Origin: Candidatus Pacearchaeota archaeon
Lineage (GTDB): Archaea > Nanobdellota > Nanobdellia > Pacearchaeales > GW2011-AR1
Assembly (NCBI GenBank): GCA_017609535.1
Contig: JAFCDU010000001.1
Span: 4,782 to 68,781, forward strand
Reading direction: 5' to 3'
Length of the DNA stretch: 64,000 nt
The notes under the pieces are model-generated. The model worked only from the letters and a program-made list of their open reading frames with translations, had not been told where the DNA came from and searched no databases. This document shows positions 1 to 64,000 of the stretch, piece after piece (within the stretch, counting starts at the first letter, position 1; each line of letters begins with the position of its first letter). The translations under genes were made by a program, and so were the position numbers.

Positions 1-712
1 GCAAATCCTTATAATTAGAAACCTCAATCTGTTCAGTCGGCTCTCCTGCAATCTGAATCGGCAGATTCTCAGCCAAAAAAACAATCTCCTCCTCGCTGGG
101 AAGATATTGCAAATTCGTAACCCTCTCATGATAATCATAATTCTCAGTCACATATCTTCTAACCTCTTTTTCATCAGAATCATACTTAGCAAATCCAAAC
201 AACTCCCTCAAATAATCAATCAACATTAACACCATACAAGTTGCTGTTGTTCCTGCTGAACGAATAGGGCCTGAAAAATAGGCAATAAAATACCCCTCTC
301 CTTTTCTGGTTTTTCCCAATTTTAACTGAGTAAACCCCTCAATAGGAGAAGCAACAACACCCAAAGTATTATAAGCAAATCCAACCCTAATACCTGCCTC
401 AATCGCCTGCAACAAACTCTCAAATTTGCAAAATTTTTCTTTTGCAACCTCCTCTGCAATCTTAAAACTAACAGCAGCATCTAACTGCCCATACTGCTCC
501 TCTAATTCTAAAATCCTCTTAGTAACCCCAGAGCCCTTTAATTGAGGATACAATGTAGAAATCAAGCCAACAGCTTTCTCTGCAAGAGACATTGCCAACG
601 GAATCTCAACTTCATCAACTGGATCAAGCCCCTTTTTTCTTGCCTCCTCTGCAATTGCATACTCTCTCCTAACCCTCTTAACAAGCATTTCAAAATATTT
701 TTCAGTTTCCAT
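1..712 (-). CDS. DNA polymerase II (PolD) large subunit DP2, N-terminal ~237 codons only (gene continues beyond window start)
   Basis: Reverse-strand translation from ATG at 712 reads METEKYFEMLVKRVRREYAIAEEARKKGLDPVDEVEIPLA..., which closely resembles the DP2 N-terminus. The ORF track missed it because it runs off the window. It lies downstream of DP1 in an orc1-DP1-DP2 operon. Confidence 0.8.
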   Translation of the reverse strand, partial: METEKYFEMLVKRVRREYAIAEEARKKGLDPVDEVEIPLAMSLAEKAVGLISTLYPQLKGSGVTKRILELEEQYGQLDAAVSFKIAEEVAKEKFCKFESLLQAIEAGIRVGFAYNTLGVVASPIEGFTQLKLGKTRKGEGYFIAYFSGPIRSAGTTATCMVLMLIDYLRELFGFAKYDSDEKEVRRYVTENYDYHERVTNLQYLPSEEEIVFLAENLPIQIAGEPTEQIEVSNYKDL

Positions 713-759
713 ATCCCATCAATAACAATTTTTTTAACAAACCAAAATTTAATAAAAAA

Positions 760-2385
760 TTAATCATTTTCTATTTTCCCCTCAACAAAATTTTCATCTG
801 AAAAATCCAAAATCTTAATCTCGCGTGTTTTCAAATTAAACAGCGGAACCTTGCACGGATCCGGCTCATTCCCAACCTTCTCTTCAAAAGGGGTCTTCGA
901 CTGCCAGCAACTCCCAGAGACAAGCAGAATATTATTATAAGTTCCAACCTCACATCTATGCCAATCACCCGTCGCTACAATATCAGGAACCTGATTAATA
1001 CATAATGCATCTTCTTTTTCAGTTGGAATATAAGTTACTGCACTATGAGTAGGACACAAATGCCTCCTCTTCAAAATTTCCTTAACAACTCTCGGCGGGT
1101 TATTGTGCCCATAATTAAGTCTAATATCTTCAATCTCTTCAGCAAAAGTATGCATTCCTGCACCATGATACATTAAAATTCTAAACCCCCCCTCAATTTC
1201 AATTAAACACGGATTCGTAACCAAAACAACATTTTCCATGCTATTAAGTTCTGGTGCATATTCCTCTCCAATCATCGGCTGTGGCTCAGCAACCCTTACT
1301 GCATCATGCTGCCCAGGACAGATGATAATTTTAATATCTTTTCTAATCTTATTAAGAATTTCAGTTAATTTTCTATATTGGTCCCTGATATCTTCAAACT
1401 CTAAACTAAAATTCTGATTTGGATAAACCCCAACGCCATCAACATTATCGCCCAATAAAAAAAGATACTTGACTTTTTTGGCAATTTCTTTCTGCTTATT
1501 ATCATCATCCTCAAGATTAATCCACTTAACAAATTTCATAATCTCCTTTTCCAAGAACATCTTGCTCCCAACATGTAAATCAGATGTAAATGCAACCCAA
1601 ACATCATCAACATGTTTCCTCTTCTCATGAAGCACGCAGTCAGGAAAAATCACATCATTTGCATACAACCATTCAGAATCTCCTGAAACAGAAAACGCAA
1701 CAATATCATCAAGCAACAAATCCTTAGCCTTATTATAAACCTCTTTCTTATTCTGATTAATCAAAATTCTCGCACTTCCGCTTAAATCCTCAACTTCTAA
1801 CATCAAATTTTTATTTTTTGTAATTCTCTTATCAAAAACAGCAGCAATAATCGTATAATTCCCTCTTCCAGAAATTCTCCTTATTGAAGTCAAATTGTCA
1901 AATTGTCTCATTTGTAAAATCTTGCTGATAGTGTTATATCTTATCCTAAAATATTTAACAAAATCATCTACACAAACTTTTTTTGGAATAATATTTGGAG
2001 CTGAAATTAATTTAATTTTTTTATCGTTCTCCTTCTTTGTCTCCGCAAGCTCTGTTCTTTCATACCCAAAATTAATAAAAAATTTTTCCATTATCATTTT
2101 GCTCTTTCCATCAACAAAATTTCTAATTTTTTCCATATTCTTTGAAAAAACCGTTTTTGTAATCACCCTCTCCCCAATCCCCAAACCCTCAATGCTCTCA
2201 ATCACCTTTCTCGCTTCATCCTCTTCTAATTCAGAAAAAATCTCCAGCATCTCCCTATCTAACAAAAATCCCTTCTCCATACAAATCTTTAAAAGTTCTT
2301 TCTTGTTTTCAGCTTCCATTAAAACTCTTAAAATATTTATCAGATTGTAAATTATATCTTCCACATCCCAACATCTTAAATTCAT
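760..2385 (-). CDS. DNA polymerase II (PolD) small subunit DP1 (calcineurin-like phosphoesterase exonuclease subunit)
   Basis: 541-aa ORF with a C-terminal metallophosphoesterase domain (GDNVD, GQHD, TGDWH motifs). It sits between orc1 and the DP2 gene on the same strand. Confidence 0.8.
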   Translation of the reverse strand: MNLRCWDVEDIIYNLINILRVLMEAENKKELLKICMEKGFLLDREMLEIFSELEEDEARKVIESIEGLGIGERVITKTVFSKNMEKIRNFVDGKSKMIMEKFFINFGYERTELAETKKENDKKIKLISAPNIIPKKVCVDDFVKYFRIRYNTISKILQMRQFDNLTSIRRISGRGNYTIIAAVFDKRITKNKNLMLEVEDLSGSARILINQNKKEVYNKAKDLLLDDIVAFSVSGDSEWLYANDVIFPDCVLHEKRKHVDDVWVAFTSDLHVGSKMFLEKEIMKFVKWINLEDDDNKQKEIAKKVKYLFLLGDNVDGVGVYPNQNFSLEFEDIRDQYRKLTEILNKIRKDIKIIICPGQHDAVRVAEPQPMIGEEYAPELNSMENVVLVTNPCLIEIEGGFRILMYHGAGMHTFAEEIEDIRLNYGHNNPPRVVKEILKRRHLCPTHSAVTYIPTEKEDALCINQVPDIVATGDWHRCEVGTYNNILLVSGSCWQSKTPFEEKVGNEPDPCKVPLFNLKTREIKILDFSDENFVEGKIEND

Positions 2386-2399
2386 TTAATCTATCCATC

Positions 2400-3626
2400 T
2401 CACAACCCCAAACTTTCAATCATAATACTCTCAACTTTCCCATGTAAATTACTTGGAATTGACAGCTTAATCTCCCTCGTCCGCCCATGCCTGCCCTTAG
2501 AAATCACTTTAGCATTAATCAATCCAAGCATATCAATTTCAGCAATAATATCTGATACCCTCCTCTGAGTCAAAACCTCTGTCTTGATTCTATCGCACAG
2601 CTCCTGGTAATAATTATAAACATCACCTGTAAAAATCTTATCAAAATTCTTAGATTGCTTAATCTGTTTAGTCAGCTGAAAAATAGAATATAAAACAAGC
2701 TGAAACTGCTTCGGCTCTGTCTCAACAATATCTAAAATCTTGTCCCTCTCTATTTTTTCATTAGCCAAATCAATAAATCTCAGCTCAACATTCTTACTGC
2801 CCTCCCTTTCAGACAACTCTCCTGCAATTCTCATTAAATCCAATGCTCTTCGCGCATCACCATGCTCTCTTGCTGCATATGCTGCGCATTTCGCAATAAC
2901 CCCCTCATCCACCACCCCCTCTTTAAACGCTTTCTTGCACCTCTCCTGCAAAATATCCTGCAGCTGCAACGCATTGTAAGGTGGAAAAACAATCTCCTCC
3001 TCGCCAAGAGAACTTCTTACTCTCGGATCAACATTATCTAAGAAAGTTACATCATTTGAAATGCCAATCAAACTAATTTGTGCCTTGCTCAATTCTGAAT
3101 TCAATCTTGTCAAATTATAAATAAACCCGTCTGAAATTTTATTAACAGCATTATCAATCTCATCAAAAATTAAAACAACTAACTGATTTTTATTGTCAAT
3201 TAATTCAATAAATTTAGAATAAACATGGTCCGTAGGAAGCCCTGTTGCAGGAATGCTCCCTCCAAGCTCCTTAATCAAAGCAGCCAAAATCCGATATTCA
3301 GTATCTGCAATTTTCTTCAGTTTGCAATTAAGATACTCAATCCTAACATCCACCCCCATCTGATTCGCCTTTTTCAATAATTCATCCCGAACATACTGAA
3401 CAGATAATGTCTTTCCAGTCCCTGTCTTCCCATACAAAAACAAATTACTTGGCCTCTCTCCTCTTAAAATTGAAGCTAAAATTGAAGCAACCTGTTCAAT
3501 CTGCTTATCCCTATGTGGAATGCTTTCAGGAGTATGATTCGCCTGCAAAATACTCTTATCTCTAAATAAAGAATTCTCAACAGCAGATTCAAAAATATTG
3601 TCTAACTCAACAGCCATCTTCCTCAA
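2400..3626 (-). CDS. orc1: Orc1/Cdc6 replication initiator (AAA+ ATPase with C-terminal winged helix)
   Basis: Walker A YGKTGTGKT, Walker B LVVLIFDEID, 408 aa. A GGGGGTTGAGGAAG Shine-Dalgarno-like element precedes the ATG. Confidence 0.9.
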   Translation of the reverse strand: MRKMAVELDNIFESAVENSLFRDKSILQANHTPESIPHRDKQIEQVASILASILRGERPSNLFLYGKTGTGKTLSVQYVRDELLKKANQMGVDVRIEYLNCKLKKIADTEYRILAALIKELGGSIPATGLPTDHVYSKFIELIDNKNQLVVLIFDEIDNAVNKISDGFIYNLTRLNSELSKAQISLIGISNDVTFLDNVDPRVRSSLGEEEIVFPPYNALQLQDILQERCKKAFKEGVVDEGVIAKCAAYAAREHGDARRALDLMRIAGELSEREGSKNVELRFIDLANEKIERDKILDIVETEPKQFQLVLYSIFQLTKQIKQSKNFDKIFTGDVYNYYQELCDRIKTEVLTQRRVSDIIAEIDMLGLINAKVISKGRHGRTREIKLSIPSNLHGKVESIMIESLGL

Positions 3627-4049
3627 CCCCCTTTTAATCCTTCACAAAATACCCCCAATCTATTTAAACTTTCCTATACTTGAAAATATAAATTATCACC
3701 CCCATTTCAAATGGAGCAAAAAACTCAAAAAATCTAAAAAATCAATCTTAAATCGTCGAAAACATCAAAAAACCCCTACCCCCTTATTTCCTCTCCAAAT
3801 GAAATTAAAACAAACAAATTAACAACTAAAAGAATTCCATATAAATATAACATAACTATCAAACAAAAAAACAGCAATAATAAATCCCTAACTATTCAAC
3901 AAAAAACAAGTAATAATAAATCCATAATTGTATATAATTAATCTAACAAAACCTTCAACAAAAACTATAATAATCCATAATTCACATAAAACCCTTTTCA
4001 TATAATTTCACATAAAAAAATATTATAAAAAATAATTCTACAAAACTAA

Positions 4050-4125
4050 CTAAAACCAACTAAAACCATAAATCTAAAACCATAATCAATCAATAATAAC
4101 CATTTAACAAAACTATCTAAAACCA
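4050..4125. repeat. Four dispersed copies of CTAAAACCA(A/T)
   Basis: Copies at 4050, 4060, 4074 and 4117, read directly. Confidence 0.7.
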
Positions 4126-4199
4126 TATCTGATTTAACATATCCAAAAAACATAGAGAAATAGGCAGTATATAATAAAACAAAAAACATAGAGAAAAAG

Positions 4200-4237
4200 T
4201 TATAATTAATGGTTATAATTAATGGTTATAATTCAAT
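4200..4237. repeat. Tandem repeat TTATAATTAATGG, about 2.9 copies
   Basis: ttataattaatgg ttataattaatgg ttataattcaat, read directly. Confidence 0.8.
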
Positions 4238-4359
4238 ATATATAATAAAATATATAAAATCTTATAAATAAAAAATAAAAAACCCTCCAAACCTCCCTTT
4301 AAAAACATTTCCAAAAGAAATCATAGGGTGGGAGAACATATCTAATCATTTACAGAAAC

Positions 4360-4369
4360 ATTTATAAAA
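4360..4369 (+). promoter_or_regulatory. TATA-box-like element for the PRC-barrel gene
   Basis: catTTATAAAAac about 22-28 nt upstream of ATG 4390. Confidence 0.3.
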
Positions 4370-4389
4370 ACAATCAATTTAATTCTAAA

Positions 4390-4644
4390 ATGGAGAAACG
4401 CCCTCTAAAATTACTTTTAGGAAAACAAATAGTAACAAAAGAAGGTAAACGATTAGGTTCAATTAAGGACATAACCTTTGAAACAAAAACAGGAGAACTA
4501 ATTCATCTTGTTTTAAAGGACCTCACAACCTATACCTCAAACCTATCTTTAGAAAGAACAGCCGATAGGGAAGCTTTAGTCCCTTTCTCAGCAGTGATTG
4601 CTGTAGGGGATTTTGTTGTGGTTTCTGAAGAAGATTTAATATAA
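4390..4644 (+). CDS. PRC-barrel domain protein
   Basis: 84 aa with a GKxVxxxxGxxLGxIxD-like core typical of small archaeal PRC-barrel proteins. A TATA-like TTTATAAAA lies about 25 nt upstream, suggesting a leaderless transcript. Confidence 0.55.
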   Translation: MEKRPLKLLLGKQIVTKEGKRLGSIKDITFETKTGELIHLVLKDLTTYTSNLSLERTADREALVPFSAVIAVGDFVVVSEEDLI

Positions 4645-4847
4645 ATTATTTTTAATAATCATAAAATAATTCTAAAATAAATCTTAATAATCACCTTACA
4701 AACCCCCTAAAGACTCGCAAAATTCTAAAACATCGATTAATCCCTGCCCTTTTTACTTGCAATCCAAGCCATTTTTCTAAATATTCTGTTTATAACCACA
4801 TAAAACATCAACATAAAACTTAAAAACAATCCTTATCAACTAATATC

Positions 4848-5108
4848 ATGGAAGCAAAATTACTTGGATTTAATTTAACAAAAATTAATGTAGAAAAAAA
4901 TCAAGATTATCAAGGAGAAGTCCAGTTAAAATCAAACATCGATATAACATCCATTGAAAAACATGAATCAGAAATTAACACATTAATAATAAATATAATT
5001 CTTCAAAGATGCACCCTTCGTGCTCTGCAATTAGAAGAGGAACTTGCACTTCCATTCCATATTCAATTGCCACAGGCAAAATTACAGGCCCCAAAAGAAT
5101 CGAAATAA
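4848..5108 (+). CDS. Hypothetical small protein
   Basis: 86-aa ORF with no recognisable domain and no clear RBS. Confidence 0.25.
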   Translation: MEAKLLGFNLTKINVEKNQDYQGEVQLKSNIDITSIEKHESEINTLIINIILQRCTLRALQLEEELALPFHIQLPQAKLQAPKESK

Positions 5109-5120
5109 TTTTAATCCTTC

Positions 5121-5132
5121 TTTTCTATAATT
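5121..5132 (+). promoter_or_regulatory. A/T box (TTTTCTATAATT) upstream of tRNA-Ser
   Basis: Lies about 20-25 nt upstream of the tRNA 5' end, as is typical of archaeal tRNA promoters. Confidence 0.3.
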
Positions 5133-5146
5133 AATTATTAACTTTT

Positions 5147-5226
5147 GCCCGCATCGCATAATGGTATTGCACTGGTCTCGAAAACCAGGTCCTATGGACA
5201 TCTCCGTTCGATTCGGAGTGCGGGCG
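5147..5226 (+). tRNA. tRNA-Ser (anticodon CGA), type II with long variable arm
   Basis: Acceptor GCCCGCA/TGCGGGC. Anticodon stem CTGGT/ACCAG with loop CTCGAAA. Variable arm GTCC-TAT-GGAC. T arm CTCCG-TTCGATT-CGGAG. Discriminator G, CCA not encoded. Confidence 0.85.
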
Positions 5227-5251
5227 TTCTTTACTTTATTCTGCAAATGCG

Positions 5252-5953
5252 TTATTTCATCTTGCCAAAATCATAAACCTTATCAGCCACAACAAAAATC
5301 CTCCCCTTTAATCCAAACAAATCACTCCCCGCCTCAAGTGGAAAAAAACTCGGCACAATAATCCATTTCTTCTTTTTATATTTCCCAAAAACAAAACACT
5401 TAAACTTCTCTTGCTTCTCACCATCATTAATCTTAACAGCTGGATGAAAATGTCCTGTCACAATCAATTTTATTTTTTTGTCTTCAATCTTTCTCTGAAA
5501 TTTCTCAAAATCCCTCTTATTTCCATGAAAAAACAAAACTCCTTCAACATCATAAAAATCTTTCAAAAAAATTCTCCCCCTAAACTTATCTTTATTGACA
5601 ATTGGTTCTAAAATATTGTCATGATTTCCCTTGACAATTACAATCCTTCCAGATTTATACAAATGCTTCTTAAATATCTCAACTAATTTATAAAAATCCT
5701 CAAACTCCTTTTTCAAAATCCCGCCAAAATAATGCTTAACATCTCCAAGCAAAACAATTTTTTTAACCCTGCCAGTTTTTTTGAAAATTGCATCAAAAAT
5801 CTTGAGCGTCTCTTCCATCTGCGTCTTTGGAAAAACCCACCCCCTCTCATTTAAATAATTCTCATAACCCAAATGCAAATCTCCAATTATCAAAATCTTG
5901 TTTTCCTTCCAAAACAAACATCTGTCAATTGCATCAAACCTTTCTATTTTCAT
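5252..5953 (-). CDS. Metallophosphoesterase (calcineurin-like; MPE partner of the Lhr helicase)
   Basis: Motifs IIGDLHLG, LLGDV, VKGNHD, GHFH. Its start overlaps the helicase stop (ATGA). Confidence 0.75.
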   Translation of the reverse strand: MKIERFDAIDRCLFWKENKILIIGDLHLGYENYLNERGWVFPKTQMEETLKIFDAIFKKTGRVKKIVLLGDVKHYFGGILKKEFEDFYKLVEIFKKHLYKSGRIVIVKGNHDNILEPIVNKDKFRGRIFLKDFYDVEGVLFFHGNKRDFEKFQRKIEDKKIKLIVTGHFHPAVKINDGEKQEKFKCFVFGKYKKKKWIIVPSFFPLEAGSDLFGLKGRIFVVADKVYDFGKMK

Positions 5954-8553
5954 TTTCTTAACTCTGCATAAACCCTCCTAATAAACTCAATCTTATCTTC
6001 AATCTTAATAACATCAGCATAACCCTGCAGAATCAAATTAATTGCAAATGGACTAACAACGCGCGTGTTTTTTTTCACAATCTTAATTTTTCCAGATTCA
6101 ATCCATTCTAAAACTTTTTCTGCATTCTTAATATCCATCAAATCCTCTAAAACCTCTCGTCTAGCTTCTTTCAAAATTGGAAAATTCTTTGTTTTCTTCT
6201 TCACAGCCGCAAGAATAAAATGCGAGGACATCTCTTGTTTTCCAACTGACTTAATTCTCCCCTTATAGTTTCTTAAAATCATAAGGCCTCGAGCAGCACA
6301 ATGCCTAAACCTTCGTTTTAAAATCTCTGTCTTCTCAATTGCCTCATCCAAAATCTTCCGAATATTTTCCTTTCTCAATTTCTTAAATGCCTTTTCAACC
6401 TGATTCAAATCCCCTCCTGAAATATAAAATCCATTGTCAGTGATTCCAATCCCAACATCCCTGCCTCTGGCAGAAGCAACTAAATAGCCAACAGCCCGCG
6501 ATAAAGCGTCATTGACCCTCCTCCCAAACAAAGTATGAAACAGCAAGTAATTCTTTTCAGCCCGATATTCTTCAATTAAAATCTTATTCTCATTAGGAAT
6601 AATAGAAAATTCCTTCTGGTCTTTAAAATAATTATAAATTGTCTCAGCAGTCTTATTGTCGCAATACAAATAATCCTTAATAAATCGCAGAACATCTTTT
6701 TTCCCATCCTTCATTCGTTCATCCATATATTTTCTAAATTTCCCAATACTAACCGCAGTATCAAAACTCAATGGAAGCATTTCAGAAAACCATGAAGGAA
6801 TTGTCGGACTTTTAATCGAGCGCTTAACATAAACATTCATTCCTTTTGTATACATAAACTGATACCTGCTCCCTCCCAAAACAAAAACATCCCCCTTCTT
6901 CAGTTTTTCTAAAAACAATTCATCAATTTTCCCAACAATTTTCCCATTTTCAACAACATTAACATAACTTTCATCAGGAATAGTTCCAATATTAGTCATA
7001 TAAATAACTCTTGCTAATTTTCCTTTCTTCCCAATCTCCCTCCTTTCTTCATCATACCAAATCTTAGAATAAACATGGCTTTTTTCCAATTCATACTCTC
7101 CAGCAAGATACGAAACAACATTAAAAAAATCCTCTCTTGTCAAATTTCTATAGCAATAACTCCTTCTAATCAAAGAAAACATCTCATCAACATTCCATCT
7201 TTTATTAATAGCCATTCCATAAATATGCTGAGCCAAAACATCCAAACAATTTTCAGGAATGTGGATTTCATCAATTCTTTTCTCAATACTATTCTTCAAA
7301 ATTAAAGCACATTCAACCAAATCATCAACATCATAAACAACAAAACATCCTTTTGCAATTGCATGAAGCTTATGCCCTGCTCTTCCAATCCTTTGCATGG
7401 CTCTTGCTACGCCCTTTGGACTTCCTAATAAAATTACTAAATCAATAAAACCAATATCAATCCCCAATTCAAGAGAAGTAGAGCATACAACAGCCTTTAA
7501 TTTTCCATTCCTAAGCCGCTCTTCAATTGAAAACCTATGTTCTTTTGAAAGCGAAGAATGATGCGCCCCAATCAATGGCTCTGTTTCCCCGCTTTCAGAA
7601 TCAATATTCTCATACTTCCCAGGAAACTTTTCTTTTAAATTATGAACAACCCTCTCAGTCGCAGCCCGCGTATTAGTAAAAATTAATGTTGTTTTATGCT
7701 GTTCAATAAGTTCATCAATCAATCGATACAAATTGGAATCCAACTCAATAGGGTTAGTCTCTAAAAAATCCTTTACAGGAGTCGCAATACTTAAATTCAG
7801 CCTTTTTTCCAATTCAACAGACGCAATTTTGCAATCCCTATCCCCGACAAGATAATGAGCAACCCTCTCCAACGGTGCAATAGTAGCACTCAATCCAATT
7901 CTAGTAAACTCAATTTTTGACAGATTCTGCAATCTTTCTAAGGTCAAACTCAAATGAACCCCCCGCTTATTCTCAGCAAGCGAATGAATCTCATCAACAA
8001 TAACAAACTCCAGCAAAGAAAATTTTTCAGAAAACTTAGGAGAATTAATCATAATAGCCAAACTTTCAGGCGTTGTAACTAAAATATGAGGAACTTTTTT
8101 TAACATCTTTACTCGCTCCTTAGTTTCAGTGTCCCCTGTCCGCAGATTAACTTTAATCTCCTGCATTTCAATACCTTTTTCTTTAGCAAGTTTATTAATC
8201 TCCTCTAATGGACGAACAAGATTAACATATATATCATTGCTCAATGCTTTCAAAGGAGAACAATAAACAGCATAGACCCTATTATCTAACTCTTTTTTCT
8301 TAGCAATTGAAACAAGATAATTTAAAATACTTAAAAAGGCAGTCAGAGTTTTAGTCCCTCCTGTAGGAGCAGAAATCAATATATTTTTCCTATGAAATAC
8401 AGGCAATACACCATATAATTGAGTCCTGCTGAAATTCCTAAATCGCGAAAAAAACCACTCTCTAACTAAAGGGTCCAAACTATCAATAATCAACCTGCTG
8501 TCATATTCTTTAATGAACTCAAATCTCCCCATCTTATTTAGAATAATGAACAA
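5950..8553 (-). CDS. lhr: Lhr-type superfamily 2 ATP-dependent DNA helicase (DEAH/DEIH box)
   Basis: Motif I APTGGTKT, motif II VIVDEIHSL, motif III LSAT, HHSSLSKEHR, motif VI QRIGRAGH, and a long Lhr-like C-terminal domain. The true start may be the ATG at 8532 (MGRFEF). Confidence 0.8.
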   Translation of the reverse strand: MFIILNKMGRFEFIKEYDSRLIIDSLDPLVREWFFSRFRNFSRTQLYGVLPVFHRKNILISAPTGGTKTLTAFLSILNYLVSIAKKKELDNRVYAVYCSPLKALSNDIYVNLVRPLEEINKLAKEKGIEMQEIKVNLRTGDTETKERVKMLKKVPHILVTTPESLAIMINSPKFSEKFSLLEFVIVDEIHSLAENKRGVHLSLTLERLQNLSKIEFTRIGLSATIAPLERVAHYLVGDRDCKIASVELEKRLNLSIATPVKDFLETNPIELDSNLYRLIDELIEQHKTTLIFTNTRAATERVVHNLKEKFPGKYENIDSESGETEPLIGAHHSSLSKEHRFSIEERLRNGKLKAVVCSTSLELGIDIGFIDLVILLGSPKGVARAMQRIGRAGHKLHAIAKGCFVVYDVDDLVECALILKNSIEKRIDEIHIPENCLDVLAQHIYGMAINKRWNVDEMFSLIRRSYCYRNLTREDFFNVVSYLAGEYELEKSHVYSKIWYDEERREIGKKGKLARVIYMTNIGTIPDESYVNVVENGKIVGKIDELFLEKLKKGDVFVLGGSRYQFMYTKGMNVYVKRSIKSPTIPSWFSEMLPLSFDTAVSIGKFRKYMDERMKDGKKDVLRFIKDYLYCDNKTAETIYNYFKDQKEFSIIPNENKILIEEYRAEKNYLLFHTLFGRRVNDALSRAVGYLVASARGRDVGIGITDNGFYISGGDLNQVEKAFKKLRKENIRKILDEAIEKTEILKRRFRHCAARGLMILRNYKGRIKSVGKQEMSSHFILAAVKKKTKNFPILKEARREVLEDLMDIKNAEKVLEWIESGKIKIVKKNTRVVSPFAINLILQGYADVIKIEDKIEFIRRVYAELRK

Positions 8554-8612
8554 TTAAATAATCTAACTGCCCAATGTAATAAACTATAAAAACCGAATAA
8601 CTTTATAGATGT

Positions 8613-8897
8613 ATGCCAAAAATTAGCCAAGAAAAAAAACAAAAAATCCAAGAACAAATTTTATTTTATTTATATAATTCCTTCCCAACACCAAAGTTCA
8701 TATCAGATATTTCTAAAGAATTAGCAAGAGATGAGGAGTTTATAAAAATCCTAATAAATGAATTACTAAAAAAAGGGCTTGTTATAAAAATTGATAAAAA
8801 TCCAAAAGGCATAAAATACCTAAAAAGGCTTCGCTGGAGACTCTCAAATAAAGCCCATGAAGCATATTCAAAACAGCAAAGACTTAATCACAAATAA
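8613..8897 (+). CDS. Small winged-helix-like DNA-binding protein (hypothetical)
   Basis: 94 aa, basic, with a predicted HTH segment ISDISKELARDEEFIKILINELLKKGLV. Confidence 0.4.
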   Translation: MPKISQEKKQKIQEQILFYLYNSFPTPKFISDISKELARDEEFIKILINELLKKGLVIKIDKNPKGIKYLKRLRWRLSNKAHEAYSKQQRLNHK

Positions 8898-8927
8898 AAT
8901 TATAAACAATGACCCTCTTCTAAAAAA

Positions 8928-9545
8928 ATGGACCCAATTAAAGAAGCATTTCAAAAAGTCAAAGCTGAAATCTTAGATTTAAAGAAAGAAATTCAAGAAA
9001 TAAAACAAGAACTTCAACAGACAGACAATCCAACAGACAATCCAACACATATTCCAACACTTATCACTCTTTCAGAGCCTCTGAAACAGCCAAATTTGGC
9101 ATTTTCCACAAGAAACAGGGGGGTTCCAACAGACAATCCAACCAACAAACCAACACACCAACAGACAGACAAAAGCAATGAAAATCTATCATATCAAGCC
9201 AATTTTGATGATTTTGAACAAGCCCGCAAAATCTTAGATTCCTTAGATAACATAAAAAAGGAAATTCGCCTTAAATTTAAGCGCCTAACACCTAAGGAAA
9301 TGCTCGTTTTTTCCACAATTTATCAATTAGAAGAGAGAAATATAGAAGAGATTACCCATAAGATTTTGGCAAATATCCTTAATTTAAGTGAATCCTCTAT
9401 TAGAGAATATATAAATAAACTTACAAAAAAAGGGATCCCCATACTAAAAATACGCCAAAATAACAGGAAAATCCTCTTAAAAATCTCACAAGACCTCAAA
9501 AAAATTGCCAGTTTATCAACGATAATCCAATTAAGAGAACTATAA
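8928..9545 (+). CDS. Protein with N-terminal coiled coil, PTDNPT low-complexity repeats and C-terminal HTH (MarR/TrmB-like)
   Basis: 205 aa. Repeats TDNPTDNPTHIPT ... PTDNPTNKPT. C-terminal LTPKEMLVFSTIYQLEE...SESSIREYINKLTKKGI. Confidence 0.5.
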   Translation: MDPIKEAFQKVKAEILDLKKEIQEIKQELQQTDNPTDNPTHIPTLITLSEPLKQPNLAFSTRNRGVPTDNPTNKPTHQQTDKSNENLSYQANFDDFEQARKILDSLDNIKKEIRLKFKRLTPKEMLVFSTIYQLEERNIEEITHKILANILNLSESSIREYINKLTKKGIPILKIRQNNRKILLKISQDLKKIASLSTIIQLREL

Positions 9546-9641
9546 TGTCTGATTAATCGGTATACCGATTAAAAATATCCATCTTCTCTCCACTAAATTT
9601 CAATATCATCTCCTAATAAAACCTTCCTATGAAATCTAATG

Positions 9642-10250
9642 TTATTTCTCACCTTTCTTTGATTTTTTACCTGATTTAACTCTCACTTTTACACTTTTTA
9701 ACAAGATTTCCTTCTTGTTTTCAGGAATATACAACCTCTTTTTACCATTTTTTTCCCTTATCTCTCCTATCAAACCCTCACTTTTCTGTTTTATAGCATT
9801 TACTTGCCCTCTTATTGTGCTTTTATCCTTCCCTAAAAGAGCTGCCAAGTCCTCATAGCTTAGTTTTAACTCACTATTCAACAAAGCCCATACAATTGCC
9901 CTCTCCATTACTGTAAAATTAGATAAAATGGCTGTTTGGACACCCGTTTGGACAGGTGTTTGGACACCTTCAACACCTGTTTGTTTATCAACAGCTGTTT
10001 GTTGCTGTTTGGACAAAAACCATGGATTTTGGACAGAGACAATATTTCTTAATTCTTTCATCTCTTCTTGAAGTTGATAAATTAAATCTTTGAGAGATGA
10101 AATCTCATCTTCATAATTCTTATTTTTTCCGTCAATATGAGTAATCCATTGTCCTACTTTAACAAAATCCTCTCTTACTGCATCAAAAGATTTATGCATA
10201 TCATTCTTTAATTTTTCAATCTCCCTCTTTTTTCTAAGAAAACCAAACAT
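9642..10250 (-). CDS. Protein with N-terminal coiled coil, VQT repeats and C-terminal HTH
   Basis: 202 aa. QTGVEGVQTPVQTGVQT repeats are encoded by four copies of TGTCCAAACA. C-terminal winged-helix-like FTVMERAIVWALLNSELKLSYEDLAALLG. Confidence 0.5.
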   Translation of the reverse strand: MFGFLRKKREIEKLKNDMHKSFDAVREDFVKVGQWITHIDGKNKNYEDEISSLKDLIYQLQEEMKELRNIVSVQNPWFLSKQQQTAVDKQTGVEGVQTPVQTGVQTAILSNFTVMERAIVWALLNSELKLSYEDLAALLGKDKSTIRGQVNAIKQKSEGLIGEIREKNGKKRLYIPENKKEILLKSVKVRVKSGKKSKKGEK

Positions 10251-10331
10251 CTTAATAATTCCTGTTTGACGATATTTATAAATATTTCGTAAATATTTGC
10301 ATTAGGCAATGAAAAATTTTTATTTAAAATT

Positions 10332-10356
10332 TGTTCAAACACCTGTCCAAACACCC
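10332..10356 (+). repeat. Doublet of TGT(T/C)CAAACA motifs, intergenic copy 1
   Basis: tgttcaaacacctgtccaaacaccc. The same 10-mer occurs as a doublet at 12554-12575 and four times in reverse orientation inside the 9642-10250 CDS (9934-10015). Confidence 0.7.
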
Positions 10357-10388
10357 AACAATTAAATTTATCACGGCAAGTTCTTCTC

Positions 10389-10417
10389 TTTCACAAACCT
10401 AACCTAAGTGCATAAAA
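10389..10417 (+). repeat. 29-bp direct repeat, copy 1 (TTTCACAAACCTAACCTAAGTGCATAAAA)
   Basis: Identical to 11078-11106. Confidence 0.85.
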
Positions 10418-10495
10418 TCGCCGGAAGAAAAATAAAAATAAGGCCGCAAAAATGATAAACAGCAAATTTATAAACTTCAAACATCTTAAAATAAA

Positions 10496-10783
10496 ATGAG
10501 ATTTAATAAGCGGATTATATATTCCGGAGCAATCTCTTTAATTATTTTTTTCTTAGCAATGTCCATTAAAATAATCCCTTGCCAGACAGCTCCAAATGTT
10601 CCAAACCCCCAATATTCTTGGAAAATGTGCTCATTAAATCCCGACGCTGAGATAAAAACAGGAACTAAAAAACTATTCTTCGGTTTTAGTGAAAGCTTGT
10701 CAGAAACATATTTCATTGTCCTTTTAGTAACATTTATATTCTCAATGATACTATTACATTTTATAGGAAAAAGGAACATTTAA
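10496..10783 (+). CDS. Hypothetical small membrane protein (alternative: the overlapping minus-strand ORF 10486-10779)
   Basis: 95 aa with hydrophobic N- and C-terminal segments. A TATA-like aatttataaac lies about 25 nt upstream. It shares strand with the following genes. Overlapping ORFs exist on both strands, so the assignment is uncertain. Confidence 0.3.
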   Translation: MRFNKRIIYSGAISLIIFFLAMSIKIIPCQTAPNVPNPQYSWKMCSLNPDAEIKTGTKKLFFGFSESLSETYFIVLLVTFIFSMILLHFIGKRNI

Positions 10784-10819
10784 AAATATTAAAAACAAAT
10801 AAAATAAAGGAGGTGAAAA

Positions 10820-11014
10820 ATGAAAAAACAAGGAGCTGGTCCAGTGGGCATTGTTTTTTGGTTAGTTGGAATTATTGTTTCATTGGCAGTTGGCTTTGGC
10901 CTAATCAGTGGTAGTTTAGCTGTACCATACATAGGCCCAGTCAATCAAATAACTGGCTGGATTGTAGTGATTGGAACTGTTATCAATGTAATACTGGCCA
11001 TATTCAGTCAATAA
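10820..11014 (+). CDS. Small two-TM membrane protein (hypothetical)
   Basis: 64 aa. A strong AAGGAGGTGA RBS lies 6 nt upstream of the ATG. Glycine-rich TM helices. Confidence 0.55.
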   Translation: MKKQGAGPVGIVFWLVGIIVSLAVGFGLISGSLAVPYIGPVNQITGWIVVIGTVINVILAIFSQ

Positions 11015-11077
11015 ACTTACAATTTTCATTTTATTCTTTATTTTCTGATTTATTTCTTTTTCTTTTATTTAAACGAT

Positions 11078-11106
11078 TTTCACAAACCTAACCTAAGTGC
11101 ATAAAA
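11078..11106 (+). repeat. 29-bp direct repeat, copy 2
   Basis: Identical to 10389-10417. Confidence 0.85.
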
Positions 11107-11171
11107 AAATCCCCATAATAAAAAAATTAATCAAAAAATCCAAGAATTCTTCATAAAATACATAAAATTTA

Positions 11172-11227
11172 TATACTTAGGGCACCCTAAATAAACAGAT
11201 ACAACTAAATATAGATCCCTAAGTATA
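11172..11227 (+). promoter_or_regulatory. Inverted-repeat site upstream of the serine recombinase gene; candidate recombination or operator site
   Basis: TATACTTAGGG-CA-CCCTAAATA forms a palindrome with a 2-bp centre. A third half-site CCCTAAGTATA, an exact inverse of the first, lies 35 bp downstream and ends 5 nt before the ATG at 11232. Confidence 0.45.
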
Positions 11228-11231
11228 CAAA

Positions 11232-11990
11232 ATGACTTCATCAAAACCTCTCGCAGCAATTTATGTTAGGGTTTCAACACAAGAACAAGCCCAGCAAGGT
11301 TTTTCCCTCGCAGCACAACAAGAATCCTTGGAAAATTATGCAAAAGCCTTAGGTTATGAAATTTTTAAAATTTACAAGGATGAAGGAAAATCTGCAAAGG
11401 ACATAAAACACCGGCCAGCAATGGTCCAAATGCTTAAAGATGCAGAGAGCAAAAAATTTCAAGCAATATTTATTTACAAACTTGACAGATTTTCCAGAAG
11501 CTTAAAAGACCTTATCCTGACAATAGACAAACTAAAAGAATGGGGCATAGATTTTGTCTCTCTGCAGGATAAAATAGAAACTGCCTCTGCTTCAGGAAAA
11601 CTCATGTTTCACATAATCTCCGCATTCGCAGAATTTGAACGAAACATCATTGGTGACAGAACAAAATTCGGCATGGAGCGAAAAGCAAAAGAAGGAGGAT
11701 TTATAACAAAACCTCCAAAGGGCTACAGGCTAATAAACAAACAACTCGTGGTTGATGAAAAAGAAGCAGAAAGAGTCAAACAAATATTTGAACAATTTCT
11801 AAATACCAAGATATCCCTAACACAATTAGCAAAACAAAATAACATGACAACAGCAGGAGTTAAAAAGCTCCTCCAAAACACAACCTACATAGGAAAAGTT
11901 AAATTCGCAGGAAAAGAAAGCCAGGGAAATCATAAACCCATTATTTCTTTAGGACTATTCAACAAAGTTCAGAATAAATTAAATCTCTAA
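11232..11990 (+). CDS. Serine recombinase (resolvase/invertase catalytic domain plus recombinase domain)
   Basis: N-terminal catalytic motif AAIYVRVSTQEQ (nucleophile Ser), DGKSAKD, RxxxxLDRFSR. C-terminal recombinase-domain-like region ending NTTYIGKVKF...GNHKPIIS. Confidence 0.8.
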   Translation: MTSSKPLAAIYVRVSTQEQAQQGFSLAAQQESLENYAKALGYEIFKIYKDEGKSAKDIKHRPAMVQMLKDAESKKFQAIFIYKLDRFSRSLKDLILTIDKLKEWGIDFVSLQDKIETASASGKLMFHIISAFAEFERNIIGDRTKFGMERKAKEGGFITKPPKGYRLINKQLVVDEKEAERVKQIFEQFLNTKISLTQLAKQNNMTTAGVKKLLQNTTYIGKVKFAGKESQGNHKPIISLGLFNKVQNKLNL

Positions 11991-12521
11991 AACAGACAAT
12001 CCAACCCCCTTCTCTTTAGCCCAGCTAAGCAAAGCAAGCAACTCCTTCCCCCGCAATTCAATAAGAATTTCAGTATCCCCTTCATCACAGCGCTCAATTT
12101 CTTTATCACCCAAAGGAGGGGTCGCATAAAAATTATTAAATTTACAAGTATTATCGCAATATAAAATCCTATTTGTAACTCGCTCAACATCATCTTTTAA
12201 AATCTCAGGAATGTCATCAATTAGTTCAAGAGTTTCATTCAAACGTTCAGCAACCCCCCCTTCTTTAATTTTTTCTCTAATAAATTCTGGCAAATTTGTC
12301 AATTCTTCTTCATTATATTCCTTTAAAGTCAAATTTCCCTTAACATAATCCAAACAATAATCATTTGAATCGCATTTCACAAATAAATCCTCTTTCTCAT
12401 CCGTGACACAAACCCGCAAAACCTTAAAAACATAAAAATAATAAAAATAAACTCCAATAAACAAGATTAATAAAACTAAAATACCTACAATAATCAAAAA
12501 TATTTTCAAACCCCTGCCCAT
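11979..12521 (-). CDS. N-terminally anchored cysteine-containing protein (hypothetical)
   Basis: 180 aa with one N-terminal TM helix, then an acidic domain with 7 Cys. Confidence 0.4.
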   Translation of the reverse strand: MGRGLKIFLIIVGILVLLILFIGVYFYYFYVFKVLRVCVTDEKEDLFVKCDSNDYCLDYVKGNLTLKEYNEEELTNLPEFIREKIKEGGVAERLNETLELIDDIPEILKDDVERVTNRILYCDNTCKFNNFYATPPLGDKEIERCDEGDTEILIELRGKELLALLSWAKEKGVGLSVLEI

Positions 12522-12553
12522 TTAATTATTTAATAAGGCCTATTTATAAATGT

Positions 12554-12575
12554 TGTCCAAACACCTGTCCAAACA
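12554..12575 (+). repeat. Doublet of TGTCCAAACA motifs, intergenic copy 2
   Basis: tgtccaaacacctgtccaaacagcaa. Confidence 0.7.
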
Positions 12576-12595
12576 GCAAAATTTAAATCATCTCG

Positions 12596-13129
12596 TTGTT
12601 TAAACAACCTATGGTCTGTGAAAAATGTGGTTATGCAGAAGAAAAAGAAGCTGAAAAATTCTCTAAAAAACTATGTAAAATCTGTTTTCACTTTGCACCA
12701 GATGATAAACAACTGTTCAAACAATATATAAAAGAAAAAATTGATTGGAGAATTTTAGATACTTTTAGAAAATATCCAAAAGAAAATCCTCTTAAATTAG
12801 GGATGCAAAAAAAAGCAAAACATGGACAGCCAATGACCCGCCCTCCACTCGGCTATTCTCTCAAAGATGGAACGCTCAAACCAAATCAGGATGCATCAAA
12901 AGTCCATTCTCTTTTTAGGGTTTTTCTTGAAAAAAACTATTCCTTAAATTCTCTGGCAAAAAATTACGGGTTATCAGTAAATGGTATAAAAAAAATTCTC
13001 ACAAATCGCACTTATCTTGGAGAAATCAAATTCGCAGGCTCCCTGCATAAAGGGAATCATCATCCCTTAATCTCACCAGAAATCTTTTACGCAGTCCAAA
13101 GAAAATTGCGAACAATCTGTTCAAAATAA
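12596..13129 (+). CDS. Zinc-ribbon plus recombinase-domain protein lacking the catalytic domain (paralog of the C-terminal half of the 11232 recombinase)
   Basis: N-terminal CEKCG...CKIC. C-terminal TRPPLGYSL...TNRTYLGEIKFAGSLHKGNHHPLIS aligns with KPPKGYRL...NTTYIGKVKFAGKESQGNHKPIIS of the neighbouring recombinase. Confidence 0.55.
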   Translation: MFKQPMVCEKCGYAEEKEAEKFSKKLCKICFHFAPDDKQLFKQYIKEKIDWRILDTFRKYPKENPLKLGMQKKAKHGQPMTRPPLGYSLKDGTLKPNQDASKVHSLFRVFLEKNYSLNSLAKNYGLSVNGIKKILTNRTYLGEIKFAGSLHKGNHHPLISPEIFYAVQRKLRTICSK

Positions 13130-13160
13130 ATATAAAATAACCATAAATTACAAAAATCAC

Positions 13161-13901
13161 TTACTTTTTTGCTCTACTCAAACTATTCTGAATTTTTGAA
13201 AGATTAACTGGCCCAACTTTGTCAGGATCTGCCCCAACATATGTTGCAATATCCTTTAAAAAATCAATATATTTCATAGTTACATCAAATTTTTGAACTT
13301 CTGGAAGGTAATCCATTCGTCCTTGTGTATTTTTTCCAGCAGGTTTAAGTCTCACGTAATTTAAAAGAACATTATCTATGGTTGGCATATACTCAAAATT
13401 AATAAGATGAACATGCCCCTTATTTGCTAATCTATTAAGTGTATTGTTTCTATGGTGCCCTTTTTCTGCAAATCCAATAATCTTATAACTAAGGTGCTTG
13501 GCTAATTGCCTCCTATAATCTTCAAAAGTCCCCCCAGTTCTTTCTGATTTTTTCAAAGCCCTTTGTTCAAGAGATTTTCTAAATTGCCTATAACCCTTTA
13601 CAGCAGAAGCACCAGAAAGAACCTCATCTAAACAAATTATTTTCAGCTCTTCATCAGTTTCATACTCTTCAAAAAAATTATCATACCATCTGGACATTAA
13701 CTCATCTCTTTTTCTAAACCTGCTTGAATTTGGCGGGTATTCTACAATTTCTAATGGAAACTTTCTATCAACTATTTTTAAAATATCAATAAAAGGCACA
13801 GCCCCAACTACTGGAGCAAATACAACATCAGGTTTTTCCATATGTATAATGTCTGAAGCCTTCTTAAAACCCTTAACAAGATTCTCTATACTCCCTTTCA
13901 T
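13161..13901 (-). CDS. Phosphoribosyltransferase (PRTase)-fold protein of unknown function
   Basis: 246 aa. PRPP-binding-like motif KIICLDEVLSGASA, preceded by VVFAPVVGAVPF. Confidence 0.4.
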   Translation of the reverse strand: MKGSIENLVKGFKKASDIIHMEKPDVVFAPVVGAVPFIDILKIVDRKFPLEIVEYPPNSSRFRKRDELMSRWYDNFFEEYETDEELKIICLDEVLSGASAVKGYRQFRKSLEQRALKKSERTGGTFEDYRRQLAKHLSYKIIGFAEKGHHRNNTLNRLANKGHVHLINFEYMPTIDNVLLNYVRLKPAGKNTQGRMDYLPEVQKFDVTMKYIDFLKDIATYVGADPDKVGPVNLSKIQNSLSRAKK

Positions 13902-14006
13902 AATAAATCAACAAAAAATAACTATATAAATCTTTCCTTACTAAAAAGTAACAACATTGAAGCAATTTTAATAGAATTGAATATAACTGCCGAAATAAAA
14001 CTAAAA

Positions 14007-14423
14007 CTATCTGTAACTGGTCTGCCTCTTAGCTCTTGCTTTAGAATCATCTGGCTTATATGCTTCCTTTCTTCTAGTATCAGCAACTAAAAGATGCCTG
14101 TCATAAGCAAGATAGGCCCTCCTCAATTTTTCATCTTTAGTAAAAGCAACAATTGCCCTTGCAATCGCCAACCTCGCAGCTTCTATTCGAGAAGCCATCC
14201 CCCCTCCCTTTACAGAAACCCCAATATCAAAATTTAATTTACCCAAAACCTTTTCAGCAATTATCAACGGCTCTTTTAACTCCAATCTTTGCAATTCAGA
14301 AAAAAACTCCATAGGTTTTTTATTAATCCTCACTTTTCCAATTCCTTCTTTAATCGTTGCCTTTGCAATAGAAGTCTTTCTCTTTCCTGAAATAGTCAGA
14401 GTTTTCATTTCAATCGCTCGCAA
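14007..14423 (-). CDS. rps9: 30S ribosomal protein S9 (uS9)
   Basis: GGGMASRIEAARLAIARAI signature and C-terminal KRQTSYR. Downstream of L13. Confidence 0.9.
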   Translation of the reverse strand: MRAIEMKTLTISGKRKTSIAKATIKEGIGKVRINKKPMEFFSELQRLELKEPLIIAEKVLGKLNFDIGVSVKGGGMASRIEAARLAIARAIVAFTKDEKLRRAYLAYDRHLLVADTRRKEAYKPDDSKARAKRQTSYR

Positions 14424-14809
14424 ATTTGTTTAATTGTAACATATCTTAATGGAATCTTTGTCTTAATTTTTTTCACATTTTTCAAATCCTCTTCCTTCAA
14501 ATTTCCAAGCCCAATATAGCATTTTAATCTCCTATAAGCCTCTCGGCCTTTTGTTTTATCCCAAGGAAGCATTCCCCGAATCATCCTTTTCAATAATCTA
14601 TCAGGTAACTTAGAAATTTTTGGTCCTTTTTGAGAATGTAAACCTTTTGCTCTCCATTGCTCAATAACCCTTATTCTATTATTAGCATCTCCAGATAAAA
14701 GAGCGTTCTCAGAATTAATAACAACAACCTCCTCTCCTTTCAGCAAGTCCTTAGCAATATGACTCCCCAATCTTCCTACAATCGCATTTTCAGCATCGTA
14801 AATTATCAT
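14405..14809 (-). CDS. rpl13: 50S ribosomal protein L13 (uL13)
   Basis: MIIYDAENAIVGRLGSHIAKDLL N-terminus. L18e-L13-S9 order. Confidence 0.9.
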   Translation of the reverse strand: MIIYDAENAIVGRLGSHIAKDLLKGEEVVVINSENALLSGDANNRIRVIEQWRAKGLHSQKGPKISKLPDRLLKRMIRGMLPWDKTKGREAYRRLKCYIGLGNLKEEDLKNVKKIKTKIPLRYVTIKQICERLK

Positions 14810-15165
14810 TTCAAAATCTCCAACCCCTTTAATTTAGGATTTTCCTTTAGTTCATCTGCAAGATAAACAAACTCCCCCTTCTTTTTAATCTTTTCAATTG
14901 CACTTTTAGAAATATTCCACGCAACTATCTTAATCTTCTTATTCAAATCCCCCATACCCAAAACCTTTCCAGCAACCAAAACATCTTTTCCAATTTTATT
15001 AATATCATCTAAATTCCAAACCCTCTGCTTTTTAACCGGTTTAGCCAGCTCCTTCGCAACCAAAGGGTTATTCTTTTTCAAGAAAATGAGTGTTTTGACT
15101 AATTCAGGATTTTTTTTCTGCTTAATTCGCCTTTCAATTCTTGTTTTGCTTATTTTTTGTTCCAT
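14806..15165 (-). CDS. rpl18e: 50S ribosomal protein L18e (eL18)
   Basis: 119 aa, basic, conserved position upstream of L13. Confidence 0.75.
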   Translation of the reverse strand: MEQKISKTRIERRIKQKKNPELVKTLIFLKKNNPLVAKELAKPVKKQRVWNLDDINKIGKDVLVAGKVLGMGDLNKKIKIVAWNISKSAIEKIKKKGEFVYLADELKENPKLKGLEILK

Positions 15166-15304
15166 ATTATTTTTGTAGAAATCTATGATTCCTACTCCGC
15201 GCCGATCTCAAATGTTATAAGATTATAACAAGACTGGAAGCAAGCCAGTTTTCTCAGCTCGCAGGTATAATATTATTTAATCCTCCCTTTATAAAACTTC
15301 CCAA

Positions 15305-15388
15305 TGAGGAGAGAAGGATTCGAACCCTCGCAGGCACTAAGCCAACACGGCCTTAACGTGTCCCGTTTGACCACTCCGGCATCTCCTC
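15305..15388 (-). tRNA. tRNA-Leu, type II; anticodon loop TTAAGGC gives apparent anticodon AAG (unusual)
   Basis: Minus-strand acceptor GAGGAGA/TCTCCTC. Anticodon stem ACACG/CGTGT. Variable arm GGC-TTAGT-GCC. T arm GAGGG-TTCGAAT-CCTTC. Discriminator A. Confidence 0.75.
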
Positions 15389-15421
15389 ATAAAAAACTAA
15401 TAGAATTATAGCTTTTAACTT

Positions 15422-16117
15422 TTACTTAATCGCCTTTTTGACCTTCCCTAAATCCTCTTTTAGTGCCTTAACAGCTTCTAAAAAAATATCCTTAGCATTA
15501 ATCATTCCCCACGACTCAATAAAAAAAACCAACTCTTTACTCGGCTCAACTGAAATCCCCTTAAAATCTTCAACATCTTCCGGCTCTAAATCCCCTGCCC
15601 ACTCATTAACAACCCGCAATTTATCATCAAATTCAAAAATTTCAGGATAGAGCTCTGCCAATTCAGAATGTTTCTCACCTTCTTTATCAATTTTAATCTT
15701 ATTCAAATATTTATAATAAGCAAGGCCAGGAACAAATTTTGCATGCTCTTTGCCAGTCCCCTGCCGAGCCCTCGCAACCAATTCCAATTCATGTCCTTTT
15801 TCCAGATAAACAATTGGCATCTCAGGATAAACAACTTCTTTGCCTAATTCTCCTGCCAAAACCTCACCCCCTTTAACTTTCAATTTAAAATTTATACTTT
15901 TTCCAGAAGCAACTTTCTGATTTTTTAATGGGATTAATCCAAGTCTATGAGCCAAAACCTCGTCATATAAGGCAGAATCATTTTTGTAAATATCAACTTC
16001 ATCAATTGCAAGAATCGGAATGCTGTTTACACTTCTTCTTATTGCATTTGCCAGTCCAATCTCTATATCTGTAATAAAAATAATTTTTTCCTTGCTTTGT
16101 TCAATTTTTTTCATCAT
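15422..16117 (-). CDS. rpoD: DNA-directed RNA polymerase subunit D (Rpo3)
   Basis: 231 aa. Conserved position adjacent to S11/S4/S13. LGLIPL motif. Confidence 0.8.
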   Translation of the reverse strand: MMKKIEQSKEKIIFITDIEIGLANAIRRSVNSIPILAIDEVDIYKNDSALYDEVLAHRLGLIPLKNQKVASGKSINFKLKVKGGEVLAGELGKEVVYPEMPIVYLEKGHELELVARARQGTGKEHAKFVPGLAYYKYLNKIKIDKEGEKHSELAELYPEIFEFDDKLRVVNEWAGDLEPEDVEDFKGISVEPSKELVFFIESWGMINAKDIFLEAVKALKEDLGKVKKAIK

Positions 16118-16144
16118 TTTTTTTCGAAATTTTTATATTTAAAC

Positions 16145-16531
16145 TTATACCCTCCTCCCTCTTCTCCCGCCCTTCTTTTTTGATCCGCCCCTAGGAATTT
16201 TCGTTACATCTGAGATACTTAAAATTTTCATTCCCTCTTTTGTTAAAGTTTTGACAACTGCGTGTGCACCAGGCCCAGTCCCAGGACTTCCGGTTTGTGC
16301 GCGAATCCTTACATAAATATTTTTTATATTATACTCTTTAGCAAGCTCTACAATTCTTTTTGCAATAAACATAGCAATTGTGGGATTTGCCTTCAACCGA
16401 TTATGCTTTGTAACCTGCCCTCCAGAAACTCTTCCAATTGTATTTCCAGCTAAATCCGTAATTTGGGCAATTGTATTATTAAAACTAGTATAAATGCTCA
16501 CAATCCCAATCATTTCTTCCTTATTTGCCAT
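16145..16531 (-). CDS. rps11: 30S ribosomal protein S11 (uS11)
   Basis: GIVSIYTSFNNTIAQITDLAGNTI and C-terminal GGRRGRRV. Confidence 0.9.
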   Translation of the reverse strand: MANKEEMIGIVSIYTSFNNTIAQITDLAGNTIGRVSGGQVTKHNRLKANPTIAMFIAKRIVELAKEYNIKNIYVRIRAQTGSPGTGPGAHAVVKTLTKEGMKILSISDVTKIPRGGSKKKGGRRGRRV

Positions 16532-17054
16532 CTTGATTTTCTTTTGATTTATTTTCTTCTTGTTTTATTTCCTTCTTTTCAACATTCTCTGCTTTAATTC
16601 TTCCTTCTTTCAAACTAATTTTATTCTCTAAGTCAGTGTTGATAAAAAAACTTGGAACATTAACTATTTTTCCATCGACAAGAACATGTTTATGAACAAT
16701 TAATTGCCTCGCTTGCTTAATATTATTTGCAAGTTTTTTCTTGAATACAAATGTTTGCAATCTTCTATCAAGCCAGTTTTCAATCTTTAAACCCAAAACA
16801 TCGGCAATATCACTAATTTTAAATCCCATCTTATTCAATTTAGCAAAAAATTCTTGTTTTCTTTCTTCAGATTCTGGAATTAAACTCTTCGCCCGCCTTC
16901 TTATTTTAGAGATTTTAGAATCCGCCTTCCAAATCTCCTTTTTATTTTTTAATCCATATTTTTTAATAAGTTCATTTTCTTCTTCAATTCTCTCTTTGTC
17001 AAAAGGCTGTTTTGGCCTTCTGAATCCTTTTTGTTTTTTCTTTATGCCTCCCAT
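16521..17054 (-). CDS. rps4: 30S ribosomal protein S4 (uS4)
   Basis: 177 aa with an S4 RNA-binding domain (QLIVHKHVLVDGKIVNVPS). Confidence 0.85.
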   Translation of the reverse strand: MGGIKKKQKGFRRPKQPFDKERIEEENELIKKYGLKNKKEIWKADSKISKIRRRAKSLIPESEERKQEFFAKLNKMGFKISDIADVLGLKIENWLDRRLQTFVFKKKLANNIKQARQLIVHKHVLVDGKIVNVPSFFINTDLENKISLKEGRIKAENVEKKEIKQEENKSKENQDGK

Positions 17055-17536
17055 TATCTCCTCTTTGCTCCACGTTTAGATACACCAACAGCGCCCTTTT
17101 TCTTGTTCTTCCTAAAATTGGATTTTGTTCTCTGCCCTCTTACTGGAAGCCCCGAAGCATGTCTAACCCCCCTGTAGCATTTTATTTTTTTCATTCTTTT
17201 AATGTCAAACTCTTTCTGCAAATCTAAATCACTCCCATGCAAATGCTTGTTCTCACCGCTGTCCAAATCTTTTCTTCTGTTAACTAAAAAATCAGGAACA
17301 TTTCCATTATTTATAAATTCCTCAATTTTTTTAATTTCATCATTGCTCAATTCCTCAATTTTTTTTCTTTTATCAATCCCAAGTTTTTTGCATACAGCAT
17401 TTGAAAAAGCCCAGGAAATCCCTTTAATCAAAGTCAGTCCAGAATAAACATCCTTATTTCCGCGAATATCTTTTGCAAGTATTCTAACTACCCTTACAGG
17501 CTCCTCTGCTTGTGATTTTTCAGTTTCTGCTATCAT
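17054..17536 (-). CDS. rps13: 30S ribosomal protein S13 (uS13)
   Basis: RILAKDIRGNKDVYSGLTLIKGI and a basic C-terminus. Confidence 0.9.
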   Translation of the reverse strand: MIAETEKSQAEEPVRVVRILAKDIRGNKDVYSGLTLIKGISWAFSNAVCKKLGIDKRKKIEELSNDEIKKIEEFINNGNVPDFLVNRRKDLDSGENKHLHGSDLDLQKEFDIKRMKKIKCYRGVRHASGLPVRGQRTKSNFRKNKKKGAVGVSKRGAKRR

Positions 17537-18075
17537 TTAATAAATAAATTATGTCTTTTAATTTCAGTAAGTTCTTCAAAGATTCTTTTTTCAATGGCTT
17601 TTCGAGGGTCTGGGATATTCGGAACCCTCTTTCTAATATCCTCAAAACTTTCAAAAGGTTTTTCCTCTCGTGCTTTGAGAATAGCGATTGTATGTTTTTT
17701 TCCAAATCCCGGCAATAACTCAAACTGATGAAGCCGAGTATTTATTGCCTGAGCTTTATTGAAAAACTCTACAAATTTCTGTTCTTGTTCATTTATAACT
17801 TTTTCTACAAACTCCTTAAGCTGGGCTTTCGCACTTTCAGTTAATTTCTCTCTCGGGAGTCTCCCTTTGATAAACAAGACCTTATCTCTCTTGCCGTCTC
17901 CAATATAAACTTCCTCCTTAACTTCAAACTTAACACCGCGTCTTGGAACTAAATGTAATAGAATAAAATTCTTTTTACCTATAGCTTGCACTACAGGAAC
18001 CATGTCTTTTTCCAAAGGATAACCATATGGTAGGTAATCTAACACAATTGCATATTCTTCTTTCTCCATTTTCAC
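17533..18075 (-). CDS. DUF655/COG1491-family predicted nucleic-acid-binding protein
   Basis: N-terminus EEYAIVLDYLPYGYP. Conserved neighbour of rps13 in archaea. Confidence 0.6.
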   Translation of the reverse strand: MKMEKEEYAIVLDYLPYGYPLEKDMVPVVQAIGKKNFILLHLVPRRGVKFEVKEEVYIGDGKRDKVLFIKGRLPREKLTESAKAQLKEFVEKVINEQEQKFVEFFNKAQAINTRLHQFELLPGFGKKHTIAILKAREEKPFESFEDIRKRVPNIPDPRKAIEKRIFEELTEIKRHNLFIK

Positions 18076-18374
18076 TAATATTTCTTAACAACCTCAAGGA
18101 TTTTATTAACCTCATCTTGATCAAATGAAACATCCGGCACAATCTTCGTCAAATCTGCAGCATCAGTTGGCTTAAAATCTACAATCTTTACAATACCTTC
18201 TTCTTTCAATTTTAGGATGTTTAAGCCAGCAAGTTCTTCTTTCATTTCTTTAGCCTTCTTAACATCGCCCTTTACAAACAATTTAATGAAATCCTTCATC
18301 TTTCTCTCTTTCTCAGTATCTCCAGCTAAATCTGCAACTTCTAATAATGTCAATGCGGTTTGATTTTTTATCAT
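18075..18374 (-). CDS. Putative RNA polymerase subunit F (Rpo4/RpoF)
   Basis: 99-aa acidic protein between L21e and DUF655, where rpoF conventionally sits. The sequence evidence itself is weak. Confidence 0.4.
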   Translation of the reverse strand: MIKNQTALTLLEVADLAGDTEKERKMKDFIKLFVKGDVKKAKEMKEELAGLNILKLKEEGIVKIVDFKPTDAADLTKIVPDVSFDQDEVNKILEVVKKY

Positions 18375-18619
18375 ATCTTATTTAAATGGATTGGATGAAT
18401 TATAAATGTTTTCATCTTTTTCCCATCTTTAATTTTGACTTCCTTGAATCTTCCTCTGCTCCCTATGATTACCCCTGTATGCCCAACCAACCGAAGCGGA
18501 AAATTTGATTTAACCGCGGGGTTTTTCACAATCGCAACTTTATCGCCATCTTTATATTTTCGAAAATACGAACTAAGTTTAATCTTTCCCCGCTCCCGAA
18601 TATTTCTTTTCTTACTCAT
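18371..18619 (-). CDS. rpl21e: 50S ribosomal protein L21e (eL21)
   Basis: 82 aa with the KDGDKVAIV...GHTGVI pattern typical of eL21. Confidence 0.75.
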   Translation of the reverse strand: MSKKRNIRERGKIKLSSYFRKYKDGDKVAIVKNPAVKSNFPLRLVGHTGVIIGSRGRFKEVKIKDGKKMKTFIIHPIHLNKI

Positions 18620-18926
18620 TTTTGAATTTATTTTCTGTTTCTTTAATTATTTTTTGCATTACTTCATTAATTAGGATAAATGGATTAAAACCCTCTGCAG
18701 ATGCTTCTGCCCGCCCCCCGTCAAAAACAGCCAATCCATTAATTTCATATCTCTCTGTCTTGTTTTCTTTATTTTTTTTCATTGTCAAAAGAATTTCCTG
18801 ATATTCAGCAAAATGCCTCATTTTTTCAGCATATTTTCCAACCATTTTCTTAATAACAATTTTTTCAGCATTATCAATATCAAATCCGCTCAGTACAATA
18901 TTTCCGCCAAGCTTTTCACGAGCCAT
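18612..18926 (-). CDS. Hypothetical protein
   Basis: 104-aa ORF with no confident domain assignment. Confidence 0.35.
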   Translation of the reverse strand: MAREKLGGNIVLSGFDIDNAEKIVIKKMVGKYAEKMRHFAEYQEILLTMKKNKENKTERYEINGLAVFDGGRAEASAEGFNPFILINEVMQKIIKETENKFKNE

Positions 18927-18960
18927 AAAAATTTAAGTTGAAATTCATTTAAAAACATAT

Positions 18961-19290
18961 CTAATCAAGAAAATTATCAATTGGGGGCAGTTGTTCTACA
19001 AAAGTTTCATTAAAAGAATTATCAAATTTTTCAATCTTTGAAAACTCTTCTATTTGATTTTCTTCAATGCTAATCCCTCTTTTCTCAACTTCCTCCCCAA
19101 CCCTCCCCAATTCCATATTTCCTTTTTTCTTCTCTCTTTCCATCCCGGAAATAATTGCCTGAGACATCTTCGGCCCCCAAACCTTATACATGCATATTTG
19201 ACAAATATCCACAACAGAATTTTCTTCCAACTCAATATTGCAATAAATGCATCTTTTTATCATTTTCACCTCTTTTCTGCTAAAATGCAA
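18961..19290 (-). CDS. Zinc-ribbon protein (hypothetical)
   Basis: CIYCN...CQIC pair. A start at the internal MIKRC is likely. Confidence 0.4.
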   Translation of the reverse strand: MHFSRKEVKMIKRCIYCNIELEENSVVDICQICMYKVWGPKMSQAIISGMEREKKKGNMELGRVGEEVEKRGISIEENQIEEFSKIEKFDNSFNETFVEQLPPIDNFLD

Positions 19291-19333
19291 AACATTTCTT
19301 TTGTTATATTAAAAGCTTTATAAATTTTATGGA

Positions 19334-20545
19334 CTACTCATATCTCAAAGCATCAACAGGTCTCATATTTGCCGCCTGCATTGCAGGCAAAATTCCAGAT
19401 AAACTCCCAACTATAAATGAAAAAGCCAATGCACCAAATATAATCACAGGGCTTAAACTTGCCTGCAAAAGCTTAGTTCCCAAAGCCATTTCAGCCCCAA
19501 CCTCCACACCCTTTGCCAGCCCGATTCCAATCCCAACCCCAATCAAGCCCCCAACCAATCCCAATAAACCCGATTCAACTAAAAACAACAAAAGTATCTG
19601 AGAATTTCTCGCACCAATTGCCTTCATTGTTCCAATCTCCTTTGTCCTTTCTAAAACAGAAGTATACATCGTATTCATAATTCCGATTCCGCCGACAATA
19701 AGGGAGATGCTCGCAATTCCAATAAGAACTGTTTGCACAATTGAAAAAATATTCTTAAAACTATCTAAAAGCTGTTCAGAAGTTTGAATACTAAAAGTTT
19801 CTTCACCTTCTCTTTCCCCCCGACTCTGCCTCAATTTTCTTTTGATTGTCTCTGCAACATCTTCTGGGTCAAAGCCGTCTGCAACTTTCACGATAATGGA
19901 GCTCTCCTCATCTGGGATATTCAGCAACTCTCTCATAACTTCTTTTCTCATTAAAACAGCATTATCATCATAAGGATTCCCAATCTTTTCCAAAATTCCA
20001 ACAACCTTAAATTCCCGCCCTTCAAACTCAACCTTATTCTTCAATCTAACACCTTTATCAAATAAATCATCATAAAGCTTATAGCCGACAATAACCTTTG
20101 ATTCCTCGCCTTGTTTTACAATTCTTCCATCTAATAGTCTCTTTTCCAAACTTTCAGTTCCAAATGCCTCAACATAATTATCATCAAACCCAATAATATA
20201 ACCAATCTGCGTCTCATCTCTGAATGTAATTGGAGCTGTCTTCATAAGAAAGCCTGCCACAATTTTTACTCCCCGAACCTGCTCAATAACCTTGACATCT
20301 TTTTCAGTTAAAATTAAATCAGGATTTGTAACACTGCCTGGAACTGCAAATGTTTTTGACCCAATAGAGATAGTATTCCCCCCCAAATCCTCAAATTGTT
20401 TCTCAATATAATCCTGCATCCCTTGTCCTAATGAGATTAATGCAACAACCGCCGCAACCCCGATAAAAATCCCAAGCATAGTCAGCCAAGCCCTCAACTT
20501 TCTTCTCCGAAGATTATTCAATGAAAGACGCAAGAAATCCAGCAT
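19334..20545 (-). CDS. ABC transporter permease, FtsX/MacB-like with large extracytoplasmic domain
   Basis: 403 aa. N-terminal TM, large loop, then three C-terminal TM helices. Sits in a cluster with the ATPase gene. Confidence 0.8.
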   Translation of the reverse strand: MLDFLRLSLNNLRRRKLRAWLTMLGIFIGVAAVVALISLGQGMQDYIEKQFEDLGGNTISIGSKTFAVPGSVTNPDLILTEKDVKVIEQVRGVKIVAGFLMKTAPITFRDETQIGYIIGFDDNYVEAFGTESLEKRLLDGRIVKQGEESKVIVGYKLYDDLFDKGVRLKNKVEFEGREFKVVGILEKIGNPYDDNAVLMRKEVMRELLNIPDEESSIIVKVADGFDPEDVAETIKRKLRQSRGEREGEETFSIQTSEQLLDSFKNIFSIVQTVLIGIASISLIVGGIGIMNTMYTSVLERTKEIGTMKAIGARNSQILLLFLVESGLLGLVGGLIGVGIGIGLAKGVEVGAEMALGTKLLQASLSPVIIFGALAFSFIVGSLSGILPAMQAANMRPVDALRYE

Positions 20546-20546
20546 C

Positions 20547-21377
20547 CTACCTCCTATTTCGTCTTTTCTTAATTTTCCTGTAAATATACCACATAATCAC
20601 CAAGATGATAACAGCCCCAACATAAATTAATGTATTATCCCTTGGAATTAATCCAAGATTCTCAGCTTCTTCAATAGAATAAACCCTTAACTGCAAAACC
20701 TTGGATTCACTATAAACTTTATTTGTTGCATCTCTATAAGTCAAGGTAACAGGAATTGTCAATGCCCCGGGGTTCTTTGTAAAAATTTCAAATTTAGCAG
20801 AATCAAAATCATCGCTGTCTAAGTCGCCGATATAAACCTCCTCTTCAGACAAAATATCAAACCCCGCCCCAGAGATTTTAATCTCCAAAAACTTTGCTCT
20901 TGCAAGCCCCTTATTTGTAATTTCAATATCAACCTCATTTTTCTTCCCTGCAATTAATAAACTGTCACTGCCCAAAACAAATTCTGGCTGTGCATTCACA
21001 ACAACAGAAATTGTAAAATCCTTTGTCTTTCCTTCTCCATCTAATTCATAATCAACATGAACAGGAATTTTATAAGTCCCTGCCTCTGCACTCCCATCTG
21101 CAATCAAATCAAATTTAAAATTTTCAGAATCACCATCTCTAATTTTTTCTTCATAATCCTCAGAACTTGTTGTCGGAGCAAAGGGCAATTCTGCCAAATT
21201 TAAAGTAACGACAACATTTTCCGCATCAACATCAAAGTTGTTCTTAATTTCAATGTTAATATTAAATTCAGAACCAGGCACAACTTCTTCCGGACTAACA
21301 CAAACATCATTAACATTCAAACCACTAACTAATGAAATCAAAACAATTCCCAATATCAAACTAAACATCTTTTTCAT
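20547..21377 (-). CDS. Secreted, C-terminally anchored beta-rich protein associated with the ABC exporter
   Basis: Signal peptide [20 protein letters not shown]-terminal TM plus KIKKRRNRR. Confidence 0.5.
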   Translation of the reverse strand: MKKMFSLILGIVLISLVSGLNVNDVCVSPEEVVPGSEFNINIEIKNNFDVDAENVVVTLNLAELPFAPTTSSEDYEEKIRDGDSENFKFDLIADGSAEAGTYKIPVHVDYELDGEGKTKDFTISVVVNAQPEFVLGSDSLLIAGKKNEVDIEITNKGLARAKFLEIKISGAGFDILSEEEVYIGDLDSDDFDSAKFEIFTKNPGALTIPVTLTYRDATNKVYSESKVLQLRVYSIEEAENLGLIPRDNTLIYVGAVIILVIMWYIYRKIKKRRNRR

Positions 21378-22039
21378 ACAATCCTCCCGTCTTTTAATCT
21401 TATAATCTTCTTTGCTTTCTTCGCCAATTCCATATCATGAGTAACCATAATAATTGTCTTCCCTTCTTTATTTAATCTTACAAACATATCCAAAACTTCC
21501 TTCCCTGTCTTGCTGTCCAAATTCCCTGTTGGTTCATCAGCCAAAATAATGTCAGGGTCATTTGCCAAAGCCCGCGCAATCGCAACTCTCTGCCTCTGCC
21601 CTCCAGACAGCTCATTAGGTAAATGATTTGCTCTGTCTCCAAGCCCAACTTTTTCTAATAATTCCAAGGCTCTCTCCTCTCTTTCTGTTTTCCCAATTTC
21701 TTGAAACATCATAGGCAATGCAACATTCTCTAATGCAGTCAAGGTGGGAACTAAATTAAAAGTTTGAAAAACAAAACCAATCCTCCTCCCGCGAATCTGT
21801 GCAAGCTCTGATTCTTCCAAGTGTTCAATATCAACCTCCCCAAGATAGATATTCCCTTCACTAGCAATATCCAAAGCCCCAACCATATTCATCATAGTGC
21901 TTTTTCCAGAACCGCTCGGCCCAACAATAGCAATAAAATCACCTTTCTTAATCTCCAAGTCAATGCCATCTAAAGCCTTGACTAAGGAATCGCCCATCTT
22001 ATACTCCTTATGCACATTCTTAAGCTTAAGTTGTGTTGT
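21374..22039 (-). CDS. ABC transporter ATP-binding protein (MacB/LolD-like)
   Basis: Walker [18 protein letters not shown], Walker [12 protein letters not shown]. Start taken at the internal ATG (MTTQLKL) rather than the ORF-track start 22078. Confidence 0.85.
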
Positions 22040-22131
22040 CATTCTTGGTACTAGAATAAGGCCTCCAGTTGCCACCACCTCAAAATTCCCCTGTTAATAA
22101 ACTTTATAAACCTTTCTCGAATCAAATTAAT

Positions 22132-22329
22132 ATGATAATCCCAATAAGATGTTTTTCATGCGGAAAACCCATCGCTCATTTATGGAAAACATACAAAGAA
22201 AAAATCCAGCAGGGGAAAGAACCAGGACAAGTTTTGGATGAGCTTGGATTAGAAAAAGCATGCTGTAGAGCAATGTTCCTCGGACAAGTAGACCTTCTTA
22301 ATTTAGTTAATAAATTTAAAAAATTCTAA
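22132..22329 (+). CDS. rpoN: DNA-directed RNA polymerase subunit N (Rpo10/RpoN)
   Basis: MIIPIRCFSCGKPIAHLW...CCRAM zinc-binding motif. Start at the internal Met of ORF 22069-22329. Confidence 0.85.
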   Translation: MIIPIRCFSCGKPIAHLWKTYKEKIQQGKEPGQVLDELGLEKACCRAMFLGQVDLLNLVNKFKKF

Positions 22330-22338
22330 TTTTCTTTA

Positions 22339-22479
22339 TGAGGGGAGAAGGATTCGAACCCTCGTAGGCACTAAGCCAACAGCTTTCTCGCGATTCACTC
22401 TTCAAATATTATTTCTCAATTGTAAGAGCAAATACGCTCGTCTTGAGGCTGTCCCGTTTGACCGCTCCGGCATCCCCTC
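22339..22479 (-). tRNA. tRNA-Leu (anticodon CAA) with an about 57-nt intron in the anticodon loop
   Basis: The exons match tRNA-Leu at 15305-15388 (acceptor GAGGGGA/TCCCCTC, same D, variable and T arms). Anticodon stem ACAGC...GCTGT with loop CTCAAG[intron]A. Confidence 0.75.
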
Positions 22480-22591
22480 ACTAAAAATTAAAGCAAGTTT
22501 TAATTTTTAAGGTTTTCCAGAGAAACCTCTTTTGTTATAATTTTTAAGTGTAAAACAACATTTAAATACCCTAATATCATCACTAAATTAA

Positions 22592-22648
22592 GGTCGGCAG
22601 AACAATTTAAGACGAGCTTCGGTTTGTCTTAAGCTTCGGATGCCGGTT
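22592..22648 (+). ncRNA. Structured RNA element, unit 1 (8-bp closing stem plus UUCG-capped hairpin)
   Basis: GGTCGGCA...TGCCGGTT closing stem. Internal hairpin GACGAGC-TTCG-GTTTGTC. Covariation with unit 2. A TATA-like TTTAAATA lies about 30 nt upstream. Confidence 0.45.
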
Positions 22649-22650
22649 TA

Positions 22651-22707
22651 GGCCAGCAGAACAATTTAATAAAATCTTCGGATTTTATTAAGCTTCGGAT
22701 GTTGGCC
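22651..22707 (+). ncRNA. Structured RNA element, unit 2
   Basis: GGCCAGCA...TGTTGGCC closing stem. Hairpin TAAAATC-TTCG-GATTTTA. Conserved CAGAACAATTTAA and TTAAGCTTCGGATG single-stranded blocks. Confidence 0.45.
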
Positions 22708-22755
22708 TTCCTTTTAATCATTAATTTTATAAAGTTAAATTTTCTCTAATTATTA

Positions 22756-22864
22756 AGACAGCCATAATCGGTTGGTAACACCTGTTCCCTTTCCGAACAC
22801 AGAAGTTAAGCTTCCGATGTTTATGCCGGTACTGTTGAAAAATGGGAAAGCATAAAGCTGTCTT
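22756..22864 (+). rRNA. 5S rRNA (divergent, about 109 nt)
   Basis: TAACACCTGTTCCCTTTCCGAACACAGAAGTTAAGC matches the 5S consensus (...CCGAAC.C.GAAGTTAAGC). Terminal helix AGACAGCC/GGCTGTCT. Confidence 0.7.
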
Positions 22865-22908
22865 TCTTTTTAGATACCTTTTTAATTCTAAGTTATTTGC
22901 TAATTTTA

Positions 22909-22982
22909 GCCCTTGTAGCTCAGCTGGATAGAGTGCGTCCCTCCTAAGGACGAAGTCGAAGGTTCAAATCCTTCCAAGGGCG
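22909..22982 (+). tRNA. tRNA-Arg (anticodon CCT)
   Basis: GCCCTTG acceptor. D arm GCTC-AGCTGGATA-GAGT. Anticodon loop CTCCTAA. T arm AAGGTTCAAATCCTT. Discriminator G. Confidence 0.85.
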
Positions 22983-23022
22983 TATAAAAATTTTAAAAAC
23001 CCAGAAATACTCACAATAATAA

Positions 23023-23128
23023 GCGTGGGTAGTTCAGTGGCAGAATCTCTGCCTTCCATGTTGAAAATTCCACAAGAATTTTCTTGCGGAGTTAGCAGAT
23101 GACCCGGGTTCAAATCCCGGCCCGCGCA
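23023..23128 (+). tRNA. tRNA-Gly (anticodon TCC) with an about 35-nt intron after position 37
   Basis: Acceptor GCGTGGG/CCCGCGC. Anticodon stem TCTGC/GCAGA with loop CTTCCAT[intron]. T arm CCGGG-TTCAAAT-CCCGG. Discriminator A. Confidence 0.7.
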
Positions 23129-23150
23129 TCGCGCACAAACATAAACAAAA

Positions 23151-24188
23151 ATGGAAGAAATACAAGAACAAAAAAAATTCATAAATTGGCATAATAAAAA
23201 CTATAAAAAACTTTTATTAGTTCCAGGGATAATCCTTCTCCTGTCATTAATATACATTTTAGTTTTTTATTTTCAAACTGGAGATTTGATTCATAAAGAT
23301 GTTTCATTAACAGGAGGAACAACAATCACCATCTTTACAGATGTTCCAGAAGCAAAATTAGAATCCGCCCTCTCAGAAAACTTCCCAGATTTATTAATCC
23401 GAACAATCTTAGATAACACAGGAAAACAAACGCAATTAATCGTAATTGTTCCAAACCCCCCGGAAGAAATCCGCCCCGCAATAGAGAAAATTCTCAACTT
23501 CAAATTGACAGAAGACAATTCCACTATTGAATTTACAGGTTCAACTTTATCAGAAAATTTTTATAAACAATTAATTGTTGCAGTCCTTCTGGCGTTCTTC
23601 TGGATGGCTGCAGTAGTTTTCATAATTTTCTCAAAAGGAGCCAAATTAAAATTCTGGACAATAATATTAAACATAATCTTCGGAATCCTTATTGGAAGTT
23701 TATTTTTTAAATATGGGATAATTTCATTTATTCTTATTATACCATTAATGGCATTATTAATTTACATCTATATAAAAAATTCAGTTCCAGCATTCGCAGT
23801 TATGCTTTCAGCATTCGCTGATATTGTGATGACTCTTGCAGTAGTTGACCTTATTGGCATGAAGTTATCAACTGCTGGAATAGTCGCCTTCCTTATGCTT
23901 ATTGGTTATTCAGTAGATACAGACATTTTATTAACAACCCGTGTTTTAAAAAGAAAACACAATGTAAATGAAGCCCTTTTCTCAGCCTTTAAAACAGGAA
24001 CATTAATGACTCTTACTTCAATTATCGCAATTACAACCGCCCTAATAATCGTTTTCTCATTTTCAACAGTACTTAATCAAATATTCATAATTCTTCTTAT
24101 TGGTCTTGGCTTTGACCTAATTAACACTTGGCTTACAAATGCCTCAATAATTAAATGGTATGCGAGCAATTCGCTCCATACAAATTAA
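23151..24188 (+). CDS. secF: Protein-export membrane protein SecF
   Basis: 345 aa. N-terminal TM, periplasmic domain with LTGGTTITI, then six C-terminal TM helices. Adjacent to SecD. Confidence 0.7.
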   Translation: MEEIQEQKKFINWHNKNYKKLLLVPGIILLLSLIYILVFYFQTGDLIHKDVSLTGGTTITIFTDVPEAKLESALSENFPDLLIRTILDNTGKQTQLIVIVPNPPEEIRPAIEKILNFKLTEDNSTIEFTGSTLSENFYKQLIVAVLLAFFWMAAVVFIIFSKGAKLKFWTIILNIIFGILIGSLFFKYGIISFILIIPLMALLIYIYIKNSVPAFAVMLSAFADIVMTLAVVDLIGMKLSTAGIVAFLMLIGYSVDTDILLTTRVLKRKHNVNEALFSAFKTGTLMTLTSIIAITTALIIVFSFSTVLNQIFIILLIGLGFDLINTWLTNASIIKWYASNSLHTN

Positions 24189-24277
24189 AACGCAAAATGA
24201 ATGGAGCAAATTGTGAGTTAGAGCAATTCGCTCCATACAAATTAAAACGCAAAATGAATGGAGTAAATTGCGAGTTA
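24164..24277. repeat. Tandem duplication of a 57-bp hairpin-forming unit (two copies, 2 mismatches)
   Basis: The unit is GAGCAATTCGCTCCATACAAATTAAAACGCAAAATGAATGGAGCAAATTGTGAGTTA. Each copy contains a 13-bp inverted repeat CAATTCGCTCCAT / ATGGAGCAAATTG around a 21-nt loop. Copy 1 overlaps the last 8 codons of secF. Confidence 0.85.
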
Positions 24278-24285
24278 GAAAGAAC

Positions 24286-25824
24286 ATGAAAATTACATTA
24301 AGAATCTGGATTTTGATTGCATTCATTTTATTTGCATTAATCTCAATTTTCTCGATTCCCCCAAAATTTCTTCAATCAGGTGTAGTTGTAAAATCTGTAG
24401 AACAAAATTCAACAATCTTTAATGATGGATTAAGAAGAGGGATGATAATAACTGCAATAAATAATCAGCAGATAAAAACTATAGAAGATTATGCAGATGC
24501 AATGTCAATTTTTGATGATTTGCAGGCACACAAATTATCAATACAAACATCTTCAGAAGAATTTTTCAACATCTATGGCCCAGAAATAAAAGACCAGATT
24601 ATAGTTGATAAAATTTCAAAAACAAGGATAAAAACTGGATTAGATATCAGTGGAGGAGCGAGAGCTCTGATTACTGGTTTAGACCATGACTTAACATCCT
24701 CTGAAGTAGACGACCTTGTTGCAATCTCACAACAAAGATTTAATGTCTATGGATTAACTGATGTAAGGCTAAGTAAGGTATCCGATTTATCAGGAAATAA
24801 TTTTATGTTAATTGAGATAGCCGGCTCATCTCCGCAGGATTTGGAAGAATTAATTACACAACAAGGGGTATTCGAAGCGAAAATTGGAAATGAAACAGTT
24901 TTTACTGGAGGAAAAAAAGATATAACTTATGTCGGTCGGTCAGGTCCTAATGCCGGAATTTACGAATGTCTTGAAGTTCAAGGTGGTGAAGTCTGCAATT
25001 TCAGATTTGTAATCCACTTAACAGAACAGGCGGCAAGAAGGCATGCTGATATAACATCCAAATTAGAAACAAACGGCTCACATCTATCAAAACCTCTTGA
25101 CCTGTATCTTGATGGAGTTTTAACAAGCTCTCTTCAAATCTCTTCCAACCTGAAAGGGCAGATTGCAACTAAAATCGAAATTTCTGGACCTGGCTATGGT
25201 CAAGACAGAAAAGAAGCATACGACAATGCAAAAGCAGAGATGAAAAAACTTCAAACAATCCTCATTACTGGCTCACTCCCCTTTAAATTAAAAATAGAAA
25301 AAATTGATATTGTTTCACCAAAACTAGGAGACCAATTTACACAAAATCTTCTTATTGCAGGGTTATTTGCAGTTATCGCAGTATCGCTTCTAATTTTTGT
25401 AAGATATAAAAAATTCAAAATTTCAATAGCTATTTTAGCAGTTTCCTTCTCTGAAGTATTAATTATCTTGGGATTAGCGTCCTTCATACATTGGAATCTT
25501 GACCTTCCTTCAATTGCAGGTATAATTGCAGCAATAGGAACAGGAATAGACAGCCAGATTATTATATTAGATGAATCAAGAGTAAGAGATGAATCAATAA
25601 AACAAAGAGTAAAAAAAGCTCTTTTCATTATTATGACAGCATTTGCAACAACTTTTGTAGCATTAATCCCATTGACAGGAACCCTTTCATTCATGGGAAT
25701 TGGAGCAGCCTCCGCTGGATTGTTAAAAGGTTTCGCAATTACCACTCTAATCGGAATTTCAGCAGGAGTTTTCATAACTCGTCCTGCTTTCGCAGACATT
25801 ACAAGACAACTGGAGGGAGAATAA
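24286..25824 (+). CDS. secD: Protein-export membrane protein SecD
   Basis: GLDISGGARALI motif. Large periplasmic domain plus six C-terminal TM helices. The ORF track starts at TTG 24268. The ATG at 24286 (MKITLRIWILIAF) is preferred. Confidence 0.75.
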   Translation: MKITLRIWILIAFILFALISIFSIPPKFLQSGVVVKSVEQNSTIFNDGLRRGMIITAINNQQIKTIEDYADAMSIFDDLQAHKLSIQTSSEEFFNIYGPEIKDQIIVDKISKTRIKTGLDISGGARALITGLDHDLTSSEVDDLVAISQQRFNVYGLTDVRLSKVSDLSGNNFMLIEIAGSSPQDLEELITQQGVFEAKIGNETVFTGGKKDITYVGRSGPNAGIYECLEVQGGEVCNFRFVIHLTEQAARRHADITSKLETNGSHLSKPLDLYLDGVLTSSLQISSNLKGQIATKIEISGPGYGQDRKEAYDNAKAEMKKLQTILITGSLPFKLKIEKIDIVSPKLGDQFTQNLLIAGLFAVIAVSLLIFVRYKKFKISIAILAVSFSEVLIILGLASFIHWNLDLPSIAGIIAAIGTGIDSQIIILDESRVRDESIKQRVKKALFIIMTAFATTFVALIPLTGTLSFMGIGAASAGLLKGFAITTLIGISAGVFITRPAFADITRQLEGE

Positions 25825-26318
25825 TGCAACCAAAATGGCATATTTTGATAGGATTCATTGTGAGTTACATTCTCGTATATTTCTTTAATTTCTCATTACT
25901 CGCAGGAATGATAATTTTCCTCTCATCATTCCTAATTGATTTTGACCATGTAATAAGATATATATTCCTGAAAAAAGACATTAATCCAAAGAAATTTTGG
26001 AATTGGTCAATGAATTCAAAAAAATCTTGGTGCTCTCTCTCCTGCAACCAAAAGAGAAAAATTAAATTTCCAATTTTCTTTTTTCATGGAATTGAATTTT
26101 GGATTATAATCCTCATTCTTGCAATTTTCTCTCCTTTTTTTCTTTGGATTCTTATCGGAATATTAATTCATATGATTGCAGACATCTCTTTTCTCATCTA
26201 TAATCATGACCCATTGTATTTTAAATTATCAACAATTTATACAATAATAACAAATAAGAATAAAATTTCTATTTCAAAACTCTCAGCTTCACATAAATCT
26301 GTGAAATCAACCCGTTAA
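25824..26318 (+). CDS. Polytopic membrane protein (possible DUF457/YdjM-like membrane hydrolase)
   Basis: 164 aa, 4-5 TM helices, HxxxG...DFDH motifs. Its start overlaps the secD stop. Confidence 0.35.
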   Translation: MQPKWHILIGFIVSYILVYFFNFSLLAGMIIFLSSFLIDFDHVIRYIFLKKDINPKKFWNWSMNSKKSWCSLSCNQKRKIKFPIFFFHGIEFWIIILILAIFSPFFLWILIGILIHMIADISFLIYNHDPLYFKLSTIYTIITNKNKISISKLSASHKSVKSTR

Positions 26319-26618
26319 AAAATAAAGAAAGTTTTTCTCTTAATTTTTTTGGAAAAAGACGGCCAACATTTGTAGGCAAAAGTTCTAATTGCACAATCTC
26401 AAATCTAGATACCTTGTTTATAACAGCCACCTGTTCAACAAGTTCTTTATCAATTGTTCTAGGATTGACATTTTATTCAACCCTTAGCCTTTTACTTCTC
26501 TTTAATAATATAGAGTTTTAAGGGTTGATAGATTTTTTGGTTTTGTATTATCGCTTCAGAAAGCGAGTAATTACCTATAATAAATAATTTTAATAAATCC
26601 CTACCGTTTTAAAAAGCC

Positions 26619-27437
26619 TCATTTTGATTTCATTGGGCCTGGTTTTGAAAGTTTAATTTTAATATTAAAATTTTTATTAGGAAATTGTGGAAATTTTAAA
26701 ACTTTAGATTTAATTGGAAAAGGATAGTAAATAGCACACATTGTATTTGAAACCTTATAAACATATTTTCTTCTTTCTTTTGGTGTCCCGTCTAAAATCC
26801 CTGCAAGTGTTGTCCAATTAGTATTCTCATTATCTTTTCCAGCATCATGCCATACTATCATTGAATTTTTATGAATTACTTTAAATACATTTTTCGTATC
26901 TATTTTAACACCAGTATAACTATGGTCACCATCTACAAATATTAAATCGAATTTTTCTTTGAATTTAGTGTAATCAAAAGTATGAGAGTCCTGTTTTATA
27001 TGTTTTACATTTTTCAAATTTTTAGAAAAAAATCTTTGCAACCGAATATACTCTTCTTTCCTACCATATTTTCTTAATTCATCGTCTGATAAGCTAATGG
27101 AAACACATTTATCTGCAACTTGAGAAACATTTGCTATGCTTTCACCCCTCCACGTACCTATTTCTAAATATCTACACTTCTTATACTTTCTTGCCATTTG
27201 TTTTAATAAAGCTAAATCTATAGGCTGGCAGGTTTGAGCTAAATAAGTATAAGGTTCAATTGTTTCCTTAAAATTAGGGGATAAATCTAATAAATCAACT
27301 GTTGGTATTTTTCCATATTTGGCTAAAACATAATCTTTCTTGGATTTCTCCATGGAATTTTCATAACCACCCCTAATAAAAGGTTTTAATTTAAAATTTC
27401 TAATTGCTTGTATAAATTTCTCAACTTTAATTTTCAT
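26619..27437 (-). CDS. Class I SAM-dependent methyltransferase (TylF/Methyltransf_24-like)
   Basis: LEIGTWRGESIANVSQ and DLIFVDGDHSYTGV motifs. Confidence 0.65.
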   Translation of the reverse strand: MKIKVEKFIQAIRNFKLKPFIRGGYENSMEKSKKDYVLAKYGKIPTVDLLDLSPNFKETIEPYTYLAQTCQPIDLALLKQMARKYKKCRYLEIGTWRGESIANVSQVADKCVSISLSDDELRKYGRKEEYIRLQRFFSKNLKNVKHIKQDSHTFDYTKFKEKFDLIFVDGDHSYTGVKIDTKNVFKVIHKNSMIVWHDAGKDNENTNWTTLAGILDGTPKERRKYVYKVSNTMCAIYYPFPIKSKVLKFPQFPNKNFNIKIKLSKPGPMKSK

Positions 27438-27449
27438 GTTTCAATCCTA

Positions 27450-28109
27450 TCAAGTATTTTTATTTTTTCCAATTAAGTATTTAAATGGATAATTAAACAA
27501 CATTCTAATTTTAGCAAAAGCATATAAAACTAGCAAGGCTAATTTAAACTTTAATTTATAAGGCAGAGTTAATCTTTTAAGAAAAATTAAAAAACTAGAC
27601 TTCCCATTTTTTACATAAAATTGTAATCCAGCATAATAATTTGGATTATTTATCCAAGGGTATTCTTCAGTTTTGTATCCACCATTTTCTTTAAAATATG
27701 CTTTCCATCTCTCTAAATTTTTAGGCACTTTCCAACTATAATTTTTAACAACAAAATCTATACTTTTGTGCTTAATTGTTTGTTGGGGATATAATCTACA
27801 ATGAACCCCTCCCAAAACTATTTTAATTTTTGGATTTAGTTTTTTAATCATTCTTGTTTTTTTCAAGGCATTTGGGATGCATAAACTCATTACAGATAGA
27901 CCAACAACAAATGTATTTTTAATTTCTCTTTTTATTAATTCTTTATAGTCTTTTTCTACAACACAATCAATAAAACAAACTTCAAAATTATTTCTTTTCT
28001 TTATCCAGGTAGCAATCGAAAGTAATTCTAAGGGAAAATTTGTTTTTTTATCTGCCCTGATTAAGGAGGCAGGAATTGTATTTATTAACAAGATCTTTTT
28101 CTTTAGCAT
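27450..28109 (-). CDS. Cobalamin (B12)-binding-domain protein lacking a radical-SAM core; possibly a truncated B12-rSAM paralog
   Basis: N-terminal KILLINTIP...LLSIATWIKK...VVGLSVMS...IVLGGVH resembles the B12-binding domain of B12-rSAM enzymes. No CxxxCxxC cluster. Confidence 0.45.
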   Translation of the reverse strand: MLKKKILLINTIPASLIRADKKTNFPLELLSIATWIKKRNNFEVCFIDCVVEKDYKELIKREIKNTFVVGLSVMSLCIPNALKKTRMIKKLNPKIKIVLGGVHCRLYPQQTIKHKSIDFVVKNYSWKVPKNLERWKAYFKENGGYKTEEYPWINNPNYYAGLQFYVKNGKSSFLIFLKRLTLPYKLKFKLALLVLYAFAKIRMLFNYPFKYLIGKNKNT

Positions 28110-28206
28110 ATTGATGTGATCTAATAATGTTTATTTAAATATATTGCCCTTTTTCTTTAATATATTATAAAAAAAATTAAGGCTGTTAAGTATTTAAAAT
28201 TTGATC

Positions 28207-28980
28207 TTAGATTGATTTTAAAATCGCTAATGTATCAGATTTGTTTGTTGTTAAGGAATATCCTTGATCTTTAAGCAAATTTTCACATTCTTTCACATCT
28301 TTTTTATTTAAGTGCATATGTTCATAAAAAATCATCTTTGGTTTCAATTTTGTAAAATCAATTAATTTAATAATTTCATAATCAAAACCTTCTGTATCAA
28401 GGTGTAATAAGTCTATTTTTTTAACCTTATTTCTTTTTATCAATTCTTTAAAAGTTATACATCTAACTTTTTCAACAACAAGATATTTTTCAATGTTTGC
28501 AATTATTCTCTTATTTTTTAAAACTGTTTTTTTATCAAAACTCCCTATTTGTTCATACCAACGTGGCATCCCTTTAAGATTTCTTTTAAGGCGATAAAGA
28601 TTTCTGTATTGGTTCTTATTTGATATAGCAACATTTTCAAATATTAATCTTTTATATATATCTGGAGCCCTTTTTCTATAATTCTGAATAAGTCTTTTAA
28701 ATATATACTTAACGGGTTCTATAAGAATACCATCCCACCTGTATTTTATAATAATTCTATGTATAGGGTCTCCACTAAAACCATCATTAGAACCAATTTG
28801 TATAAAGAAAAAATTATCTATCTTTTTTGAATAATGCTCCACAATTACCCCAAAATCCTTAAAATTATCTGGCAAAGAATCATAAAGTTTTTTTGATAAA
28901 AAAGAAATTAGAATTTTATTTAAGGACAATTTTAAAAGATTTTTAACATCTTTAATTTTTCTTTTAATGTCCATTATCAT
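28207..28980 (-). CDS. FkbM-family methyltransferase
   Basis: IQIGSNDGFSGDP and LLHLDTEGFDYEI motifs typical of FkbM. Confidence 0.65.
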   Translation of the reverse strand: MIMDIKRKIKDVKNLLKLSLNKILISFLSKKLYDSLPDNFKDFGVIVEHYSKKIDNFFFIQIGSNDGFSGDPIHRIIIKYRWDGILIEPVKYIFKRLIQNYRKRAPDIYKRLIFENVAISNKNQYRNLYRLKRNLKGMPRWYEQIGSFDKKTVLKNKRIIANIEKYLVVEKVRCITFKELIKRNKVKKIDLLHLDTEGFDYEIIKLIDFTKLKPKMIFYEHMHLNKKDVKECENLLKDQGYSLTTNKSDTLAILKSI

Positions 28981-29867
28981 TTTAATTTATGCCCCCTCTT
29001 CCTTATTTCAACTTTCAAATTCCTTCCTGAAAATCCTGGAGGGTTTTCATCAACATGAATTATCCTCTTTTTAAATCCAAAGGGCATTGGCTTTGCCTGA
29101 GTCCACGAATAGCTAGGGTCAACAGTATAGACATCTTTTTTATTATCAATAAGATATTTATTTAAAAAAGATTCATCCCACCATTTGGCGATAATTCCAT
29201 TCTTAATGTCTATCTCAGTATCCTTTTCCAACTTTTCAGTTGCTTTCAAAAAATCTTTACTTTTCCCTCCCCAGAAACATGCCTGCCAATAAGTAGACAA
29301 ATCATCCCCTTCTTTTACACTCGCTAAAGATTTAGGATTCTGTTCAAACTGTTCAGGCGAAATCTTATTTACAAAATTAAAATGTTGAACAGCAAAAAGT
29401 GGTTTGTCATGGCAAAAAAACTCCTTCTCAGAAATCACAGAAACAGCATACATGTCTGCATCAATATAAATAATATGAGAATAATTTTTCAATTTTTTCT
29501 TTGCTTTATTGATAAACTTAAATTTTCTAAGATTAACAAAAGGAAATTTTTCATGTTTGATTGGAACAATAATTACATCCTCTTTTCCATTAAAAAATTC
29601 AAAATTCGTTTGGTCTGTGAACACAAAAAAATCTTTTTTTGTTTTAGGTAAAAAAAATTTCTTAAAAGTCGTATAATATCGAGGAAAGAAATGAATATAT
29701 TTGTTTGTGCCAATAAATAAGATAGCGACTTTTGTAGGAAATTGCATTTGCTCTCTATAAGTTACAGAAAGAGCTTTTTTCAAGGCTCTATAATCAATGA
29801 TAGTCCGCCAACAATGGGCAATCCTCCCACCAAATACTTTTCTTATTGCAAGCTTAATTTTTTTCAT
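28977..29867 (-). CDS. Glycosyltransferase family 6-like (alpha-1,3-Gal/GalNAc transferase fold) with DxD motif
   Basis: VAILFIGTNKYIHFF...FFVFTDQ, IIYIDADMYAVS (DxD) and KWWDESFLNKYLIDNKK resemble the GT6 signatures (FAIKKY...YYVFTD, YCVDVDM, WHDESHLNKY). Confidence 0.55.
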   Translation of the reverse strand: MKKIKLAIRKVFGGRIAHCWRTIIDYRALKKALSVTYREQMQFPTKVAILFIGTNKYIHFFPRYYTTFKKFFLPKTKKDFFVFTDQTNFEFFNGKEDVIIVPIKHEKFPFVNLRKFKFINKAKKKLKNYSHIIYIDADMYAVSVISEKEFFCHDKPLFAVQHFNFVNKISPEQFEQNPKSLASVKEGDDLSTYWQACFWGGKSKDFLKATEKLEKDTEIDIKNGIIAKWWDESFLNKYLIDNKKDVYTVDPSYSWTQAKPMPFGFKKRIIHVDENPPGFSGRNLKVEIRKRGHKLK

Positions 29868-29935
29868 ATCTTAGTTAGAATTTTATCATTTTTATAATTA
29901 CTTATGTTTAAATATATCTTATTTCACCTATAATT

Positions 29936-31432
29936 ATGGGAGATTTAAAAGAAAAAACACTAAAAAATTCATTTTGGAACCTTTTAGCAACATTATCAAA
30001 TCGTCTTGGAGGATTGGTATTTACAATAATTTTAGCAAGATTTCTTTTGCCGGAAACTTTTGGGGTCTATTCAATTATAATCTCCATTGCAATGGTTTTT
30101 TTCACATTTGCCGATTTAGGAGTTAATGGCGCCTTGGTAAGATACGTTTCTTATGCTCTTGCATATGAAAAAAGAAAAATCCCCTCTTATTACAGATACT
30201 TGCTGAAACTAAAACTATGTTTTGCCCTGATTGCATCTACATTACTAATTGCCTTGTCTTATCCAATCGCATTTAATTTATATAAAAATCCGCAATTATT
30301 TCAACCGCTCCTTATATGTGGAATCTATATATTCATCTTATCATTTGAAAATTTTTATTCGCAGATTTTTTATGCAGCTGAAAAAGTAAGATACTTAAGC
30401 ATCAAGGAATTCCTTCATCAGGCAATAAGAATTTCTTTAGCATTCTTTGTTTTCTTTTTTGTTACAGCATCATATCAAATAATCGGAATAATCCTGGCTC
30501 TTATTTTAACTGCAATGCTGATGATTATATTCGGAATTTATTATTCTTACAAATTAATTCCTGAAATGTATAAAAAACCAACAGAGAAAATCAATAAAAA
30601 AAGAATTCGAACTTTCCTTAGCTTTCTAACAATCGCGAGCATTTCAAGCATCTTTTTTTCATATATAGATTCTTTAATGCTCGGACTTTTTACTCCAACC
30701 GAGTTTGTAGGATTTTACAGGGTTTCTTTTTCTTTAGTTTTCGGGGTAATTGGTCTGGCATCATTTGCGAATTTAATTTTTCTTCCGATTTTCACAAAAT
30801 TAAAAAAAGAAAAAACAAATCAAGTCTTGAATCTGGCATTTAAATATATCTCATTAATTTCAATTCCAGCGGTATTTGGCGTGCTCATCCTCGGAAAATA
30901 CTTCATCAAGTTCCTTTATGGACAAAGTTATCTGCCCGCAGCCTTGTCACTCCAATTCCTCTCCTTCCTTATTTTTCCCGCAGTTTCTGTAGGCCTCTTT
31001 CTCTCACTCTTTTCAGCTGAAGAAAAACCTCAAATTTTTGCAAAGCTGATAATTTTAGCAACAATTATCAACATAATCCTTAATTTTATCTTCATAAAAT
31101 CATTCCTTGCCATTTCTCCATTATGGGCGACAGCAGGAGCCGCAATAGCCACTTTAATTAGTTGGACCTTTTATTTCATTTCCGCAGTCATCACTATAAG
31201 AAAAGAGTTTAATCTGAAGATAATTTTCAAGCCACTATTAAAGCCGCTATCTGCCTCATTAATTATGGCGATTGTCATAAGGTTGATTTTAATTAAAGGT
31301 TTAAATCTTATTTCAGGAATAGGAACAATATTTGTCGGATTCTTTGTTTATAGTCTTATCATGATTTTAATAGAGAAAAATATAAAAAAGGAAATTCGGA
31401 AATTGATAAAATACATTCTCAAAAACAAATAA
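29936..31432 (+). CDS. Polysaccharide biosynthesis protein / oligosaccharide flippase (Wzx-like, MOP superfamily)
   Basis: 498 aa, about 12-14 TM helices, typical Wzx topology. Sits in a glycan cluster. Confidence 0.65.
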   Translation: MGDLKEKTLKNSFWNLLATLSNRLGGLVFTIILARFLLPETFGVYSIIISIAMVFFTFADLGVNGALVRYVSYALAYEKRKIPSYYRYLLKLKLCFALIASTLLIALSYPIAFNLYKNPQLFQPLLICGIYIFILSFENFYSQIFYAAEKVRYLSIKEFLHQAIRISLAFFVFFFVTASYQIIGIILALILTAMLMIIFGIYYSYKLIPEMYKKPTEKINKKRIRTFLSFLTIASISSIFFSYIDSLMLGLFTPTEFVGFYRVSFSLVFGVIGLASFANLIFLPIFTKLKKEKTNQVLNLAFKYISLISIPAVFGVLILGKYFIKFLYGQSYLPAALSLQFLSFLIFPAVSVGLFLSLFSAEEKPQIFAKLIILATIINIILNFIFIKSFLAISPLWATAGAAIATLISWTFYFISAVITIRKEFNLKIIFKPLLKPLSASLIMAIVIRLILIKGLNLISGIGTIFVGFFVYSLIMILIEKNIKKEIRKLIKYILKNK

Positions 31433-31464
31433 ATCTTTTTAAATTAGAGGAATTTTAAATTAAA

Positions 31465-32676
31465 ATGGGAGAAGAACGAACCAACAAAAAACTAAAAATC
31501 CTATTTTTTGGACAATTTACAATTAATCATGATTATGGCGGTCAAGGCCTTGCATACCCAATTATGGAATATCTAGATAAATTTTTTGATATAGAATATT
31601 CCTTTATGGTTTCTGAAAAATATTATCAAGAAAATCTTCCTTATGCAGAAAAAAAGGGCTTCAAATTAGTTCCATTTCCTTATCCAAAAATTTTCATAAA
31701 AAATCAGGATTTGATTAATGCGATAAAAGAAACAGATATTATAATTGATGTAGATGGAATTGAGTATATTGGAAATCTTCCTAAAATAAAAAAATGGTTT
31801 CATTTTTATAGAACTTCTTATATCCAAGATTTAGCAAAAAAATATAAAAAAATTTATTTAAAATCTCCAAAATCTTATGGCCCAATACAAGGCAAGATAT
31901 TCAAGATGCTTGTCAAAAGAAAGTTGAACAAAGTGCCTTTCATATTAGTAAGAGGGAAAGAAAATTTTGAAAATTTAAAAAATCTAAATCTAAAAACCCC
32001 AATTTACAATTGCCCCGATGTATCCTTAATCCTCAAACAAAAACAGCAAGAATGGGCAATAGAATATCTTGAAAAGTTAGGAATTAATCCGAGGAAAGAA
32101 TTAATCGGAATCTCTCCGAGTTATGTAATGAATAATAAAAACGAAGACCATTTAGAACTTTCAAAAAAAATAATTAAATATTTTCAATCAAAAGGCCTAC
32201 AAATTTTGATTATTCCTCATGCAATTAATGATAGTGCAGATATAAGCTCTTGTGACCTTGCTCTTTGCAAATATCTTTACGAAGACTTAGAGGATAAACA
32301 AAATGTCTTTCTAATTACAGACACAGATTTAGAATATAAAGAAATAAGAAGCATAATCGGACGATTATCTTTTTACATTACTGCAAGATATCATGGATTG
32401 GCCTCAGCATTATATATGAAAATCCCCACCGTTATCTGGTCCTGGCATACAAAATATAAAGATATGGCTTCATTATATCTATCAGAACCAAAAATAATTT
32501 CAGAGGAAATGACTCCTGAGCAGGCCATTGAGTTTGTAAAAAGTTCTTATGAAAATCAATCTTGGTTTGATAAAACTAAAATGGAAGAAAAACAAAAGAA
32601 TGTAGAATCAGAAATAAATAAGAACTTGAATTTATTTGTAGAAAAAATAAAGGAAAGAACAAATGAATCTACTTGA
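31465..32676 (+). CDS. Polysaccharide pyruvyl transferase family protein (CsaB/WcaK-like)
   Basis: 403 aa. C-terminal ITARYHGLASALYMKIPTVIWSWHTK resembles the conserved RxHxxI...G(I/V)P block. Confidence 0.5.
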   Translation: MGEERTNKKLKILFFGQFTINHDYGGQGLAYPIMEYLDKFFDIEYSFMVSEKYYQENLPYAEKKGFKLVPFPYPKIFIKNQDLINAIKETDIIIDVDGIEYIGNLPKIKKWFHFYRTSYIQDLAKKYKKIYLKSPKSYGPIQGKIFKMLVKRKLNKVPFILVRGKENFENLKNLNLKTPIYNCPDVSLILKQKQQEWAIEYLEKLGINPRKELIGISPSYVMNNKNEDHLELSKKIIKYFQSKGLQILIIPHAINDSADISSCDLALCKYLYEDLEDKQNVFLITDTDLEYKEIRSIIGRLSFYITARYHGLASALYMKIPTVIWSWHTKYKDMASLYLSEPKIISEEMTPEQAIEFVKSSYENQSWFDKTKMEEKQKNVESEINKNLNLFVEKIKERTNEST

Positions 32677-33277
32677 TTTAATAAAGAAACGAAGAAGTAT
32701 AAGGATATTTACAGGCAAAAAAATCCCAGAGGAAGAATTAAAACAAATACTTGAAGCAGGAGTTTGGGCACCCTCTGGGTGCAATAATCAAGAATTAAGA
32801 TTCCTCGTTTTGGAAGATATAACACCAATACTTGAGTTCAAGCCTTACCTAAAGGGGGTTTCTCATTTCATCATTATCTTTTGCGATACTTCTCTCAAAG
32901 GAAGCAAGATGTATAAAAATAAAAATCAAAGACATTTAAAATTCATCGATACTGGTCTTGCCCTTCAAAACATGGTTATATTTGCAAAAAGTAAGGGGAT
33001 TGATAGTTGTATTTGCAATTTATCAAAATATCACTTCAAATTAAAAGGAAAAATATGGGAGAAAATCTTGCGAAGAATTCTGATAAAACTCAATCTTTAT
33101 AGTTTTTCAAAATCAAATTTTGAATACATAGTTAGAAATAAATTAAAAATTCCAAAACATCTTGAAATAACTGGGGCAGTGGCTCTTGGCTATGGAAAAG
33201 TTTTTCCTGATTTAAGTATAGCAATGCATGATGGTAAAAAAATTAAAAGAAATCCAGTAGATTTTTATAGATTATAA
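32663..33277 (+). CDS. Nitroreductase-family protein
   Basis: RRSIRIF...EELKQILEAGVWAPSGCNNQ N-terminal signature. Confidence 0.6.
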   Translation: MNLLDLIKKRRSIRIFTGKKIPEEELKQILEAGVWAPSGCNNQELRFLVLEDITPILEFKPYLKGVSHFIIIFCDTSLKGSKMYKNKNQRHLKFIDTGLALQNMVIFAKSKGIDSCICNLSKYHFKLKGKIWEKILRRILIKLNLYSFSKSNFEYIVRNKLKIPKHLEITGAVALGYGKVFPDLSIAMHDGKKIKRNPVDFYRL

Positions 33278-33894
33278 TGAAAGATATAAATGCGACAATT
33301 TTAGTTGACCTTACACCAACTGAAGAAGAAATTTTCCAGAATATTCACAAGGATGCGAGATGGGGGATAAAAAAGGCGCTAAAAAACGGCTTGAAAGTAA
33401 AACAAACAGAAGATTGGGAAACTTTTTATCCAATTTATCAAAAAACAATGGCTACAGGAGGCGGTTTTATTCATTCCCTCAAGACTGTTAAAGAAACTTC
33501 CGCAATCCTCTTTTTATGTTATTACAAAAATAAACCAATTGCAGGATTGTCTATCGGATTCAGGGATGACAAATACGATAAAAATCTACCAAGCCTTTCA
33601 AAATTAGCATCATTAAAAGAATATCAAAATCTTCAACCAAATAACCTTCTCGTTTGGGAAGCAATAAAATGGAGTAAAAAAAAGGGCTACAAAAAATTTG
33701 ATATGGGGGGCTGGCAGATAAAGGCACAAGGCCATCTTGTCGGAATAAACAAATTCAAAGAAAGATGGGGAGAACTAACTTACTATTATAAAGATTATCC
33801 AATAAAAATCGCAATTGGAAGAAAGTTAGTTAGAAATTTCCCATTAATAAAAAAAATCTGGGATAAAATAAAAAAGGAAGTTAAAAAGAATTAA
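33277..33894 (+). CDS. GNAT/FemAB-like acyltransferase (Acetyltransf_6-like)
   Basis: 205 aa. WEAIKWSKKKGYKKFDMGG resembles the FemAB/BioF2-like C-terminal motif. Confidence 0.4.
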   Translation: MKDINATILVDLTPTEEEIFQNIHKDARWGIKKALKNGLKVKQTEDWETFYPIYQKTMATGGGFIHSLKTVKETSAILFLCYYKNKPIAGLSIGFRDDKYDKNLPSLSKLASLKEYQNLQPNNLLVWEAIKWSKKKGYKKFDMGGWQIKAQGHLVGINKFKERWGELTYYYKDYPIKIAIGRKLVRNFPLIKKIWDKIKKEVKKN

Positions 33895-34026
33895 AGTGAT
33901 TAACACAAATAATCTTGAAAAGCAGAATATTGAAATTTATAGAAGCTCTAGGGCTATTACCCATTATAATCGTGTCGGTCTAAACCTATTGAAGAAGTAA
34001 TAATCAATAAATATTTTAAGAAAAAT

Positions 34027-34559
34027 ATGAAGATTTTAGACCTCGGGTGCGGAGTTGGAAGAACAACAAAACCATTGTATGACCTAGGATATAATGTGAT
34101 TGGTGTCGAGATAATTAAAGAGATGATTGATCTTGCCAAAAAGAAATATCCTAATATTGATTTTAGGGTGGGTGATGCTTGTAATCTAAAATTTAAAGAT
34201 GCAGAATTTGATATTGTTTTCTTTTCATTTAACGGTATGGATTACATTTTTCCAGAAAAAAAATAGTTGCATTAAAAGAGATTAATCGAGTTCTTAAAAA
34301 AGGAGGTTATTTTATATTCAGTAGCCATAACGCTAAGGGCTTATTTTTTAAGTTCAGACCTTTCTTTTTTCTTAGAAACCTGTTTAAAGGAACTTTGTTT
34401 TCAAGATATAAAATAGATACAAATAAAGACTTTGATGCTCTTTATACTTTTTATGCTTCGCCGAAATATAATATTAAACAAATAGAAAAAGCTACTAACC
34501 TAAGATTTATGGAATTTTTTAAACCTTATCTCACACCTTATTATGTATTTAAAAAATAA
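34027..34559 (+). pseudogene. Class I SAM-dependent methyltransferase interrupted by a -1 frameshift in an A8 homopolymer (34256-34263)
   Basis: Frame 1 reads MKILDLGCGVGRTT...DIVFFSFNGMDYIFPEKK then stops. The +2 frame continues IVALKEINRVLKKGGYFIFSSHN...YYVFKK. Nine A's would restore a single ORF. Confidence 0.65.
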
Positions 34560-34809
34560 ATAGTAAGAAAAATCTTGATTATTTGACACAATAAAAAAAA
34601 CATATGATGACCGCCCAAATCTATCATATCTATGGGAGCAGTTTTAAAATTAAGAAATTTGAAATTGTAAAAATTGCAGAGGGAAGAAGGTTTCCAGTTG
34701 TAAGTAAGATAATAAAGATTTTAGACAAACCCTTCTTTTGGTTGGGCATTGGAGGAAAATTTATGTATGCATTATGTGAGAAGATTTAGTTGTCCTGAAA
34801 ACATTTATA

Positions 34810-35493
34810 TTGGTTCTTTCCTTATCCCTCTTTATGAAAATTTTACTTACAATAGATGTTGAAACTACTCGCGAAATTCCAGAAATGATAGGAATCTTGA
34901 AAAAGAAAAAAATTGAAACAATTTTTTTTGTTCCAGCTCAACTTTTGGAATCTAAACCTCACCTCAAAAAACTTACTAAATATGGAAAAATAGGTTTACA
35001 TGGCTATCAACACGAAAGATTTGACTTACTTGATTATAAAGAAAAGGAAGAGCTGATTAAAAAATCAGTTAAAGTTTATAAAAAAATTTTTAATAGAGAC
35101 CCAGAATATTTCAGAGCACCACAATTCTCTGCTGATTTTGAATTGTTGAAAATTCTTGAAAAATACGGATTCAAAAAGGATTTTTCTGTCACAGAATTCC
35201 CTCTTTTTCAGACAATATTCTTTCCTACCCATTTTTTAACTTATCTTAAACAAATAAAAATTGACAAAAAACTTAAAGAAAAAGGCATGAAAATTAAAGA
35301 AATTAAACTTTCTTCTGCTGTTTTCCCCTTTAGTATGTTTTTTCTAAAACTCCTACCTTTGCCGATTTTTTTAATTTTTGCTAAAATTTATTTTGTTTTT
35401 AAAAAAACCAAGAAACTTGTTTTCCTAGCTCACTCTTACGAATTTGGCAATAAAAAATTAAGAAAAAAATTTTTAAGATTCTATCATATTTAA
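34810..35493 (+). CDS. Polysaccharide deacetylase (NodB-like)
   Basis: LLTIDVETTRE...ETIFFVPAQ...GLHGYQHERF. Confidence 0.55.
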   Translation: MVLSLSLFMKILLTIDVETTREIPEMIGILKKKKIETIFFVPAQLLESKPHLKKLTKYGKIGLHGYQHERFDLLDYKEKEELIKKSVKVYKKIFNRDPEYFRAPQFSADFELLKILEKYGFKKDFSVTEFPLFQTIFFPTHFLTYLKQIKIDKKLKEKGMKIKEIKLSSAVFPFSMFFLKLLPLPIFLIFAKIYFVFKKTKKLVFLAHSYEFGNKKLRKKFLRFYHI

Positions 35494-35561
35494 AGAGAAC
35501 CTAAAACCTGAGAATCTAATTATAATTAACTTTTTATATTGCAACTATTAAGTATTGAAAA

Positions 35562-36692
35562 ATGAAAAGGAAAAAAATTTTAGAAATTTGTAATTTCTCT
35601 TCTGGAATTTCTGGGGTTTGGACAAGGGTTTTAGAGGAAAGTAAAATTTTTTCAAAAAAAAACGAAGTTTGGATTTTTTCGTCTAATCTTAAAAATGAAA
35701 AAGAAAAAGTTAAAGATTATGAAAAAATTGAAAAAATAAAAATCAGAAGATTCCCTGTGAGATTCAGAGCAGGTTACGCTTTATTTTTTGACTTTTATAA
35801 AGAAGCTTTGATTTTAAAGCCCGACATAATTATAGCCCATGGTTTTAGAAAACCTTATTTAAACCAGGTTATCAGGCTTAAGAAAAAATTAGAAAAGAAA
35901 GGAAAAAAAATTAAAATCTTCCTTGTTACTCATGCACCTTTTTTAGAAAAAGGTTTAAGAAATAAATTGATTGAGTTTATTGTTAAATGTTATGATTTTT
36001 TTTATGCAAAAAAAATTTTGAATTCTTTTGATAAGGTTATAGCAATAACAAAATGGGAAATCCCTATTTTATTAAAATTAGGGTGTGAAAAAGAAAAAAT
36101 AGTTTATATTCCGAATACTATTCCAGAAAATTTTTTTAAAGAAAAGAAGGGAAGAGAAATTAAAGGGAGAATTTTGTTTTTCGGAAGGATAAACAGGATA
36201 AAAAATTTAGAAACCCTCATTTTGGCTTGTTCAAAATTAAAACATTCAAGATATAGTTTAAATATAACTGGCCCAGCTGATGAAAAATATTTAGAGGAGC
36301 TGAAAAGCCTGACAGAAAAATCAAAAGTTAAAGTTAAATTTTCTAAACCCCTTTATGCTCTAAAAGAAAAAATTAAAAAAATAGATTCCTGCGAGATTTT
36401 TGCCTTACCTTCTAAAAGAGAAGGCTTACCTTTATCAATAATTGAAGCCATGGCAAGGAGCAAAGTAGTGATAAGTTCAAATACTCAGGGTGCAAAAGAA
36501 CTTATTGAAGATGGTAAGAATGGATTTTTATTTAAAATTGGAGATTATAATGAACTATCTGAAATCTTGAAATTTTGTTTAAATGAAAAAAACTCAAAAC
36601 AATTAAAAAAAATTAAAGAAAATGCAAGAAAAAGCGTAAAAAACTTTAAATTATCAAACATTATGAAAAAATACAATCAATTATTAAGATGA
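35562..36692 (+). CDS. Glycosyltransferase family 4 (GT-B, retaining)
   Basis: C-terminal EGLPLSIIEAMARSKVVISSNTQGAKELIEDGKNGFLF (EX7E motif). Confidence 0.8.
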   Translation: MKRKKILEICNFSSGISGVWTRVLEESKIFSKKNEVWIFSSNLKNEKEKVKDYEKIEKIKIRRFPVRFRAGYALFFDFYKEALILKPDIIIAHGFRKPYLNQVIRLKKKLEKKGKKIKIFLVTHAPFLEKGLRNKLIEFIVKCYDFFYAKKILNSFDKVIAITKWEIPILLKLGCEKEKIVYIPNTIPENFFKEKKGREIKGRILFFGRINRIKNLETLILACSKLKHSRYSLNITGPADEKYLEELKSLTEKSKVKVKFSKPLYALKEKIKKIDSCEIFALPSKREGLPLSIIEAMARSKVVISSNTQGAKELIEDGKNGFLFKIGDYNELSEILKFCLNEKNSKQLKKIKENARKSVKNFKLSNIMKKYNQLLR

Positions 36693-37549
36693 TAACAATC
36701 GGAATTCCAACCTACAATGAAGAAAAAGTTATAGCAAAATGCATAAAATCTGTATTAAATCAAATCTCTCCTGATGATGAAATAATTGTTGTAGCATCAG
36801 GATGCACAGATAACACTGTTCAGGAAGTTAAAAAAATAAAAGATAAACGAGTAAAATTAATTATAGAAAAAGAAAGGAATGGAAAATCTTCTGCATTAAA
36901 TTTGATAATAAAGAATGCTAAATCAGATATAATAGTTCAGACAGATGGTGATGTTGAGATAAAACAAGATTCAATTTCAAAGTTAATAAGACATTTCAAG
37001 GACCCAAAGATAGGAGGGGTTTCCGGAAACCCAATTCCAATTTTACCAAAAAATAATTTATTTTATGATTGGACAATGATGAGTTACAGAAAATCAGGCG
37101 AATTAAGAAAACAGCAGTCTGAACAAGGAACCTTTTGGCATATGTCAGGATATCTTCTTGCTTTCAGAAAAAAAGCCCTCCCTCAAGTGCCTTTTGCAAA
37201 AGGAGCAGTTGATGCTTGGATGGGCAAAATAATAAAAAATAATGGATACAAAATCGTCTATGAACCAGAAGCAAAGGTGCTTGTCAAAACCCCATTAACA
37301 ATAAAGGATTTCATTAGGCAAAAAGCCAGAGTTAGAGCAGGATATAATCTGATTCCCAACCCCCCAAGAACTGCAGGTTCAGAAATAATTTATCTTCCAA
37401 AAGAACTCTTAAAAATTCCAATCACCCGCTACCCCAAATTTCTTCTCTCTGGTTCTATCTACTTATTTAGCTGGATAAAAGGGTGGTATCTTGCAAAAAC
37501 AAATAAATCACTCAACCAAATTTGGAAGGTTCCAGAATCTACAAAATAA
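36689..37549 (+). CDS. Glycosyltransferase family 2
   Basis: IGIPTYNEEKVI, IIVVASGCTDNT and QTDGD (DxD) motifs. Confidence 0.8.
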   Translation: MITIGIPTYNEEKVIAKCIKSVLNQISPDDEIIVVASGCTDNTVQEVKKIKDKRVKLIIEKERNGKSSALNLIIKNAKSDIIVQTDGDVEIKQDSISKLIRHFKDPKIGGVSGNPIPILPKNNLFYDWTMMSYRKSGELRKQQSEQGTFWHMSGYLLAFRKKALPQVPFAKGAVDAWMGKIIKNNGYKIVYEPEAKVLVKTPLTIKDFIRQKARVRAGYNLIPNPPRTAGSEIIYLPKELLKIPITRYPKFLLSGSIYLFSWIKGWYLAKTNKSLNQIWKVPESTK

Positions 37550-37583
37550 CAACAAATAAAAATCATATAAATAATTAACAATT

Positions 37584-39173
37584 ATGGAAAAACAATCAAA
37601 TGAGGGAATAAAAGAAAGAAAGAAAAAAATACAAACATGGCTTAAAAATCCTTATGTGATTTTGTTTATTTTAATTATTCTGCTTGCAATTATCCTTAGA
37701 GTAATCATATTTTCTAAGACAACATCTCAGGGATTATGGTGGGATGAAGCAGAATATATGGCAAAGGCAAAGTACATCGCCTATGGATACGACTGGATAG
37801 ATTTTTGGAATCCTCATAAACCGATTTTATTGAGTTTAATCGCAGTTCCAATCTTTCTATCAGGAATAGGAGAAATTGGGGTCAGATTTTTGATTCTTAT
37901 CCTTTCAATCGCCGGTGTCATTTTTATGTATTTTGCCGCAAAAGAATTTTTCAATAGTAAAAAAATTGGATTGTTCTCAGCCTTTTTAATGGCAATATAT
38001 TGGGTTCATTTATTTTTTACCGGCCGAATTCTCGTAGGACTCCCTGCAACAACTTTCTTTTTATTATTTTGGTTTTTCTTCACAAAAGGATTCATCAAAA
38101 AACAAAACCCAAAATATATCTGGCTTGCAGCTTTTTTCTTTGGCATTGGGTTCATGATAAGAGTTGTATATGGGATGATGGCAATCCCCATTTTTCTTTA
38201 TGCATTATATGAAGAAAAACTAAAAATTTTTAAAGATAAAAATAATTGGATTGCACTCGGAATTTTAATTTTAACTCTTTCCCCAATGTTAATTTTTCTT
38301 ATTTCTTCATATCCGCAGGACCCAATAGGAGAATTTATTGGATTTAAACACCATAGATTTTCAGAATCTTCAGGAGCAATGGGTTTTTCAGGAATTCCAA
38401 AATATTTTACAGGATTAGTTTATGGAATCGCCGGCCAATTCCCAATCTCCAAATGGATTTTCTTTGGACTATTTTTAATAGGCTGTTTGATTTATTTTTC
38501 CGACCTGGTTTTCGCATATGACAGAATCTCAAAATCAAAAAGATTAAGAAAAAAATTATTTGTCATCTTTTTTATAATCTTTCTTTTTTTTGTATGGGGG
38601 TATACAAGGGCATATGTTGAGCAGCGGGATTATCTTTCAATGGCTGTTTTCCTTTTCGGAATTTCTGGGATTGGTTTTTTTAGATTAAAATCCATAATCT
38701 CACAATACGATAAGACACTCGCATTTATTTTAATGTTCGGTTTATTATTAATAGGCGCCTATTACAATATAGATTGGGGGATTAAACTAACAGAAGTAAA
38801 AGCAATCTCCCCTTATAATTCTATAAAAGAAGCAGGACTTTGGTTAAAAGAAAATTCCAATGAGAATGATATAATCTATACTACTGCACGGAAACAAATT
38901 ATGTATTATGCGGATCGAGAAGTACTTGACCCAATGGCAGTTGATTACAAGACACCTCAAAAAACTCCCGAAGAAATTGATGAAGAGTTAAAAAACAATA
39001 AGAATATAAAATTCATAGAAATGGATGTCATAGAAAAACGATATCCTGCTTCAGAATATCTATATAATTGGATTCAAAATAATTCAGAGATAGTAAAACC
39101 AATTATCACATGGTATGCAGATGAGCAAAAAACCCAGCCAGTAGTAGTTATTTACAAACTAATGGATAGATAA
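37584..39173 (+). CDS. GT-C fold membrane glycosyltransferase (ArnT/PMT-like)
   Basis: 529 aa. N-terminal TM then WWDEAEYMAKAKY (DE-x-x-Y loop). Multiple TM helices and a C-terminal soluble domain. Confidence 0.65.
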   Translation: MEKQSNEGIKERKKKIQTWLKNPYVILFILIILLAIILRVIIFSKTTSQGLWWDEAEYMAKAKYIAYGYDWIDFWNPHKPILLSLIAVPIFLSGIGEIGVRFLILILSIAGVIFMYFAAKEFFNSKKIGLFSAFLMAIYWVHLFFTGRILVGLPATTFFLLFWFFFTKGFIKKQNPKYIWLAAFFFGIGFMIRVVYGMMAIPIFLYALYEEKLKIFKDKNNWIALGILILTLSPMLIFLISSYPQDPIGEFIGFKHHRFSESSGAMGFSGIPKYFTGLVYGIAGQFPISKWIFFGLFLIGCLIYFSDLVFAYDRISKSKRLRKKLFVIFFIIFLFFVWGYTRAYVEQRDYLSMAVFLFGISGIGFFRLKSIISQYDKTLAFILMFGLLLIGAYYNIDWGIKLTEVKAISPYNSIKEAGLWLKENSNENDIIYTTARKQIMYYADREVLDPMAVDYKTPQKTPEEIDEELKNNKNIKFIEMDVIEKRYPASEYLYNWIQNNSEIVKPIITWYADEQKTQPVVVIYKLMDR

Positions 39174-39424
39174 TCTTTTAAATTTTAAAATAATAAAAAT
39201 ATCGGGCCGAGTAGAATAAACTCTAATGGGTCCATTCAAAAACATAAATCTTCCCTACACTAAAAAAATCAAAACATCTTTTCAATTTAAAATTATTTTC
39301 TAAAACTCTCACAATAAGTCTATGATTTGTTATATGTTCTTTAGGAACTTCTGGCTTTCCAACAAATTTTCTCATTTTTCTTGAAATGAAATTTTCAGTT
39401 GAACAGAAACAATCAGCTCAAATT

Positions 39425-39600
39425 GATTATTCATAATTTAAATTCATTTAAGATGTTTTGAATTTCCGTCGGAGAGATATGCTCAAAAACATCAAGGGCA
39501 AAAATCTTGTGGGCTTTATTTTTTATAATCATCAATAAAGGTTTTAGCAGGATTAATATCAAATCCATAAATTTCAAAATTTTTTAACTTCTTATCCATA
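39425..39600 (-). pseudogene. Degenerate remnant of a class I methyltransferase gene
   Basis: Minus-strand frames read MDKKLKNFEIYGFDINPAKTFIDDYKK (stop) and, shifted, KAHKIFALDVFEHISPTEIQNILNEFKL. There is no intact ORF. Confidence 0.35.
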
Positions 39601-39672
39601 CTACAATCCATTTACCTTTCGCTTGATATTTCCTATGAATTTAATCATTGCTGTTATTCCTTATAAGTTTTA

Positions 39673-40761
39673 TTATACTAAACTCTTCCCATCAACATTT
39701 CCCCTAAACTCAAGCCCCATCAAATCAACAATTGTCGGAAAAAAATCAACCATCTTGGCATTCTTTTTCCCTTTTGCCTTTTCATTTTTTAAAACATAGT
39801 ATGTTCTCTGCTCTTTTGGATTCCAACCGTGCATTGCCTTGGGTTTCTTATCAGAAAAAAAATTAGGATAGAAACAAGTTTTATAATCTGCCAAAAAAAT
39901 CAAAGAATTTGTTTTCAAATGAAACTTTTTCTGTTCAACAACCCTCCCATAATCAAGCCATTCCAAAAATTCTCGCACTTTTCTCTCTGCTTCTTTATTC
40001 TTAAACCAAAATTCAACAGTGGTTGAACCAACAATATAAATAAAATCCTTTCCATATTTCAAATCAAGTTTCCTTAATTCCTTCCAGATATCTATATTCC
40101 TTTGAATATCATCCATACCATGGTCAGAAAATAGTAAGGCATTTTTATGTTTCTTGCAGAGTTTTTCAACTGCTTTGTCAATAATGCTCGCAATTTTTTT
40201 AATCCTTCTCCCGCGAATTCCAATTTCATGTGCGAGTTCTAAATCTAAAAAATGAACAAAAACAAAATCTTCCTTAGATTTTATGGCTAATTCATAACTT
40301 TTTCTCCATTCTTTTGAAAAGAATATTCTTCCCTTTCTATTTTTAAAATAATTAGGCCAATCAATTAAAACAAAACTTTTCCCATTCTCCTCTAAAACAT
40401 CAAAAATTGTTTTGTGATTCAAACAACCCCTTTGAGCCCATGATTTATCTAAACTAGGTTTGAAAAATCCCATGTGGGGGCACTTTGGGGGTGTAAAGAA
40501 AATCCGTTTTCCCTGTAAATATCTTATTGCCCCCCAAAACCATTTACTTTTTGGTTTCTTCCTATAATGAGAATCTGGAACAAACAAATCAAAAATTCCA
40601 TGCTTGTCAGGCCAAACACCCGTCATAAAGGAAGCAATATTTCCAGTATATCCAAGTGGAACCTCCAAGTATCCATGCCGGGACTTTTTCCTTAGTGAAT
40701 CAATAAATGGCATATATTTTAAATATTCTGGATTCCACGCATCAATGAAAACACATAACAT
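39673..40761 (-). CDS. Alkaline-phosphatase-superfamily enzyme (type I phosphodiesterase/nucleotide pyrophosphatase-like)
   Basis: N-terminal VFIDAWNPEY and LFSDHGMDD metal-binding motifs. Confidence 0.55.
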   Translation of the reverse strand: MLCVFIDAWNPEYLKYMPFIDSLRKKSRHGYLEVPLGYTGNIASFMTGVWPDKHGIFDLFVPDSHYRKKPKSKWFWGAIRYLQGKRIFFTPPKCPHMGFFKPSLDKSWAQRGCLNHKTIFDVLEENGKSFVLIDWPNYFKNRKGRIFFSKEWRKSYELAIKSKEDFVFVHFLDLELAHEIGIRGRRIKKIASIIDKAVEKLCKKHKNALLFSDHGMDDIQRNIDIWKELRKLDLKYGKDFIYIVGSTTVEFWFKNKEAERKVREFLEWLDYGRVVEQKKFHLKTNSLIFLADYKTCFYPNFFSDKKPKAMHGWNPKEQRTYYVLKNEKAKGKKNAKMVDFFPTIVDLMGLEFRGNVDGKSLV

Positions 40762-40762
40762 C

Positions 40763-41965
40763 TTAAATCAACTTTTGGGAATAATATTTGTCAAAAGCAA
40801 AAAGCACCCCCTTTCTTAAATCTTCCCATCTTTTTCCCTTGACAGGTGCAAAACTCTTGATGTAATCATAAGCAGGCTCCAGCAATCTTTTCTCATCAAG
40901 TCCATGGAGCACCAAAAGTCCAGCCAAAATAATCTTAATCCCTACATCTTTCCACCCATATAAGACCTTGGAATATCCTGAGCGTATGAAATAAAACAAA
41001 TTTAAACAATATTGTGAAAAAAAAGCTGCACGCGCAAAAAATCCGGGCAGAGGAATATATGGTTCAAAATAAACATAAGGAAGTTTTTTATATAATTTTC
41101 TGCACAAGTCCAAAACATTTTTAGAGCGGATGCCATAATTTTTTTCAGCAATAAATTTCATCACAAAAGTTAGGTCATCTCTTGCAACAAACCACGCCTT
41201 CACAATATCTTTAACATTCCTTTTCTCTGGATGGAGTTTCATATCCAACGCATGTTTTATTTTTTTCATCAATTCAGGAAATTTCTTTCCATAAATTTCA
41301 TCACATAATTTAACTGTTTCAGAATAAGTCGGCTCAAATTTTCCTGCAGAAATAATCAGAGATGAAGCACAAGCCAGATAAGTCTTGACAATATGATGAA
41401 GCGCATAAAACTTCTCATCTTTTTTAAAATTTCCTTTAAGTCTCCGCTCATCCATGCACAAAAGCAGGTGTCCAACAGGATTTGTTAGATATCTAAAAGA
41501 TTCTGATAAAGGAATCTTAATATCATTAATCTTCTTTCTTATATCTTCGCCATAGATAACTGTGCTCCCATATTTTAATTCATAAGTCCGATTAACCCTT
41601 TTCATCCTGCCAAGTTTATTATAATCAAGCCATCTTAAATCAACATGAAAATATTCATTCTTATCATAAACCTTTTCATAATTCTCAACAAATTCCCCCC
41701 CGCCTTTGCCCAACATTGCAGAACATTTTTCACCAACTCTCTCCAATTTCTCATCCGGAATCCTATTCTTAGTCACAACATAAACATCATAATCATTCAA
41801 AGGCACAATCCGGCCATTAACAATTTCATATGTTCCTTCTCCCTTTCCAAACCCGCCGAATAAGATTATTGAAATTGGATTAAACTCATCAATTAAAACT
41901 TTTTTAATTTTTTCTAAGTCTTCTTCAACTTTCTTATCAGCTTTCTTGGATTTCGTGTATTTCAT
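40763..41965 (-). CDS. Nucleotidyltransferase-fold protein (hypothetical)
   Basis: LFGGFGKGEGTYEI...NDYDVYVV matches the G[GS]x9-13D-h-[DE] minimal NTase motif. Confidence 0.45.
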   Translation of the reverse strand: MKYTKSKKADKKVEEDLEKIKKVLIDEFNPISIILFGGFGKGEGTYEIVNGRIVPLNDYDVYVVTKNRIPDEKLERVGEKCSAMLGKGGGEFVENYEKVYDKNEYFHVDLRWLDYNKLGRMKRVNRTYELKYGSTVIYGEDIRKKINDIKIPLSESFRYLTNPVGHLLLCMDERRLKGNFKKDEKFYALHHIVKTYLACASSLIISAGKFEPTYSETVKLCDEIYGKKFPELMKKIKHALDMKLHPEKRNVKDIVKAWFVARDDLTFVMKFIAEKNYGIRSKNVLDLCRKLYKKLPYVYFEPYIPLPGFFARAAFFSQYCLNLFYFIRSGYSKVLYGWKDVGIKIILAGLLVLHGLDEKRLLEPAYDYIKSFAPVKGKRWEDLRKGVLFAFDKYYSQKLI

Positions 41966-43008
41966 TTTTTAATTTTTAGTGAGTAATAAATTCCCAATAA
42001 TATTGGTAAAATGCAGGTAATAAAAATATTCAATAATGACATTGAAAATACTTTAATAGCAGGAATTTCAAATAATCCAAATAATCCAATCATCGTTGCC
42101 TCTCGCGTCCCAATCCCCCCAATAGTTATAGGAATTTGAGCCACTAAAGTTGAAATAGGCATAATTGCAAGATAGTAAATAAAGTCAATTTCAATTCCAA
42201 GCGACAACCCAATCAAATAACCAACAAAATAAAGAAAAATCCATATAAAAAGATTTATTATAAAAATAAAAAATAATTCATCGTGACGGGGCATATTCTC
42301 ATAAAAATCATCAAAGGCCTTTCCAACCTTTTTTCTTAATCTTATTGGCAAAAAATTATAAAAGATTCTCCCAAAAAAACGCATTGCCCTTTTATTAATA
42401 AAAATAAACAAACCAAAAATCAAGCAAAAAAATATTGCAATAAGATACCATAACGATATTATCTCAAACCTGCTTCGAAAAATAATTGCAAATACAATAG
42501 CAAGAAAAAACACAGAAATTAAATCAAAAACCTTCTCTAAAATAAAGTTGCTCACCCCCTTTGCAATTGTTCCCGAATATTTCTTAATATACTCTGTTCG
42601 CATAACTCTGCCGATTTGTGATGGTGTAACAAATGCATAGAAATTACTTATCAAATCAATCTTAAATGCCTCTAAATAAGGAATCCTAATTTTTTGTTTT
42701 CTGGCAATTACATACCACTTCAATGGCTGGGCAAACGTATAGATTGCAGCCAGAACAATCGCAAGAATCAAAAAGCCAGGTTCAGCACTAATAAGTTGCT
42801 TCCAAACTTTTACAACATCAAGTTTAACAAGAATATACAAAAAAAGCAGTATACCAATTATTGGAAGATACCTTTTAATTTTGGCCCATTTCATAAAAAA
42901 CATTGCAGATAATAAATTAAAAAGCTTTCTAAATTCTATATGAATCTTTATAAAGCTTTCAAATATCGAAGTTTTATGGAAGGATTGTCTCTTGTTGTTC
43001 CGATTCAT
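41962..43008 (-). CDS. Flippase-like integral membrane protein (LPG_synthase_TM/UPF0104 family)
   Basis: 348 aa, about 8 TM helices. This family is commonly paired with GT2 genes. Confidence 0.55.
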   Translation of the reverse strand: MNRNNKRQSFHKTSIFESFIKIHIEFRKLFNLLSAMFFMKWAKIKRYLPIIGILLFLYILVKLDVVKVWKQLISAEPGFLILAIVLAAIYTFAQPLKWYVIARKQKIRIPYLEAFKIDLISNFYAFVTPSQIGRVMRTEYIKKYSGTIAKGVSNFILEKVFDLISVFFLAIVFAIIFRSRFEIISLWYLIAIFFCLIFGLFIFINKRAMRFFGRIFYNFLPIRLRKKVGKAFDDFYENMPRHDELFFIFIINLFIWIFLYFVGYLIGLSLGIEIDFIYYLAIMPISTLVAQIPITIGGIGTREATMIGLFGLFEIPAIKVFSMSLLNIFITCILPILLGIYYSLKIKK

Positions 43009-43668
43009 AATGGAGAAGAAGTGATTGAAAAATCAATAAAGGAGTACTATGAATCCTTTTCTAAAAAATTCAAAAATTTTGAGATTATAGCAGTTTGCAA
43101 CGGCTGTAGAGATAATAGTGCAAAAATCTGCCATTCTCTAAAATCAACATTTCCAATAAAAGTCATAGAGATAACTCAGAGCGGAAAAGGCCTGGCGCTT
43201 GTAAGCGGATTTAATAATTGTAAATTTGATTATATTGGCTTCCTTGATGGCGATAATCCTTTTGATTTAGACAAAATAATTAAAATGATTGATTATCTAA
43301 AAGATTATGATGTTGTGATTTCAACAAAATATCTCAGAGGAAAAGCAAAAACCCAGGATTCATGCCTTAGAAGATTAATCTCCCTGGGCGGAGGCATTTT
43401 TTCACGCATTATTTTTAATTTAAATTTCAGGGACACCCAAGCAGGAGCCAAATTCATGAAAAGAGAAGTCTGGCGTTCAATTGACAGAAAATTTATTTGT
43501 ATAGGATTTGACTTTGATATAGAATTACTCTACAAATTAAAAAAATCAAAATTTAAAATCGTAGAAGTTTATACGCCAGTAATAAAAAAAGAGAAATTTA
43601 GCACATTAAGATTAAAATATCTCCCTTCAATGATTTATCGGCTAATAAAATTAAAATTCAAAAAATGA
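42940..43668 (+). CDS. Glycosyltransferase family 2 (dolichyl-phosphate hexose synthase-like)
   Basis: LSLVVPIHNGEEVI, FEIIAVCNGCRDNS and FLDGDNPFD motifs. Confidence 0.75.
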   Translation: MNLYKAFKYRSFMEGLSLVVPIHNGEEVIEKSIKEYYESFSKKFKNFEIIAVCNGCRDNSAKICHSLKSTFPIKVIEITQSGKGLALVSGFNNCKFDYIGFLDGDNPFDLDKIIKMIDYLKDYDVVISTKYLRGKAKTQDSCLRRLISLGGGIFSRIIFNLNFRDTQAGAKFMKREVWRSIDRKFICIGFDFDIELLYKLKKSKFKIVEVYTPVIKKEKFSTLRLKYLPSMIYRLIKLKFKK

Positions 43669-44426
43669 AAATACTTCTTACAATAGATTTAGAAGAATTT
43701 GACCTCCCATTGGAATTTGGGATTCAATTGAGAAAATCAGAACAATTCAAAATTTCAAAATTAGGATTAGATAATCTATTGAAAATATTAGATAAATATC
43801 AAATTAAAGCAACCTTTTTCACAACCTCGGCATTTGCATCAAAATATTCAAAACAAATAAAACAGCTTTCTCAAAAACATGAAATTGCCTGCCATGGTTT
43901 ATCCCATTCAGAAACCTGCACTTTAGATTCATTAAAAATCGCAAAAACAAAAATAGAAAAAATAATTAATAAAAAACTTTCAGGTTTTCGTGCTCCAAGA
44001 TACAATTTCAAAAAAATAAAGGAATTAGAACTTCTTAATTTTAAATATGATTCCTCAATCCACCCCACCTGGCTCCCCGGACGATATTGCAATATATTAA
44101 AAAAAAGAACAATGCATAAAATAGGAAATATAATAGAAATCCCCCCTTCAACGCTCCCTTTCTGCCGTCTTCCAATCTATTGGCTCGCATTCAAAAATTT
44201 TCCGCTGATTTATTCAATCGCTTTCACAAAAATAAATTTTCTTTTTTCAGATTACATAATGCTGGTCTTCCATCCTTGGGAATTTACGAACTTAAAAAAA
44301 TTTAAAATACCAAGATATATAAAACATCCAATAATAAAAAAATTAGAAAAATATATCCGATTTTGCAAAAAAAATAATTATCAGTTTACAAGCATCTCAA
44401 ATTATCTCCAAAAATCCATCAAGTGA
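43665..44426 (+). CDS. Polysaccharide deacetylase (NodB-like)
   Basis: LLTIDLEEFD...ATFFTTSAF...ACHGLSHSE. Confidence 0.6.
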   Translation: MKILLTIDLEEFDLPLEFGIQLRKSEQFKISKLGLDNLLKILDKYQIKATFFTTSAFASKYSKQIKQLSQKHEIACHGLSHSETCTLDSLKIAKTKIEKIINKKLSGFRAPRYNFKKIKELELLNFKYDSSIHPTWLPGRYCNILKKRTMHKIGNIIEIPPSTLPFCRLPIYWLAFKNFPLIYSIAFTKINFLFSDYIMLVFHPWEFTNLKKFKIPRYIKHPIIKKLEKYIRFCKKNNYQFTSISNYLQKSIK

Positions 44427-45877
44427 CCAGCAACCGCTTTAACTCCACGGAGATTAAACTTAAAATCATCAAAATTTTTTACATTTTTAATTCTCTGAAA
44501 AACATATCTTGGAGTCAGAAAAATTGTATAAATTTTTCCACAAACTGCTGCAACTTCATCTGCATCCCCATCAACTTTTAATACTGGTTCCCTCATATCG
44601 TATCTTTCATATTCTAATGGATTAAATAAAAACCAACCTTTTTCATTTGCCTCGTTCCATAATTTGGTTCCTGGATAAGGAATTAAAATAGTTGCTTGCA
44701 GAACATCTGCGAATCCAGATTGCATTAATCTTTTAGCAAGTTTAAAAGTCCTTAAAGCATCTTCTTTGCTTTCCCAAGGATAACCAACAATCATAGTTAA
44801 ATGAACAGTCAAACCAGATTTATGAGCCATTTTGCATCCATCAATAATATCTTGAACCTTAATCCCCTTGTTTAATCTATCCAATGTCTCTTGATTAGCA
44901 CTCTCAAGCCCAAACTTAAGCAGTCTAAATCCTGCCTTTTTCATCAAATCATAATCATCCTTCTTCAAAGCACCAAATCTCATATTGCAGGAATATTTTA
45001 TCCTCTTATTATATCCCCTTTTAATCAGCCCATTACATAATTCTCTTAACCAGTTCCCGACAGATAATGTCCCAGAATCATCAAAAATTTCTTTAACATT
45101 ATATTTCTTAATCAGCTCTCCGATTTCATCTAAAACATTTTTCGGGCTTCTATTTCTAAAACAAGGATACATACGGGGCCATGAACAAAATTTGCACTTC
45201 CCCCACCAGCAGTCCCTTCCAGACATAATGTAAAAATAAGGCCTGCCCCACATATTATATTCTCTCTGATAATTTCTCCACTTTGTCAACTCGCGGTCAA
45301 TGTAAGGGGCATCATCAAGTTTATGCTTCAATTCAAACTTTCCAGAATTTTTTATTTTTCCTTTCTCCCTATACCAAACCCCCTTGGGAAGTTTGCCCCC
45401 CTTAATCCAATCAACTAATTCAGAGGATAAAAAATCAAAATCCCCCCCAGTCAACACAAAATCCGCCTTAGAATTTTTCATAGTTTCTTCAGGAAAAGAA
45501 GTAACATGGTCGCCGCAAATTGCAATCTTCATCTCAGGAAATTCTTCCTTTAACCGATTAATTATCCTCCAATGAAGCTTAACAACAGGGGTTTTTGTTT
45601 CAAAAATAAATAACTCTGGATGTTCTTTTTCAAGTAATTTAAAAAACTCATCATTATTAATGCCTTCAGCAACGCAATCAACCCATTTAATTTCATGTCC
45701 TTTCTGCTTCAGCATTGTTGCAGCAGTCCCCATAACAACAGGAAAAATCAAACAAGGATTATTAAACCATTGAAACTGCCGATTCTGACCCAAAGTAGCA
45801 GTTCCTTTTTCAGATTTTGTGGGAGGATATCCAATAAATATTTTCATTTTTGTCTGAAAAACATTGCATAAAGCCAT
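44402..45877 (-). CDS. B12-binding radical SAM enzyme (probable methyltransferase class B)
   Basis: N-terminal B12-binding domain. SGRDCWWGKCKFCS cysteine cluster with CX4CX2C spacing. C-terminal rSAM TIM-barrel-like region. Confidence 0.65.
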   Translation of the reverse strand: MALCNVFQTKMKIFIGYPPTKSEKGTATLGQNRQFQWFNNPCLIFPVVMGTAATMLKQKGHEIKWVDCVAEGINNDEFFKLLEKEHPELFIFETKTPVVKLHWRIINRLKEEFPEMKIAICGDHVTSFPEETMKNSKADFVLTGGDFDFLSSELVDWIKGGKLPKGVWYREKGKIKNSGKFELKHKLDDAPYIDRELTKWRNYQREYNMWGRPYFYIMSGRDCWWGKCKFCSWPRMYPCFRNRSPKNVLDEIGELIKKYNVKEIFDDSGTLSVGNWLRELCNGLIKRGYNKRIKYSCNMRFGALKKDDYDLMKKAGFRLLKFGLESANQETLDRLNKGIKVQDIIDGCKMAHKSGLTVHLTMIVGYPWESKEDALRTFKLAKRLMQSGFADVLQATILIPYPGTKLWNEANEKGWFLFNPLEYERYDMREPVLKVDGDADEVAAVCGKIYTIFLTPRYVFQRIKNVKNFDDFKFNLRGVKAVAGHLMDFWR

Positions 45878-46776
45878 CCAAAGCCATATGCAAAATGAGT
45901 CATAATCCCCATCATAGTAACAAATCCAGTTGTTTTTAAGTTTTTATGTAAACTAGAGAATAACATTACAAAAAAGTAAGCAACAACAAAAGTAAAAAAC
46001 CAAAATCTAATAAACCTGCTAAAAAAAGAAGCAATAAATCCAGCAATAAACCCCACTGAAAAAAGACTGAGTAGCATAAAAAATAATTTATCAGAAGAAA
46101 ATTCTTTCTTAGTAAGCCATCCAATATCTCTTCCATAAATGAACATCTGTTTTAGATGTTTCCAAAAGCTGTTCCTTCTATGATGATAAACAATAACATC
46201 CCCAGCATATAGAATTTTATATCCTTTTTCAGCGACATCAAAGCAAAATTTAGAATCCTCTGCAGTAAGAAAATCAGAATCAAACTTCGGAGAAATCTCC
46301 TTCCTTGAAATATAATTGCAGCTTGGAAGTTCTCTGACAAATTGATTTTTGGCAATCTTATATCTTACAGAAGCTGGACCGCTTACAAAAAAATTTCCTA
46401 AAACATAACCAGAAACATGTTCTGCAAAATTGCCTTCATTAGGCGTAAGATTAGGGCCCCCAACAATTCCGATTTTTTCATTTTTAAAATATTTTAAAGA
46501 ATTCTCCAACCAACTTCTTTTCGGATAAGCATCAGAATCAATAAATGCAAAAAATTCCCCTCTTGCCTTTTTCATTCCCAAATTCCGTTTTACTGACGGC
46601 AGAACCTTGCCTGTTTCAATAACCTTAATACGTTTATCTTTGAATTTTCTATTCCCACTATCAGGAAGGACAAGTAATTCAAAATCATCAAAACTTTGTT
46701 TAATCACCTCTTGAATGCATTTCTCACAATATTTATCAATCTTTTTGCAGGGAACAATCACAGAAAATTTTACCAT
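45844..46776 (-). CDS. Glycosyltransferase family 2 with C-terminal TM helices
   Basis: FSVIVPCKKIDKY and FIDSDAYP (DxD). Confidence 0.75.
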   Translation of the reverse strand: MVKFSVIVPCKKIDKYCEKCIQEVIKQSFDDFELLVLPDSGNRKFKDKRIKVIETGKVLPSVKRNLGMKKARGEFFAFIDSDAYPKRSWLENSLKYFKNEKIGIVGGPNLTPNEGNFAEHVSGYVLGNFFVSGPASVRYKIAKNQFVRELPSCNYISRKEISPKFDSDFLTAEDSKFCFDVAEKGYKILYAGDVIVYHHRRNSFWKHLKQMFIYGRDIGWLTKKEFSSDKLFFMLLSLFSVGFIAGFIASFFSRFIRFWFFTFVVAYFFVMLFSSLHKNLKTTGFVTMMGIMTHFAYGFGWLYAMFFRQK

Positions 46777-47810
46777 ATTAATGAACCTCCAAAGATAAAT
46801 AATGAAAGAAGACAGATTATAATTTGAAATGAAAAAATCAAATAAACAACATCATCTTCATAAACCTTCTTTTTAACTTTTTTAAGGATAAATAAAGATA
46901 AATGAGTCAAGCCATAAATTTTATCATAAGGCATTTCTAAACTGCCATCTGAATTGGGCTTCCCAAAAGAGTATTTTCTCAGCCTCCCACGCAATTTTAA
47001 AATTGTTTCAATTATATAAGGAATAAAAACAAAAACAGCGATTCTCTCAAAATTTCCCAAAATTGCCATACAAGCAATCAATCCTCCAATAGGATATGTA
47101 AGAACATCTCCTGGGAAAACTTTAGCAGGGAATTTATTTTTTAAATAAAATGCAATTAATGAAAATACCATGCATAATCCAATTAAAGCAAGCCACGAAG
47201 AACCAGTTGTATATGCAATAAAAGATAAGAAAGTAAGAATAATAATTCCCTGTCCAGCTTCAAGTCCATTAAATCCTGCCAAGAAGTTATACGTTGTCGT
47301 AGCCCCTGCAACACCTAATGGAATCAAGAACAATGGATAGAAGAGTCCAAAATCAATCAAACCAACAAAAGGAAAATTCATCATATGGACCCCCGCATTT
47401 ATAACAACTAAGGGAATGGATGCAAAAATAGCCAAAAAAATCCTGAACTTTGAAGAAAGCCCAGTAACATGAATTTCCTCTCCAGAAGCTCTTCTAAAAT
47501 CCAATAAATCATCAGTAATTCCAATAATTCCAAGAATTAGAATAACACTCAACAAAGAAAAAATCTGCACATTTACATCTCCCAAATTAGGCATAAGAAA
47601 TGTTCTAAAGGCAACATAAAGCAAAACACCAAGAGTAAAAGCCATAATAACAACCAATCCCCCAGATGAAACAACATTTTTCTTCCTTTCAGGTTTATTC
47701 ATATCTTCCCACAAAAGGCCTAATTGTTTCCCTTTCCTTATCCATTTAGGAAGAAAAACAGCAGTTAATACAAAGCTTATCAATATTGGCAAAATCAAGA
47801 GCCATTTCAT
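46770..47810 (-). CDS. aglH: Dolichyl-phosphate HexNAc-1-phosphate transferase (AglH/Alg7/MraY-WecA family)
   Basis: GITDDLLDFRR (DDxxD) and NFLAGFNGLEAGQG, the archaeal/eukaryotic GPT signature. About 10 TM helices. Confidence 0.75.
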   Translation of the reverse strand: MKWLLILPILISFVLTAVFLPKWIRKGKQLGLLWEDMNKPERKKNVVSSGGLVVIMAFTLGVLLYVAFRTFLMPNLGDVNVQIFSLLSVILILGIIGITDDLLDFRRASGEEIHVTGLSSKFRIFLAIFASIPLVVINAGVHMMNFPFVGLIDFGLFYPLFLIPLGVAGATTTYNFLAGFNGLEAGQGIIILTFLSFIAYTTGSSWLALIGLCMVFSLIAFYLKNKFPAKVFPGDVLTYPIGGLIACMAILGNFERIAVFVFIPYIIETILKLRGRLRKYSFGKPNSDGSLEMPYDKIYGLTHLSLFILKKVKKKVYEDDVVYLIFSFQIIICLLSLFIFGGSLIW

Positions 47811-47842
47811 AAATCAAAGACAAAAATTTAATTTTAAAATTT

Positions 47843-50728
47843 TTATAGTTTCCAATCTATATATTTAGAATAGTCTGTATCCAGATATTCCTCCTTCACC
47901 ACCTCCTCCCCCGTATATTGAATTTCCCAAATTTTAATCGGACCTTGTATGCCGTAATAATCCACAAACTCATGAACAGGAACGCCGTTATTAATTAGCT
48001 CTTTAACAGCAAGAGAATCCTGCGTATGTTTAATAACAAAAGCTGGGAAATTCCCAAATGGGTCATCTAATAGATATATTTGAGCCATAAGCCCCCTTAA
48101 AACTTTTGGAGAAATATAAATTAAAGTTCCATAATCATCAATAGTCAATCCAGTTGAAGATGGCTCAACTTTTTTGATAATTTTAAGTGTAGCTTCCAAA
48201 CCAGAACCAAAGTCATAGAATTCCCCATTATATTCAATGTATCTTATAGGAATCTCATATTGGATACCATTATAAAAATAAACACCTGTTGGCTGTTTAA
48301 ATGAAAGATTATTCATTATCTCAACTTTAAATCCAACAACTCCTGCCCGATTTTGAGGTAGAAAGACATTGGTTCCATTTAATTCATAATTAATATCCTC
48401 ATCAAGATATTGAATTCCATAACCCCCTGAGACTGGAAGTTGATAAATTTTAATAATTCCATCAGAAGTTTCATGAATTTGATTTTTTTTAGAAACAAAA
48501 CTTGAAATTCCGCTGTATCTGTCCATTTCTTTATTAGAACCAATAGAAGAATAAGCCCCATATTTTCCAATATCAGACGAGTCAATTAGTAAGTGGGTGG
48601 CATTATGCGAATATAAGAAATCTAAAGCATCTTTTTGATTATCGCCTGTCAAAACCAACCTGCCCATTAGATAATTCCAATAAACAATAGAATTGCTTCC
48701 ATCTAAAACAGTCGCCCTTTCACCAATACTTTGAACCCAGTAGCCGTAATCCCACCAATGAGCAAAAACAGAATTTTCAGGAGTTTCATCTCTCACCCAG
48801 GCCATTGCCTCCTGCCATTGTTGATTATAATAAGAAGGAATCATCCCCTTGGCAGTTGCAGACGATTCTTTATAAAAAGCGATAAAACAATGTATAGTTG
48901 AAATTAAGACCAAAATCATAAATGTACCAACCACAATCTTCCATGTGGAATCCCTAACCTCTCTAAAATAATCAAAACTTTTTACAGCTAAAAATCCTGC
49001 GAAAATCACAGAAACAGGAGCAAGAATCATAATCAATCTCACAGCACTCCTTGCAGTAATTAAACACAAGATAAATAGAGTAAATAAAAATAAGTAGTTA
49101 TAATTGATTTTTTTAAAACTATAATTCCCCTGTTTTGAGTAATTCCAAAGAATATGAATAGCAACCCCCAAAAACAACAATGCAGAGCCATAATAGAAAA
49201 ATTTACTTAAGAAATTTGTTCCATTGAATACACTATTAGAAGAATATCTGGAAAAAACAAGTCCAATAAAGAATAAGATATATAACCCTGTCAAAATCCA
49301 ACCATCCTTTTTCCTTAAAGGTTTTAACATTTTCTTAAACAAGAATATAGAACCAATAAAGAATAACCAGAATAAAACAGGAATGTTTTTTACATAAGGT
49401 CCAAAACGTTTCCCCCATTGAATAAAATAAGGTTGGTTGTTTTCAGCAACAGTGACCTTCCATCTTCCCGTAACTGGAGTAAATAATGCTTGGTTCAATT
49501 CAGAAATCTTGCTAAAAATAAATCCCGGTCCAAATAAAATAGAAACGAGAATAATCCCAGCAATAATTGCAAAAATAACTGATATGAAATTTTTAGGCAG
49601 TTTGATATTTTCAATTAATCTGTTTTTAGATAATTTTGTTTTCCACAGCATTAAATGGATAATAAATAAAAAGGCAACAAAAAAACTAAATCCAATATAA
49701 AGTGTTTTAATCAATCCAAGCAGACTAAATCTGGCAGAAAAAGCCAAAAGAATTATAGTCGAAGAAATAAACCAACAAAAATAAATAAAAATTTCTTTTT
49801 CTTTAACCTTTCCAAGAGCAAATGCAATCAATGAGGAAACAGAAATTGCAACAAAAACATAAACCATCCCCCCCCAGATTAATCCCATAAGCCCTGTCGC
49901 AATTCCTGCCCCAATTCCAAATAGGAGGGATTTCTTAATATTTTTAATTCTCCATGCCTTGAGAAATAGATAAAAGGCAAGAAACATAAAGAAAAAACCA
50001 GCAGATTCTTTTTCAGGAATCCCCGCAATAGTTCTTGAAATAAAAACAGGAATGACAATCATTAGAAAGGTTGAAATTAATGCAATAATATTCGCCCGTA
50101 ATCTTTTTTTCTTGTCTGAATAAATAAAAATCTCCCTAACAAAAAGAAAGAATACCAAAATTGTAAACCCAAACATAATAACAGGAAATAATGCAGCTGC
50201 ATATTCAACACTGCCGCCAACTAAACTATGTGTCCAGGCAATCATATAAGGAAGCAATCGCGTCTCTCTTGAAGGTTCATATCCTAAAGGCACATATCTA
50301 AATTTATCAACCTCAGGCAGACCTCCTTCTTCAACAATGGTCTTAGCATATCTTGTAAATAACCAAGGATCTAAGTCAGGCCCTAATGTCCAATTATTTT
50401 TTGTAAAGTCCCATAATCCTGGTTTGCCAGTATCAGGCCGGACATGCATAGGCAGACTTCTAATATACACTCCAAGAATAACAGCAATAATAACTAAACA
50501 AACAACCCATATTTTAGGATTTTTAAGAAAATTAACTACTTTTTCTTTTCTTTCTTTTATAATTATTTTTTGGTCTCTTGCCTCTATTTTAGAATCAGGA
50601 GTTTCAACTTTAAAATCCCCAACAGGCCCTTTAATAGAGATTTTATCATCCTGTGTTTTGATATTAATCCCATCTTTTTTAATCCTGACTTCATTAGAAC
50701 CTATGTCAATTTCTTTAAAATCTTCCAT
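47843..50728 (-). CDS. aglB: Oligosaccharyltransferase AglB (STT3 homolog)
   Basis: WWDYGYW motif, 13 TM N-terminal domain and a large C-terminal soluble domain. An about 70-aa hydrophilic N-terminal extension precedes the first TM. Confidence 0.9.
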   Translation of the reverse strand: MEDFKEIDIGSNEVRIKKDGINIKTQDDKISIKGPVGDFKVETPDSKIEARDQKIIIKERKEKVVNFLKNPKIWVVCLVIIAVILGVYIRSLPMHVRPDTGKPGLWDFTKNNWTLGPDLDPWLFTRYAKTIVEEGGLPEVDKFRYVPLGYEPSRETRLLPYMIAWTHSLVGGSVEYAAALFPVIMFGFTILVFFLFVREIFIYSDKKKRLRANIIALISTFLMIVIPVFISRTIAGIPEKESAGFFFMFLAFYLFLKAWRIKNIKKSLLFGIGAGIATGLMGLIWGGMVYVFVAISVSSLIAFALGKVKEKEIFIYFCWFISSTIILLAFSARFSLLGLIKTLYIGFSFFVAFLFIIHLMLWKTKLSKNRLIENIKLPKNFISVIFAIIAGIILVSILFGPGFIFSKISELNQALFTPVTGRWKVTVAENNQPYFIQWGKRFGPYVKNIPVLFWLFFIGSIFLFKKMLKPLRKKDGWILTGLYILFFIGLVFSRYSSNSVFNGTNFLSKFFYYGSALLFLGVAIHILWNYSKQGNYSFKKINYNYLFLFTLFILCLITARSAVRLIMILAPVSVIFAGFLAVKSFDYFREVRDSTWKIVVGTFMILVLISTIHCFIAFYKESSATAKGMIPSYYNQQWQEAMAWVRDETPENSVFAHWWDYGYWVQSIGERATVLDGSNSIVYWNYLMGRLVLTGDNQKDALDFLYSHNATHLLIDSSDIGKYGAYSSIGSNKEMDRYSGISSFVSKKNQIHETSDGIIKIYQLPVSGGYGIQYLDEDINYELNGTNVFLPQNRAGVVGFKVEIMNNLSFKQPTGVYFYNGIQYEIPIRYIEYNGEFYDFGSGLEATLKIIKKVEPSSTGLTIDDYGTLIYISPKVLRGLMAQIYLLDDPFGNFPAFVIKHTQDSLAVKELINNGVPVHEFVDYYGIQGPIKIWEIQYTGEEVVKEEYLDTDYSKYIDWKL

Positions 50729-50767
50729 TTTAATTACTCAATTTTTATACTTAAAAATATATGCATA

Positions 50768-51706
50768 TTAAAATAATGTTGGTGTCACAAATACCTCTAA
50801 TAAAGTAGCAATTATAAGGATAACTATTGCAATTATAATAAGGATTAGCGAGTCTTGTAAAATTTTCCAGAGTCTTTCTCCTCTTAAGTCCTTTCTGATT
50901 ATTGCAACAGAAATAACCCCTCCAGCCAGTGCAGCTATAAAGTAAGATGCAATTTCCAATCCTCCATGAAGCATATATCTAAAGAAACTGAGAAAAAATC
51001 CCGCGATATGAAACCCTCCATAAAAATTATCTTTGAAAAAAATCCCAATAGCAACTGCTATAACAGATGCATTCCAAGCAAGCACAAAAATAGCCCCTGC
51101 CCCAAAAGCTAAAGAAAAAAGTAATGTAAAAATTAACACATAAATATTATTTGCAAAAATATTCATAATCAATTCAGGACGAGTGGCACTTCCAGTAACA
51201 GGAGAAATTCCCTGTCGCTCAATGCAATAATCAAAATTAGCAGGGCTGTTGATTGCACAAAAAACCTTTATTTGAGCATTGAAATTAACAGCAGTATGTG
51301 AAGGGAGAATTATGTACAATAATGACAAGCCGACTAAAATCCCTGCAAATAAGAACATTAATGACCAAAGAGCTTTTGAATGTTCCTTAATTAATTTCCC
51401 TTCATTAGATATTTGAATATCTTTCTCTTCTTCAAGTTTGATAAGATAATACATAAAAGGCAGGGTGCATAATACAATAAAGAGAAGAACAAAAATTCCG
51501 CCGTAATCTCTTAAAATATTATCCTTCCCAAAAACAAAACTAACAACTAACAATGAAACACTCGCATAAAGAAGCCCTATAAAAAACATTTCCCAAGGGC
51601 GCCTTTCAGCTCTTTTTGGATTAATCAGCGATTCTAACATTCTCTTTTTAACATAATTTATTTTTATATATCTGTCGGAATTTATAAAAAATCTTTCCCT
51701 AACCAA
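50768..51706 (-). CDS. Polytopic membrane protein (SpoIIM/DUF95-like?)
   Basis: 312 aa, about 6 TM helices. Confidence 0.35.
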   Translation of the reverse strand: MVRERFFINSDRYIKINYVKKRMLESLINPKRAERRPWEMFFIGLLYASVSLLVVSFVFGKDNILRDYGGIFVLLFIVLCTLPFMYYLIKLEEEKDIQISNEGKLIKEHSKALWSLMFLFAGILVGLSLLYIILPSHTAVNFNAQIKVFCAINSPANFDYCIERQGISPVTGSATRPELIMNIFANNIYVLIFTLLFSLAFGAGAIFVLAWNASVIAVAIGIFFKDNFYGGFHIAGFFLSFFRYMLHGGLEIASYFIAALAGGVISVAIIRKDLRGERLWKILQDSLILIIIAIVILIIATLLEVFVTPTLF

Positions 51707-51778
51707 TATTCCGCGGATTGTAGCTTTTTAAAGTTTTAGGATAATAACCTTTTTATACTCGCCAAAATTAATAAAAAT

Positions 51779-52594
51779 ATGAAGAGGTTTGACAGGATTC
51801 TTGAAGATATAAAATCCCTTAAGATTCAGGGAGCAAATGACGTTGCAAAATCCGGTATTAGAGCTTTTTTATTGAAGCCGGATAAAAAATCTGCAAAAAA
51901 AATTTTAGCAACCCGCCCAACAGAACCAATGATGCAAAATGCAATAAAATATTTATTAAAATCTGAAAATCCGCACAAAGATGCGAAAAAATTTTTCTCT
52001 TATATAAAAATGGCAGAGATAAAAACAGCCCGGGCTGGTTCAAAATTAATTAAAAATGATATGAATATCTTTACCCATTGCCACTCATCAACTGTCGCAT
52101 CAATTTTAAAATATGCTAAACAAAAACAAAAAAAGAAATTTGTAGTATATAATACAGAAACAGACCCATCACTGCAAGGCAGAAAAATGGCAAGAGAACT
52201 CGCAAAGGCAAGAATAAAGGTTGTCCATGTCGCAGATACAGCAACAGAATACTCTCTAAAAAAATGCGACTTATTCCTTTTTGGAGCAGATGCCTTCACC
52301 CCCTCTTATATGGTGAATAAAGTTGGAACTTCAGCATATTCTGAACTTGCAAAATTATATAATATTCCAAGATATTCTGCAGGAATCTCATTAAAGTTCA
52401 CAAAGAAAGCGAGGTTAGAAAATAGAAATCCTTCAGAAGTATGGAAAGAAAATAAAAAACTAATCATAACAATTAATCCTATCTTTGACAAAATAAAAAA
52501 GAAACTTTTAACAGGGGTTATCTCTGAATTTGGAATTCTCCCTTACAATAAATTCATTAAAAAAGCTAAAAAGAATTTAAAGAATTGGAAATGA
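51779..52594 (+). CDS. eIF-2B alpha/beta/delta-like protein (aIF-2BII / ribose-1,5-bisphosphate isomerase family)
   Basis: 271 aa. IFTHCHSSTV...FLFGADAF...VNKVGT family signature. Confidence 0.65.
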   Translation: MKRFDRILEDIKSLKIQGANDVAKSGIRAFLLKPDKKSAKKILATRPTEPMMQNAIKYLLKSENPHKDAKKFFSYIKMAEIKTARAGSKLIKNDMNIFTHCHSSTVASILKYAKQKQKKKFVVYNTETDPSLQGRKMARELAKARIKVVHVADTATEYSLKKCDLFLFGADAFTPSYMVNKVGTSAYSELAKLYNIPRYSAGISLKFTKKARLENRNPSEVWKENKKLIITINPIFDKIKKKLLTGVISEFGILPYNKFIKKAKKNLKNWK

Positions 52595-52977
52595 AAATTT
52601 ATACAGATGGCGGTTCTCGAAAAAATCCAGGCAAATCTGCAGCCGCATTTGTCGTCGTAAAAAACAACAAAATCCTTGCACAAGATTCAAAATATCTTGG
52701 AATAAAAACAAATAACGAGGCGGAATATCTTGCAATAATTTTTGCCTTAAAAAATTCTCATGAAAAAGAAGCAGAAATAATCTCTGATTCAGAACTCGTC
52801 ATCCGTCAATTGAGAGGCGAGTATAAAATAAAAAAACAACATCTGAAAAAACTTAAAGATAAAATAGACAGCTTAACGAAAAATAGAAAAATAAAATTCT
52901 CGCATCTCAGACGAAAAAATAAATTCATATCTCAGGCAGATAGATTAGTCAATCAAGAACTTGATAAGCATAAGTAA
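52585..52977 (+). CDS. rnhA: Ribonuclease HI
   Basis: IYTDGGSRKNPG...NNEAEYLAIIFAL...D catalytic motif layout. Confidence 0.75.
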   Translation: MEMKIYTDGGSRKNPGKSAAAFVVVKNNKILAQDSKYLGIKTNNEAEYLAIIFALKNSHEKEAEIISDSELVIRQLRGEYKIKKQHLKKLKDKIDSLTKNRKIKFSHLRRKNKFISQADRLVNQELDKHK

Positions 52978-53098
52978 TTCACTTAATTATTTCCCTTAAA
53001 CCCCTCCACCAGTATATTTCTGCATCGCTAGCTTAATTAGCAATCATCTGCCAGAATAATCCTATATTATTATCAAAAAACTATCTGTGTTTAAAGCA

Positions 53099-53500
53099 CT
53101 AAGCCACCTTTAAAACTTTCCTCCAAATTATCCCCGCAATCAAACTCCCACCCAAATACCACCAAAACCACCCAAACCCCATTATTGGAGTATAGATGCT
53201 TCTTACCCAATAAAATAAAAGTAAGAAGGGAATCATCGTAACTAACATAGGTTTAAAAGAAGATTTCATCATAGTTCCAGTAATTTGAAGCATCTCAGTT
53301 TGAAGTTCAGCAAAAACTTTCGGGTCATCTCTTTTTTCCTTCACTTCTTTCTGAATCTGCTTCTGCCTCTCTTTCAATGCCTTCAAATTTTCTTGATTAG
53401 TAAATAATTTTGTAACAAGAGTAGAAACAAAAGTTATAATCGTAGATAAAATTACAATTGAAATTCGGGGATTTGTCTGCATCAATTCAACAATCGCCAT
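53099..53500 (-). CDS. DUF106 family membrane protein (archaeal Oxa1/YidC-like)
   Basis: 133 aa with TM, coiled coil, TM, TM. Conserved position downstream of secY in archaea. Confidence 0.5.
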   Translation of the reverse strand: MAIVELMQTNPRISIVILSTIITFVSTLVTKLFTNQENLKALKERQKQIQKEVKEKRDDPKVFAELQTEMLQITGTMMKSSFKPMLVTMIPFLLLFYWVRSIYTPIMGFGWFWWYLGGSLIAGIIWRKVLKVA

Positions 53501-53533
53501 TCTTATTTACTTAACAAAAAAGGTTATTTAAAC

Positions 53534-54907
53534 TTACCCTCCAAACATCCCTCTTAAAGCAGGATGCATATCCACCGCATGTTGTTGTGTAATATTTTGA
53601 GATAATTGGTATAAAACCATAATAACCAACAAGATAGCAGTCCCACCAACCAATGCTCCAAGCAAATTTGCAAGTGAAGCCAGCAGACCAATCGCAGCCC
53701 CACCCATAATTGTCAAGGGAGTGATATATCTTTTCAAGATAGTCTCTAAAACCCTCTCATCTCTTCTAAATCCAGGAATATTAAATCCAGACGACATGAT
53801 GTTTTTTGCCTGAGATGAGGCATCCATACCAGAAGTTGTCACCCAAAAAAATGCAAAAATAATTGAGAATACAACATAAAATAAAACATGAAAAATACTT
53901 TGTGGGATTGACCTTAAAACAAAACTATTTGTCAGCAGGGATTCAACTAACGAAGGAGTTGGATAATGAATCCAAAAAGCCAATCCAGAAACAGGATGTC
54001 CATTCAAAAAACCACCGAGTATAGTTGGAGCCCCGTCTCTTGCATTTTGTAGCAAACTCCCAACTAATTGAAAATTTGCAGCAAGTGCAGAAACTAAAAT
54101 AACAGGGATAACACCTGCATAAAAAAATGCCAAAGGCCATCTTACCCCATAACCTCTAACTCTATCAAAAGATACCGGGATTTCAACTTTCAAACCCTGT
54201 GCATAAACAACAATAAAGAACAAAACAACCGTTACAATAATGGGAAACAAAGCCAAACCTGCACCGGTCGGGTCAGAAGCAATTAAAGATGAAATAAATA
54301 CTAAAATCTTTCCGCTCGCTTCAAAACCTCCCTGAGTCCCTATAAACTGGAATAACTGGGCAAACAATCTCCACGCAATCCCGCCGGCAATGAATAAACT
54401 AACCCCAGAACCAAAACCCCATTTTTGCACAACTTCATCCATAAAAATAATTAAAAAACCTCCAACGCATAACTGCACAATTACAATTAGAGTCATACCA
54501 GGAGCAGGAGCAAGCCCCCTCATTAAAACATAAACAATTGCTTCAAAAATCACAAAAGCAAAAGCAAGTAGTTTCTGCAAACCTTGAAAAAATTTCTTTC
54601 CCTCATCAGTATGCAGATCAATATCTAAAATCTTAACACCAACCAGCAGCTGCAAAATAATAGAAGCCATTACAATCGGCCCAATACCAAGCGAGATAAT
54701 TGAACCAAAAGATGTTCCAAGCAAAATAGCCAAATATTCAAATCTTTCTAATGCACTTGGAAGAAGCCCAAAAAGAGGAATATTCGCTAAAACAAAAAAG
54801 CTTGTTAAAATAATAAATGTCCATTTTAATTTAACATTAAAACTTAATTTTTTTTCAGTCGGCGATTCTACTTCAGGCAAATTATGAAGTAAATCTCTCA
54901 ACGCCAT
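53534..54907 (-). CDS. secY: Preprotein translocase subunit SecY
   Basis: 457 aa, 10 TM helices, conserved position after L15. Confidence 0.9.
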   Translation of the reverse strand: MALRDLLHNLPEVESPTEKKLSFNVKLKWTFIILTSFFVLANIPLFGLLPSALERFEYLAILLGTSFGSIISLGIGPIVMASIILQLLVGVKILDIDLHTDEGKKFFQGLQKLLAFAFVIFEAIVYVLMRGLAPAPGMTLIVIVQLCVGGFLIIFMDEVVQKWGFGSGVSLFIAGGIAWRLFAQLFQFIGTQGGFEASGKILVFISSLIASDPTGAGLALFPIIVTVVLFFIVVYAQGLKVEIPVSFDRVRGYGVRWPLAFFYAGVIPVILVSALAANFQLVGSLLQNARDGAPTILGGFLNGHPVSGLAFWIHYPTPSLVESLLTNSFVLRSIPQSIFHVLFYVVFSIIFAFFWVTTSGMDASSQAKNIMSSGFNIPGFRRDERVLETILKRYITPLTIMGGAAIGLLASLANLLGALVGGTAILLVIMVLYQLSQNITQQHAVDMHPALRGMFGG

Positions 54908-54908
54908 G

Positions 54909-55361
54909 TCACTTATCCTCTTTTTTTATTTGTAATTTTTTATTTGCAATAATTATTTTGCCGCCAGCATTATTCATCTTTTCAATTGCGCTCTTTGAAG
55001 CCGATGTGGCTTTTATTTCTCCTTTAAATCCTTTTCCTTCACCCAAAATCTTATATCCAATAAGATTAATTTCTTTTTCTCCATTAAATTTCAGAACAAT
55101 ATCTCTTAAATTAATCTTCTTTTCTCTTTTCTTTTCTGTCTTTGAACTAGTGAATCCTCTTTTTCCAAAATAATTTCTAGCCCCCGCCGATTTTGCAATT
55201 CTTAATGCTTTTTGCTTTTTATGGTCTGCTCTCTTGCCAGACCCCGCCATCCCACTTCCGCCTTTATTTCCCTTCCCTCCCTTATGTTTCTGCCTAAATC
55301 CATAACCGCAGGTTCTTGCTCCCCTGATTCTTGATTTTTTACTTCTTTTGACTATCTTCAT
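54909..55361 (-). CDS. rpl15: 50S ribosomal protein L15 (uL15)
   Basis: Glycine/lysine-rich N-terminus GGKGNKGGSGMAGSGKR. Operon position. Confidence 0.85.
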   Translation of the reverse strand: MKIVKRSKKSRIRGARTCGYGFRQKHKGGKGNKGGSGMAGSGKRADHKKQKALRIAKSAGARNYFGKRGFTSSKTEKKREKKINLRDIVLKFNGEKEINLIGYKILGEGKGFKGEIKATSASKSAIEKMNNAGGKIIIANKKLQIKKEDK

Positions 55362-55702
55362 AACATCCTCTCCACCAATTTATCAATATTTTCATGTCTC
55401 CCCAAGATGCCTTTGGGAAACATAATTTTTGTAGATTTCTTAAATCCTCCGCGAGGAGGATGCAGATTATAAAATTTATCTCCTTTCCTCCCTCTTTTAT
55501 CTTTCAATTTCTTTATCATTTCATCGCTAATCGCGCCATAAGAAACAAGATGCTTTACTTTTTCAATCATCCCTTTTCTTATTTTATCTTTTTCATCTAC
55601 CAAAATGCAACTAAACTTCGTGTTTAAATTTAATCTTTTCAAAGTTTCTTTTTCATCGGCTTTCCGTCCAACTCTCCCTGCAATTCTAATAACGCAAATC
55701 AT
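55358..55702 (-). CDS. rpl30: 50S ribosomal protein L30 (uL30)
   Basis: MICVIRIAGRVG N-terminus. Operon position. Confidence 0.8.
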   Translation of the reverse strand: MICVIRIAGRVGRKADEKETLKRLNLNTKFSCILVDEKDKIRKGMIEKVKHLVSYGAISDEMIKKLKDKRGRKGDKFYNLHPPRGGFKKSTKIMFPKGILGRHENIDKLVERML

Positions 55703-56493
55703 AGTTTAACCTCCTCAAGTTTCTTCAAAGCTTTCAGGCATGCCTTGACAGTATTGATGGTTGTTTTAGTTGGCCCAAATGTTTTGGTGTAAATATCTTT
55801 AATTCCAGCTAATCTTAAAATTTTCTTTAATTCATCTCCTGCAACCAGGCCGGTTCCTTGAGGTGCAGGCATTAATTTTACCTTAACCGCAGAATTTTTC
55901 CCCTCAACACTCATTGGAATGCTGTGCAATTCATCACATGAACAATCATAACTGCCGCAACCACGTATAACCTTAAAAATATTCAATTTTGCTTTTCTAA
56001 TTGCCTTTTCTCTTGCAGGCAATGTTTCCTTTGCACGCCCGGTTCCAATTCCAATATATCCATTTTCATCGCCGACAACGGCCATTACAGAGAAAGTTAC
56101 AACAGTTCCTTCTTCTCTTTTTTTCTGTGTTTGTTTAAATGCTCTTCTCTTGCCGCCGCCAAACTTCCCTTTTGATTGTCCAATATTAAGCAATTCTGTC
56201 TTCAAATTCAAAAGTTTATCAACAATTTCAGCTTCTAAAATCTTTTTATTTGATTTAAAAATTTCTTCAATATTAGTTATCCTTCCAGCGAGAACATCCT
56301 TTCCAAGCTGAGTTTTTGGAACCCATCTTTCCAGCCTCTCCCGAGTATCCCGTTCCTCCATAGTTTCTTCTTTAACCTGCGCCCCCTCTTTTTCCATCTC
56401 CTTGTCAATCTCTTTTGAAACCTCCTCATCTTCATCAATCCCCGCAATCTCTTCTTCTGGTTCTGTTTCTTTCTTTCTTTTTGTTTCACTCAT
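55699..56493 (-). CDS. rps5: 30S ribosomal protein S5 (uS5) with about 60-aa acidic N-terminal extension
   Basis: The S5 dsRBD and C-terminal domain (VVGDENGYIGIGTGRAKE) follow a Glu/Lys-rich leader. Confidence 0.85.
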   Translation of the reverse strand: MSETKRKKETEPEEEIAGIDEDEEVSKEIDKEMEKEGAQVKEETMEERDTRERLERWVPKTQLGKDVLAGRITNIEEIFKSNKKILEAEIVDKLLNLKTELLNIGQSKGKFGGGKRRAFKQTQKKREEGTVVTFSVMAVVGDENGYIGIGTGRAKETLPAREKAIRKAKLNIFKVIRGCGSYDCSCDELHSIPMSVEGKNSAVKVKLMPAPQGTGLVAGDELKKILRLAGIKDIYTKTFGPTKTTINTVKACLKALKKLEEVKL

Positions 56494-56975
56494 TTTAATT
56501 TCTCCATAATTTTATTTATTACAGATTTGTCAATCTTTAAATGTTCTCCGTTAATTCTCTCTTGTGAAGGAAAAACCTCCTCAGCAACATTAATCTTAAC
56601 ACCGCCATCAACAAGCCCCTTAGCAACAGCATAAATCCTCCCGCCTTTCTTATGAATTGCCATACCAATATCCAAAATAAATTCATCATCAATTTTCTTT
56701 TCTCTTAATTTTTTCGCAGTCAAGAGTCCAGTTAAATAACCAGCGGGGATTGATTTCAAGCTCCCATTACCTGTCCAGCCGAACTTTAATAATTCTTTTG
56801 AAGTTAAACCAACTAAGATTCTATCTTTAGCATTCTCGCTTGCAACTGCTTGGACAATTAAATACCGATTTGTCTTTCTAACAACAATTCTTTTTTTTCC
56901 AGATTTTAAAAGCCCAAGTCTAAGTTTATAATCTGTTTTCTTTTCTCGTCTTCTCTTAAAGTTTACTTTTTTCAT
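56490..56975 (-). CDS. rpl18: 50S ribosomal protein L18 (uL18)
   Basis: Operon position. RLGLLKSGKKRIVVRKTNRYLIVQ. Confidence 0.85.
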   Translation of the reverse strand: MKKVNFKRRREKKTDYKLRLGLLKSGKKRIVVRKTNRYLIVQAVASENAKDRILVGLTSKELLKFGWTGNGSLKSIPAGYLTGLLTAKKLREKKIDDEFILDIGMAIHKKGGRIYAVAKGLVDGGVKINVAEEVFPSQERINGEHLKIDKSVINKIMEKLK

Positions 56976-56976
56976 T

Positions 56977-57378
56977 TTACAATTCTTCTAAACTTTCATT
57001 TAAATGGCGATTGCTTCTAAACTTTCTTCCTTTAATCATCATACGAATCCTTCTATACTTTTCTTTGTCAATTTTCTTCTGAAATAATAACTCCTTCGCC
57101 GCCTTTCGCAATTTTCTTGTCAATTTAACATAATCCTGTTTTCTTTTCTTTACCTTTTTCCTAACACTTCCTGTCTTTCTTCTATGTTTTCTCTTAACAT
57201 TCTTTTTTCTTCCAGCAACATCTTTTATCTTAATAGCGCCGAGATTATGCAAATCCAAAATGTCTTGTCGTGTAATTGCTTCCTTGATTTCGTCTTCTCT
57301 TTCAGCACTAAAAACAATCCGATTCTTTCCGACCTTCAAAACTTTTGCAGCAAGTTCCTTCTTTTTAGTCAATTGCAT
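56977..57378 (-). CDS. rpl19e: 50S ribosomal protein L19e (eL19)
   Basis: MQLTKKKELAAKVLKVGKNRI N-terminus. Operon position. Confidence 0.85.
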   Translation of the reverse strand: MQLTKKKELAAKVLKVGKNRIVFSAEREDEIKEAITRQDILDLHNLGAIKIKDVAGRKKNVKRKHRRKTGSVRKKVKKRKQDYVKLTRKLRKAAKELLFQKKIDKEKYRRIRMMIKGRKFRSNRHLNESLEEL

Positions 57379-57724
57379 TTGTTTCCTCCTTATATTTGTT
57401 TAAAATTTCTAATTTCATTTCACCTGCTTTCTTAATTATCTCCAATCTCTTTTTCTTCCCAATATTTCCAATAACAATTCCTTTTGTCTTCACTTTCTCT
57501 AAATCTTTCAAATTCTCAACTCTCACAAAATCAATTCCCTTAATTTTTCCTTTATCTTTTTTGGGATTTCCATATCCAATTCTTGGAATTGCAGCATATC
57601 CCTTCTTCTTCAATCGTCTTTGATTATCCCCGCCATAAGCCCGCCTCCATTTCAATTTTTTCTTAGTTCTAAATTTCTTTATTTTATTCCATGCACTTCG
57701 GTAAAATTTTGGTTTCTTGTTCAT
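57365..57724 (-). CDS. rpl32e: 50S ribosomal protein L32e (eL32)
   Basis: The start is revised to the ATG at 57724 (MNKKPKFYRS), preceded by an AGGAGGA RBS. The ORF track extended it to TTG 57748. Confidence 0.8.
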   Translation of the reverse strand: MNKKPKFYRSAWNKIKKFRTKKKLKWRRAYGGDNQRRLKKKGYAAIPRIGYGNPKKDKGKIKGIDFVRVENLKDLEKVKTKGIVIGNIGKKKRLEIIKKAGEMKLEILNKYKEETNAID

Positions 57725-57744
57725 CAGATAGTCCTCCTGATTTT

Positions 57745-57866
57745 TCAATTATCCTTTAAATATTTTCTAACATTCCTCTTGCCAAGATTTAATTTTCTAG
57801 CCATCATGCTTGTTCCATATCCTTCTTTATATAGATTTATTATTTGTTTTTCAATATTTAAATCAA
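57745..57866 (-). CDS. 40-aa resolvase-type HTH mini-protein inserted between L6 and L32e
   Basis: MNKVDLNIEKQIINLYKEGYGTSMMARKLNLGKRNVRKYLKDN. A GGAGAT RBS lies 7 nt upstream. It resembles the C-terminal HTH_7 of serine recombinases and is not in the ORF track. Confidence 0.4.
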
Positions 57867-57877
57867 CTTTATTCATT

Positions 57878-58438
57878 TTAAATCTCCTTACCAGCGCGGC
57901 TAACTATGTAAATGCCATCCTGGTAGATTCTTCTATCTTTTCCTTTCAGGTTTGTCGCCTTTTCTATATTAGCAGCGGTCTGTCCTGCAGATTCTTTTTC
58001 ATGAGAACTCACAATAATTTGATTTCCTTTAACTTCAACCTTAACTTTTGGAAGAACCTTCGCAATTCTTTCAATTTTCTCTCCTAAAAAATTCTTAATA
58101 ATAATTTTGTCTCCTTCAACTTTTACATTCATAGGAAAATGAACATTAACAATTTCAAGTTTGTAAATAAAATCTTCTTTAATTCCAGAAATCATATTTT
58201 TAATATGAGAACTCACCGTTCCAATCATCTTGCCTTCGCGTTTAGTCGCCTTTTTTGCAAAAACTTTAATCATATTATCTGTTTTCTCAATTTTAAAATT
58301 CTTCAAATCAAACTTCCTTTTTGCTTCTTTTCCATTTCCTTTTACAATAACTTCTCCCTCATTAACAGAAACTTCAACTCCTTCAGGGATTTCAATAATC
58401 TTTTCAATATCTTGTTTCATTTTAATAGAAATAAGCAA
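57878..58438 (-). CDS. rpl6: 50S ribosomal protein L6 (uL6)
   Basis: 186 aa with two L6 repeats. Operon position. Confidence 0.9.
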   Translation of the reverse strand: MLISIKMKQDIEKIIEIPEGVEVSVNEGEVIVKGNGKEAKRKFDLKNFKIEKTDNMIKVFAKKATKREGKMIGTVSSHIKNMISGIKEDFIYKLEIVNVHFPMNVKVEGDKIIIKNFLGEKIERIAKVLPKVKVEVKGNQIIVSSHEKESAGQTAANIEKATNLKGKDRRIYQDGIYIVSRAGKEI

Positions 58439-58820
58439 TTAAAGCCCCTCCGAGTTTATTTTCTTCAGCATCATGATGGCTCATCAACCCTTTATTTGTG
58501 GAAACAACTAAAACTCCAAAATTCCTCGATGGCAGATATCTTCTAAGATATTTTTCAATTTTATCTCTCTTAACATAATATCTCGGCTTAATAGCCTTGC
58601 ATTCATTTAATTTCAGTAAGGTAATCTTCGCAACAGGTTGTTTATCCCCTTCAATTTTAAAATCTATCATTCCATCTGTCTTCATCATTTTAAGAAGCCC
58701 AATTAAAACTTTTGAGATTTGTTTAATCTCTACTTCATTCTTTCCTGCCTTTTTTGCATTCATGATTTCATTCAATGCATTTGATACGATATCTTGTTTC
58801 ATTTTAACTATATTTTTCAA
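58422..58820 (-). CDS. rps8: 30S ribosomal protein S8 (uS8)
   Basis: Operon position. C-terminal GGALIAYFY. Confidence 0.9.
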
Positions 58821-59034
58821 ACCCTAATTCAACAGCCAAGTTCCTAAAGCAATGTCTGCATAAGTTTAGTCCATATTGCCCGACTCTTGCTCCGAATCTT
58901 CCACAGTTTTCGCATTTCTTAGCAGCAATGCCAAACTTCCTTTCTTTCGGCTTGTTATGTTTCAAAAACTTTTTCCAAATAGCCGGCTTTGCTTTCAGTT
59001 GCTTTCTCATTTTCTTCCAGTCGCTTGCAGTCAT
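58804..59034 (-). CDS. rps14: 30S ribosomal protein S14 type Z (uS14)
   Basis: [22 protein letters not shown] zinc-binding motif. Confidence 0.85.
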
Positions 59035-59567
59035 TTTTTCTTCTTTAAGATTTGGGTTTTAAATTTATTTATCATAATATCTTCAATTTCCTCTTTGCTT
59101 ACATCCTGCCTTCTCATTTTCCCCCTTTTTATCTTCTTCCTCTCAACCCTCTTTCCAGCCCTGGCAAAAACAATTGTAACTTCAAACCCCATAATCCCAA
59201 CCTCTCGAATATATTCAACGCCAGGAATTTCAATATATTCATGAATCCCAAATGAAACAAAATTATCTTTAATTTGTTTTTCTTTTAAAGTATTATTAAT
59301 CGCAGGCAAAACTTTCTTAATAAAATCTTCAGCTTCCTTTCCTCTTAATGTAACCTTCGTGCCGACTTCCAGTCCTGGACGTACGCCCCATGCAGGAATT
59401 CTTTTTGTTGCCTTAATTTTAACCGGCTGTTTTCCCGTCAATGTTTTCAGTAATATAACTCCTTTCTCAAGTTTCTCTCCAGTCCCGCCTACATTCAAGA
59501 CAACCTTTTCAATCATAATTTTTCTCATTATATTTTCTTGTTTTGGTTTTTCAAGTTTTTGTTCCAT
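59031..59567 (-). CDS. rpl5: 50S ribosomal protein L5 (uL5)
   Basis: Operon position. [13 protein letters not shown]. Confidence 0.9.
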
Positions 59568-60226
59568 TATTCAATCACCAAAATTGTTTTCAAAGGAAGT
59601 TCAACTTCCTTCTCCTTTAATTTAATAATGTATCTTTTCTCCCTCATAAGTGTTTTAATCTCTTTAACCTGTCCTCTCTCACCAGCATGCTTTCCAGACA
59701 TAATCTCAACATTAGCACCCTCTTTAAGAGGAAGAATATTCTCAATTGTTCCTTTTTTTGTATTTACAACAACAGAATCTCCAAGTCCGAATTTTTCCTT
59801 TGTGATAAAATTCTGCCCATCTTCAAGATTCATCTGAACTCCATTCGATAAAATTTTCTTTCCAATAATTTTTACAATCTTCTTTTCAGCATCCTTCCCA
59901 GACACCTCTTTCAAGATAAATTTCTTATTTTCAATCTCAACTCTATAATTCTTTCCTATTTTCTCCAACCCAATAACATCAAAAACCTGTAATGGAAATT
60001 TTTCATTTTTCCTTATTTTATTATTAATCTTAACTTCTCCATTCAAACACATAAATCTTGCTTCTTTCCTTGTTCTCGCAATTCCAAGCATCTCCCGCAA
60101 AACAAAAACTAATGGAATGCTCTTGCTCTTCGCATGACTGGCTACAGCTAAATATTTTGTCCCTTTCCGTGCAATCGGCCAGGTTTTAAGCATTGTTTGT
60201 CTCTTCTGATGCATTTTTCCCTCCAA
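59567..60226 (-). CDS. rps4e: 30S ribosomal protein S4e (eS4)
   Basis: HQKRQTMLKTWPIARKG N-terminus and C-terminal KOW region. The true start may be ATG 60214. Confidence 0.85.
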   Translation of the reverse strand: MEGKMHQKRQTMLKTWPIARKGTKYLAVASHAKSKSIPLVFVLREMLGIARTRKEARFMCLNGEVKINNKIRKNEKFPLQVFDVIGLEKIGKNYRVEIENKKFILKEVSGKDAEKKIVKIIGKKILSNGVQMNLEDGQNFITKEKFGLGDSVVVNTKKGTIENILPLKEGANVEIMSGKHAGERGQVKEIKTLMREKRYIIKLKEKEVELPLKTILVIE

Positions 60227-60437
60227 ATATTTTTTCTAATTTATTGATAACTTCCTTGCTCTCTCTGCGATTTTCTCTTTCCAACTTTTCCAACAATTCT
60301 TCAGAATACATTTCTGATAAATCCCCGCCCCTCTTCAATTGATGCCCGTAACCGCAGGTGCAAATCCCGTCTTCAGGCATTCCATTCATTAAGGACGAAT
60401 AGATGCTGCAGTCCCCATCATGTCTTGTTTTTCTCAT
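60186..60437 (-). CDS. Unassigned 83-aa small protein encoded between L24 and S4e (Cys-X16-Cys-X-Cys-X3-His motif)
   Basis: MRKTRHDGDCSIYSSLMNGMPEDGICTCGYGHQLKRGGDLSEMYSEELLEKLERENRRESKEVINKLEKIFGGKNASEETNNA. A GGAGGG RBS lies 4 nt upstream of the ATG. It fills the 190-nt gap between two ribosomal protein genes and slightly overlaps both. Confidence 0.4.
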   Translation of the reverse strand: MRKTRHDGDCSIYSSLMNGMPEDGICTCGYGHQLKRGGDLSEMYSEELLEKLERENRRESKEVINKLEKIFGGKNASEETNNA

Positions 60438-60858
60438 TCTTCCCTCCAGATTTATCCTTCTTATCTTTACTTGATTTATCTTCACTTTTCTTAATTCGTT
60501 TAAATCTCCTTTCATCTTCTAAATTTAATGCAGTTATCATCAATTTTGAGGGATGAAACCAAACAGCAACTTTGCTTCCATCTTTCTTGCTTCTTTGGAT
60601 TCCTTCAATAGAAACCTTCATTTTTTTCATATTTATGCTCGCAACTTTCCCTGTTTTTTTCTTAAACTCCCCTCTCATCACAACAACAGAATCCCCTTTC
60701 CTAATTTCAGCATTCCTTCCATATCTTTCCCTCAACTCCTTGCTCAAAATAGCAGACATCATCTTTCTCTTCAAGTGCAACGGAGCATTTGCTGTGTATT
60801 TCCTTTTCTTTCTTGGTTGTTTGCTTTCTTTCCATTTAGTTGAAAACTTTTGTTTCAT
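60418..60858 (-). CDS. rpl24: 50S ribosomal protein L24 (uL24) with Lys-rich C-terminal tail
   Basis: KQPRKKRKYTANAPLHLKRKMMSAILSKELRERYG...GDSVVVMRGEFKKKTGKV. Start taken at the internal ATG next to L14. The ORF-track start 60963 overlaps L14. Confidence 0.85.
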   Translation of the reverse strand: MKQKFSTKWKESKQPRKKRKYTANAPLHLKRKMMSAILSKELRERYGRNAEIRKGDSVVVMRGEFKKKTGKVASINMKKMKVSIEGIQRSKKDGSKVAVWFHPSKLMITALNLEDERRFKRIKKSEDKSSKDKKDKSGGKNEKNKT

Positions 60859-60859
60859 T

Positions 60860-61261
60860 TTAATACACAACTGACGCCAGCTTTGCAACCTCCTTCCATC
60901 TTTCCTGAACTTCCCTTGCAATAGGCCCTTTAATTTGCGTCCCTTTAGGATTTCCTTTTTCATCTTTCAAAAGCACAACAGCATTATCACTAAAACAAAC
61001 CCTCTCGCCTGTTTTCCTTCTCCATGGCTGTTTCTGTCTTACAATAACTGCATCAAAAACTTCTCCTTTCATCTTCGGATTCCCAGAACGAACAGAAACT
61101 TTAACCCAGTCTGCAACCCTTGCAGGAATCTGTCTTCCTTTTCTTGTCTTTTGTTTTTTTACAGCAACAATTTTAACAATCCTCGCTCCGCTATTATCAC
61201 ACGCTTCCATTTGGCTGCCAATATTCAATCCTCTGCTCACTTTAGCGCTAATTGCTTTCAT
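60860..61261 (-). CDS. rpl14: 50S ribosomal protein L14 (uL14)
   Basis: MKAISAKVSRGLNIGSQMEACDNSGARIVKIV N-terminus. Confidence 0.9.
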   Translation of the reverse strand: MKAISAKVSRGLNIGSQMEACDNSGARIVKIVAVKKQKTRKGRQIPARVADWVKVSVRSGNPKMKGEVFDAVIVRQKQPWRRKTGERVCFSDNAVVLLKDEKGNPKGTQIKGPIAREVQERWKEVAKLASVVY

Positions 61262-61347
61262 TTTTAACCTGATAAAATTTTAGTTCTTCTTTAAGATTTA
61301 TCAAATGAGGGAGATTATCCCGCTTTAATTTCAGATATTCTGTTAAA

Positions 61348-61695
61348 TTATTCATCGCTCCCTCCTGAAGTTTTATCAATTACAACAAAATGAATCATCT
61401 TACTAATTGGCCTGCATTCAGCAATTCTTATTGTATCTCCGACATCAATCTTGTCTTTTAGGCAGTCCGGCAACCGAGCATGAATTTTTGTTTTTCTCTT
61501 TTCATATCTTTCATACTTTCTAACATAGAACATTCTTTCAAAACTGATGACTGCCCTTTTAGGAAACTTTTTAATAACTTCGCCTTGAAAAATCCTGCCT
61601 CTTAATTTCAAAGGTTTCTCTCCATGTTTAGGACAAAATTTATCCGCACAGCTAACTTTTTCTTCTCTTGCTACTTCTTTCACTTTCTTTGCCAT
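61348..61695 (-). CDS. rps17: 30S ribosomal protein S17 (uS17)
   Basis: Operon position. OB-fold VIDKTS... Confidence 0.85.
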   Translation of the reverse strand: MAKKVKEVAREEKVSCADKFCPKHGEKPLKLRGRIFQGEVIKKFPKRAVISFERMFYVRKYERYEKRKTKIHARLPDCLKDKIDVGDTIRIAECRPISKMIHFVVIDKTSGGSDE

Positions 61696-61708
61696 TTTTT
61701 GTGTTTGT

Positions 61709-62002
61709 TTAATCCTTTATTTGTTCATCACTAAAACCTGCTTCAATTAAAACAGGCCTGACCTTGTCTTTGTGATTCCCTTGAAGTTCTATGACTCCGT
61801 CCTTAACCGTTCCCCCGCACGCCAACTCGTTCTTCAGTTTTTTAGCAATCTCCTTGACATCTCCTTCCAATCCAGTAATCAAGGTGGTTATCTTACCGAA
61901 CCTTCGTTTCTCTGTCTTCACTTCAATCTGCTGGTCTTTTTTTGCAATTTCTTTGCAAACACATGCCTCTATAGGCAAACCGCAATTGGGACATATAGTC
62001 AT
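61709..62002 (-). CDS. Translation initiation factor SUI1 (aSUI1/eIF1 family)
   Basis: 97 aa. N-terminal CPNCG...C zinc knuckle plus SUI1 domain (RRFGKITTLITGLEG...CGGTVKDGVIELQGNH). Start overlaps the L29 stop (ATGA). Confidence 0.75.
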   Translation of the reverse strand: MTICPNCGLPIEACVCKEIAKKDQQIEVKTEKRRFGKITTLITGLEGDVKEIAKKLKNELACGGTVKDGVIELQGNHKDKVRPVLIEAGFSDEQIKD

Positions 62003-62148
62003 TGTTTATTTTCTTCTCCAAGTTTATTTTGGAGTGTAATAATCTTCGCAATCTTCCTTTTAATAGTTGTCCTTTTCATTGGTTGTTTCAAATATTCAAT
62101 TTTTAATTCTTTAATTTTATCTTTTTCCTTATCTTTTTCTTCTGCCAT
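61999..62148 (-). CDS. rpl29: 50S ribosomal protein L29 (uL29), short 49-aa form
   Basis: MAEEKDKEKDKIKELKIEYLKQPMKRTTIKRKIAKIITLQNKLGEENKQ. Its ATG overlaps the S3 stop (TAATG). It sits in the expected position between S3 and SUI1 and is not in the ORF track. Confidence 0.5.
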   Translation of the reverse strand: MAEEKDKEKDKIKELKIEYLKQPMKRTTIKRKIAKIITLQNKLGEENKQ

Positions 62149-62822
62149 TATTTGCTCCTCCTATTAGGTTTGGTTTCTAATTTAGATTCTTCTTCAAAAG
62201 CAATATTTTTTTTGATTTCAGTCAAAATATCTTCATTCAAATTAATCTTGTCATGAATCTTTTTTTCAGGAGCCAAAATTGCAACCTTGACCCCGACAAT
62301 ACCAGATTTTGTTTCAGCAACACTCTCTGCCCTGTCAACAATCTTTGAAGCATGCCCAGTTTTCTTTAAATAACCAAATGCAAATCTCCAAGCCCTTGCT
62401 CTATCACTTGGCAGTTTCCCAGATAATCTTAATTCAGCACCCAAAGCCCCCGCTTTTTCAATCCTTGTCAAAACTTTATAGGCAATTGCTTTAAATCTCA
62501 TTGAACCAAATCTTTCCAAAGATAATGCAATTTCATCTGCAACTAATTGAGCATCAAATTCAGGTTGCATAATTTCTTCAATATCAATATGAGGGTTTTC
62601 CATCTTAAATTTTTTCTTAAGAATTTCTGTCAATTCAGCAACTTTCTCCCCGCGCTTTCCAATAACAATTCCTGGTTTGTGAGTTGCAACTATGATTTTC
62701 TCACCGACAGGAGTGTAATCTATCTTAACAGATGAAATTCTGCCTTTTCCAAATGTACGTTTGACGAATTCCTTAATAGCATATTCATTCTTTCGAACTT
62801 GTATAAATTTTCTTTCTTCCAT
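62148..62822 (-). CDS. rps3: 30S ribosomal protein S3 (uS3)
   Basis: KH domain plus S3 C-terminal domain. Operon position. Confidence 0.9.
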   Translation of the reverse strand: MEERKFIQVRKNEYAIKEFVKRTFGKGRISSVKIDYTPVGEKIIVATHKPGIVIGKRGEKVAELTEILKKKFKMENPHIDIEEIMQPEFDAQLVADEIALSLERFGSMRFKAIAYKVLTRIEKAGALGAELRLSGKLPSDRARAWRFAFGYLKKTGHASKIVDRAESVAETKSGIVGVKVAILAPEKKIHDKINLNEDILTEIKKNIAFEEESKLETKPNRRSK

Positions 62823-63397
62823 TATTTCTTTTTTCTTATTTTAGTTTTATCTTTAACTTCAATATAAACATGACACCTTTTTGCCCTTCGTCTATTTCTC
62901 TTAAATGGCATAGATGCTTTATTTGCCTTTGCAATCACAATAACAGGATTTTCAACCATACTAACATTTGCATTTGCACCGACCTGCTTTAATAGATTAA
63001 TAATTTCCAAAGATGCTTTTCTTGGGAACCTTCCGCCGGCCATTCCCTTTCCTTTTCGATGCCCGACTTCTAATGTTGGCATAGGTACAGCCCTTTTGCC
63101 ATTGACAACTTCCGTTAACATTTCAATAGCTTTTTCAGGAGTCTTTCCCTTAATCATTCGGCAAATCCATTTACAATGCTTCAAGCTTAAACGCATAGAA
63201 TTTCCATTTACAAATGCCTTCTCCTTTGGTTTAATCTCAACTTTTGCAGGTTTCTTTTTCTCTTTATTCTCGTTTTCTCCTCTCTTTGAAATTTCCTTTT
63301 CTTTATTTTTCAGATTAACATTTACATCGGTCTTTTCAATTTTTCTTTGATTCAATTTCTTTTCCCTTGCACTTGGGGAATATTCTTTTTCAGTCAT
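62822..63397 (-). CDS. rpl22: 50S ribosomal protein L22 (uL22) with about 50-aa Lys-rich N-terminal extension
   Basis: L22 core LKHCKWICRMIKGKTPEKAIEML... Confidence 0.85.
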   Translation of the reverse strand: MTEKEYSPSAREKKLNQRKIEKTDVNVNLKNKEKEISKRGENENKEKKKPAKVEIKPKEKAFVNGNSMRLSLKHCKWICRMIKGKTPEKAIEMLTEVVNGKRAVPMPTLEVGHRKGKGMAGGRFPRKASLEIINLLKQVGANANVSMVENPVIVIAKANKASMPFKRNRRRAKRCHVYIEVKDKTKIRKKK

Positions 63398-63398
63398 T

Positions 63399-63803
63399 CT
63401 ATTTCACACTTAAAGCAGCACTTGATTTAGTTGCCCCAACACCCGCCGCCCCGTGCTTTACCCCCTTCCTGGTCATTGAGAATTCTCCTAACCTATGTCC
63501 AAGCATCTCAATTGAGATTTTCACAGGTACAAAGTTATTTCCATTATGAACATGAATTGTCCAGCCAACAAATGCAGGCACAATAACAATTTCTCTTAGA
63601 TGAGTTTTTATTGCTTTTCCTTTTGCAATTTTCTTCTCACTTCTTCTGATAAAATCCTCAATAACATTAAAATTTCTCATCACAAATCTTCTGGGCCTTG
63701 ATTTTAAAAATTTCGCAAACTCTCTTACATCTAACTTTTTCAATTCCTCCAAACTTTTCCCTCTGAATAATCTTTCTTTTCCAGAAACTACTACTTTGCT
63801 CAT
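63399..63803 (-). CDS. rps19: 30S ribosomal protein S19 (uS19)
   Basis: IVPAFVGWTIHVHNGNNFVPVKI signature. Confidence 0.9.
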   Translation of the reverse strand: MSKVVVSGKERLFRGKSLEELKKLDVREFAKFLKSRPRRFVMRNFNVIEDFIRRSEKKIAKGKAIKTHLREIVIVPAFVGWTIHVHNGNNFVPVKISIEMLGHRLGEFSMTRKGVKHGAAGVGATKSSAALSVK

Positions 63804-64000
63804 CGTTTCTTCCTCCCAGTCCTTCTCGGTCTTAACAATCCAACTTTTCTTCCAGCAGGTGCATTTCTCTTTGCAATCTTGCTTTTAATTCTCTTTCCCC
63901 TCCCGCCTCCAAATGGATGGTCAATCGCATTAACTTTAACCGGCGAAGTTCTAGGCCATAACTTGGATTTAGTTTTCATTATATAATATTTCTTTCCAGC
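63800..64000 (-). CDS. rpl2: 50S ribosomal protein L2 (uL2), C-terminal 66 codons (gene starts beyond window end)
   Basis: Reverse translation gives ...VNAIDHPFGGGRGKRIKSKIAKRNAPAGRKVGLLRPRRTGRKKR*. HPFGGG is the L2 hallmark. Its stop overlaps the S19 start. Confidence 0.85.
   Translation of the reverse strand, partial: AGKKYYIMKTKSKLWPRTSPVKVNAIDHPFGGGRGKRIKSKIAKRNAPAGRKVGLLRPRRTGRKKR

Follow-up and report, generated by a model that had tools for sequence, protein, structure and literature searches.

A conserved module of ORB-like boxes beside orc1-polD in a Pacearchaeota archaeon: a candidate replication origin in DNA of uniform strand skew

In Pyrococcus abyssi and Pyrococcus furiosus, the replication origin oriC lies directly upstream of cdc6/orc1, which is followed by both PolD genes (oriC-cdc6-dp1-dp2), and its ORBs are 34 nt long with many 13-nt mini-ORBs alongside. 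Sulfolobus possesses three origins with different initiators; at oriC1, three boxes are present, one of which is inverted across the unwinding element. In the archaea studied experimentally, an ORB cluster adjacent to orc1-1 is normally an active origin. Such clusters are also described as active origins in PMC1868953, where the euryarchaeal ORB consensus is given as GTTCCAGTGGAAAC-AAA----GGGGG. Pyrococcus places inverted long ORBs around A/T-rich DNA, keeps the motifs TTCC and GAA invariant in them, and carries a second, Cdc6-bound ORB cluster within a nearby coding gene, dp1 (PMC1904270), while the mini-ORB of Sulfolobus Orc1-1 reads TTTCAGATGAAAC (PMC3089459). By a published definition, an archaeal origin has ORBs on either side of an A/T-rich unwinding element (PMC5333045). 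A bidirectional origin that is used over the long term should also invert replication-driven strand skew, as has been reported beside cdc6 in the DPANN archaeon Candidatus Forterrea, whose origin was predicted from skew (PMC5905446; PMC7111523), and a skew inversion at Pyrococcus oriC is credited to Myllykallio et al. 2000, as cited in PMC5905446. Our literature search returned nothing relevant on skew or origins in Woesearchaeota or Pacearchaeota.

We analyzed a 64-kb stretch of DNA, referred to here as the window, for which the initial annotation had proposed a candidate replication origin upstream of an orc1-polD operon. Pfam identifies all three genes of the operon, i.e., orc1 followed by both PolD genes, on the minus strand, and this Thermococcales-type order (origin, cdc6, dp1, and dp2 on one strand) is kept in 41 related loci. 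The gap in question can be called upstream of the operon only when read on the minus strand. The genes at this end of the window and the gap between them are as follows.

Positions 1-715 (continuing beyond position 1), minus strand: N-terminal 238 aa of the PolD large subunit DP2 (Pfam PF03833, PolC_DP2_N, 1.3e-60).
Positions 760-2385, minus strand: PolD small subunit DP1 (Pfam PF04042, DNA_pol_E_B, 1.1e-19; Metallophos, 4.8e-09).
Positions 2400-3617, minus strand: orc1/cdc6, an initiator of the Orc1-1 class (Pfam Cdc6_C, 8.7e-25; Cdc6_lid, 5.2e-23; AAA).
Positions 3627-4389: non-coding gap of 763 nt between orc1 (minus strand) and the PRC-barrel gene (plus strand).
Positions 4390-4644, plus strand: PRC-barrel gene (prc) of 84 aa, the divergent neighbor (PF05239, 1.2e-10; syntenic in 31 loci).

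The DP2 gene leaves the window at its edge and is complete, encoding 1147 aa, in contig L045 of the same population. The start of orc1 is assigned to the ATG at 3617, with the TTG at 3626 as an alternative. The gap is composed of 386 A, 203 T, 141 C, and 33 G, or 23% G+C (77% A+T), compared to 32.5% G+C in the whole window. As the initial annotation had stated, it holds no supported ORF; a 74-aa ORF at 3598-3822 gave no Pfam match. Conservation of the gap as coding sequence in relatives, named there as evidence against an origin, was not found, with six-frame fragments unconserved except at the start of the PRC-barrel gene. A hidden coding sequence was therefore rejected, given the lack of a Pfam match and of any conserved six-frame fragment. 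A structured RNA was rejected as well, since an Rfam scan of the gap detected no RNA family at the gathering threshold and the plus strand of the spacer described below is nearly free of G.

For comparative analysis, one genome per species was scanned, giving 41 loci from Woesearchaeota, Pacearchaeota, and Nanoarchaeota MAGs with Orc1 proteins 56-81% identical. These 41 DPANN loci have in common the gene order lhr, mpe, orf86, prc, gap, orc1, dp1, and dp2, with gaps of 357-1188 nt and 12-29% G+C. Conservation was measured by an alignment-free footprint, in which the gaps of 30 relatives were searched for each 12-mer of the window, allowing 2 mismatches at most, and the counts were compared with those in shuffles. 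Only five blocks of the gap were conserved among the 30 relatives, i.e., 3696-3716, 3773-3806, and 4303-4334, plus the promoter-like blocks 4352-4366 and 3663-3684. A search of related genomes for conserved ORB-like boxes, which the initial annotation had recommended, thus yielded three by footprint, named here ORB-a, ORB-b, and ORB-c. The features of the gap are listed below.

Positions 3663-3684, minus strand: conserved block, putative orc1 promoter (matched in 12-16 of 30 relatives compared to about 5 in shuffles).
Positions 3696-3718, minus strand: ORB-c, 5'-CTCCATTTGAAATGGGGGTGA-3', a match to the strict ORB pattern that contains the 3702-3714 palindrome as its dyad core.
Positions 3773-3806, minus strand: ORB-b, composite, 5'-ATTTCATTTGGAGAGGAAATAAGGGGGTAGGGGT-3'.
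Positions 3807-4225, no strand: lineage-specific repeat-rich spacer (36-nt tandem, CTAAAACCA array, 20-nt pair, and 13-nt tandem), almost G-free on the plus strand.
Positions 4226-4283, no strand: TA-rich tract of 95% A+T with 14-nt periodicity (TRF period 14), a candidate DNA unwinding element.
Positions 4304-4336, plus strand: ORB-a, inverted relative to ORB-b and ORB-c, 5'-AACATTTCCAAAAGAAATCATAGGGTGGGAGAA-3', also given as TTTCCAAAAGAAATCATAGGGTGGGAG.
Positions 4352-4369, plus strand: BRE/TATA-like block (ACAGAAACATTTATAAAA) of the PRC-barrel gene (22-29 of 30 relatives compared to 6-13 in shuffles).

When a PWM was built from the ORB-a boxes of 21 relatives, with the window excluded, it scored 39.4 bits at 4304-4336, the runner-up in the 64 kb reaching 17.6 bits. 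The box reads T[TC]TCCA-N3-GAAAY-N4-GGGT(GAG) in these 21 relatives and lies on the strand opposite to orc1 in 21/21. ORB-b gave the strongest footprint of the gap, found in 23 of 30 relatives compared to 0.6 in shuffles (z = 16), and about 20 of the 30 carry a homologous box at a distance of 103-331 nt upstream of orc1. We regard it as composite because the opposite strand provides a mini-ORB core of its own, TCCAAATGAAAT; the mini-ORB core CTCCAAATGAAAT lies inside ORB-b on that strand at 3793-3805. The footprint of ORB-c reached a z of up to 8 among the 30 relatives, about 21 of which carry a counterpart in the same orientation 80-137 nt upstream of orc1.

All three boxes share the form TCCA/TGGA-N3-GAAAY-N0-4-GGGG(T), that is, an ORB/mini-ORB core with a G-string. 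They contain both TTCC and GAA, resemble the euryarchaeal consensus, and have in TCCA-N3-GAAA a core similar to the Sulfolobus mini-ORB, whereas the G-string follows GAAAY by 0-4 nt instead of the approximately 7 nt of the euryarchaeal consensus. The initial annotation had held that nothing in the gap matches the ORB consensus exactly and that any Orc-binding elements would be lineage-specific. Box sequence and spacing are indeed specific to the lineage and differ from those of Sulfolobus, but the TTCC...GAA core plus G-string does match, so that this wording undersells the boxes. The three boxes themselves had been overlooked, although one listed element, the palindrome CCATTTCAAATGG at 3702-3714, turned out to be the dyad core of ORB-c.

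To quantify specificity, we defined a strict ORB pattern, [TC]TCCA-N3-GAAA-N1-6-GG[GT]G, which has 3 matches in the 64-kb window compared to 0.0 expected. Across 31 loci, the gaps (20.6 kb in total) contain 28 matches and the 342 kb outside them 19, an approximately 24-fold enrichment in gaps, and 18 of the 19 outside matches sit in one neighboring gene. No strict match was found in dp1 in the 31 loci, in contrast to the dp1 cluster of Thermococcales.

Along the window, the order is orc1 (minus strand), ORB-c, ORB-b 84 nt further on, the variable repeat-rich spacer, the TA-rich tract, the inverted ORB-a, and the PRC-barrel gene. ORB-b and ORB-c share one orientation, and both ORB-a and ORB-b have their G-strings turned outward. 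The tract at 4226-4283 is the A+T maximum of the gap and lies between ORB-a and ORB-b; most relatives have a pure-A/T tract with a period of about 14 nt, roughly 30-50 nt from ORB-a. The distance from ORB-a to ORB-b is 496 nt, among the longest in a set in which relatives range from 118 to 689 nt. ORBs therefore flank an A/T-rich element with at least one box inverted (ORB-a on the plus strand, ORB-b and ORB-c on the minus strand), a layout that fits the archaeal origin definition and is like those of Sulfolobus oriC1 and Pyrococcus oriC. By position and composition, the tract at 4226-4283 may be where unwinding occurs. In L044, a complete genome with an Orc1 of 56% identity, the same layout is recognizable, including the distal ORB pair described below.

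The two remaining conserved blocks, 3663-3684 and 4352-4369, would be the promoters of orc1 and the PRC-barrel gene, respectively. Within the former, a TATA-like TTTAAATAG lies at 3664-3672 in the minus-strand reading, about 45-55 nt upstream of the orc1 ATG.

The best PDB matches of the adjacent Orc1 were Sulfolobus solfataricus Orc1-1 (2qby_A, 348 bits, 4.6e-103) and Aeropyrum pernix ORC1 (2v1u_A, 317 bits, 1.4e-93), both structures bound to origin DNA, compared to 153 bits for Orc1-3 and 64 bits for the A. pernix ORC2 structure 1w5s. Conserved in the protein are the ISM motif TGL, the HTH motif QRRVSD, and the wing motif GRHGRT. Mutation of the Orc1-1 residues G120/L121 (ISM), R341 (HTH), and R365 (wing) lowers mini-ORB specificity (PMC3089459), and the equivalent residues are identical here in the alignment. 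As in the Sulfolobus oriC1/Orc1-1 and A. pernix ORC1/ORB4 systems (2QBY, 2V1U), the initiator is orthologous and its ISM, HTH, and wing contacts are conserved. Judged by its sequence, then, the Orc1 encoded at 2400-3617, directly adjoining the gap, is an Orc1-1 orthologue of the ORB-binding class, and its conserved DNA-contact residues suggest that it binds ORB-a, ORB-b, and ORB-c.

These observations lead us to the following model. Orc1 made from the adjacent gene would bind all three boxes, placing its winged helix on the TCCA-N3-GAAA dyad and directing its AAA+ ISM toward the G-string. The inverted ORB-a and ORB-b would bracket the TA-rich tract, where duplex opening and MCM loading would take place if the module fires in vivo. 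Since the outer boxes precede the two divergent promoters by 25-40 nt, bound Orc1 probably adjusts orc1-polD expression as well. We consider it nearly certain that the gap is an Orc1-binding ORB/DUE module.

The repeat families that the initial annotation listed in the gap are all real, each being present where it had been placed. CTAAAACCA occurs at 4050, 4060, 4074, and 4117 and 6 times in the window compared to 1.05 expected, a count reached in 0 of 100 shuffles. GTTATAATTAATG is repeated 2.7 times at 4199-4233 with 100% matches, the two copies of AATAATAAATCC belong to a tandem repeat at 3851-3927 (36-nt unit, 2.1 copies), and the two copies of CAAAAAACATAGAGAAA at 4144 and 4180 are 95% identical. 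Their proposed role as Orc-binding elements did not survive comparison. They are unconserved in 30/30 relatives, with the footprint over 3850-4260 at background, and they vary even among strains that are 97-99% identical; we therefore rejected them as Orc-binding elements. In the same-species strain L046 (97-99% identical), one 36-nt unit is missing, the CTAAAACCA array carries 4-nt indels, and all three 13-mers are altered in concert, while ORB-a and ORB-b are identical to those of the window and ORB-c differs by one base. Nearly identical strains thus differ in them through lost units, indels, and concerted substitution, which marks the repeats as fast-evolving slippage products, and on the present comparison we read them as lineage-specific filler that has expanded the stretch between the unwinding tract and ORB-b. 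Unrelated tandem repeats are present in 30 of 31 related gaps. Conspicuous repeats in such gaps are thus evolutionary noise, while the functional boxes are short and easy to overlook.

A fourth box was found away from the gap, inside a coding gene.

Positions 9104-9124, plus strand: ORB-d, TTCCACAAGAAACAGGGGGGT, in the same orientation as ORB-a and one of only 3 strict matches in the 64 kb.

The 205-aa product of the host gene (8928-9545) combines a coiled coil with a PTD-rich linker and a wHTH domain (HTH_24, 22.8 bits), and in at least 13 relatives the gene lies on the prc side of orc1, 1.3-6 kb away. All 14 copies of the gene carry TTCCA[CT]AGGAAAT-N1-3-GGGGT, with synonymous sites fixed in 14/14 (Ser as TCC, Gly as GGG) in genomes with roughly 30% G+C, where this strand is the G-poor one. 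In 5 of 13 relatives, two ORB-d copies lie exactly 43 nt apart within a single ORF and are read in different frames, as VPQEIGG and STGNRGV. The constraint is therefore on DNA and not on protein, and the pair provides a clear case of DNA-level constraint shaping a protein sequence. Pyrococcus likewise has a second ORB cluster within a nearby coding gene, but there it lies in dp1, whereas the wHTH gene with the distal ORBs here lies across the candidate origin from dp1. We also considered that ORB-d might act as a fork barrier and so cause one-sided replication, and rejected this, as lhr and mpe, located between the gap and ORB-d, show no inverted skew.

The initial annotation had also named a skew minimum far from the locus as grounds for refutation, and on this point the data speak against an origin. 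Strand asymmetry is unusually strong in the window, the plus strand having 13083 C compared to 7740 G, and cumulative GC skew falls monotonically through the 64 kb without reaching an extremum at 3.6-4.4 kb. For the 51 minus-strand genes the mean coding-strand GC3 skew is +0.50, and for the 21 plus-strand genes it is -0.22; at third codon positions, the plus strand is C-rich, and also A-rich, for genes of either orientation. Because C-richness of the plus strand is independent of gene orientation, the pattern is what replication, and not transcription, would be expected to leave. Transcription alone is an unlikely cause, since plus-strand genes, multi-gene blocks included, are negative or close to zero in coding-strand GC3 skew and asymmetry is strongest of all in the untranscribed spacer, where it keeps the same sign and has no internal switch.

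The two flanks of the gap are alike in skew, with values of 0.68-0.73 for lhr and mpe and 0.65-0.80 for orc1, dp1, and dp2. Polarity is unbroken from -5.4 kb (L045, to the left of the window) to +73.8 kb (L047, another contig of the same population), approximately 79 kb in all, and neither GC3 nor AT3 skew inverts at the gap over this distance or in relatives. The same GC3 polarity was seen on both sides of the gap in relatives, including L027 and L033, where each side of the gap has opposite-strand genes; strand effects are near 0.6 in these two and about 0.4-0.65 overall at third positions. In L044, skew is weak over the 13 kb examined. The longest contig of the close family is 344 kb, no closed genome of that family being among the Orc1 matches listed. 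A second origin-like gap at 33895-34809, with the opposite sign of skew, proved to be a frameshifted SAM-methyltransferase pseudogene and was rejected. Candidatus Forterrea (DPANN, Diapherotrites), like this organism, has marked strand skew and a cdc6 gene, but its cumulative skew turns beside cdc6 (PMC5905446), whereas here the skew crosses the cdc6-adjacent module unturned, in contrast also to Pyrococcus oriC, where an inversion is reported.

What survives of the original proposal is therefore a conserved origin-type architecture next to an Orc1-1 initiator, set against a skew that does not invert at the gap. The full geometry is kept in distant relatives, and ORB clusters adjacent to orc1-1 have consistently been origins in experiments; these points suggest an origin, and the skew speaks against one. 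On balance, we lean modestly toward the gap being an Orc1-1-type replication origin of some kind, a judgment that includes the case of unidirectional firing taken up below.

A lesser but serious possibility is that the module acts as an Orc1 operator, autoregulating orc1-polD and prc, or as a dormant or accessory origin, the main one lying elsewhere and sending a fork through the locus in the direction of orc1 transcription. The uniform polarity across the gap and at least 79 kb, in the window and in relatives, is what such a passing fork would leave, and orc1-dp1-dp2, lhr, and the ribosomal-protein operons are all located on the G-rich strand, as would be expected of genes co-oriented with it; the outer ORBs, moreover, adjoin both promoters. 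Dormant orc-linked origins and non-initiator roles of Orc1 are documented for other archaea (PMC5333045). An operator, however, has no need of an inverted ORB pair around a positionally conserved TA-rich tract, a layout kept down to 56% Orc1 identity, and the 79 kb showed neither a second orc1 nor a second ORB cluster. The usual activity of orc1-1-adjacent clusters in studied archaea also weighs against it and for the origin reading.

Within that origin reading, a special case that we consider improbable is unidirectional or strongly asymmetric firing, in which only the fork toward orc1-dp1-dp2 is productive. With a single productive fork, one strand would be leading around the whole chromosome and the skew would never invert, making this the only reading that reconciles a conserved canonical architecture with an unbroken, very strong skew; the orc1-dp1-dp2 genes would be co-oriented with the fork leaving the origin. 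Nevertheless, no cellular archaeal chromosome is known to replicate in this way, and our literature search found none. The inverted ORB pair suggests symmetric helicase loading instead, and a position in the middle of a replichore would equally give 79 kb of uniform skew. Finally, it is very improbable that the gap is an ordinary AT-rich spacer between divergent promoters with no Orc1 binding whatever, for although the listed repeats behave exactly as slippage products and unrelated ones occur in nearly all related gaps, three boxes are kept in sequence, position, and orientation in about 20-21 of 30 species and their motif is concentrated in the gaps.

As an origin prediction, the locus is close to the known oriC-cdc6-dp1-dp2 arrangement of Pyrococcus; what is not routine is the absence of a skew inversion, the distal ORB pair read in two frames, and the identification of the repeats as filler. 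Orc1 boxes are now defined for a very large family, with at least 8000 scored Orc1 homologues. DPANN archaea are uncultured, and their replication is without experimental study; for them, the locus gives a precise origin candidate. A textbook origin architecture in uniform, extreme skew means that origin and orc1 are uncoupled in this lineage, that replication is asymmetric, or that the skew has an unrecognized cause. If unidirectional firing, or some other form of copying by one fork, were true, a whole lineage within the Woesearchaeota/Pacearchaeota would replicate its chromosome in this way from an Orc1/ORB origin of canonical type, with one strand leading genome-wide, and this would account for the unusually strong skew that runs through a conserved oriC.

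Strand asymmetry was found to be very strong irrespective of gene orientation, both across the whole window (1-64000) and in L045 and L047, the contigs of its own population that extend it leftward and rightward, respectively. The mean coding-strand GC3 skew was +0.50 for minus-strand genes versus -0.22 for plus-strand genes, and the skew polarity was uniform over at least 79 kb (L045 to -5.4 kb; L047 to +73.8 kb); in some related loci (L001, L027, L033, and L035), the asymmetry reached up to 0.9. A 915-nt apparent intergenic region with the opposite skew sign, window 33895-34809, translates as a class I SAM-methyltransferase (...LDLGCGVGRTT...) broken by a stop or frameshift and is probably a pseudogene.

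The features considered below are as follows.
4199-4233, 13-nt tandem GTTATAATTAATG, three copies
4848-5108, orf86, a conserved small gene, with a length difference at about 4970
9104-9124 (+), ORB box, an ORB-like candidate Orc1-binding motif
22339-22479 (-), tRNA match
22754-22866 (C-rich strand), 5S rRNA gene
23023-23128 (+), tRNA match

The ORB box lies inside ORF 8928-9545, a conserved coiled-coil/wHTH gene close to orc1, and in the window and its relatives (L007, L008, L010, L011, L013, L014, L015, L018, L020, L021, L033, and L035) synonymous sites are fixed across it. In five relatives, this gene carries paired ORB boxes with 43-nt spacing, read within the single ORF in two different frames, as VPQEIGG and STGNRGV. 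Conservation here applies to the motif in the DNA rather than to the encoded peptide.

Genes for serine recombinases, with Resolvase/Recombinase domains, are located at 11232-11990 (+) and in neighboring positions, about 7 kb from the prc-orc1 gap (counterparts at 9808-11705 in L046, a strain of the same species), and are possibly a small mobile element. The two tRNA matches, at 141 and 106 nt, exceed the 71-nt model, suggesting that both genes contain introns.

Contigs of the window's population carry 161 extra nt within orf86 (L045 10436-10598), so that the gene encodes 140 aa there compared to 86 aa in the window, whose copy looks deleted or collapsed. Within the gap, the 13-nt tandem of L046 differs from that of the window by two substitutions that recur identically in each of its three copies, giving GTTGTAATTAATA; this comparison of strains indicates that the array evolves in concert. 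Since the contigs of approximately one-fourth of the relatives stop within the gap or right at its boundary (L004, L009, L012, L019, L023, L024, L029, L031, and L041, and also L005, L039, and L040), the data suggest that this hypervariable, A/T-rich, and repeat-rich region is a frequent assembly break point.

Follow-up and report, generated by a model that had tools for sequence, protein, structure and literature searches.

The block at positions 8600-13150 of the window (the whole 64-kb stretch of DNA analysed) raises the question of what a serine recombinase, termed SR, does among small-protein genes beside a ribosomal protein cluster. The initial annotation regarded the block as a 5-kb mobile-element-like island that interrupts housekeeping gene order. 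Here, we compared the block with the equivalent loci of related archaea and weighed its reading as mobile DNA against a role of SR in chromosome dimer resolution.

Results

The window locus was found to be a conserved chromosomal neighbourhood with the order PolD–Cdc6–PRC–A94–B205–C202–small membrane genes–recombination module–H177–S9/L13 ribosomal cluster. The features of the block are as follows (RD, 'Recombinase' DNA-binding domain).

8613-8897, + strand: A94, small putative winged-helix protein; HTH matches weak, position conserved
8928-9545, + strand: B205, coiled coil followed by PTDNPT repeats and a C-terminal HTH (HTH_11 2e-5, HTH_24 6.7e-5)
9642-10250, − strand: C202, coiled coil followed by VQT repeats and a conserved C-terminal domain (putative HTH, HTH matches weak; from alignment)
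10389-10417, + strand: U-box copy 1, arm of a 29-bp perfect direct repeat, ~107 nt upstream of D95
10496-10783, + strand: D95, small membrane protein
10820-11014, + strand: E64, small membrane protein
11078-11106, + strand: U-box copy 2, second arm of the same 29-bp repeat; 78 bp separate it from E64 and 76 bp from P
11168-11231, + strand: P element, TATA box, palindrome and inverted distal half-site; candidate operator and crossover site
11232-11990, + strand: SR, 252-aa serine recombinase with catalytic domain and RD
11979-12521, − strand: G180, N-terminal membrane anchor; convergent with SR, 12-bp overlap
12541-12577, + strand: TATA-like box, then TGTCCAAACACCTGTCCAAACAGC, upstream of H177; twin at 10318-10357
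12596/12611-13129, + strand: H177, Zn-ribbon and RD-only paralogue without catalytic domain (Pfam Recombinase, 5e-7)

The small-protein ORFs, the serine recombinase and its catalytic-domain-less paralogue were confirmed, SR matching both Resolvase and Recombinase in Pfam and H177 only the latter. Three small proteins had been described as DNA-binding; this was supported for B205 (HTH ~1e-5), and the HTH matches of A94 and C202 were weak.

The order A94–B205–C202–(variable part)–H177–S9–L13 was common to more than 100 Woese-/Pacearchaeota loci (~45 GTDB species-level genomes and 80 metagenomic loci), which contradicted an interruption of housekeeping gene order. Among related genomes the block as a whole was not variable; the variable part was SR with its promoter site P alone, ~0.9 kb (window ~11168–11990), which was present or absent among close relatives. 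The divergence of A94, B205 and C202 followed that of Cdc6 and ribosomal proteins (rho 0.42-0.82); the values against host genes were 0.44-0.71 for A94 and 0.30-0.66 for B205, whose synteny was kept, and that of C202 against Cdc6 was 0.82. The GC content was flat (block 0.27-0.38 vs flanks 0.29-0.38). No att-like repeats bracketing the block were found, and PHROG matches at an E cut-off of 1e-3 revealed no mobile-element hallmark genes besides SR and H177. The same genes therefore stand in the same context in relatives with no composition shift, and by this measure, which the initial annotation itself had set, the island as drawn is refuted. Gene order, divergence and composition indicate that most of the 5-kb block is conserved host DNA of a DPANN archaeon, not an integrated mobile element, and that B205, C202 and A94 are host genes, the last vertically inherited and outside the variable module.

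SR consists of a catalytic domain (Resolvase, PF00239, E 4.9e-44) and, after helix E, the RD (Recombinase, PF07508, 3.8e-9), residues 176-250 corresponding to profile positions 1-99 of 102. The RD is the last domain of the protein; no further Pfam match was found, and a zinc-ribbon/coiled-coil domain is absent. Its best solved relative was the catalytic domain of the TP901-1 integrase (E 8.6e-30; γδ, 1.8e-9), and its alignment with CcrB covered residues 9-264 of 542 and that with PHROG 95 integrases positions 87-356 of 651, the N-terminal half in each case. The catalytic residues R13, S15, D85, R86 and R89 were at least 98% conserved among 167 sequences; the same threshold was reached by 92 of the 252 positions, catalytic residues included. 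The mean pairwise identity of the catalytic domain was 80-83%. Purifying selection on the catalytic residues is very strong. SR and H177 alone in the block matched virus protein families, and no close relatives of SR were found in IMG/VR, phage genomes or plasmids (best 40% identity). The divergence of SR was decoupled from that of host genes (rho 0.0-0.17). Since SR and P are patchy among close relatives and their phylogeny is decoupled from the host, they behave as laterally exchanged DNA; the lateral exchange assumed for the whole block holds for these ~0.9 kb but not for the rest.

P begins with the TATA box TTTATATA (11168-11175), which is directly followed by the palindrome CTTAGGG-CA-CCCTAAA (11176-11191). 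A third, inverted distal half-site, CCCTAAGTATACAAA (11217-11231; half-site 11217-11224), lies ~30 bp downstream of the palindrome and ends at the SR start codon. The general form of P was a TATA box, then ACTTAGGG-NN-CCCTAAGT, then the third half-site, with ACTTAGGG and CCCTAAGT nearly invariant in 40 species. Within the 20-kb loci, ~44 of 50 SR loci had a single copy of P, which lay on the same strand as SR, and P was absent from every SR-less locus compared. The variant of P went with the SR/RD type. No second P site was found in the 64-kb window, nor did a P-like repeat follow SR. In a comparison with res-type subsites, the palindrome and the third half-site were seen to follow the TATA box and precede the ATG, with the U-boxes 65-157 bp upstream; a trio of subsites like that of res could not be made out.

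In many relatives, the slot of SR and P is occupied by a tyrosine recombinase. This protein scored 234 bits (L071) and 215 bits (L094) against NCBIfam recomb_XerA_Arch (cut-off 220), and its best solved relatives were the XerA structures 4A8E and 5HXY. XerA-type loci contained a 28-bp dif-like site (11+6+11), GTTCGCAYAAT-ATACAT-TGTAYGACGTTC, in this interval. Among the loci sampled through C202, which were drawn without reference to SR, 23 contained XerA only, six SR only, two neither and none both (Fisher p = 3.8e-5). In the SR-based sample, which is biased by that selection, xerA was found within 10 kb in 2 of 47 loci, namely L029 and L048. All three contexts sampled through xerA had the gene in this slot, without a Resolvase gene. 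Within the 64-kb window, neither xerA (tblastn, E<1e-5) nor a dif match with 8 or fewer mismatches was detected; the search covered the window and the sampled loci, and SR-type genomes may hold xerA or dif elsewhere.

L002 (SR) and L145 (XerA) were collinear apart from the module. The layout was dif–17 bp–TATA–dif half-site–xerA in L129 and L145, and dif–15 bp–TATA–P–SR in L009. A dif relic was present 42-126 bp upstream of P in eight SR loci; its left arm was decayed in six of them, and in L009 and L023 the site was intact. G180 bounds the swapped segment on its right; homologues of G180 adjoin H177 in the XerA-type loci L072, L074, L087, L088 and L094, and D95/E64 homologues occupied the equivalent position in the window's clade, in SR and XerA loci alike. 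SR-type and XerA-type loci were interspersed on the C202 tree, and XerA divergence followed host genes (rho 0.5-0.84). H177, which carries an N-terminal CxxC...CxxC motif and aligns to PHROG 95 positions 227-355, adjoined S9 in most loci and was conserved in SR-type and XerA-type genomes both. Its divergence followed that of XerA where XerA was present (rho 0.84), and its RD formed a clade of its own. We concluded that XerA/dif has been swapped in place for SR and P, the two being mutually exclusive, in the window and many other lineages. The initial annotation judged a housekeeping Xer-like role unlikely because SR is serine-type; SR nevertheless occupies the housekeeping XerA/dif slot and excludes XerA/dif.

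The repeats and motifs reported for the block were also recovered. The 29-bp perfect direct repeats (10389-10417 and 11078-11106) enclose D95-E64, and neither the block nor the recombinase is flanked by them. These U-boxes have the conserved core AAC(T/A)AAG-NTAA-CCTAAGTGCAC. Each locus had 1-4 of them, exclusively on the + strand, and small + strand ORFs were typically preceded by one at a distance of 60-120 nt. They recurred before small genes in related loci, SR-less ones included, and in XerA-type relatives a box followed E64 at the equivalent position. Besides the palindrome and third half-site of P, the motif TGTCCAAACACCTGTCCAAAC was present at 12554, at 10332 with one mismatch, and as its reverse complement within C202 (9946-9966). 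Other species had related motifs of the GTTTAAACA type in the intergenic region close to C202. Within C202 itself, the synonymous sites of the coding repeat GTYCAAACR were constrained (codon test, n=116 genes).

Discussion

SR and P co-occur, the catalytic residues are intact, enzyme and site are both constrained, dif relics are decaying, and the history of SR is decoupled from that of the host. On balance, we favour the reading that SR and its site form a module which, as it spread laterally, displaced XerA/dif and probably assumed its role in resolving chromosome dimers. The displaced module, as seen in many relatives, comprises the tyrosine recombinase XerA and its 28-bp dif-like site, and the replacement module a 252-aa SR that resembles a large serine recombinase truncated to its front half, plus its own site P. 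We infer that SR binds and recombines P and thereby resolves chromosome dimers. SR dimers bound to P may repress the SR promoter; on a chromosome dimer, which carries two copies of P, SR would synapse both sites, exchange strands at the central non-palindromic dinucleotide and convert the dimer into monomers, as XerA/dif does in sister genomes. The position of the module, ~7 kb from cdc6/PolD and not at an obvious terminus, counts against dimer resolution, as does the usual role of its large-serine-recombinase relatives in integration and excision. We put at about even the chance that this is the first serine-recombinase-based chromosome dimer resolution system. A compact module of enzyme and site, derived from the front half of such a large enzyme, would then have undergone lateral spread among Woese-/Pacearchaeota (GTDB Nanoarchaeota), where it would repeatedly have replaced XerA/dif, otherwise near-universal, in the slot of the latter. 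No such case appears in a 2022 review.

Alternatively, SR and P may form a minimal, laterally spreading selfish cassette that homes to the xerA/dif locus and knocks out or displaces xerA without taking its job, dimers being resolved by xerA elsewhere or their resolution being dispensable. This explanation agrees with the patchy occurrence of SR at a fixed locus and its host-decoupled phylogeny, which also fit a homing-type cassette, with phage integrases as the nearest characterised relatives, with the coexistence of SR and xerA in L029 and L048, and with the intact dif beside P in L009 and L023. We consider it unlikely, however: no flanking att-type duplicates or other mobile-element genes were found, the viral and plasmid collections contained no close SR relatives (best 40% identity), and purifying selection on the catalytic residues is very strong (~170 sequences). 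Moreover, xerA otherwise always occupies this slot in the sampled loci, and dif has decayed in six SR lineages.

It is quite improbable that SR is a local switch that excises or inverts the small membrane-protein genes between the 29-bp U-boxes, in the manner of phase variation or an integron-like cassette array. The perfect direct repeats do enclose D95-E64, and the 1-4 direct-orientation U-boxes per locus lie between highly variable small ORFs (singletons 73/~120). The boxes are nevertheless present in SR-less XerA-type loci too, stand at a fairly regular 60-120 nt before ORFs like promoter boxes, and usually differ between copies within one locus; gene content also varies in the U-box-free intervals P-SR and SR-H177.

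We also regard it as quite improbable that SR now serves as a domesticated DNA-binding regulator or has a distant target, with P as an autoregulatory operator only. The placement of P, downstream of the TATA box and upstream of the start codon, is indeed typical of archaeal repressor sites, and the xerA promoter carries a dif half-site as its presumed operator, with the full dif apart from the promoter in some loci. The catalytic Ser, Arg and Asp are, however, invariant, which is more than a pure regulator would need, and some functional link is still needed to account for the mutual exclusion with XerA. Finally, the clustering of a recombinase, small DNA-binding proteins and repeats might suggest an integrated serine-recombinase mobile element spanning all of 8600-13150, but the conserved context in relatives, the host-like phylogeny of A94, B205 and C202, the even composition and the lack of bracketing repeats make this very improbable.

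Comparison with known recombination systems

The proposed displacement of XerA/dif by SR and P was compared with several known systems. Large serine recombinases are 450-650 aa long, their zinc-ribbon/coiled-coil domain governs att-site choice and directionality, and they and their relatives normally integrate or excise elements rather than resolve dimers. SR shares ~40% identity with such enzymes (TP901-1 integrase, CcrB, XisF and PHROG 95 phage integrases) over the catalytic domain and RD, but it has 252 aa and lacks the zinc-ribbon/coiled-coil domain. Unlike these enzymes, which act on non-identical attP/attB sites and leave attL/attR around an element, SR has no attL/attR-type repeats or mobile-element context; there is one P per locus, and the SR stop codon overlaps the host gene G180.

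Small serine resolvases and invertases (Tn3, γδ and Hin) have ~180-200 aa and a short C-terminal HTH domain. SR differs from them in its length and in having, as its C-terminal domain, the ~100-aa RD known from large serine recombinases, and its catalytic domain is nearer to TP901-1 and CcrB than to γδ (8.6e-30 vs 1.8e-9). In serine resolvase/res modules (Tn3/γδ resolvase, RK2 ParA, Sin and β recombinase), the gene lies directly downstream of a multi-half-site DNA site that overlaps the promoter, and replicon dimers are converted to monomers. SR likewise lies just downstream of its own candidate site, which has several half-sites and overlaps the promoter, and it has a proposed dimer-resolving job, but unlike the plasmid and transposon modules, SR and P are chromosomal and conserved across the lineage.

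In archaeal XerA/dif chromosome dimer resolution, represented by Pyrococcus abyssi XerA (PDB 4A8E; Cortez et al. 2010, PMC2958812), the recombinase is a single, highly conserved gene, as is SR. SR and P are located in the identical genomic slot of sister genomes, with the same arrangement of TATA box, the recombinase's own site and then the gene; in L129, L145 and L009, dif precedes the promoter by 15-17 bp. In contrast to XerA, SR uses a serine, not a tyrosine, nucleophile and belongs to an unrelated enzyme superfamily, P is a palindrome with a 2-bp centre instead of the 11+6+11 form of dif, and SR does not follow the host phylogeny. Precedents for the displacement itself are XerS/difSL of streptococci and lactococci and XerH/difH of Helicobacter and Campylobacter, in which the ancestral Xer was displaced by a single recombinase from mobile DNA, encoded beside its site (PMC5357621, PMC8987985). 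SR and P would likewise be a single-recombinase and site module that displaced Xer; XerS and XerH, unlike SR, remain tyrosine recombinases acting on dif-like sites.

Gene order and inheritance at the locus

The region, with a GC content of approximately 33%, encodes archaeal ribosomal proteins, PolD, and Cdc6, and is most closely related to MAGs that carry the labels Woesearchaeota, Pacearchaeota, or Nanoarchaeota. All of the ORFs, repeats, and motifs listed in the initial annotation were recovered at their positions in the window.

8613-8897, plus strand: A94, ORF call
8928-9545, plus strand: B205, ORF call
9642-10250, minus strand: C202, ORF call
10496-10783, plus strand: D95, small membrane protein
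10820-11014, plus strand: E64, small membrane protein
11168-11231, plus strand: P, candidate operator/crossover site upstream of SR, the sole such site in 64 kb
11232-11990, plus strand: SR, 252-aa serine recombinase (Pfam Resolvase, E 4.9e-44; Recombinase, E 3.8e-9)
11979-12521, minus strand: G180, membrane-anchored protein
12611-13129, plus strand: H177, zinc-ribbon and recombinase domain, no catalytic domain (Pfam Recombinase alone, 5e-7)
10389-10417 and 11078-11106: 29-bp perfect direct repeat (U-box family)
12554 and, with one mismatch, 10332: 21-mer TGTCCAAACACCTGTCCAAAC, also present as its reverse complement within C202
11176-11231: CTTAGGG/CCCTAAG half-sites

One genome per GTDB species was searched with SR, which yielded 47 loci of the Woesearchaeota or Pacearchaeota type, and the window proteins were compared with these loci by tblastn to read the gene order. 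The recurring order was PolD-DP1, Cdc6, (PRC, ~140 aa), A94, B205, C202 on the minus strand, small ORFs, and SR, followed by 0 to 7.5 kb of variable genes and then by H177, S9, L13, L18e, RpoD, S11, and S4; annotated genome contexts matched this order. Inheritance was assessed by the rank correlation (rho) of pairwise identities between genes. Cdc6, PolD-DP1, and the ribosomal and RNAP genes correlated with one another (rho 0.59-0.86). A94, B205, and C202 correlated with those host genes (rho 0.30-0.82; C202 with Cdc6, 0.82) and are therefore vertically inherited host genes. SR correlated with no host gene (rho 0.0-0.17).

The initial annotation had read 8600-13150 as a mobile-element-like island of about 5 kb that interrupts the gene order between Lhr and the r-protein cluster. 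Its features are genuine, but the order is syntenic and GC content was flat across the block. For most of the block, relatives keep these genes in an unchanged setting and composition does not shift, which that annotation itself had named as evidence against an island, and a 5-kb integrated element is therefore refuted there. What stands is a laterally exchanged serine recombinase unit; its length is about 0.9 kb, not 5 kb, and it looks more like a replacement of the housekeeping Xer system than like an element's integrase.

The PRC/140-aa genes are separated from A94 by the Lhr helicase and a metallophosphoesterase (5252-8553). Such an insert is limited to the clade of the window and a few loci (L001, L029, L042, L046, L048, L049, L069, L071, L073, L075, and others), and elsewhere A94 directly follows the 140-aa gene without Lhr, so that Lhr is a variable insert relative to the conserved order. 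A 246-aa ORF (13161-13901, minus strand) sits between H177 and S9; it matched nothing in Pfam, NCBIfam, or PHROG, and among the fetched loci its sole homolog was in the same-species contig L001. The 14-mer ACAGACAATCCAAC, which codes for the PTDNPT repeat of B205 (9021, 9033, and 9129), recurs exactly at 11992-12005, at the SR stop codon and the 3' end of G180. This recurrence is found in this species and L001 only, and the chance expectation for such exact matches is about 5e-4 per 64 kb.

XerA occupies the same slot in most SR-less relatives

Since the SR-based sample is biased toward SR-bearing loci, the locus was also sampled through C202, using a C202 profile (alignment A2) against metagenome contigs. 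Among the C202-sampled loci reaching far enough toward S9, 6 had SR and 25 lacked it, the latter including the nearest relatives of the window's C202. Homologs of D95, E64, G180, and H177 were retained in the SR-less loci. P occurred in the SR-bearing loci only, and U-boxes in both kinds of locus. The idea that SR is a universal, vertically inherited housekeeping gene, which had arisen from SR-based sampling (77-84% identity in >2000 homologs), was rejected, as most close relatives lack SR in this SR-independent sampling.

In L094 and L071, the position of SR in the slot, the variable interval between C202 and H177, was taken by a 274-294-aa tyrosine recombinase. It scored 234 bits (L071) and 215 bits (L094) against the NCBIfam equivalog recomb_XerA_Arch (cut-off 220), and its best solved relatives were the XerA structures 4A8E and 5HXY. 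A tblastn search of the window and all fetched loci with this protein found xerA in 23 SR-less loci, in only 2 of the 47 SR loci, and none in the 64-kb window. In the C202-sampled loci, SR and XerA were mutually exclusive (both, 0; SR only, 6; XerA only, 23; neither, 2; Fisher p = 3.8e-5). Three contexts sampled via xerA, on contigs of 237-467 kb, carried xerA in exactly this slot and no Resolvase gene. XerA divergence tracked that of host genes (rho 0.5-0.84). A caveat is that SR-type genomes could hold a second xerA/dif elsewhere, as the scan covered the fetched loci. Two loci, L029 and L048, have both SR and xerA.

H177 co-diverged with XerA (rho 0.84), so this serine-recombinase-derived DNA-binding protein stays associated with the locus also where the resident enzyme is a tyrosine recombinase, and it may be an accessory factor. 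In L071, H177 (6610-7137) abuts xerA (7139-8023) on the same strand with a 1-bp gap. An HNH endonuclease gene lies immediately downstream of or close to xerA in L145 (9831-10124), L146 (9833-10177), and L094 (7902-8417). In L140, the xerA match is split into two segments (6470-6619 and 7646-8332) with about 1 kb between them, possibly because an insertion interrupts the gene or because it is a frameshifted pseudogene.

dif sites and their relics

The XerA-type loci had a common 28-bp site, GTTCGCA(T/C)AAT-ATACAT-TGTA(T/C)GACGTTC, in the same interval, with the consensus GTTCGCAYAAT-N6-TGTAYGACGTTC. It matches the E. coli dif sequence at 19 of 28 positions. In addition, a dif half-site is located downstream of the TATA box and upstream of the start codon of xerA. 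The layout in L129 and L145 is dif, 17 bp, TATA, half-site, and the ATG of xerA. The layout of the SR-type locus L009 is dif, 15 bp, TATA, P, and SR; the XerA/dif and SR/P modules are thus parallel. The layout of dif has been described as 11+6+11, which the archaeal site matches (PMC2958812).

Along some 18 kb, L002 (SR) and L145 (XerA) are collinear, and only L002 9103-11217 and L145 8428-10492 differ. The dif sequence is kept 42-126 bp upstream of P in eight SR-type loci. It is intact in L009 and L023 and has a decayed left arm in L002, L007, and L012-L015; such decay would be predicted for a site on which XerA has ceased to act. No dif relic was found in the window.

In the XerA-type loci L071-L147, xerA and the dif-like site are only 5-8 kb from the cdc6 and PolD genes (for example, dif at 8925-8952 and xerA at 9001-9828 in L145). 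In contrast, dif of Thermococcales is in the terminus region, at a distance from xerA (PMC2958812). In the present archaea, either cdc6 does not adjoin the origin or dif is origin-proximal. A position near cdc6 and PolD is unexpected for a resolution site, and equally so for dif of the XerA-type relatives. A non-coding stretch of about 600 bp beside cdc6 (3630-4230) is AT-rich (21% GC) and contains direct repeats with a 36-bp period (3853/3889 and 4144/4180) and 13-bp tandem repeats (4201-4228). It looks origin-like and is a candidate only: 3630-4230 gave no canonical ORB evidence and no skew inflection, and GC skew around cdc6 gave no origin or terminus signal in the window.

Site P and the SR protein

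P was present as a single copy upstream of SR in about 44 of 50 loci, always on the SR strand. It consists of TTTATATA, CTTAGGG-NN-CCCTAAG(T), NNN-CGTGAAC, about 15-18 nt, CCCTAAGTTCACA, and, further on, AAAGAGGAAAA-ATG. ACTTAGGG and CCCTAAGT were near-invariant across 40 aligned species. The central dinucleotide was CA in 29, TG in 7, CT in 3, and GA, AA, and CC in one each, and was never palindromic. The GTGAAC/GTTCAC arms downstream of the palindrome showed modest covariation, pairing in 87.9% of cells with 14 double changes; none of 500 shuffles reached this level, and slid controls gave 17-42%. A structured 5' leader RNA was rejected, as the repeat is short and fits a DNA inverted repeat equally, and an Rfam search of the region gave no match. 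The TGTCCAAAC copies just upstream of SR in L027, L036, and L040 that had seemed intergenic are actually coding (HAD C-terminus or SR N-terminus).

The catalytic residues of SR were invariant, and 92 of 252 positions were at least 98% conserved in 167 sequences. An exact-sequence look-up of SR gave no match, and IMG/VR contigs, phage genomes, and plasmids contained no close relative (best match, 40% identity). Two forms of SR were distinguished: SR1, the type of the window, and SR2, whose Recombinase DNA-binding domain (RD) groups as sister to the clade of stand-alone H177 proteins. Variants of P go with the SR type, which is consistent with RD reading P. L018 (SR1) and L039 (SR2) differ in SR type, and otherwise their flanking proteins share 92-97% identity. 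SR would act at P in two ways, by autoregulation and by recombination between P sites; P might instead be a mere operator.

In L051 and L052 (10001-10723 and 11022-11354) and L126 (1561-2899), the slot contains a divergent serine recombinase (43% identity) and, after it, an RD-only fragment that belongs to the canonical SR type (58-65%); the arrangement may represent a third type of module or a replacement in decay. A canonical P and SR module (77% identity) is present at 9919-10738 of L047, a contig attributed to Candidatus Huberarchaeum crystalense (PFUW01000040.1); the usual flanking genes are absent within range, and a run of N directly precedes the module. Either lateral transfer has reached outside Woesearchaeota and Pacearchaeota, or this is an artefact of binning or scaffolding.

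U-boxes and the coding repeat of C202

An integron-like cassette array bounded by U-boxes was rejected, since U-boxes also occur without SR and are placed like promoter boxes. In one tally, every SR1 locus with H177 had U-boxes and 7 SR1 loci without H177 had none; a relaxed definition over all loci gave p = 0.10, and binding of U-boxes by H177 was not relied on.

GTYCAAACR, recurring with a 12-nt period (9931-10015 in the window), encodes the VQT peptide repeat of C202. Across C202 genes from 116 loci, synonymous sites of this repeat were almost frozen: Q was CAA in 328 of 329 repeat codons (66% elsewhere in the gene), T was ACT in 1 of 329 (30%), and V was GTA or GTG in 7 of 329 (49%). At two intergenic positions of the window (10332-10357 and 12554-12577), a TATA-like box precedes a near-identical 21-mer, and in other species GTTTAAACA-type motifs, one base from the coding version and with a stop codon in that frame, crowd the C202-proximal intergenic region. 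By analogy with parS inside parB, this suggests a DNA- or RNA-level function of the coding repeat.

History of the replacement

SR-type and XerA-type loci were interspersed in the C202 tree: the nearest typed neighbour of the window was XerA-type, L100 (SR) fell within a XerA clade, and L129 and L132 (XerA) were nearest to L025 (SR). Because the types are interspersed and SR divergence is decoupled from the host, these results indicated several independent replacements of XerA by SR. Their probable route is lateral transfer together with homologous recombination within the conserved flanking DNA, given that no att-type duplicates were seen. Recent horizontal transfer could not be argued from pairwise identities alone, as the SR of L042 and L046 shares 96% protein but only 86% DNA identity. 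The SR catalytic domain had almost no phylogenetic signal, and the transfer claim is held in the weaker form of a decoupled history with interspersed types.

Discussion

The best-supported reading is an in-place, non-orthologous displacement of the XerA/dif dimer resolution module by SR/P. The data show the exchange of modules, the mutual exclusion of SR and XerA, the association of SR with P, the constraint on sequence, and the decay of dif. The biochemical activity and cellular role of SR are inferred, and we would give them slightly better than an even chance. The question is directly testable, because the enzyme, the candidate site, and the sister XerA/dif loci are all defined.

To our knowledge, all chromosome dimer resolution systems so far described are tyrosine recombinases (XerCD, XerS, XerH, and XerA). 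A review of Xer systems names tyrosine recombinases alone for chromosome dimer resolution (PMC5357621), and according to a 2021 review, archaeal serine recombinases have been seen solely in transposons and never fully investigated (PMC8371274). Full-text literature searches on serine recombinases with DPANN, Woesearchaeota, or XerA yielded no description of such a replacement. If true, a natural and repeated displacement would show that serine and tyrosine recombinases, although unrelated as superfamilies, can stand in for each other in this core function, and it would document lateral replacement of a housekeeping module in reduced DPANN genomes.

SR is the counterpart of the N-terminal half of large serine recombinases: it aligned with the TP901-1 catalytic domain (E 8.6e-30), residues 9-264 of 542 of CcrB, and positions 87-356 of 651 of the PHROG 95 integrase. 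Unlike these large enzymes, SR has no zinc-ribbon/coiled-coil domain. At 252 aa, with a site of some 20-60 bp and free of control by such a domain, it would be a minimal recombinase, informative on how site pairing and directionality are set and a possible genome-engineering tool.

Follow-up and report, generated by a model that had tools for sequence, protein, structure and literature searches.

The 10-mer TGTCCAAACA, repeated inside and upstream of the gene of the predicted regulator TF202, appears to be a member of a cis-regulatory, protein-binding motif family (TGTTTRRAC) whose copies are often 10-13 bp apart. The best explanation, to which we assign a probability of about 0.6, is that the array is the operator of TF202, that it serves autoregulation and the control of neighbouring genes, and that it extends into the coding DNA of TF202 itself. 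The motif is conserved between promoters and its coding copies are written at silent codon positions and in two reading frames; it therefore looks like a protein-binding site and not like the boundary of an element. This would be a case of a putative protein-binding site shaping a protein sequence across dozens of related genomes.

Motif copies and predicted promoters in the window

In the 64-kb window, i.e., the whole stretch of 64,000 nt that was analysed, TGTCCAAACA had six exact matches against 0.20 expected, a number that none of 100 shuffles reached, and all of them were confined to 9933-10015 on the minus strand and to 10344 and 12554-12575 on the plus strand (Table 1). The looser pattern STGTTTRRAC had seven sites, in the same places only, against 0.6 expected; because it matches nowhere else in the 64 kb, the motif is not common in the window. 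One-mismatch copies at 9945 and 10332 complete arrays with a 12-bp period. The 22-mer doublet TGTCCAAACACCTGTCCAAACA occurs four times in the window (0 expected by chance), exactly at 12554-12575 and with one mismatch at 10332-10353 and, on the minus strand, at 9945-9966. The flanks of the two intergenic doublets are also common to both, with 85% identity over 34 nt between 10325-10358 and 12547-12580 (direct repeat D6).

The positions given in an earlier note on this DNA were all recovered to within one base; the coding run is present and begins at 9933 instead of 9934, and the doublets on the plus strand are indeed opposite to the coding copies. Its reading of four coding copies as V-Q-T holds for the three at 9933-9966, the fourth being in another frame (L-S-K-Q), and the degenerate copies next to it encode the conserved KQT / QQQT.

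Table 1. Motif copies, predicted promoter elements and genes around TF202 (window coordinates)
Feature	Position	Strand	Basis
TF202, 202-aa predicted regulator	9642..10250	-	ORF list
Exact TGTCCAAACA	9933, 9957, 10006	-	motif search
Three tandem 12-bp units (TGTCCAAACA ss) encoding GVQTPVQTGVQT in the linker	9933..9966	-	motif search, codon bias
One-mismatch copy TGTCCAAACG	9945	-	motif search
Degenerate copies (CTGTTTGTT on + strand), 18-nt spacing	9970..10003	-	direct repeat D7
Exact copy, tTG TCC AAA CAg = L-S-K-Q, different frame	10006..10015	-	motif search
Predicted TF202 core promoter cgaaatatTTTATAAA	10275..10289	-	read from sequence
One-mismatch copy TGTTCAAACA	10332	+	motif search
Intergenic doublet TGTTCAAACAccTGTCCAAACA	10332..10353	+	motif search
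Exact TGTCCAAACA	10344, 12554, 12566	+	motif search
Predicted TATA of divergent membrane-protein operon	10467..10474	+	sequence; relatives
mem95, membrane protein (operon divergent from TF202)	10496-10783		
mem64, membrane protein (operon divergent from TF202)	10820-11014		
p180, gene of a 180-aa membrane-anchored protein	11979-12521	-	
Predicted TATA of p180	12543..12550	-	read from sequence; 22-29 nt before ATG at 12521
Exact doublet TGTCCAAACAccTGTCCAAACA	12554..12575	+	motif search
Predicted TATA-like box TTTAAAT of ZnRec177	12582..12588	+	sequence; 23-29 nt before ATG 12611
ZnRec177, Zn-ribbon + 'Recombinase' DNA-binding domain	12611..13129	+	Pfam PF07508 only

Promoter elements were predicted by eye from the sequence, and we infer their positions on that basis. 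The predicted TATA of TF202 lies 25-32 nt ahead of the ATG, with a box cgaaacaTTTATAAAg at the same place in relatives, and because of this distance the transcript is predicted to be of the leaderless type. The caaa.aTTTATAAActtc box ahead of mem95 is shared by relatives, in which its distance from the gene is likewise about 25 nt. The first doublet is located in the predicted spacer between these promoters, 82-103 nt ahead of the start codon of TF202, and is kept at the same place in a relative with 72% identity (L081). The second fills the 31-nt gap between the divergent predicted TATA boxes of p180 and ZnRec177, in the BRE positions of both. ZnRec177 is without a catalytic resolvase domain; its homologues have the TATA at the same distance as the TTTAAAT box of the window and begin with MVCEK or MTCKK, and its true start is likely MVCEKCGY. 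The doublet at 12554 was present in a contig of the same species (L083), was absent from the equivalent ZnRec177-promoter spacer in 31 other loci and is specific to the lineage of the window. Being unconserved outside the species, it counts against the proposed explanation.

Conservation of the arrays and of silent sites

A set of 80 fetched loci from Woese-/Pacearchaeota-type DPANN genomes, with 81 TF202 genes, was used for comparison. The gene order is conserved (S9 operon, ZnRec177, two small membrane genes, TF202, a second coiled-coil/winged-helix gene, orc1/cdc6). TF202 was present in 80 of the loci, HTH205 in 77, wHTH94 in 65 and ZnRec177 in 52, adjoining the S9 operon in 52/80; mem95 (45/80) and mem64 (32/80) are conserved divergent neighbours of TF202, and the catalytic recombinase and p180 are the only patchy genes. 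In each of the 49 loci with enough sequence, orc1/cdc6 is 2.7-10 kb away from the cluster. An integrated mobile element bounded by repeats was ruled out, the flanking genes and most internal ones being syntenic.

The exact 10-mer had 64 sites within -400..-1 of TF202, spread over 31 of 79 loci, and occurred in 10 of 2360 control windows, an enrichment of about 90-fold, and the 7-mers GGTGTTT, GTGTTTA and TGTTTAA were enriched 40-75 times upstream, in 56-71 of the 80 loci. The TGTTTRRAC family is enriched 40-75 times in the TATA-to-TATA spacer of TF202 and its divergent neighbour, and arrays are kept upstream of TF202 in most of the 80 loci. The comparative data favour the idea of the earlier note that an HTH protein binds the motif and regulates its own gene. 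The "element" to which the note assigned these genes was not upheld, as they belong to an origin-proximal chromosomal synteny conserved over the 80 loci.

Spacings between STGTTT copies peaked at 10, 12-13, 19-23 and 30-34 nt, and in one clade fixed sites were found at -277, -217, -52 (abutting BRE/TATA) and +10. Candidate positions of an operator at the gene's own promoter are -52 and +10 in that clade and -82..-103 in the window. Palindromic variants (AAACAssTGTTT) are common upstream. The arrays reach a density of about 10 copies in 300 bp, more than a simple autoregulatory operator would require, and the orientation of the upstream copies (84 minus and 23 plus, a bias of 79%) is not predicted by a simple symmetric operator model. 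The promoter of the wHTH94-HTH205 operon had the motif in 4 of 61 loci, with 0.38 STGTTT per 300 nt against 7.55, and carries a distinct conserved box of its own.

Within the gene, sense-strand copies with at most one mismatch numbered 2-6 in 73 of the 81 TF202 genes, and the linker DNA between coiled coil and wHTH holds 4-6 motif copies. The 10-mer is read in two frames, as xVQT (207 copies) and as LSKQ (47 copies), both being present together in 42/81 genes. Counted over related sequences of 47-72% amino acid identity, with kinship ignored and control positions neutral, the motif Gln codons were CAA in 243/243 cases (81/81 at each of three positions; background 78%), the Thr codons ACA in 89-99% (61%) and the Val codons GTC in 54-62% (7-13%). 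The preceding codon ended in T in about 90%, the Ser of LSKQ was TCC in 29/30 against 5% elsewhere, K89 was AAA in 100% and T91 was ACA in 94%. The equally conserved HTH residues 139-151, taken as a control, had background codon entropy. In the clade of L056, L066, L073 and L050 the upstream variant AAACAGGTGTTTAAA was also found within the linker coding DNA (RQVFK/KQLFK). Selection on the DNA at silent sites keeps the motif within the linker. That the motif had been "captured" recently into coding sequence is contradicted by these family-wide, silently selected copies in two frames.

The candidate binder and the competing readings

TF202 had 1955 homologues, all from DPANN-type archaea, and none of the Pfam families reached its gathering score. 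In the AlphaFold model a long N-terminal helix (residues 3-72) leads through a Q/T-rich linker to a winged helix at the C-terminus (114-184). The motif-encoded segment, residues 73-105, has pLDDT values below 50 (29-42), and the linker is therefore predicted to be disordered. The wHTH elements (H114-125, H132-139, H143-156, E162-165, E171-174; pLDDT 87-93) are modelled in the helix-helix-helix-strand-strand order of a winged helix. PerR, MepR, AbfR2, MarR, SlyA and ST1889 were the top Foldseek matches in the PDB; the predicted domain aligned with PerR, MepR, MarR, AbfR2 and ST1889 at probability 1.0 and an rmsd of 2-4 A over 70-90 residues. At the level of sequence profiles, no MarR/Lrs14 family of Pfam or NCBIfam matched above its curated cut-off, NCBIfam Sta1 matched weakly (16.9 bits, cut-off 80), and a PDB profile search returned coiled-coil matches only. 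The TF202 gene also has further, unexplained codon bias at I153 (ATA), S157 (AGT), L109 (TTA) and V189 (GTG).

TF202 is the most likely binder, and its long N-terminal helix would serve for oligomerisation; the identification of TF202 rests on the logic of autoregulation and on the absence of the motif from the neighbouring operon promoter. Neither the recognition helix nor the motif core varies, so that there is no strict protein-DNA covariation. The sites would lie in non-transcribed spacers between divergent promoters of the leaderless type (in this genome TF202/mem95 and p180/ZnRec177). A protein bound in such a spacer would lie over BRE/TATA-proximal DNA on both sides and so control TF202 as well as its neighbours. 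The second array, in opposite orientation and 230-330 bp inside the gene, is the DNA that encodes the predicted disordered linker, and probably cooperates with the upstream array in autoregulation by promoter looping or as a roadblock; the binder, the direction of regulation and the looping are what we infer from this layout. On this explanation, DNA-level selection on the intragenic sites accounts for the strong conservation of the linker peptide (LSKQ...KQT...VQTPVQTAVQT).

A wider reading can be put forward tentatively, with rather more doubt than confidence. The archaeal ORB consensus is GTTCCAGTGGAAAC-AAA----GGGGG (PMC1868953). TGTCCAAACA itself was ruled out as an ORB, as it matches neither the ORB dyad nor the G-string. 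A complete ORB, held by silent-site selection, lies in the linker of HTH205, and protein-binding DNA in linker-coding sequence therefore recurs in the cluster, a parallel that also favours the operator explanation above. Possibly, then, the disordered linkers of this origin-proximal coiled-coil/winged-helix pair are translated cis-elements, an operator array in TF202 and an ORB in its neighbour, which take part in an extended complex near oriC. The invariant STGNxGVP peptide of the convergent neighbour would then be a complete Orc1/Cdc6 origin recognition box. If this is true, gene bodies are working parts of a nucleoprotein complex near oriC that couples the occupancy of the replication initiator, the occupancy of the regulator and the expression of these regulators, and the conservation of the linker protein sequence is a by-product of function at the DNA level.

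Another binder, or a structural role near the origin (a centromere-like or partition site, an iteron-like auxiliary origin or a nucleoid-organising site), is unlikely on balance. Candidate binders would be Orc1/Cdc6, HTH205, wHTH94 or ZnRec177, with TF202 as the organising protein or a mere host gene. The constant vicinity of orc1/cdc6, the ORB embedded in the neighbouring gene, the dense, helically phased arrays resembling parC or iterons, the second doublet directly upstream of ZnRec177, and the precedents of lambda O iterons inside the O gene and of parS inside spo0J all speak for it. However, TGTCCAAACA is absent from the cdc6-adjacent oriC spacer of the window, the cluster has no gene of a partition ATPase, the ZnRec177 promoter is without the motif in the 31 other loci, the wHTH94-HTH205 operon uses its own promoter box, and the sites lie exactly between predicted TATA boxes, as operators do. 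The canonical ORB/DUE origin adjoins cdc6, 5-6 kb from the TF202 array; the GC fraction there (4-5 kb) is 0.25, compared with 0.31-0.34 between 9 and 11 kb, where no distinct AT-rich block comes after the coding array.

It is highly improbable that the motif acts at the level of RNA, with upstream copies in a 5' UTR or sRNA pairing with the UGUCCAAACA repeats of the TF202 mRNA and affecting translation or stability. The orientation bias makes 79% of the upstream copies complementary to the coding ones, and several perfect 10-nt complementarities are on offer. However, the arrays have a divergent core promoter on either side, and with each predicted TATA 22-32 nt from its ATG, neither gene seems to have a leader, so that no transcription of the spacer is predicted. 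Moreover, 21% of the copies have the other orientation, palindromic variants are frequent, the 12554 doublet has no complementary partner in a nearby transcript, and no Rfam family matches the region.

Hardly credible is the reading of the copies as serine recombinase sites, either as an intragenic inverton or phase switch or as the ends of a recombinase cassette. Inverted 21-nt arms, the repeats by which an inversion switch is recognised, are present (9946-9966 is 95% complementary to 10332-10352 and 100% to 12554-12574), the two intergenic doublets have a Resolvase-domain gene between them, and inversion at the first arm pair would keep the frame through VQTPVQT up to a stop after three codons. 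However, about 11 of 80 loci were found to have a close counterpart of the catalytic recombinase (65-78% identity), and a few others have more distant copies, whereas most loci carry the inverted arrays, coding and upstream, and most of those with the motif have no catalytic serine recombinase gene nearby. No flipped arrangement was seen among the fetched assemblies, in which 81/81 TF202 genes are intact, and contig L083 (99.2% identical) is collinear with the window. The neighbourhood is a conserved core synteny and not a cassette, and several 10-mers in helical phase do not resemble the crossover site of a serine recombinase. A better candidate for a recombinase site is an element with a CTTAGG core, common to the direct repeat 10389/11078 and to an inverted repeat that immediately precedes the recombinase gene. 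The suggestion that the doublets are recombination boundaries bracketing a recombinase module is thus not supported, as the recombinase is not co-conserved, no inversion is seen and the 12554 doublet is lineage-specific.

Selection for a Q/T-rich linker alone, with codon preference or homogenisation and coincidental intergenic copies, can practically be set aside: VQT peptide repeats are kept across the whole family, and slippage or gene conversion can homogenise tandem repeats, but this reading is already contradicted by the upstream enrichment and by the embedding of the same 10-mer in two frames with unrelated peptides, the preference for the rare codons GTC and TCC is confined to the motif, the same codons recur in genomes merely 47-72% identical, which within-genome homogenisation cannot explain, and the segment is predicted to be disordered.

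Comparison with known systems

The winged-helix autoregulators of the MarR/Lrs14 (AbfR)/Sta1 type, from archaea and bacteria, are comparable to TF202 in that its predicted C-terminal domain superposes on theirs and that the sites, putative for TF202, overlap or abut the own promoter. TF202 differs in lacking membership of these sequence families, with only sub-cut-off Pfam and NCBIfam matches, and in its likely dimerisation, which would use the 70-residue N-terminal helix followed by the 30-residue disordered linker instead of the helical interface of the MarR dimer. Its putative operator is also different, being a multi-copy array that reaches into coding sequence.

The serine-invertase switches Hin and Gin and the intragenic invertons reportedly described by Chanin et al. 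in 2024 share with the window inverted repeats, one coding and one upstream, and a serine recombinase gene nearby; the repeats of the window differ in being multi-copy 10-mers, with a recombinase that is not co-conserved and no inverted form in 81 loci.

The iterons of lambda O lie inside the O gene, between its domains, and the number of sites there alters the length of the protein (PMC7466680). Both systems have repeated sites, putative for TF202, within the inter-domain part of the own gene. In lambda, iterons of 19 bp and the AT-rich unwinding region behind them form a replication origin, with O as its initiator, whereas the TF202 array has units of 10-12 bp, no adjacent DUE was seen, and most copies are outside the gene between promoters.

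In Bacillus subtilis, a parS site of Spo0J (ParB) is said, after Lin and Grossman in 1998, to be inside spo0J itself. The likeness is that an origin-proximal DNA-binding protein has its site, a putative one in TF202, within its own coding sequence. parS is a single 16-bp palindrome, with others scattered around oriC, and ParB, a CTPase clamp, works together with ParA; TF202, unlike Spo0J, has no partition ATPase, a predicted MarR-like wHTH fold and arrays in promoter spacers.

In ParR/parC of plasmid R1, iteron arrays of 11-bp, helically phased repeats flank the par promoter. ParR has a ribbon-helix-helix fold and ParM, an actin-like protein, as its partner, and the window is without such a partner gene. 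The two systems are alike in having two sets of short phased repeats flanking a core promoter, to which a small autoregulator, putatively TF202 here, binds cooperatively, and they differ in that one of the two TF202 arrays is intragenic.

The 10-mer family in the window and its relatives

The 10-mer TGTCCAAACA, a member of the broader family TGTTTRRAC, was found six times in exact form in the 64-kb window against 0.20 expected; none of the shuffles reached six copies, and the motif is thus not at chance frequency. As the earlier note had claimed, it occurs both in a coding repeat, i.e., the linker-coding DNA of the regulator gene TF202 (9642-10250, minus strand), and as intergenic doublets. 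Copies with one mismatch at 9945 (-) and 10332 (+) complete the arrays of 12-bp period, and the 22-mer TGTCCAAACACCTGTCCAAACA, for which no match was expected, is exact at 12554-12575 and has one mismatch at 10332-10353 and 9945-9966 (-). The looser form STGTTTRRAC gave seven matches in the window, only at these places (0.6 expected), and the other one-mismatch singletons, six in number, were at about chance level. The similarity of the two doublets extends into their flanks, with 85% identity over 34 nt. Translated in frame, the coding run reads PWFLSKQQQTAVDKQTGVEGVQTPVQTGVQTAI. The earlier claim that four copies encode V-Q-T was correct for three of them (xVQT), but the copy at 10006-10015 lies in the other frame and is read as L-S-K-Q.

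Eighty related loci from different species-level genomes were fetched, with only about 20 kb of sequence per genome, and the window proteins were compared with them by tblastn. Exact copies were present within 400 nt upstream of TF202 in 31 of 79 loci (64 sites; 10/2360 in control windows). With one mismatch allowed, upstream copies were found in about 45 of 81 loci, 84 of them opposite in orientation to the coding copies and 23 the same, and one clade has fixed sites at -277, -217, -52, and +10. The upstream regions are crowded with degenerate relatives (e.g., GGTGTTTAAAC and GCTGTTTGG); the 7-mers GGTGTTT, GTGTTTA, and TGTTTAA are enriched 40-75x there and occur in 56-71 of 80 loci, and the core-to-core spacings of STGTTT peak at 10, 12-13, 19-23, and 30-34 nt. 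The promoter of the adjacent wHTH94-HTH205 operon, in which wHTH94 spans 8613-8897 and which codes for two further HTH proteins, was nearly without the motif (4 of 61 loci; 0.38 cores per 300 nt vs 7.55 upstream of TF202). Judged from these comparisons, the 10-mer family is a conserved cis-element upstream of TF202.

The wHTH94-HTH205 promoter has its own conserved box, AAACCGAATAAC, directly 3' of the TATA element (8588-8601, + in the window). It is found upstream of wHTH94 in many loci and is probably a separate operator.

Codon usage in the TF202 linker

TF202 was without significant match in Pfam, NCBIfam, or PDB sequences, apart from coiled-coil noise, and its 1955 homologues all belong to DPANN archaea (annotations Nanoarchaeota, Woesearchaeota, or Pacearchaeota). 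The AlphaFold model (25 homologues) comprises one long helix (3-72), a segment with pLDDT of 29-42 (73-105), and a confident winged helix (114-184), which was grouped by Foldseek with PerR, MepR, MarR, AbfR2 (Lrs14-type), and ST1889. The low-pLDDT segment is exactly the LSKQ...KQT...VQTPVQTAVQT stretch; this linker peptide is predicted to be disordered and ranks with the best-conserved regions in the alignment of the proteins. At the 3' end of TF202, a 42-nt indel (window 9614-9656 vs 3668-3671 in L083, a same-species contig otherwise structurally the same and 99.2% identical) results in a product of 199 aa instead of 202 aa.

Among 81 TF202 genes, which are related sequences counted without phylogenetic correction, the Gln codons at the three positions of the VQT repeats were CAA in 243 of 243 cases (background 78%), Thr was ACA in 89-99% (background 61%), and K89 was always AAA. 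The otherwise rare GTC was used for Val in 54-62% of cases vs 7-13% elsewhere, and the codon preceding VQT ended with T in about 90%. Codon entropy of the invariant recognition-helix residues 139-151 was at background, so neither conservation of residues nor relatedness in general accounts for the bias in the linker. The 10-mer was also embedded in a second frame as (L/V)SKQ, with 47 copies vs 207 in the VQT frame and both frames used in 42 of the 81 genes; the Ser of SKQ was TCC in 29 of 30 cases vs 5% elsewhere in the TF202 genes. One clade carries a doublet in reverse orientation at the start codon, aTGTTTGGatTATTTGGACA, which codes for the N-terminal residues MFGLFGH. In a divergent clade, the variant that predominates upstream, AAACAGGTGTTTAAA, was also seen inside linker-coding DNA, as RQVFK or KQLFK.

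By these silent-site statistics, it is selection on the DNA that maintains the coding copies. Selection on the linker at the protein level only is contradicted by the two-frame embedding and the rare codons within the motif. Taken together, the silent-site constraint, the two-frame embedding, and the predicted disorder are arguments that a DNA-binding site, rather than protein function, drives the conservation of the linker amino acids.

Further family-wide silent-site biases were observed outside the linker, at L109 (TTA 95%), I153 (ATA 97%), S157 (AGT 96%), and V189 (GTG 79%), corresponding to about 9924, 9792, 9780, and 9684 in the window. No obvious motif was seen at these codons and the biases are unexplained.

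A candidate operator near a probable replication origin

Archaeal promoter elements, whose positions we infer, were identified by eye from the sequence. Since the predicted boxes of TF202 and of mem95, the first of two divergent small membrane-protein genes (mem95-mem64), are close to their ATGs, both genes look leaderless and the arrays would lie in an untranscribed spacer between divergent core promoters. The 12554 doublet occupies the 31-nt gap between the predicted boxes of p180, a minus-strand gene for a membrane-anchored protein, and of ZnRec177, a gene for a Zn-ribbon and 'Recombinase'-domain protein whose start is likely the ATG at 12611 from homologue comparison. Conservation of the doublets in homologous loci was confirmed for the arrays upstream of TF202 but not for the 12554 doublet: it was not found in the equivalent spacer upstream of ZnRec177 in 31 other loci and is present in L083, and is therefore a lineage-specific addition.

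Exact 10-mer copies, predicted promoter elements, and ORB-like boxes (ORB, origin recognition box of Orc1/Cdc6) in the window
Feature	Position	Strand	Distance to ATG	Basis or location
Exact TGTCCAAACA	9933, 9957, 10006	-		Window motif search
Exact TGTCCAAACA	10344, 12554, 12566	+		Window motif search
Predicted TF202 core promoter, cgaaa(c/t)aTTTATAAA	10275-10289		25-32 nt before ATG	Window and relatives
Predicted mem95 box, similar	10467-10474		22-29 nt before ATG	Sequence
Predicted TATA of the minus-strand 180-aa gene (p180)	12543-12550			Sequence
Predicted TATA-like box of ZnRec177	12582-12588			Sequence
ORB-like box TTTCCAAAAGAAAT..AGGGTGGG	4308-4332	+		Spacer after cdc6
Weaker inverted ORB-like box	3773-3799	-		Spacer after cdc6

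The best-supported explanation is that TGTCCAAACA/TGTTTRRAC would be the operator of TF202. The suggestion in the earlier note of an HTH-protein binding site with autoregulation is favored by the upstream arrays in relatives and by the silent-site selection in the coding copies. TF202 oligomers, assembled via the N-terminal helix on helically phased sites between the divergent promoters, would cover the BRE/TATA-proximal DNA; TF202 would also bind start-codon sites in some clades and the reverse-oriented array 230-330 bp inside its own gene, and a loop enclosing its promoter might be involved. The outcome would be autoregulation of TF202 and co-regulation of mem95-mem64, and in this species also of p180 and ZnRec177. 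In this scheme we infer the identity of the binder, the sign of the regulation, and the looping. The main rival holds that a DNA site is kept with another purpose or binder, i.e., that the copies form an origin-proximal structural or partition-like array, or are bound by Orc1/Cdc6, HTH205, wHTH94, or ZnRec177. RNA pairing between the copies is contradicted by their location in a spacer between predicted leaderless-type promoters, and no known RNA family was found by Rfam in 8000-14000.

HTH205 (8928-9545) has the same architecture as TF202, with a coiled coil, a Q/T-rich linker, and a wHTH. The DNA that codes for its invariant STGNxGVPT peptide is ATTTCCACAGGAAAT-AAA-GGGGTTCCAACA, with silent sites fixed or nearly so (Ser TCC 64/64, background 16%; Gly GGA 62/64; Gly GGG 64/64), and the family consensus for STGNxGV among the homologues in L001-L080 is TTTCCACAGGAAAT-AAA-GGGGT. 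This DNA matches the euryarchaeal ORB consensus, GTTCCAGTGGAAAC-AAA----GGGGG (PMC1868953), and is a complete ORB in coding sequence; the window carries the variant TTCCACAAGAAAC-A-GGGGGG at 9103-9125 (+). The cluster therefore has two cases of protein-binding DNA in linker-coding sequence, and the interpretation of the 10-mer as a DNA site gains strength from this. The same 12-mer, TTCCA[CT]AGGAAA, recurs in several loci, among them L056, L062, and L071, where one to three copies surround an AT-rich stretch immediately upstream of orc1/cdc6; this is the canonical origin arrangement. After the window cdc6 (ORF 2400-3626, -) comes a spacer (3627-4390) of ~25% GC that contains ORB-like boxes and is the probable chromosomal replication origin, ~6 kb from the 10-mer arrays. 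Enrichment of ORB-like 12-mers in the window was not significant, and the window ORBs are divergent variants. The ORB inside HTH205 suggests that replication-origin proteins and the expression of regulators near the origin are connected.

The HTH205 linker has repeats of its own. The 14-mer ACAGACAATCCAAC encodes its TDNPT repeats (three copies, within 9021-9046 and 9129-9142, +) and occurs once more, exactly, at 11992-12005 (+), just past the serine recombinase stop codon and within the part of the convergent 180-aa ORF that codes for its C-terminus; four matches in the window vs 0.42 expected were significant. It was rejected as a second coding and intergenic motif, the apparent intergenic matches in other loci being mem64 coding sequence (GWIVV), and an unbiased 11-mer self-match test for such sharing was no better than its control (331 vs 588). 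The 11992 copy, without equivalent intergenic copy in other loci, is unexplained. In most relatives (e.g., L021, L049, L061) the linker repeat is DRQT, a pure (GACA)n tetranucleotide repeat with Gln CAG in 72% vs 19% elsewhere, which may be a further DNA-level element or a tract prone to slippage.

Gene neighborhood and comparison with known systems

The earlier note had regarded the doublets as bracketing the recombinase module of an element and possibly as recombination boundaries; neither proposal was borne out. The neighborhood is chromosomal, with the conserved order RpoD-L18e-L13-S9, ZnRec177, optional p180, mem64-mem95 (divergent), TF202, HTH205 (convergent), wHTH94, and optional Lhr. 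By tblastn, TF202 was present in 80, HTH205 in 77, wHTH94 in 65, ZnRec177 in 52, and mem95 in 45 of the 80 loci, and in each of the 49 loci of sufficient extent, orc1/cdc6 was located 2.7-10 kb past TF202. A mobile element or recombinase cassette was rejected on the basis of this synteny and the proximity to cdc6. The 252-aa Resolvase-domain gene has a close counterpart (65-78% identity) in about 11 of 80 loci and more distant copies in a few others. Recombination at the 10-mers is contradicted, because the distribution of the arrays does not follow that of the recombinase and inversion was not seen: no flipped arrangement was present among 81 loci, and L083 is collinear with the window through the whole region. 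Read from the sequence, hypothetical inversions would give an in-frame fusion of a 3-codon tail only, or an out-of-frame read into ZnRec177.

Several other features of this region were observed. ZnRec177 (12611-13129, +) is without catalytic domain, and its place beside the S9 ribosomal operon is conserved in 52 of the 80 loci. The Resolvase-domain protein (11232-11990, +) is without the zinc-ribbon/coiled-coil part of large serine recombinases; in genomes with a close counterpart, the latter is more similar (65-78%) than TF202 (48-50%). The 29-nt direct repeat TTTCACAAACCTAACCTAAGTGCATAAAA lies on either side of the two small membrane genes (10389-10417 and 11078-11106, +). Relatives have kept a similar element, TTCAC-TAAG-YTAACC-WWAGTGCACAAC, after which ..GGAGACAGAATTTA often comes; it lies downstream of mem64 in most loci, and at about -330 from TF202 in L043, L047, L049, and L075. 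It had no Rfam match and could represent a small RNA that is not yet recognized, or a site for a protein or recombinase. Just upstream of the serine recombinase ATG there is a perfect 11-bp inverted repeat, TATACTTAGGG/CCCTAAGTATA (11172-11182 and 11217-11227). Its core, CTTAGG, is also that of the 29-nt element, and it makes a better candidate than TGTCCAAACA for a recombinase or regulatory site. Just downstream of mem64, the perfect palindrome TGTCCAAACAaTGTTTGGACA (L020 194-214, L029 1602-1622, L044 8753-8773; also L041 and L042) could be either a hairpin resembling a terminator or a distal boundary site for the same motif; unrelated hairpins occupy this place in L012 and L024.

DPANN archaea have tiny genomes with few recognizable regulators, and we know of no genetic system for them. 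The finding gives a concrete, testable cis-element for this group and a candidate cognate regulator, conserved in the sampled relatives, with probable targets. The TF202 linker is also a clean natural example of dual-use DNA. Conservation in such linkers should not be taken as protein-level constraint, and recoding or codon-optimizing such genes could destroy regulation.

In a literature search, the motif was not found described in archaea, nor the TF202 family in work on DPANN regulators; an unnamed core wHTH regulator listed in a 2026 Nanobdellota preprint may or may not be one of these genes. In its predicted winged-helix fold TF202 resembles MarR/Lrs14 proteins, but it does not belong to their sequence family and its oligomerization module differs. 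For sites within the gene of the binder itself, parS inside spo0J is one analogy, and for the arrays the R1 parC iterons on both sides of the par promoter are another. For sites in the linker-coding DNA of their own binder, the lambdoid O gene, which contains the ori iterons (PMC7466680), comes closest.
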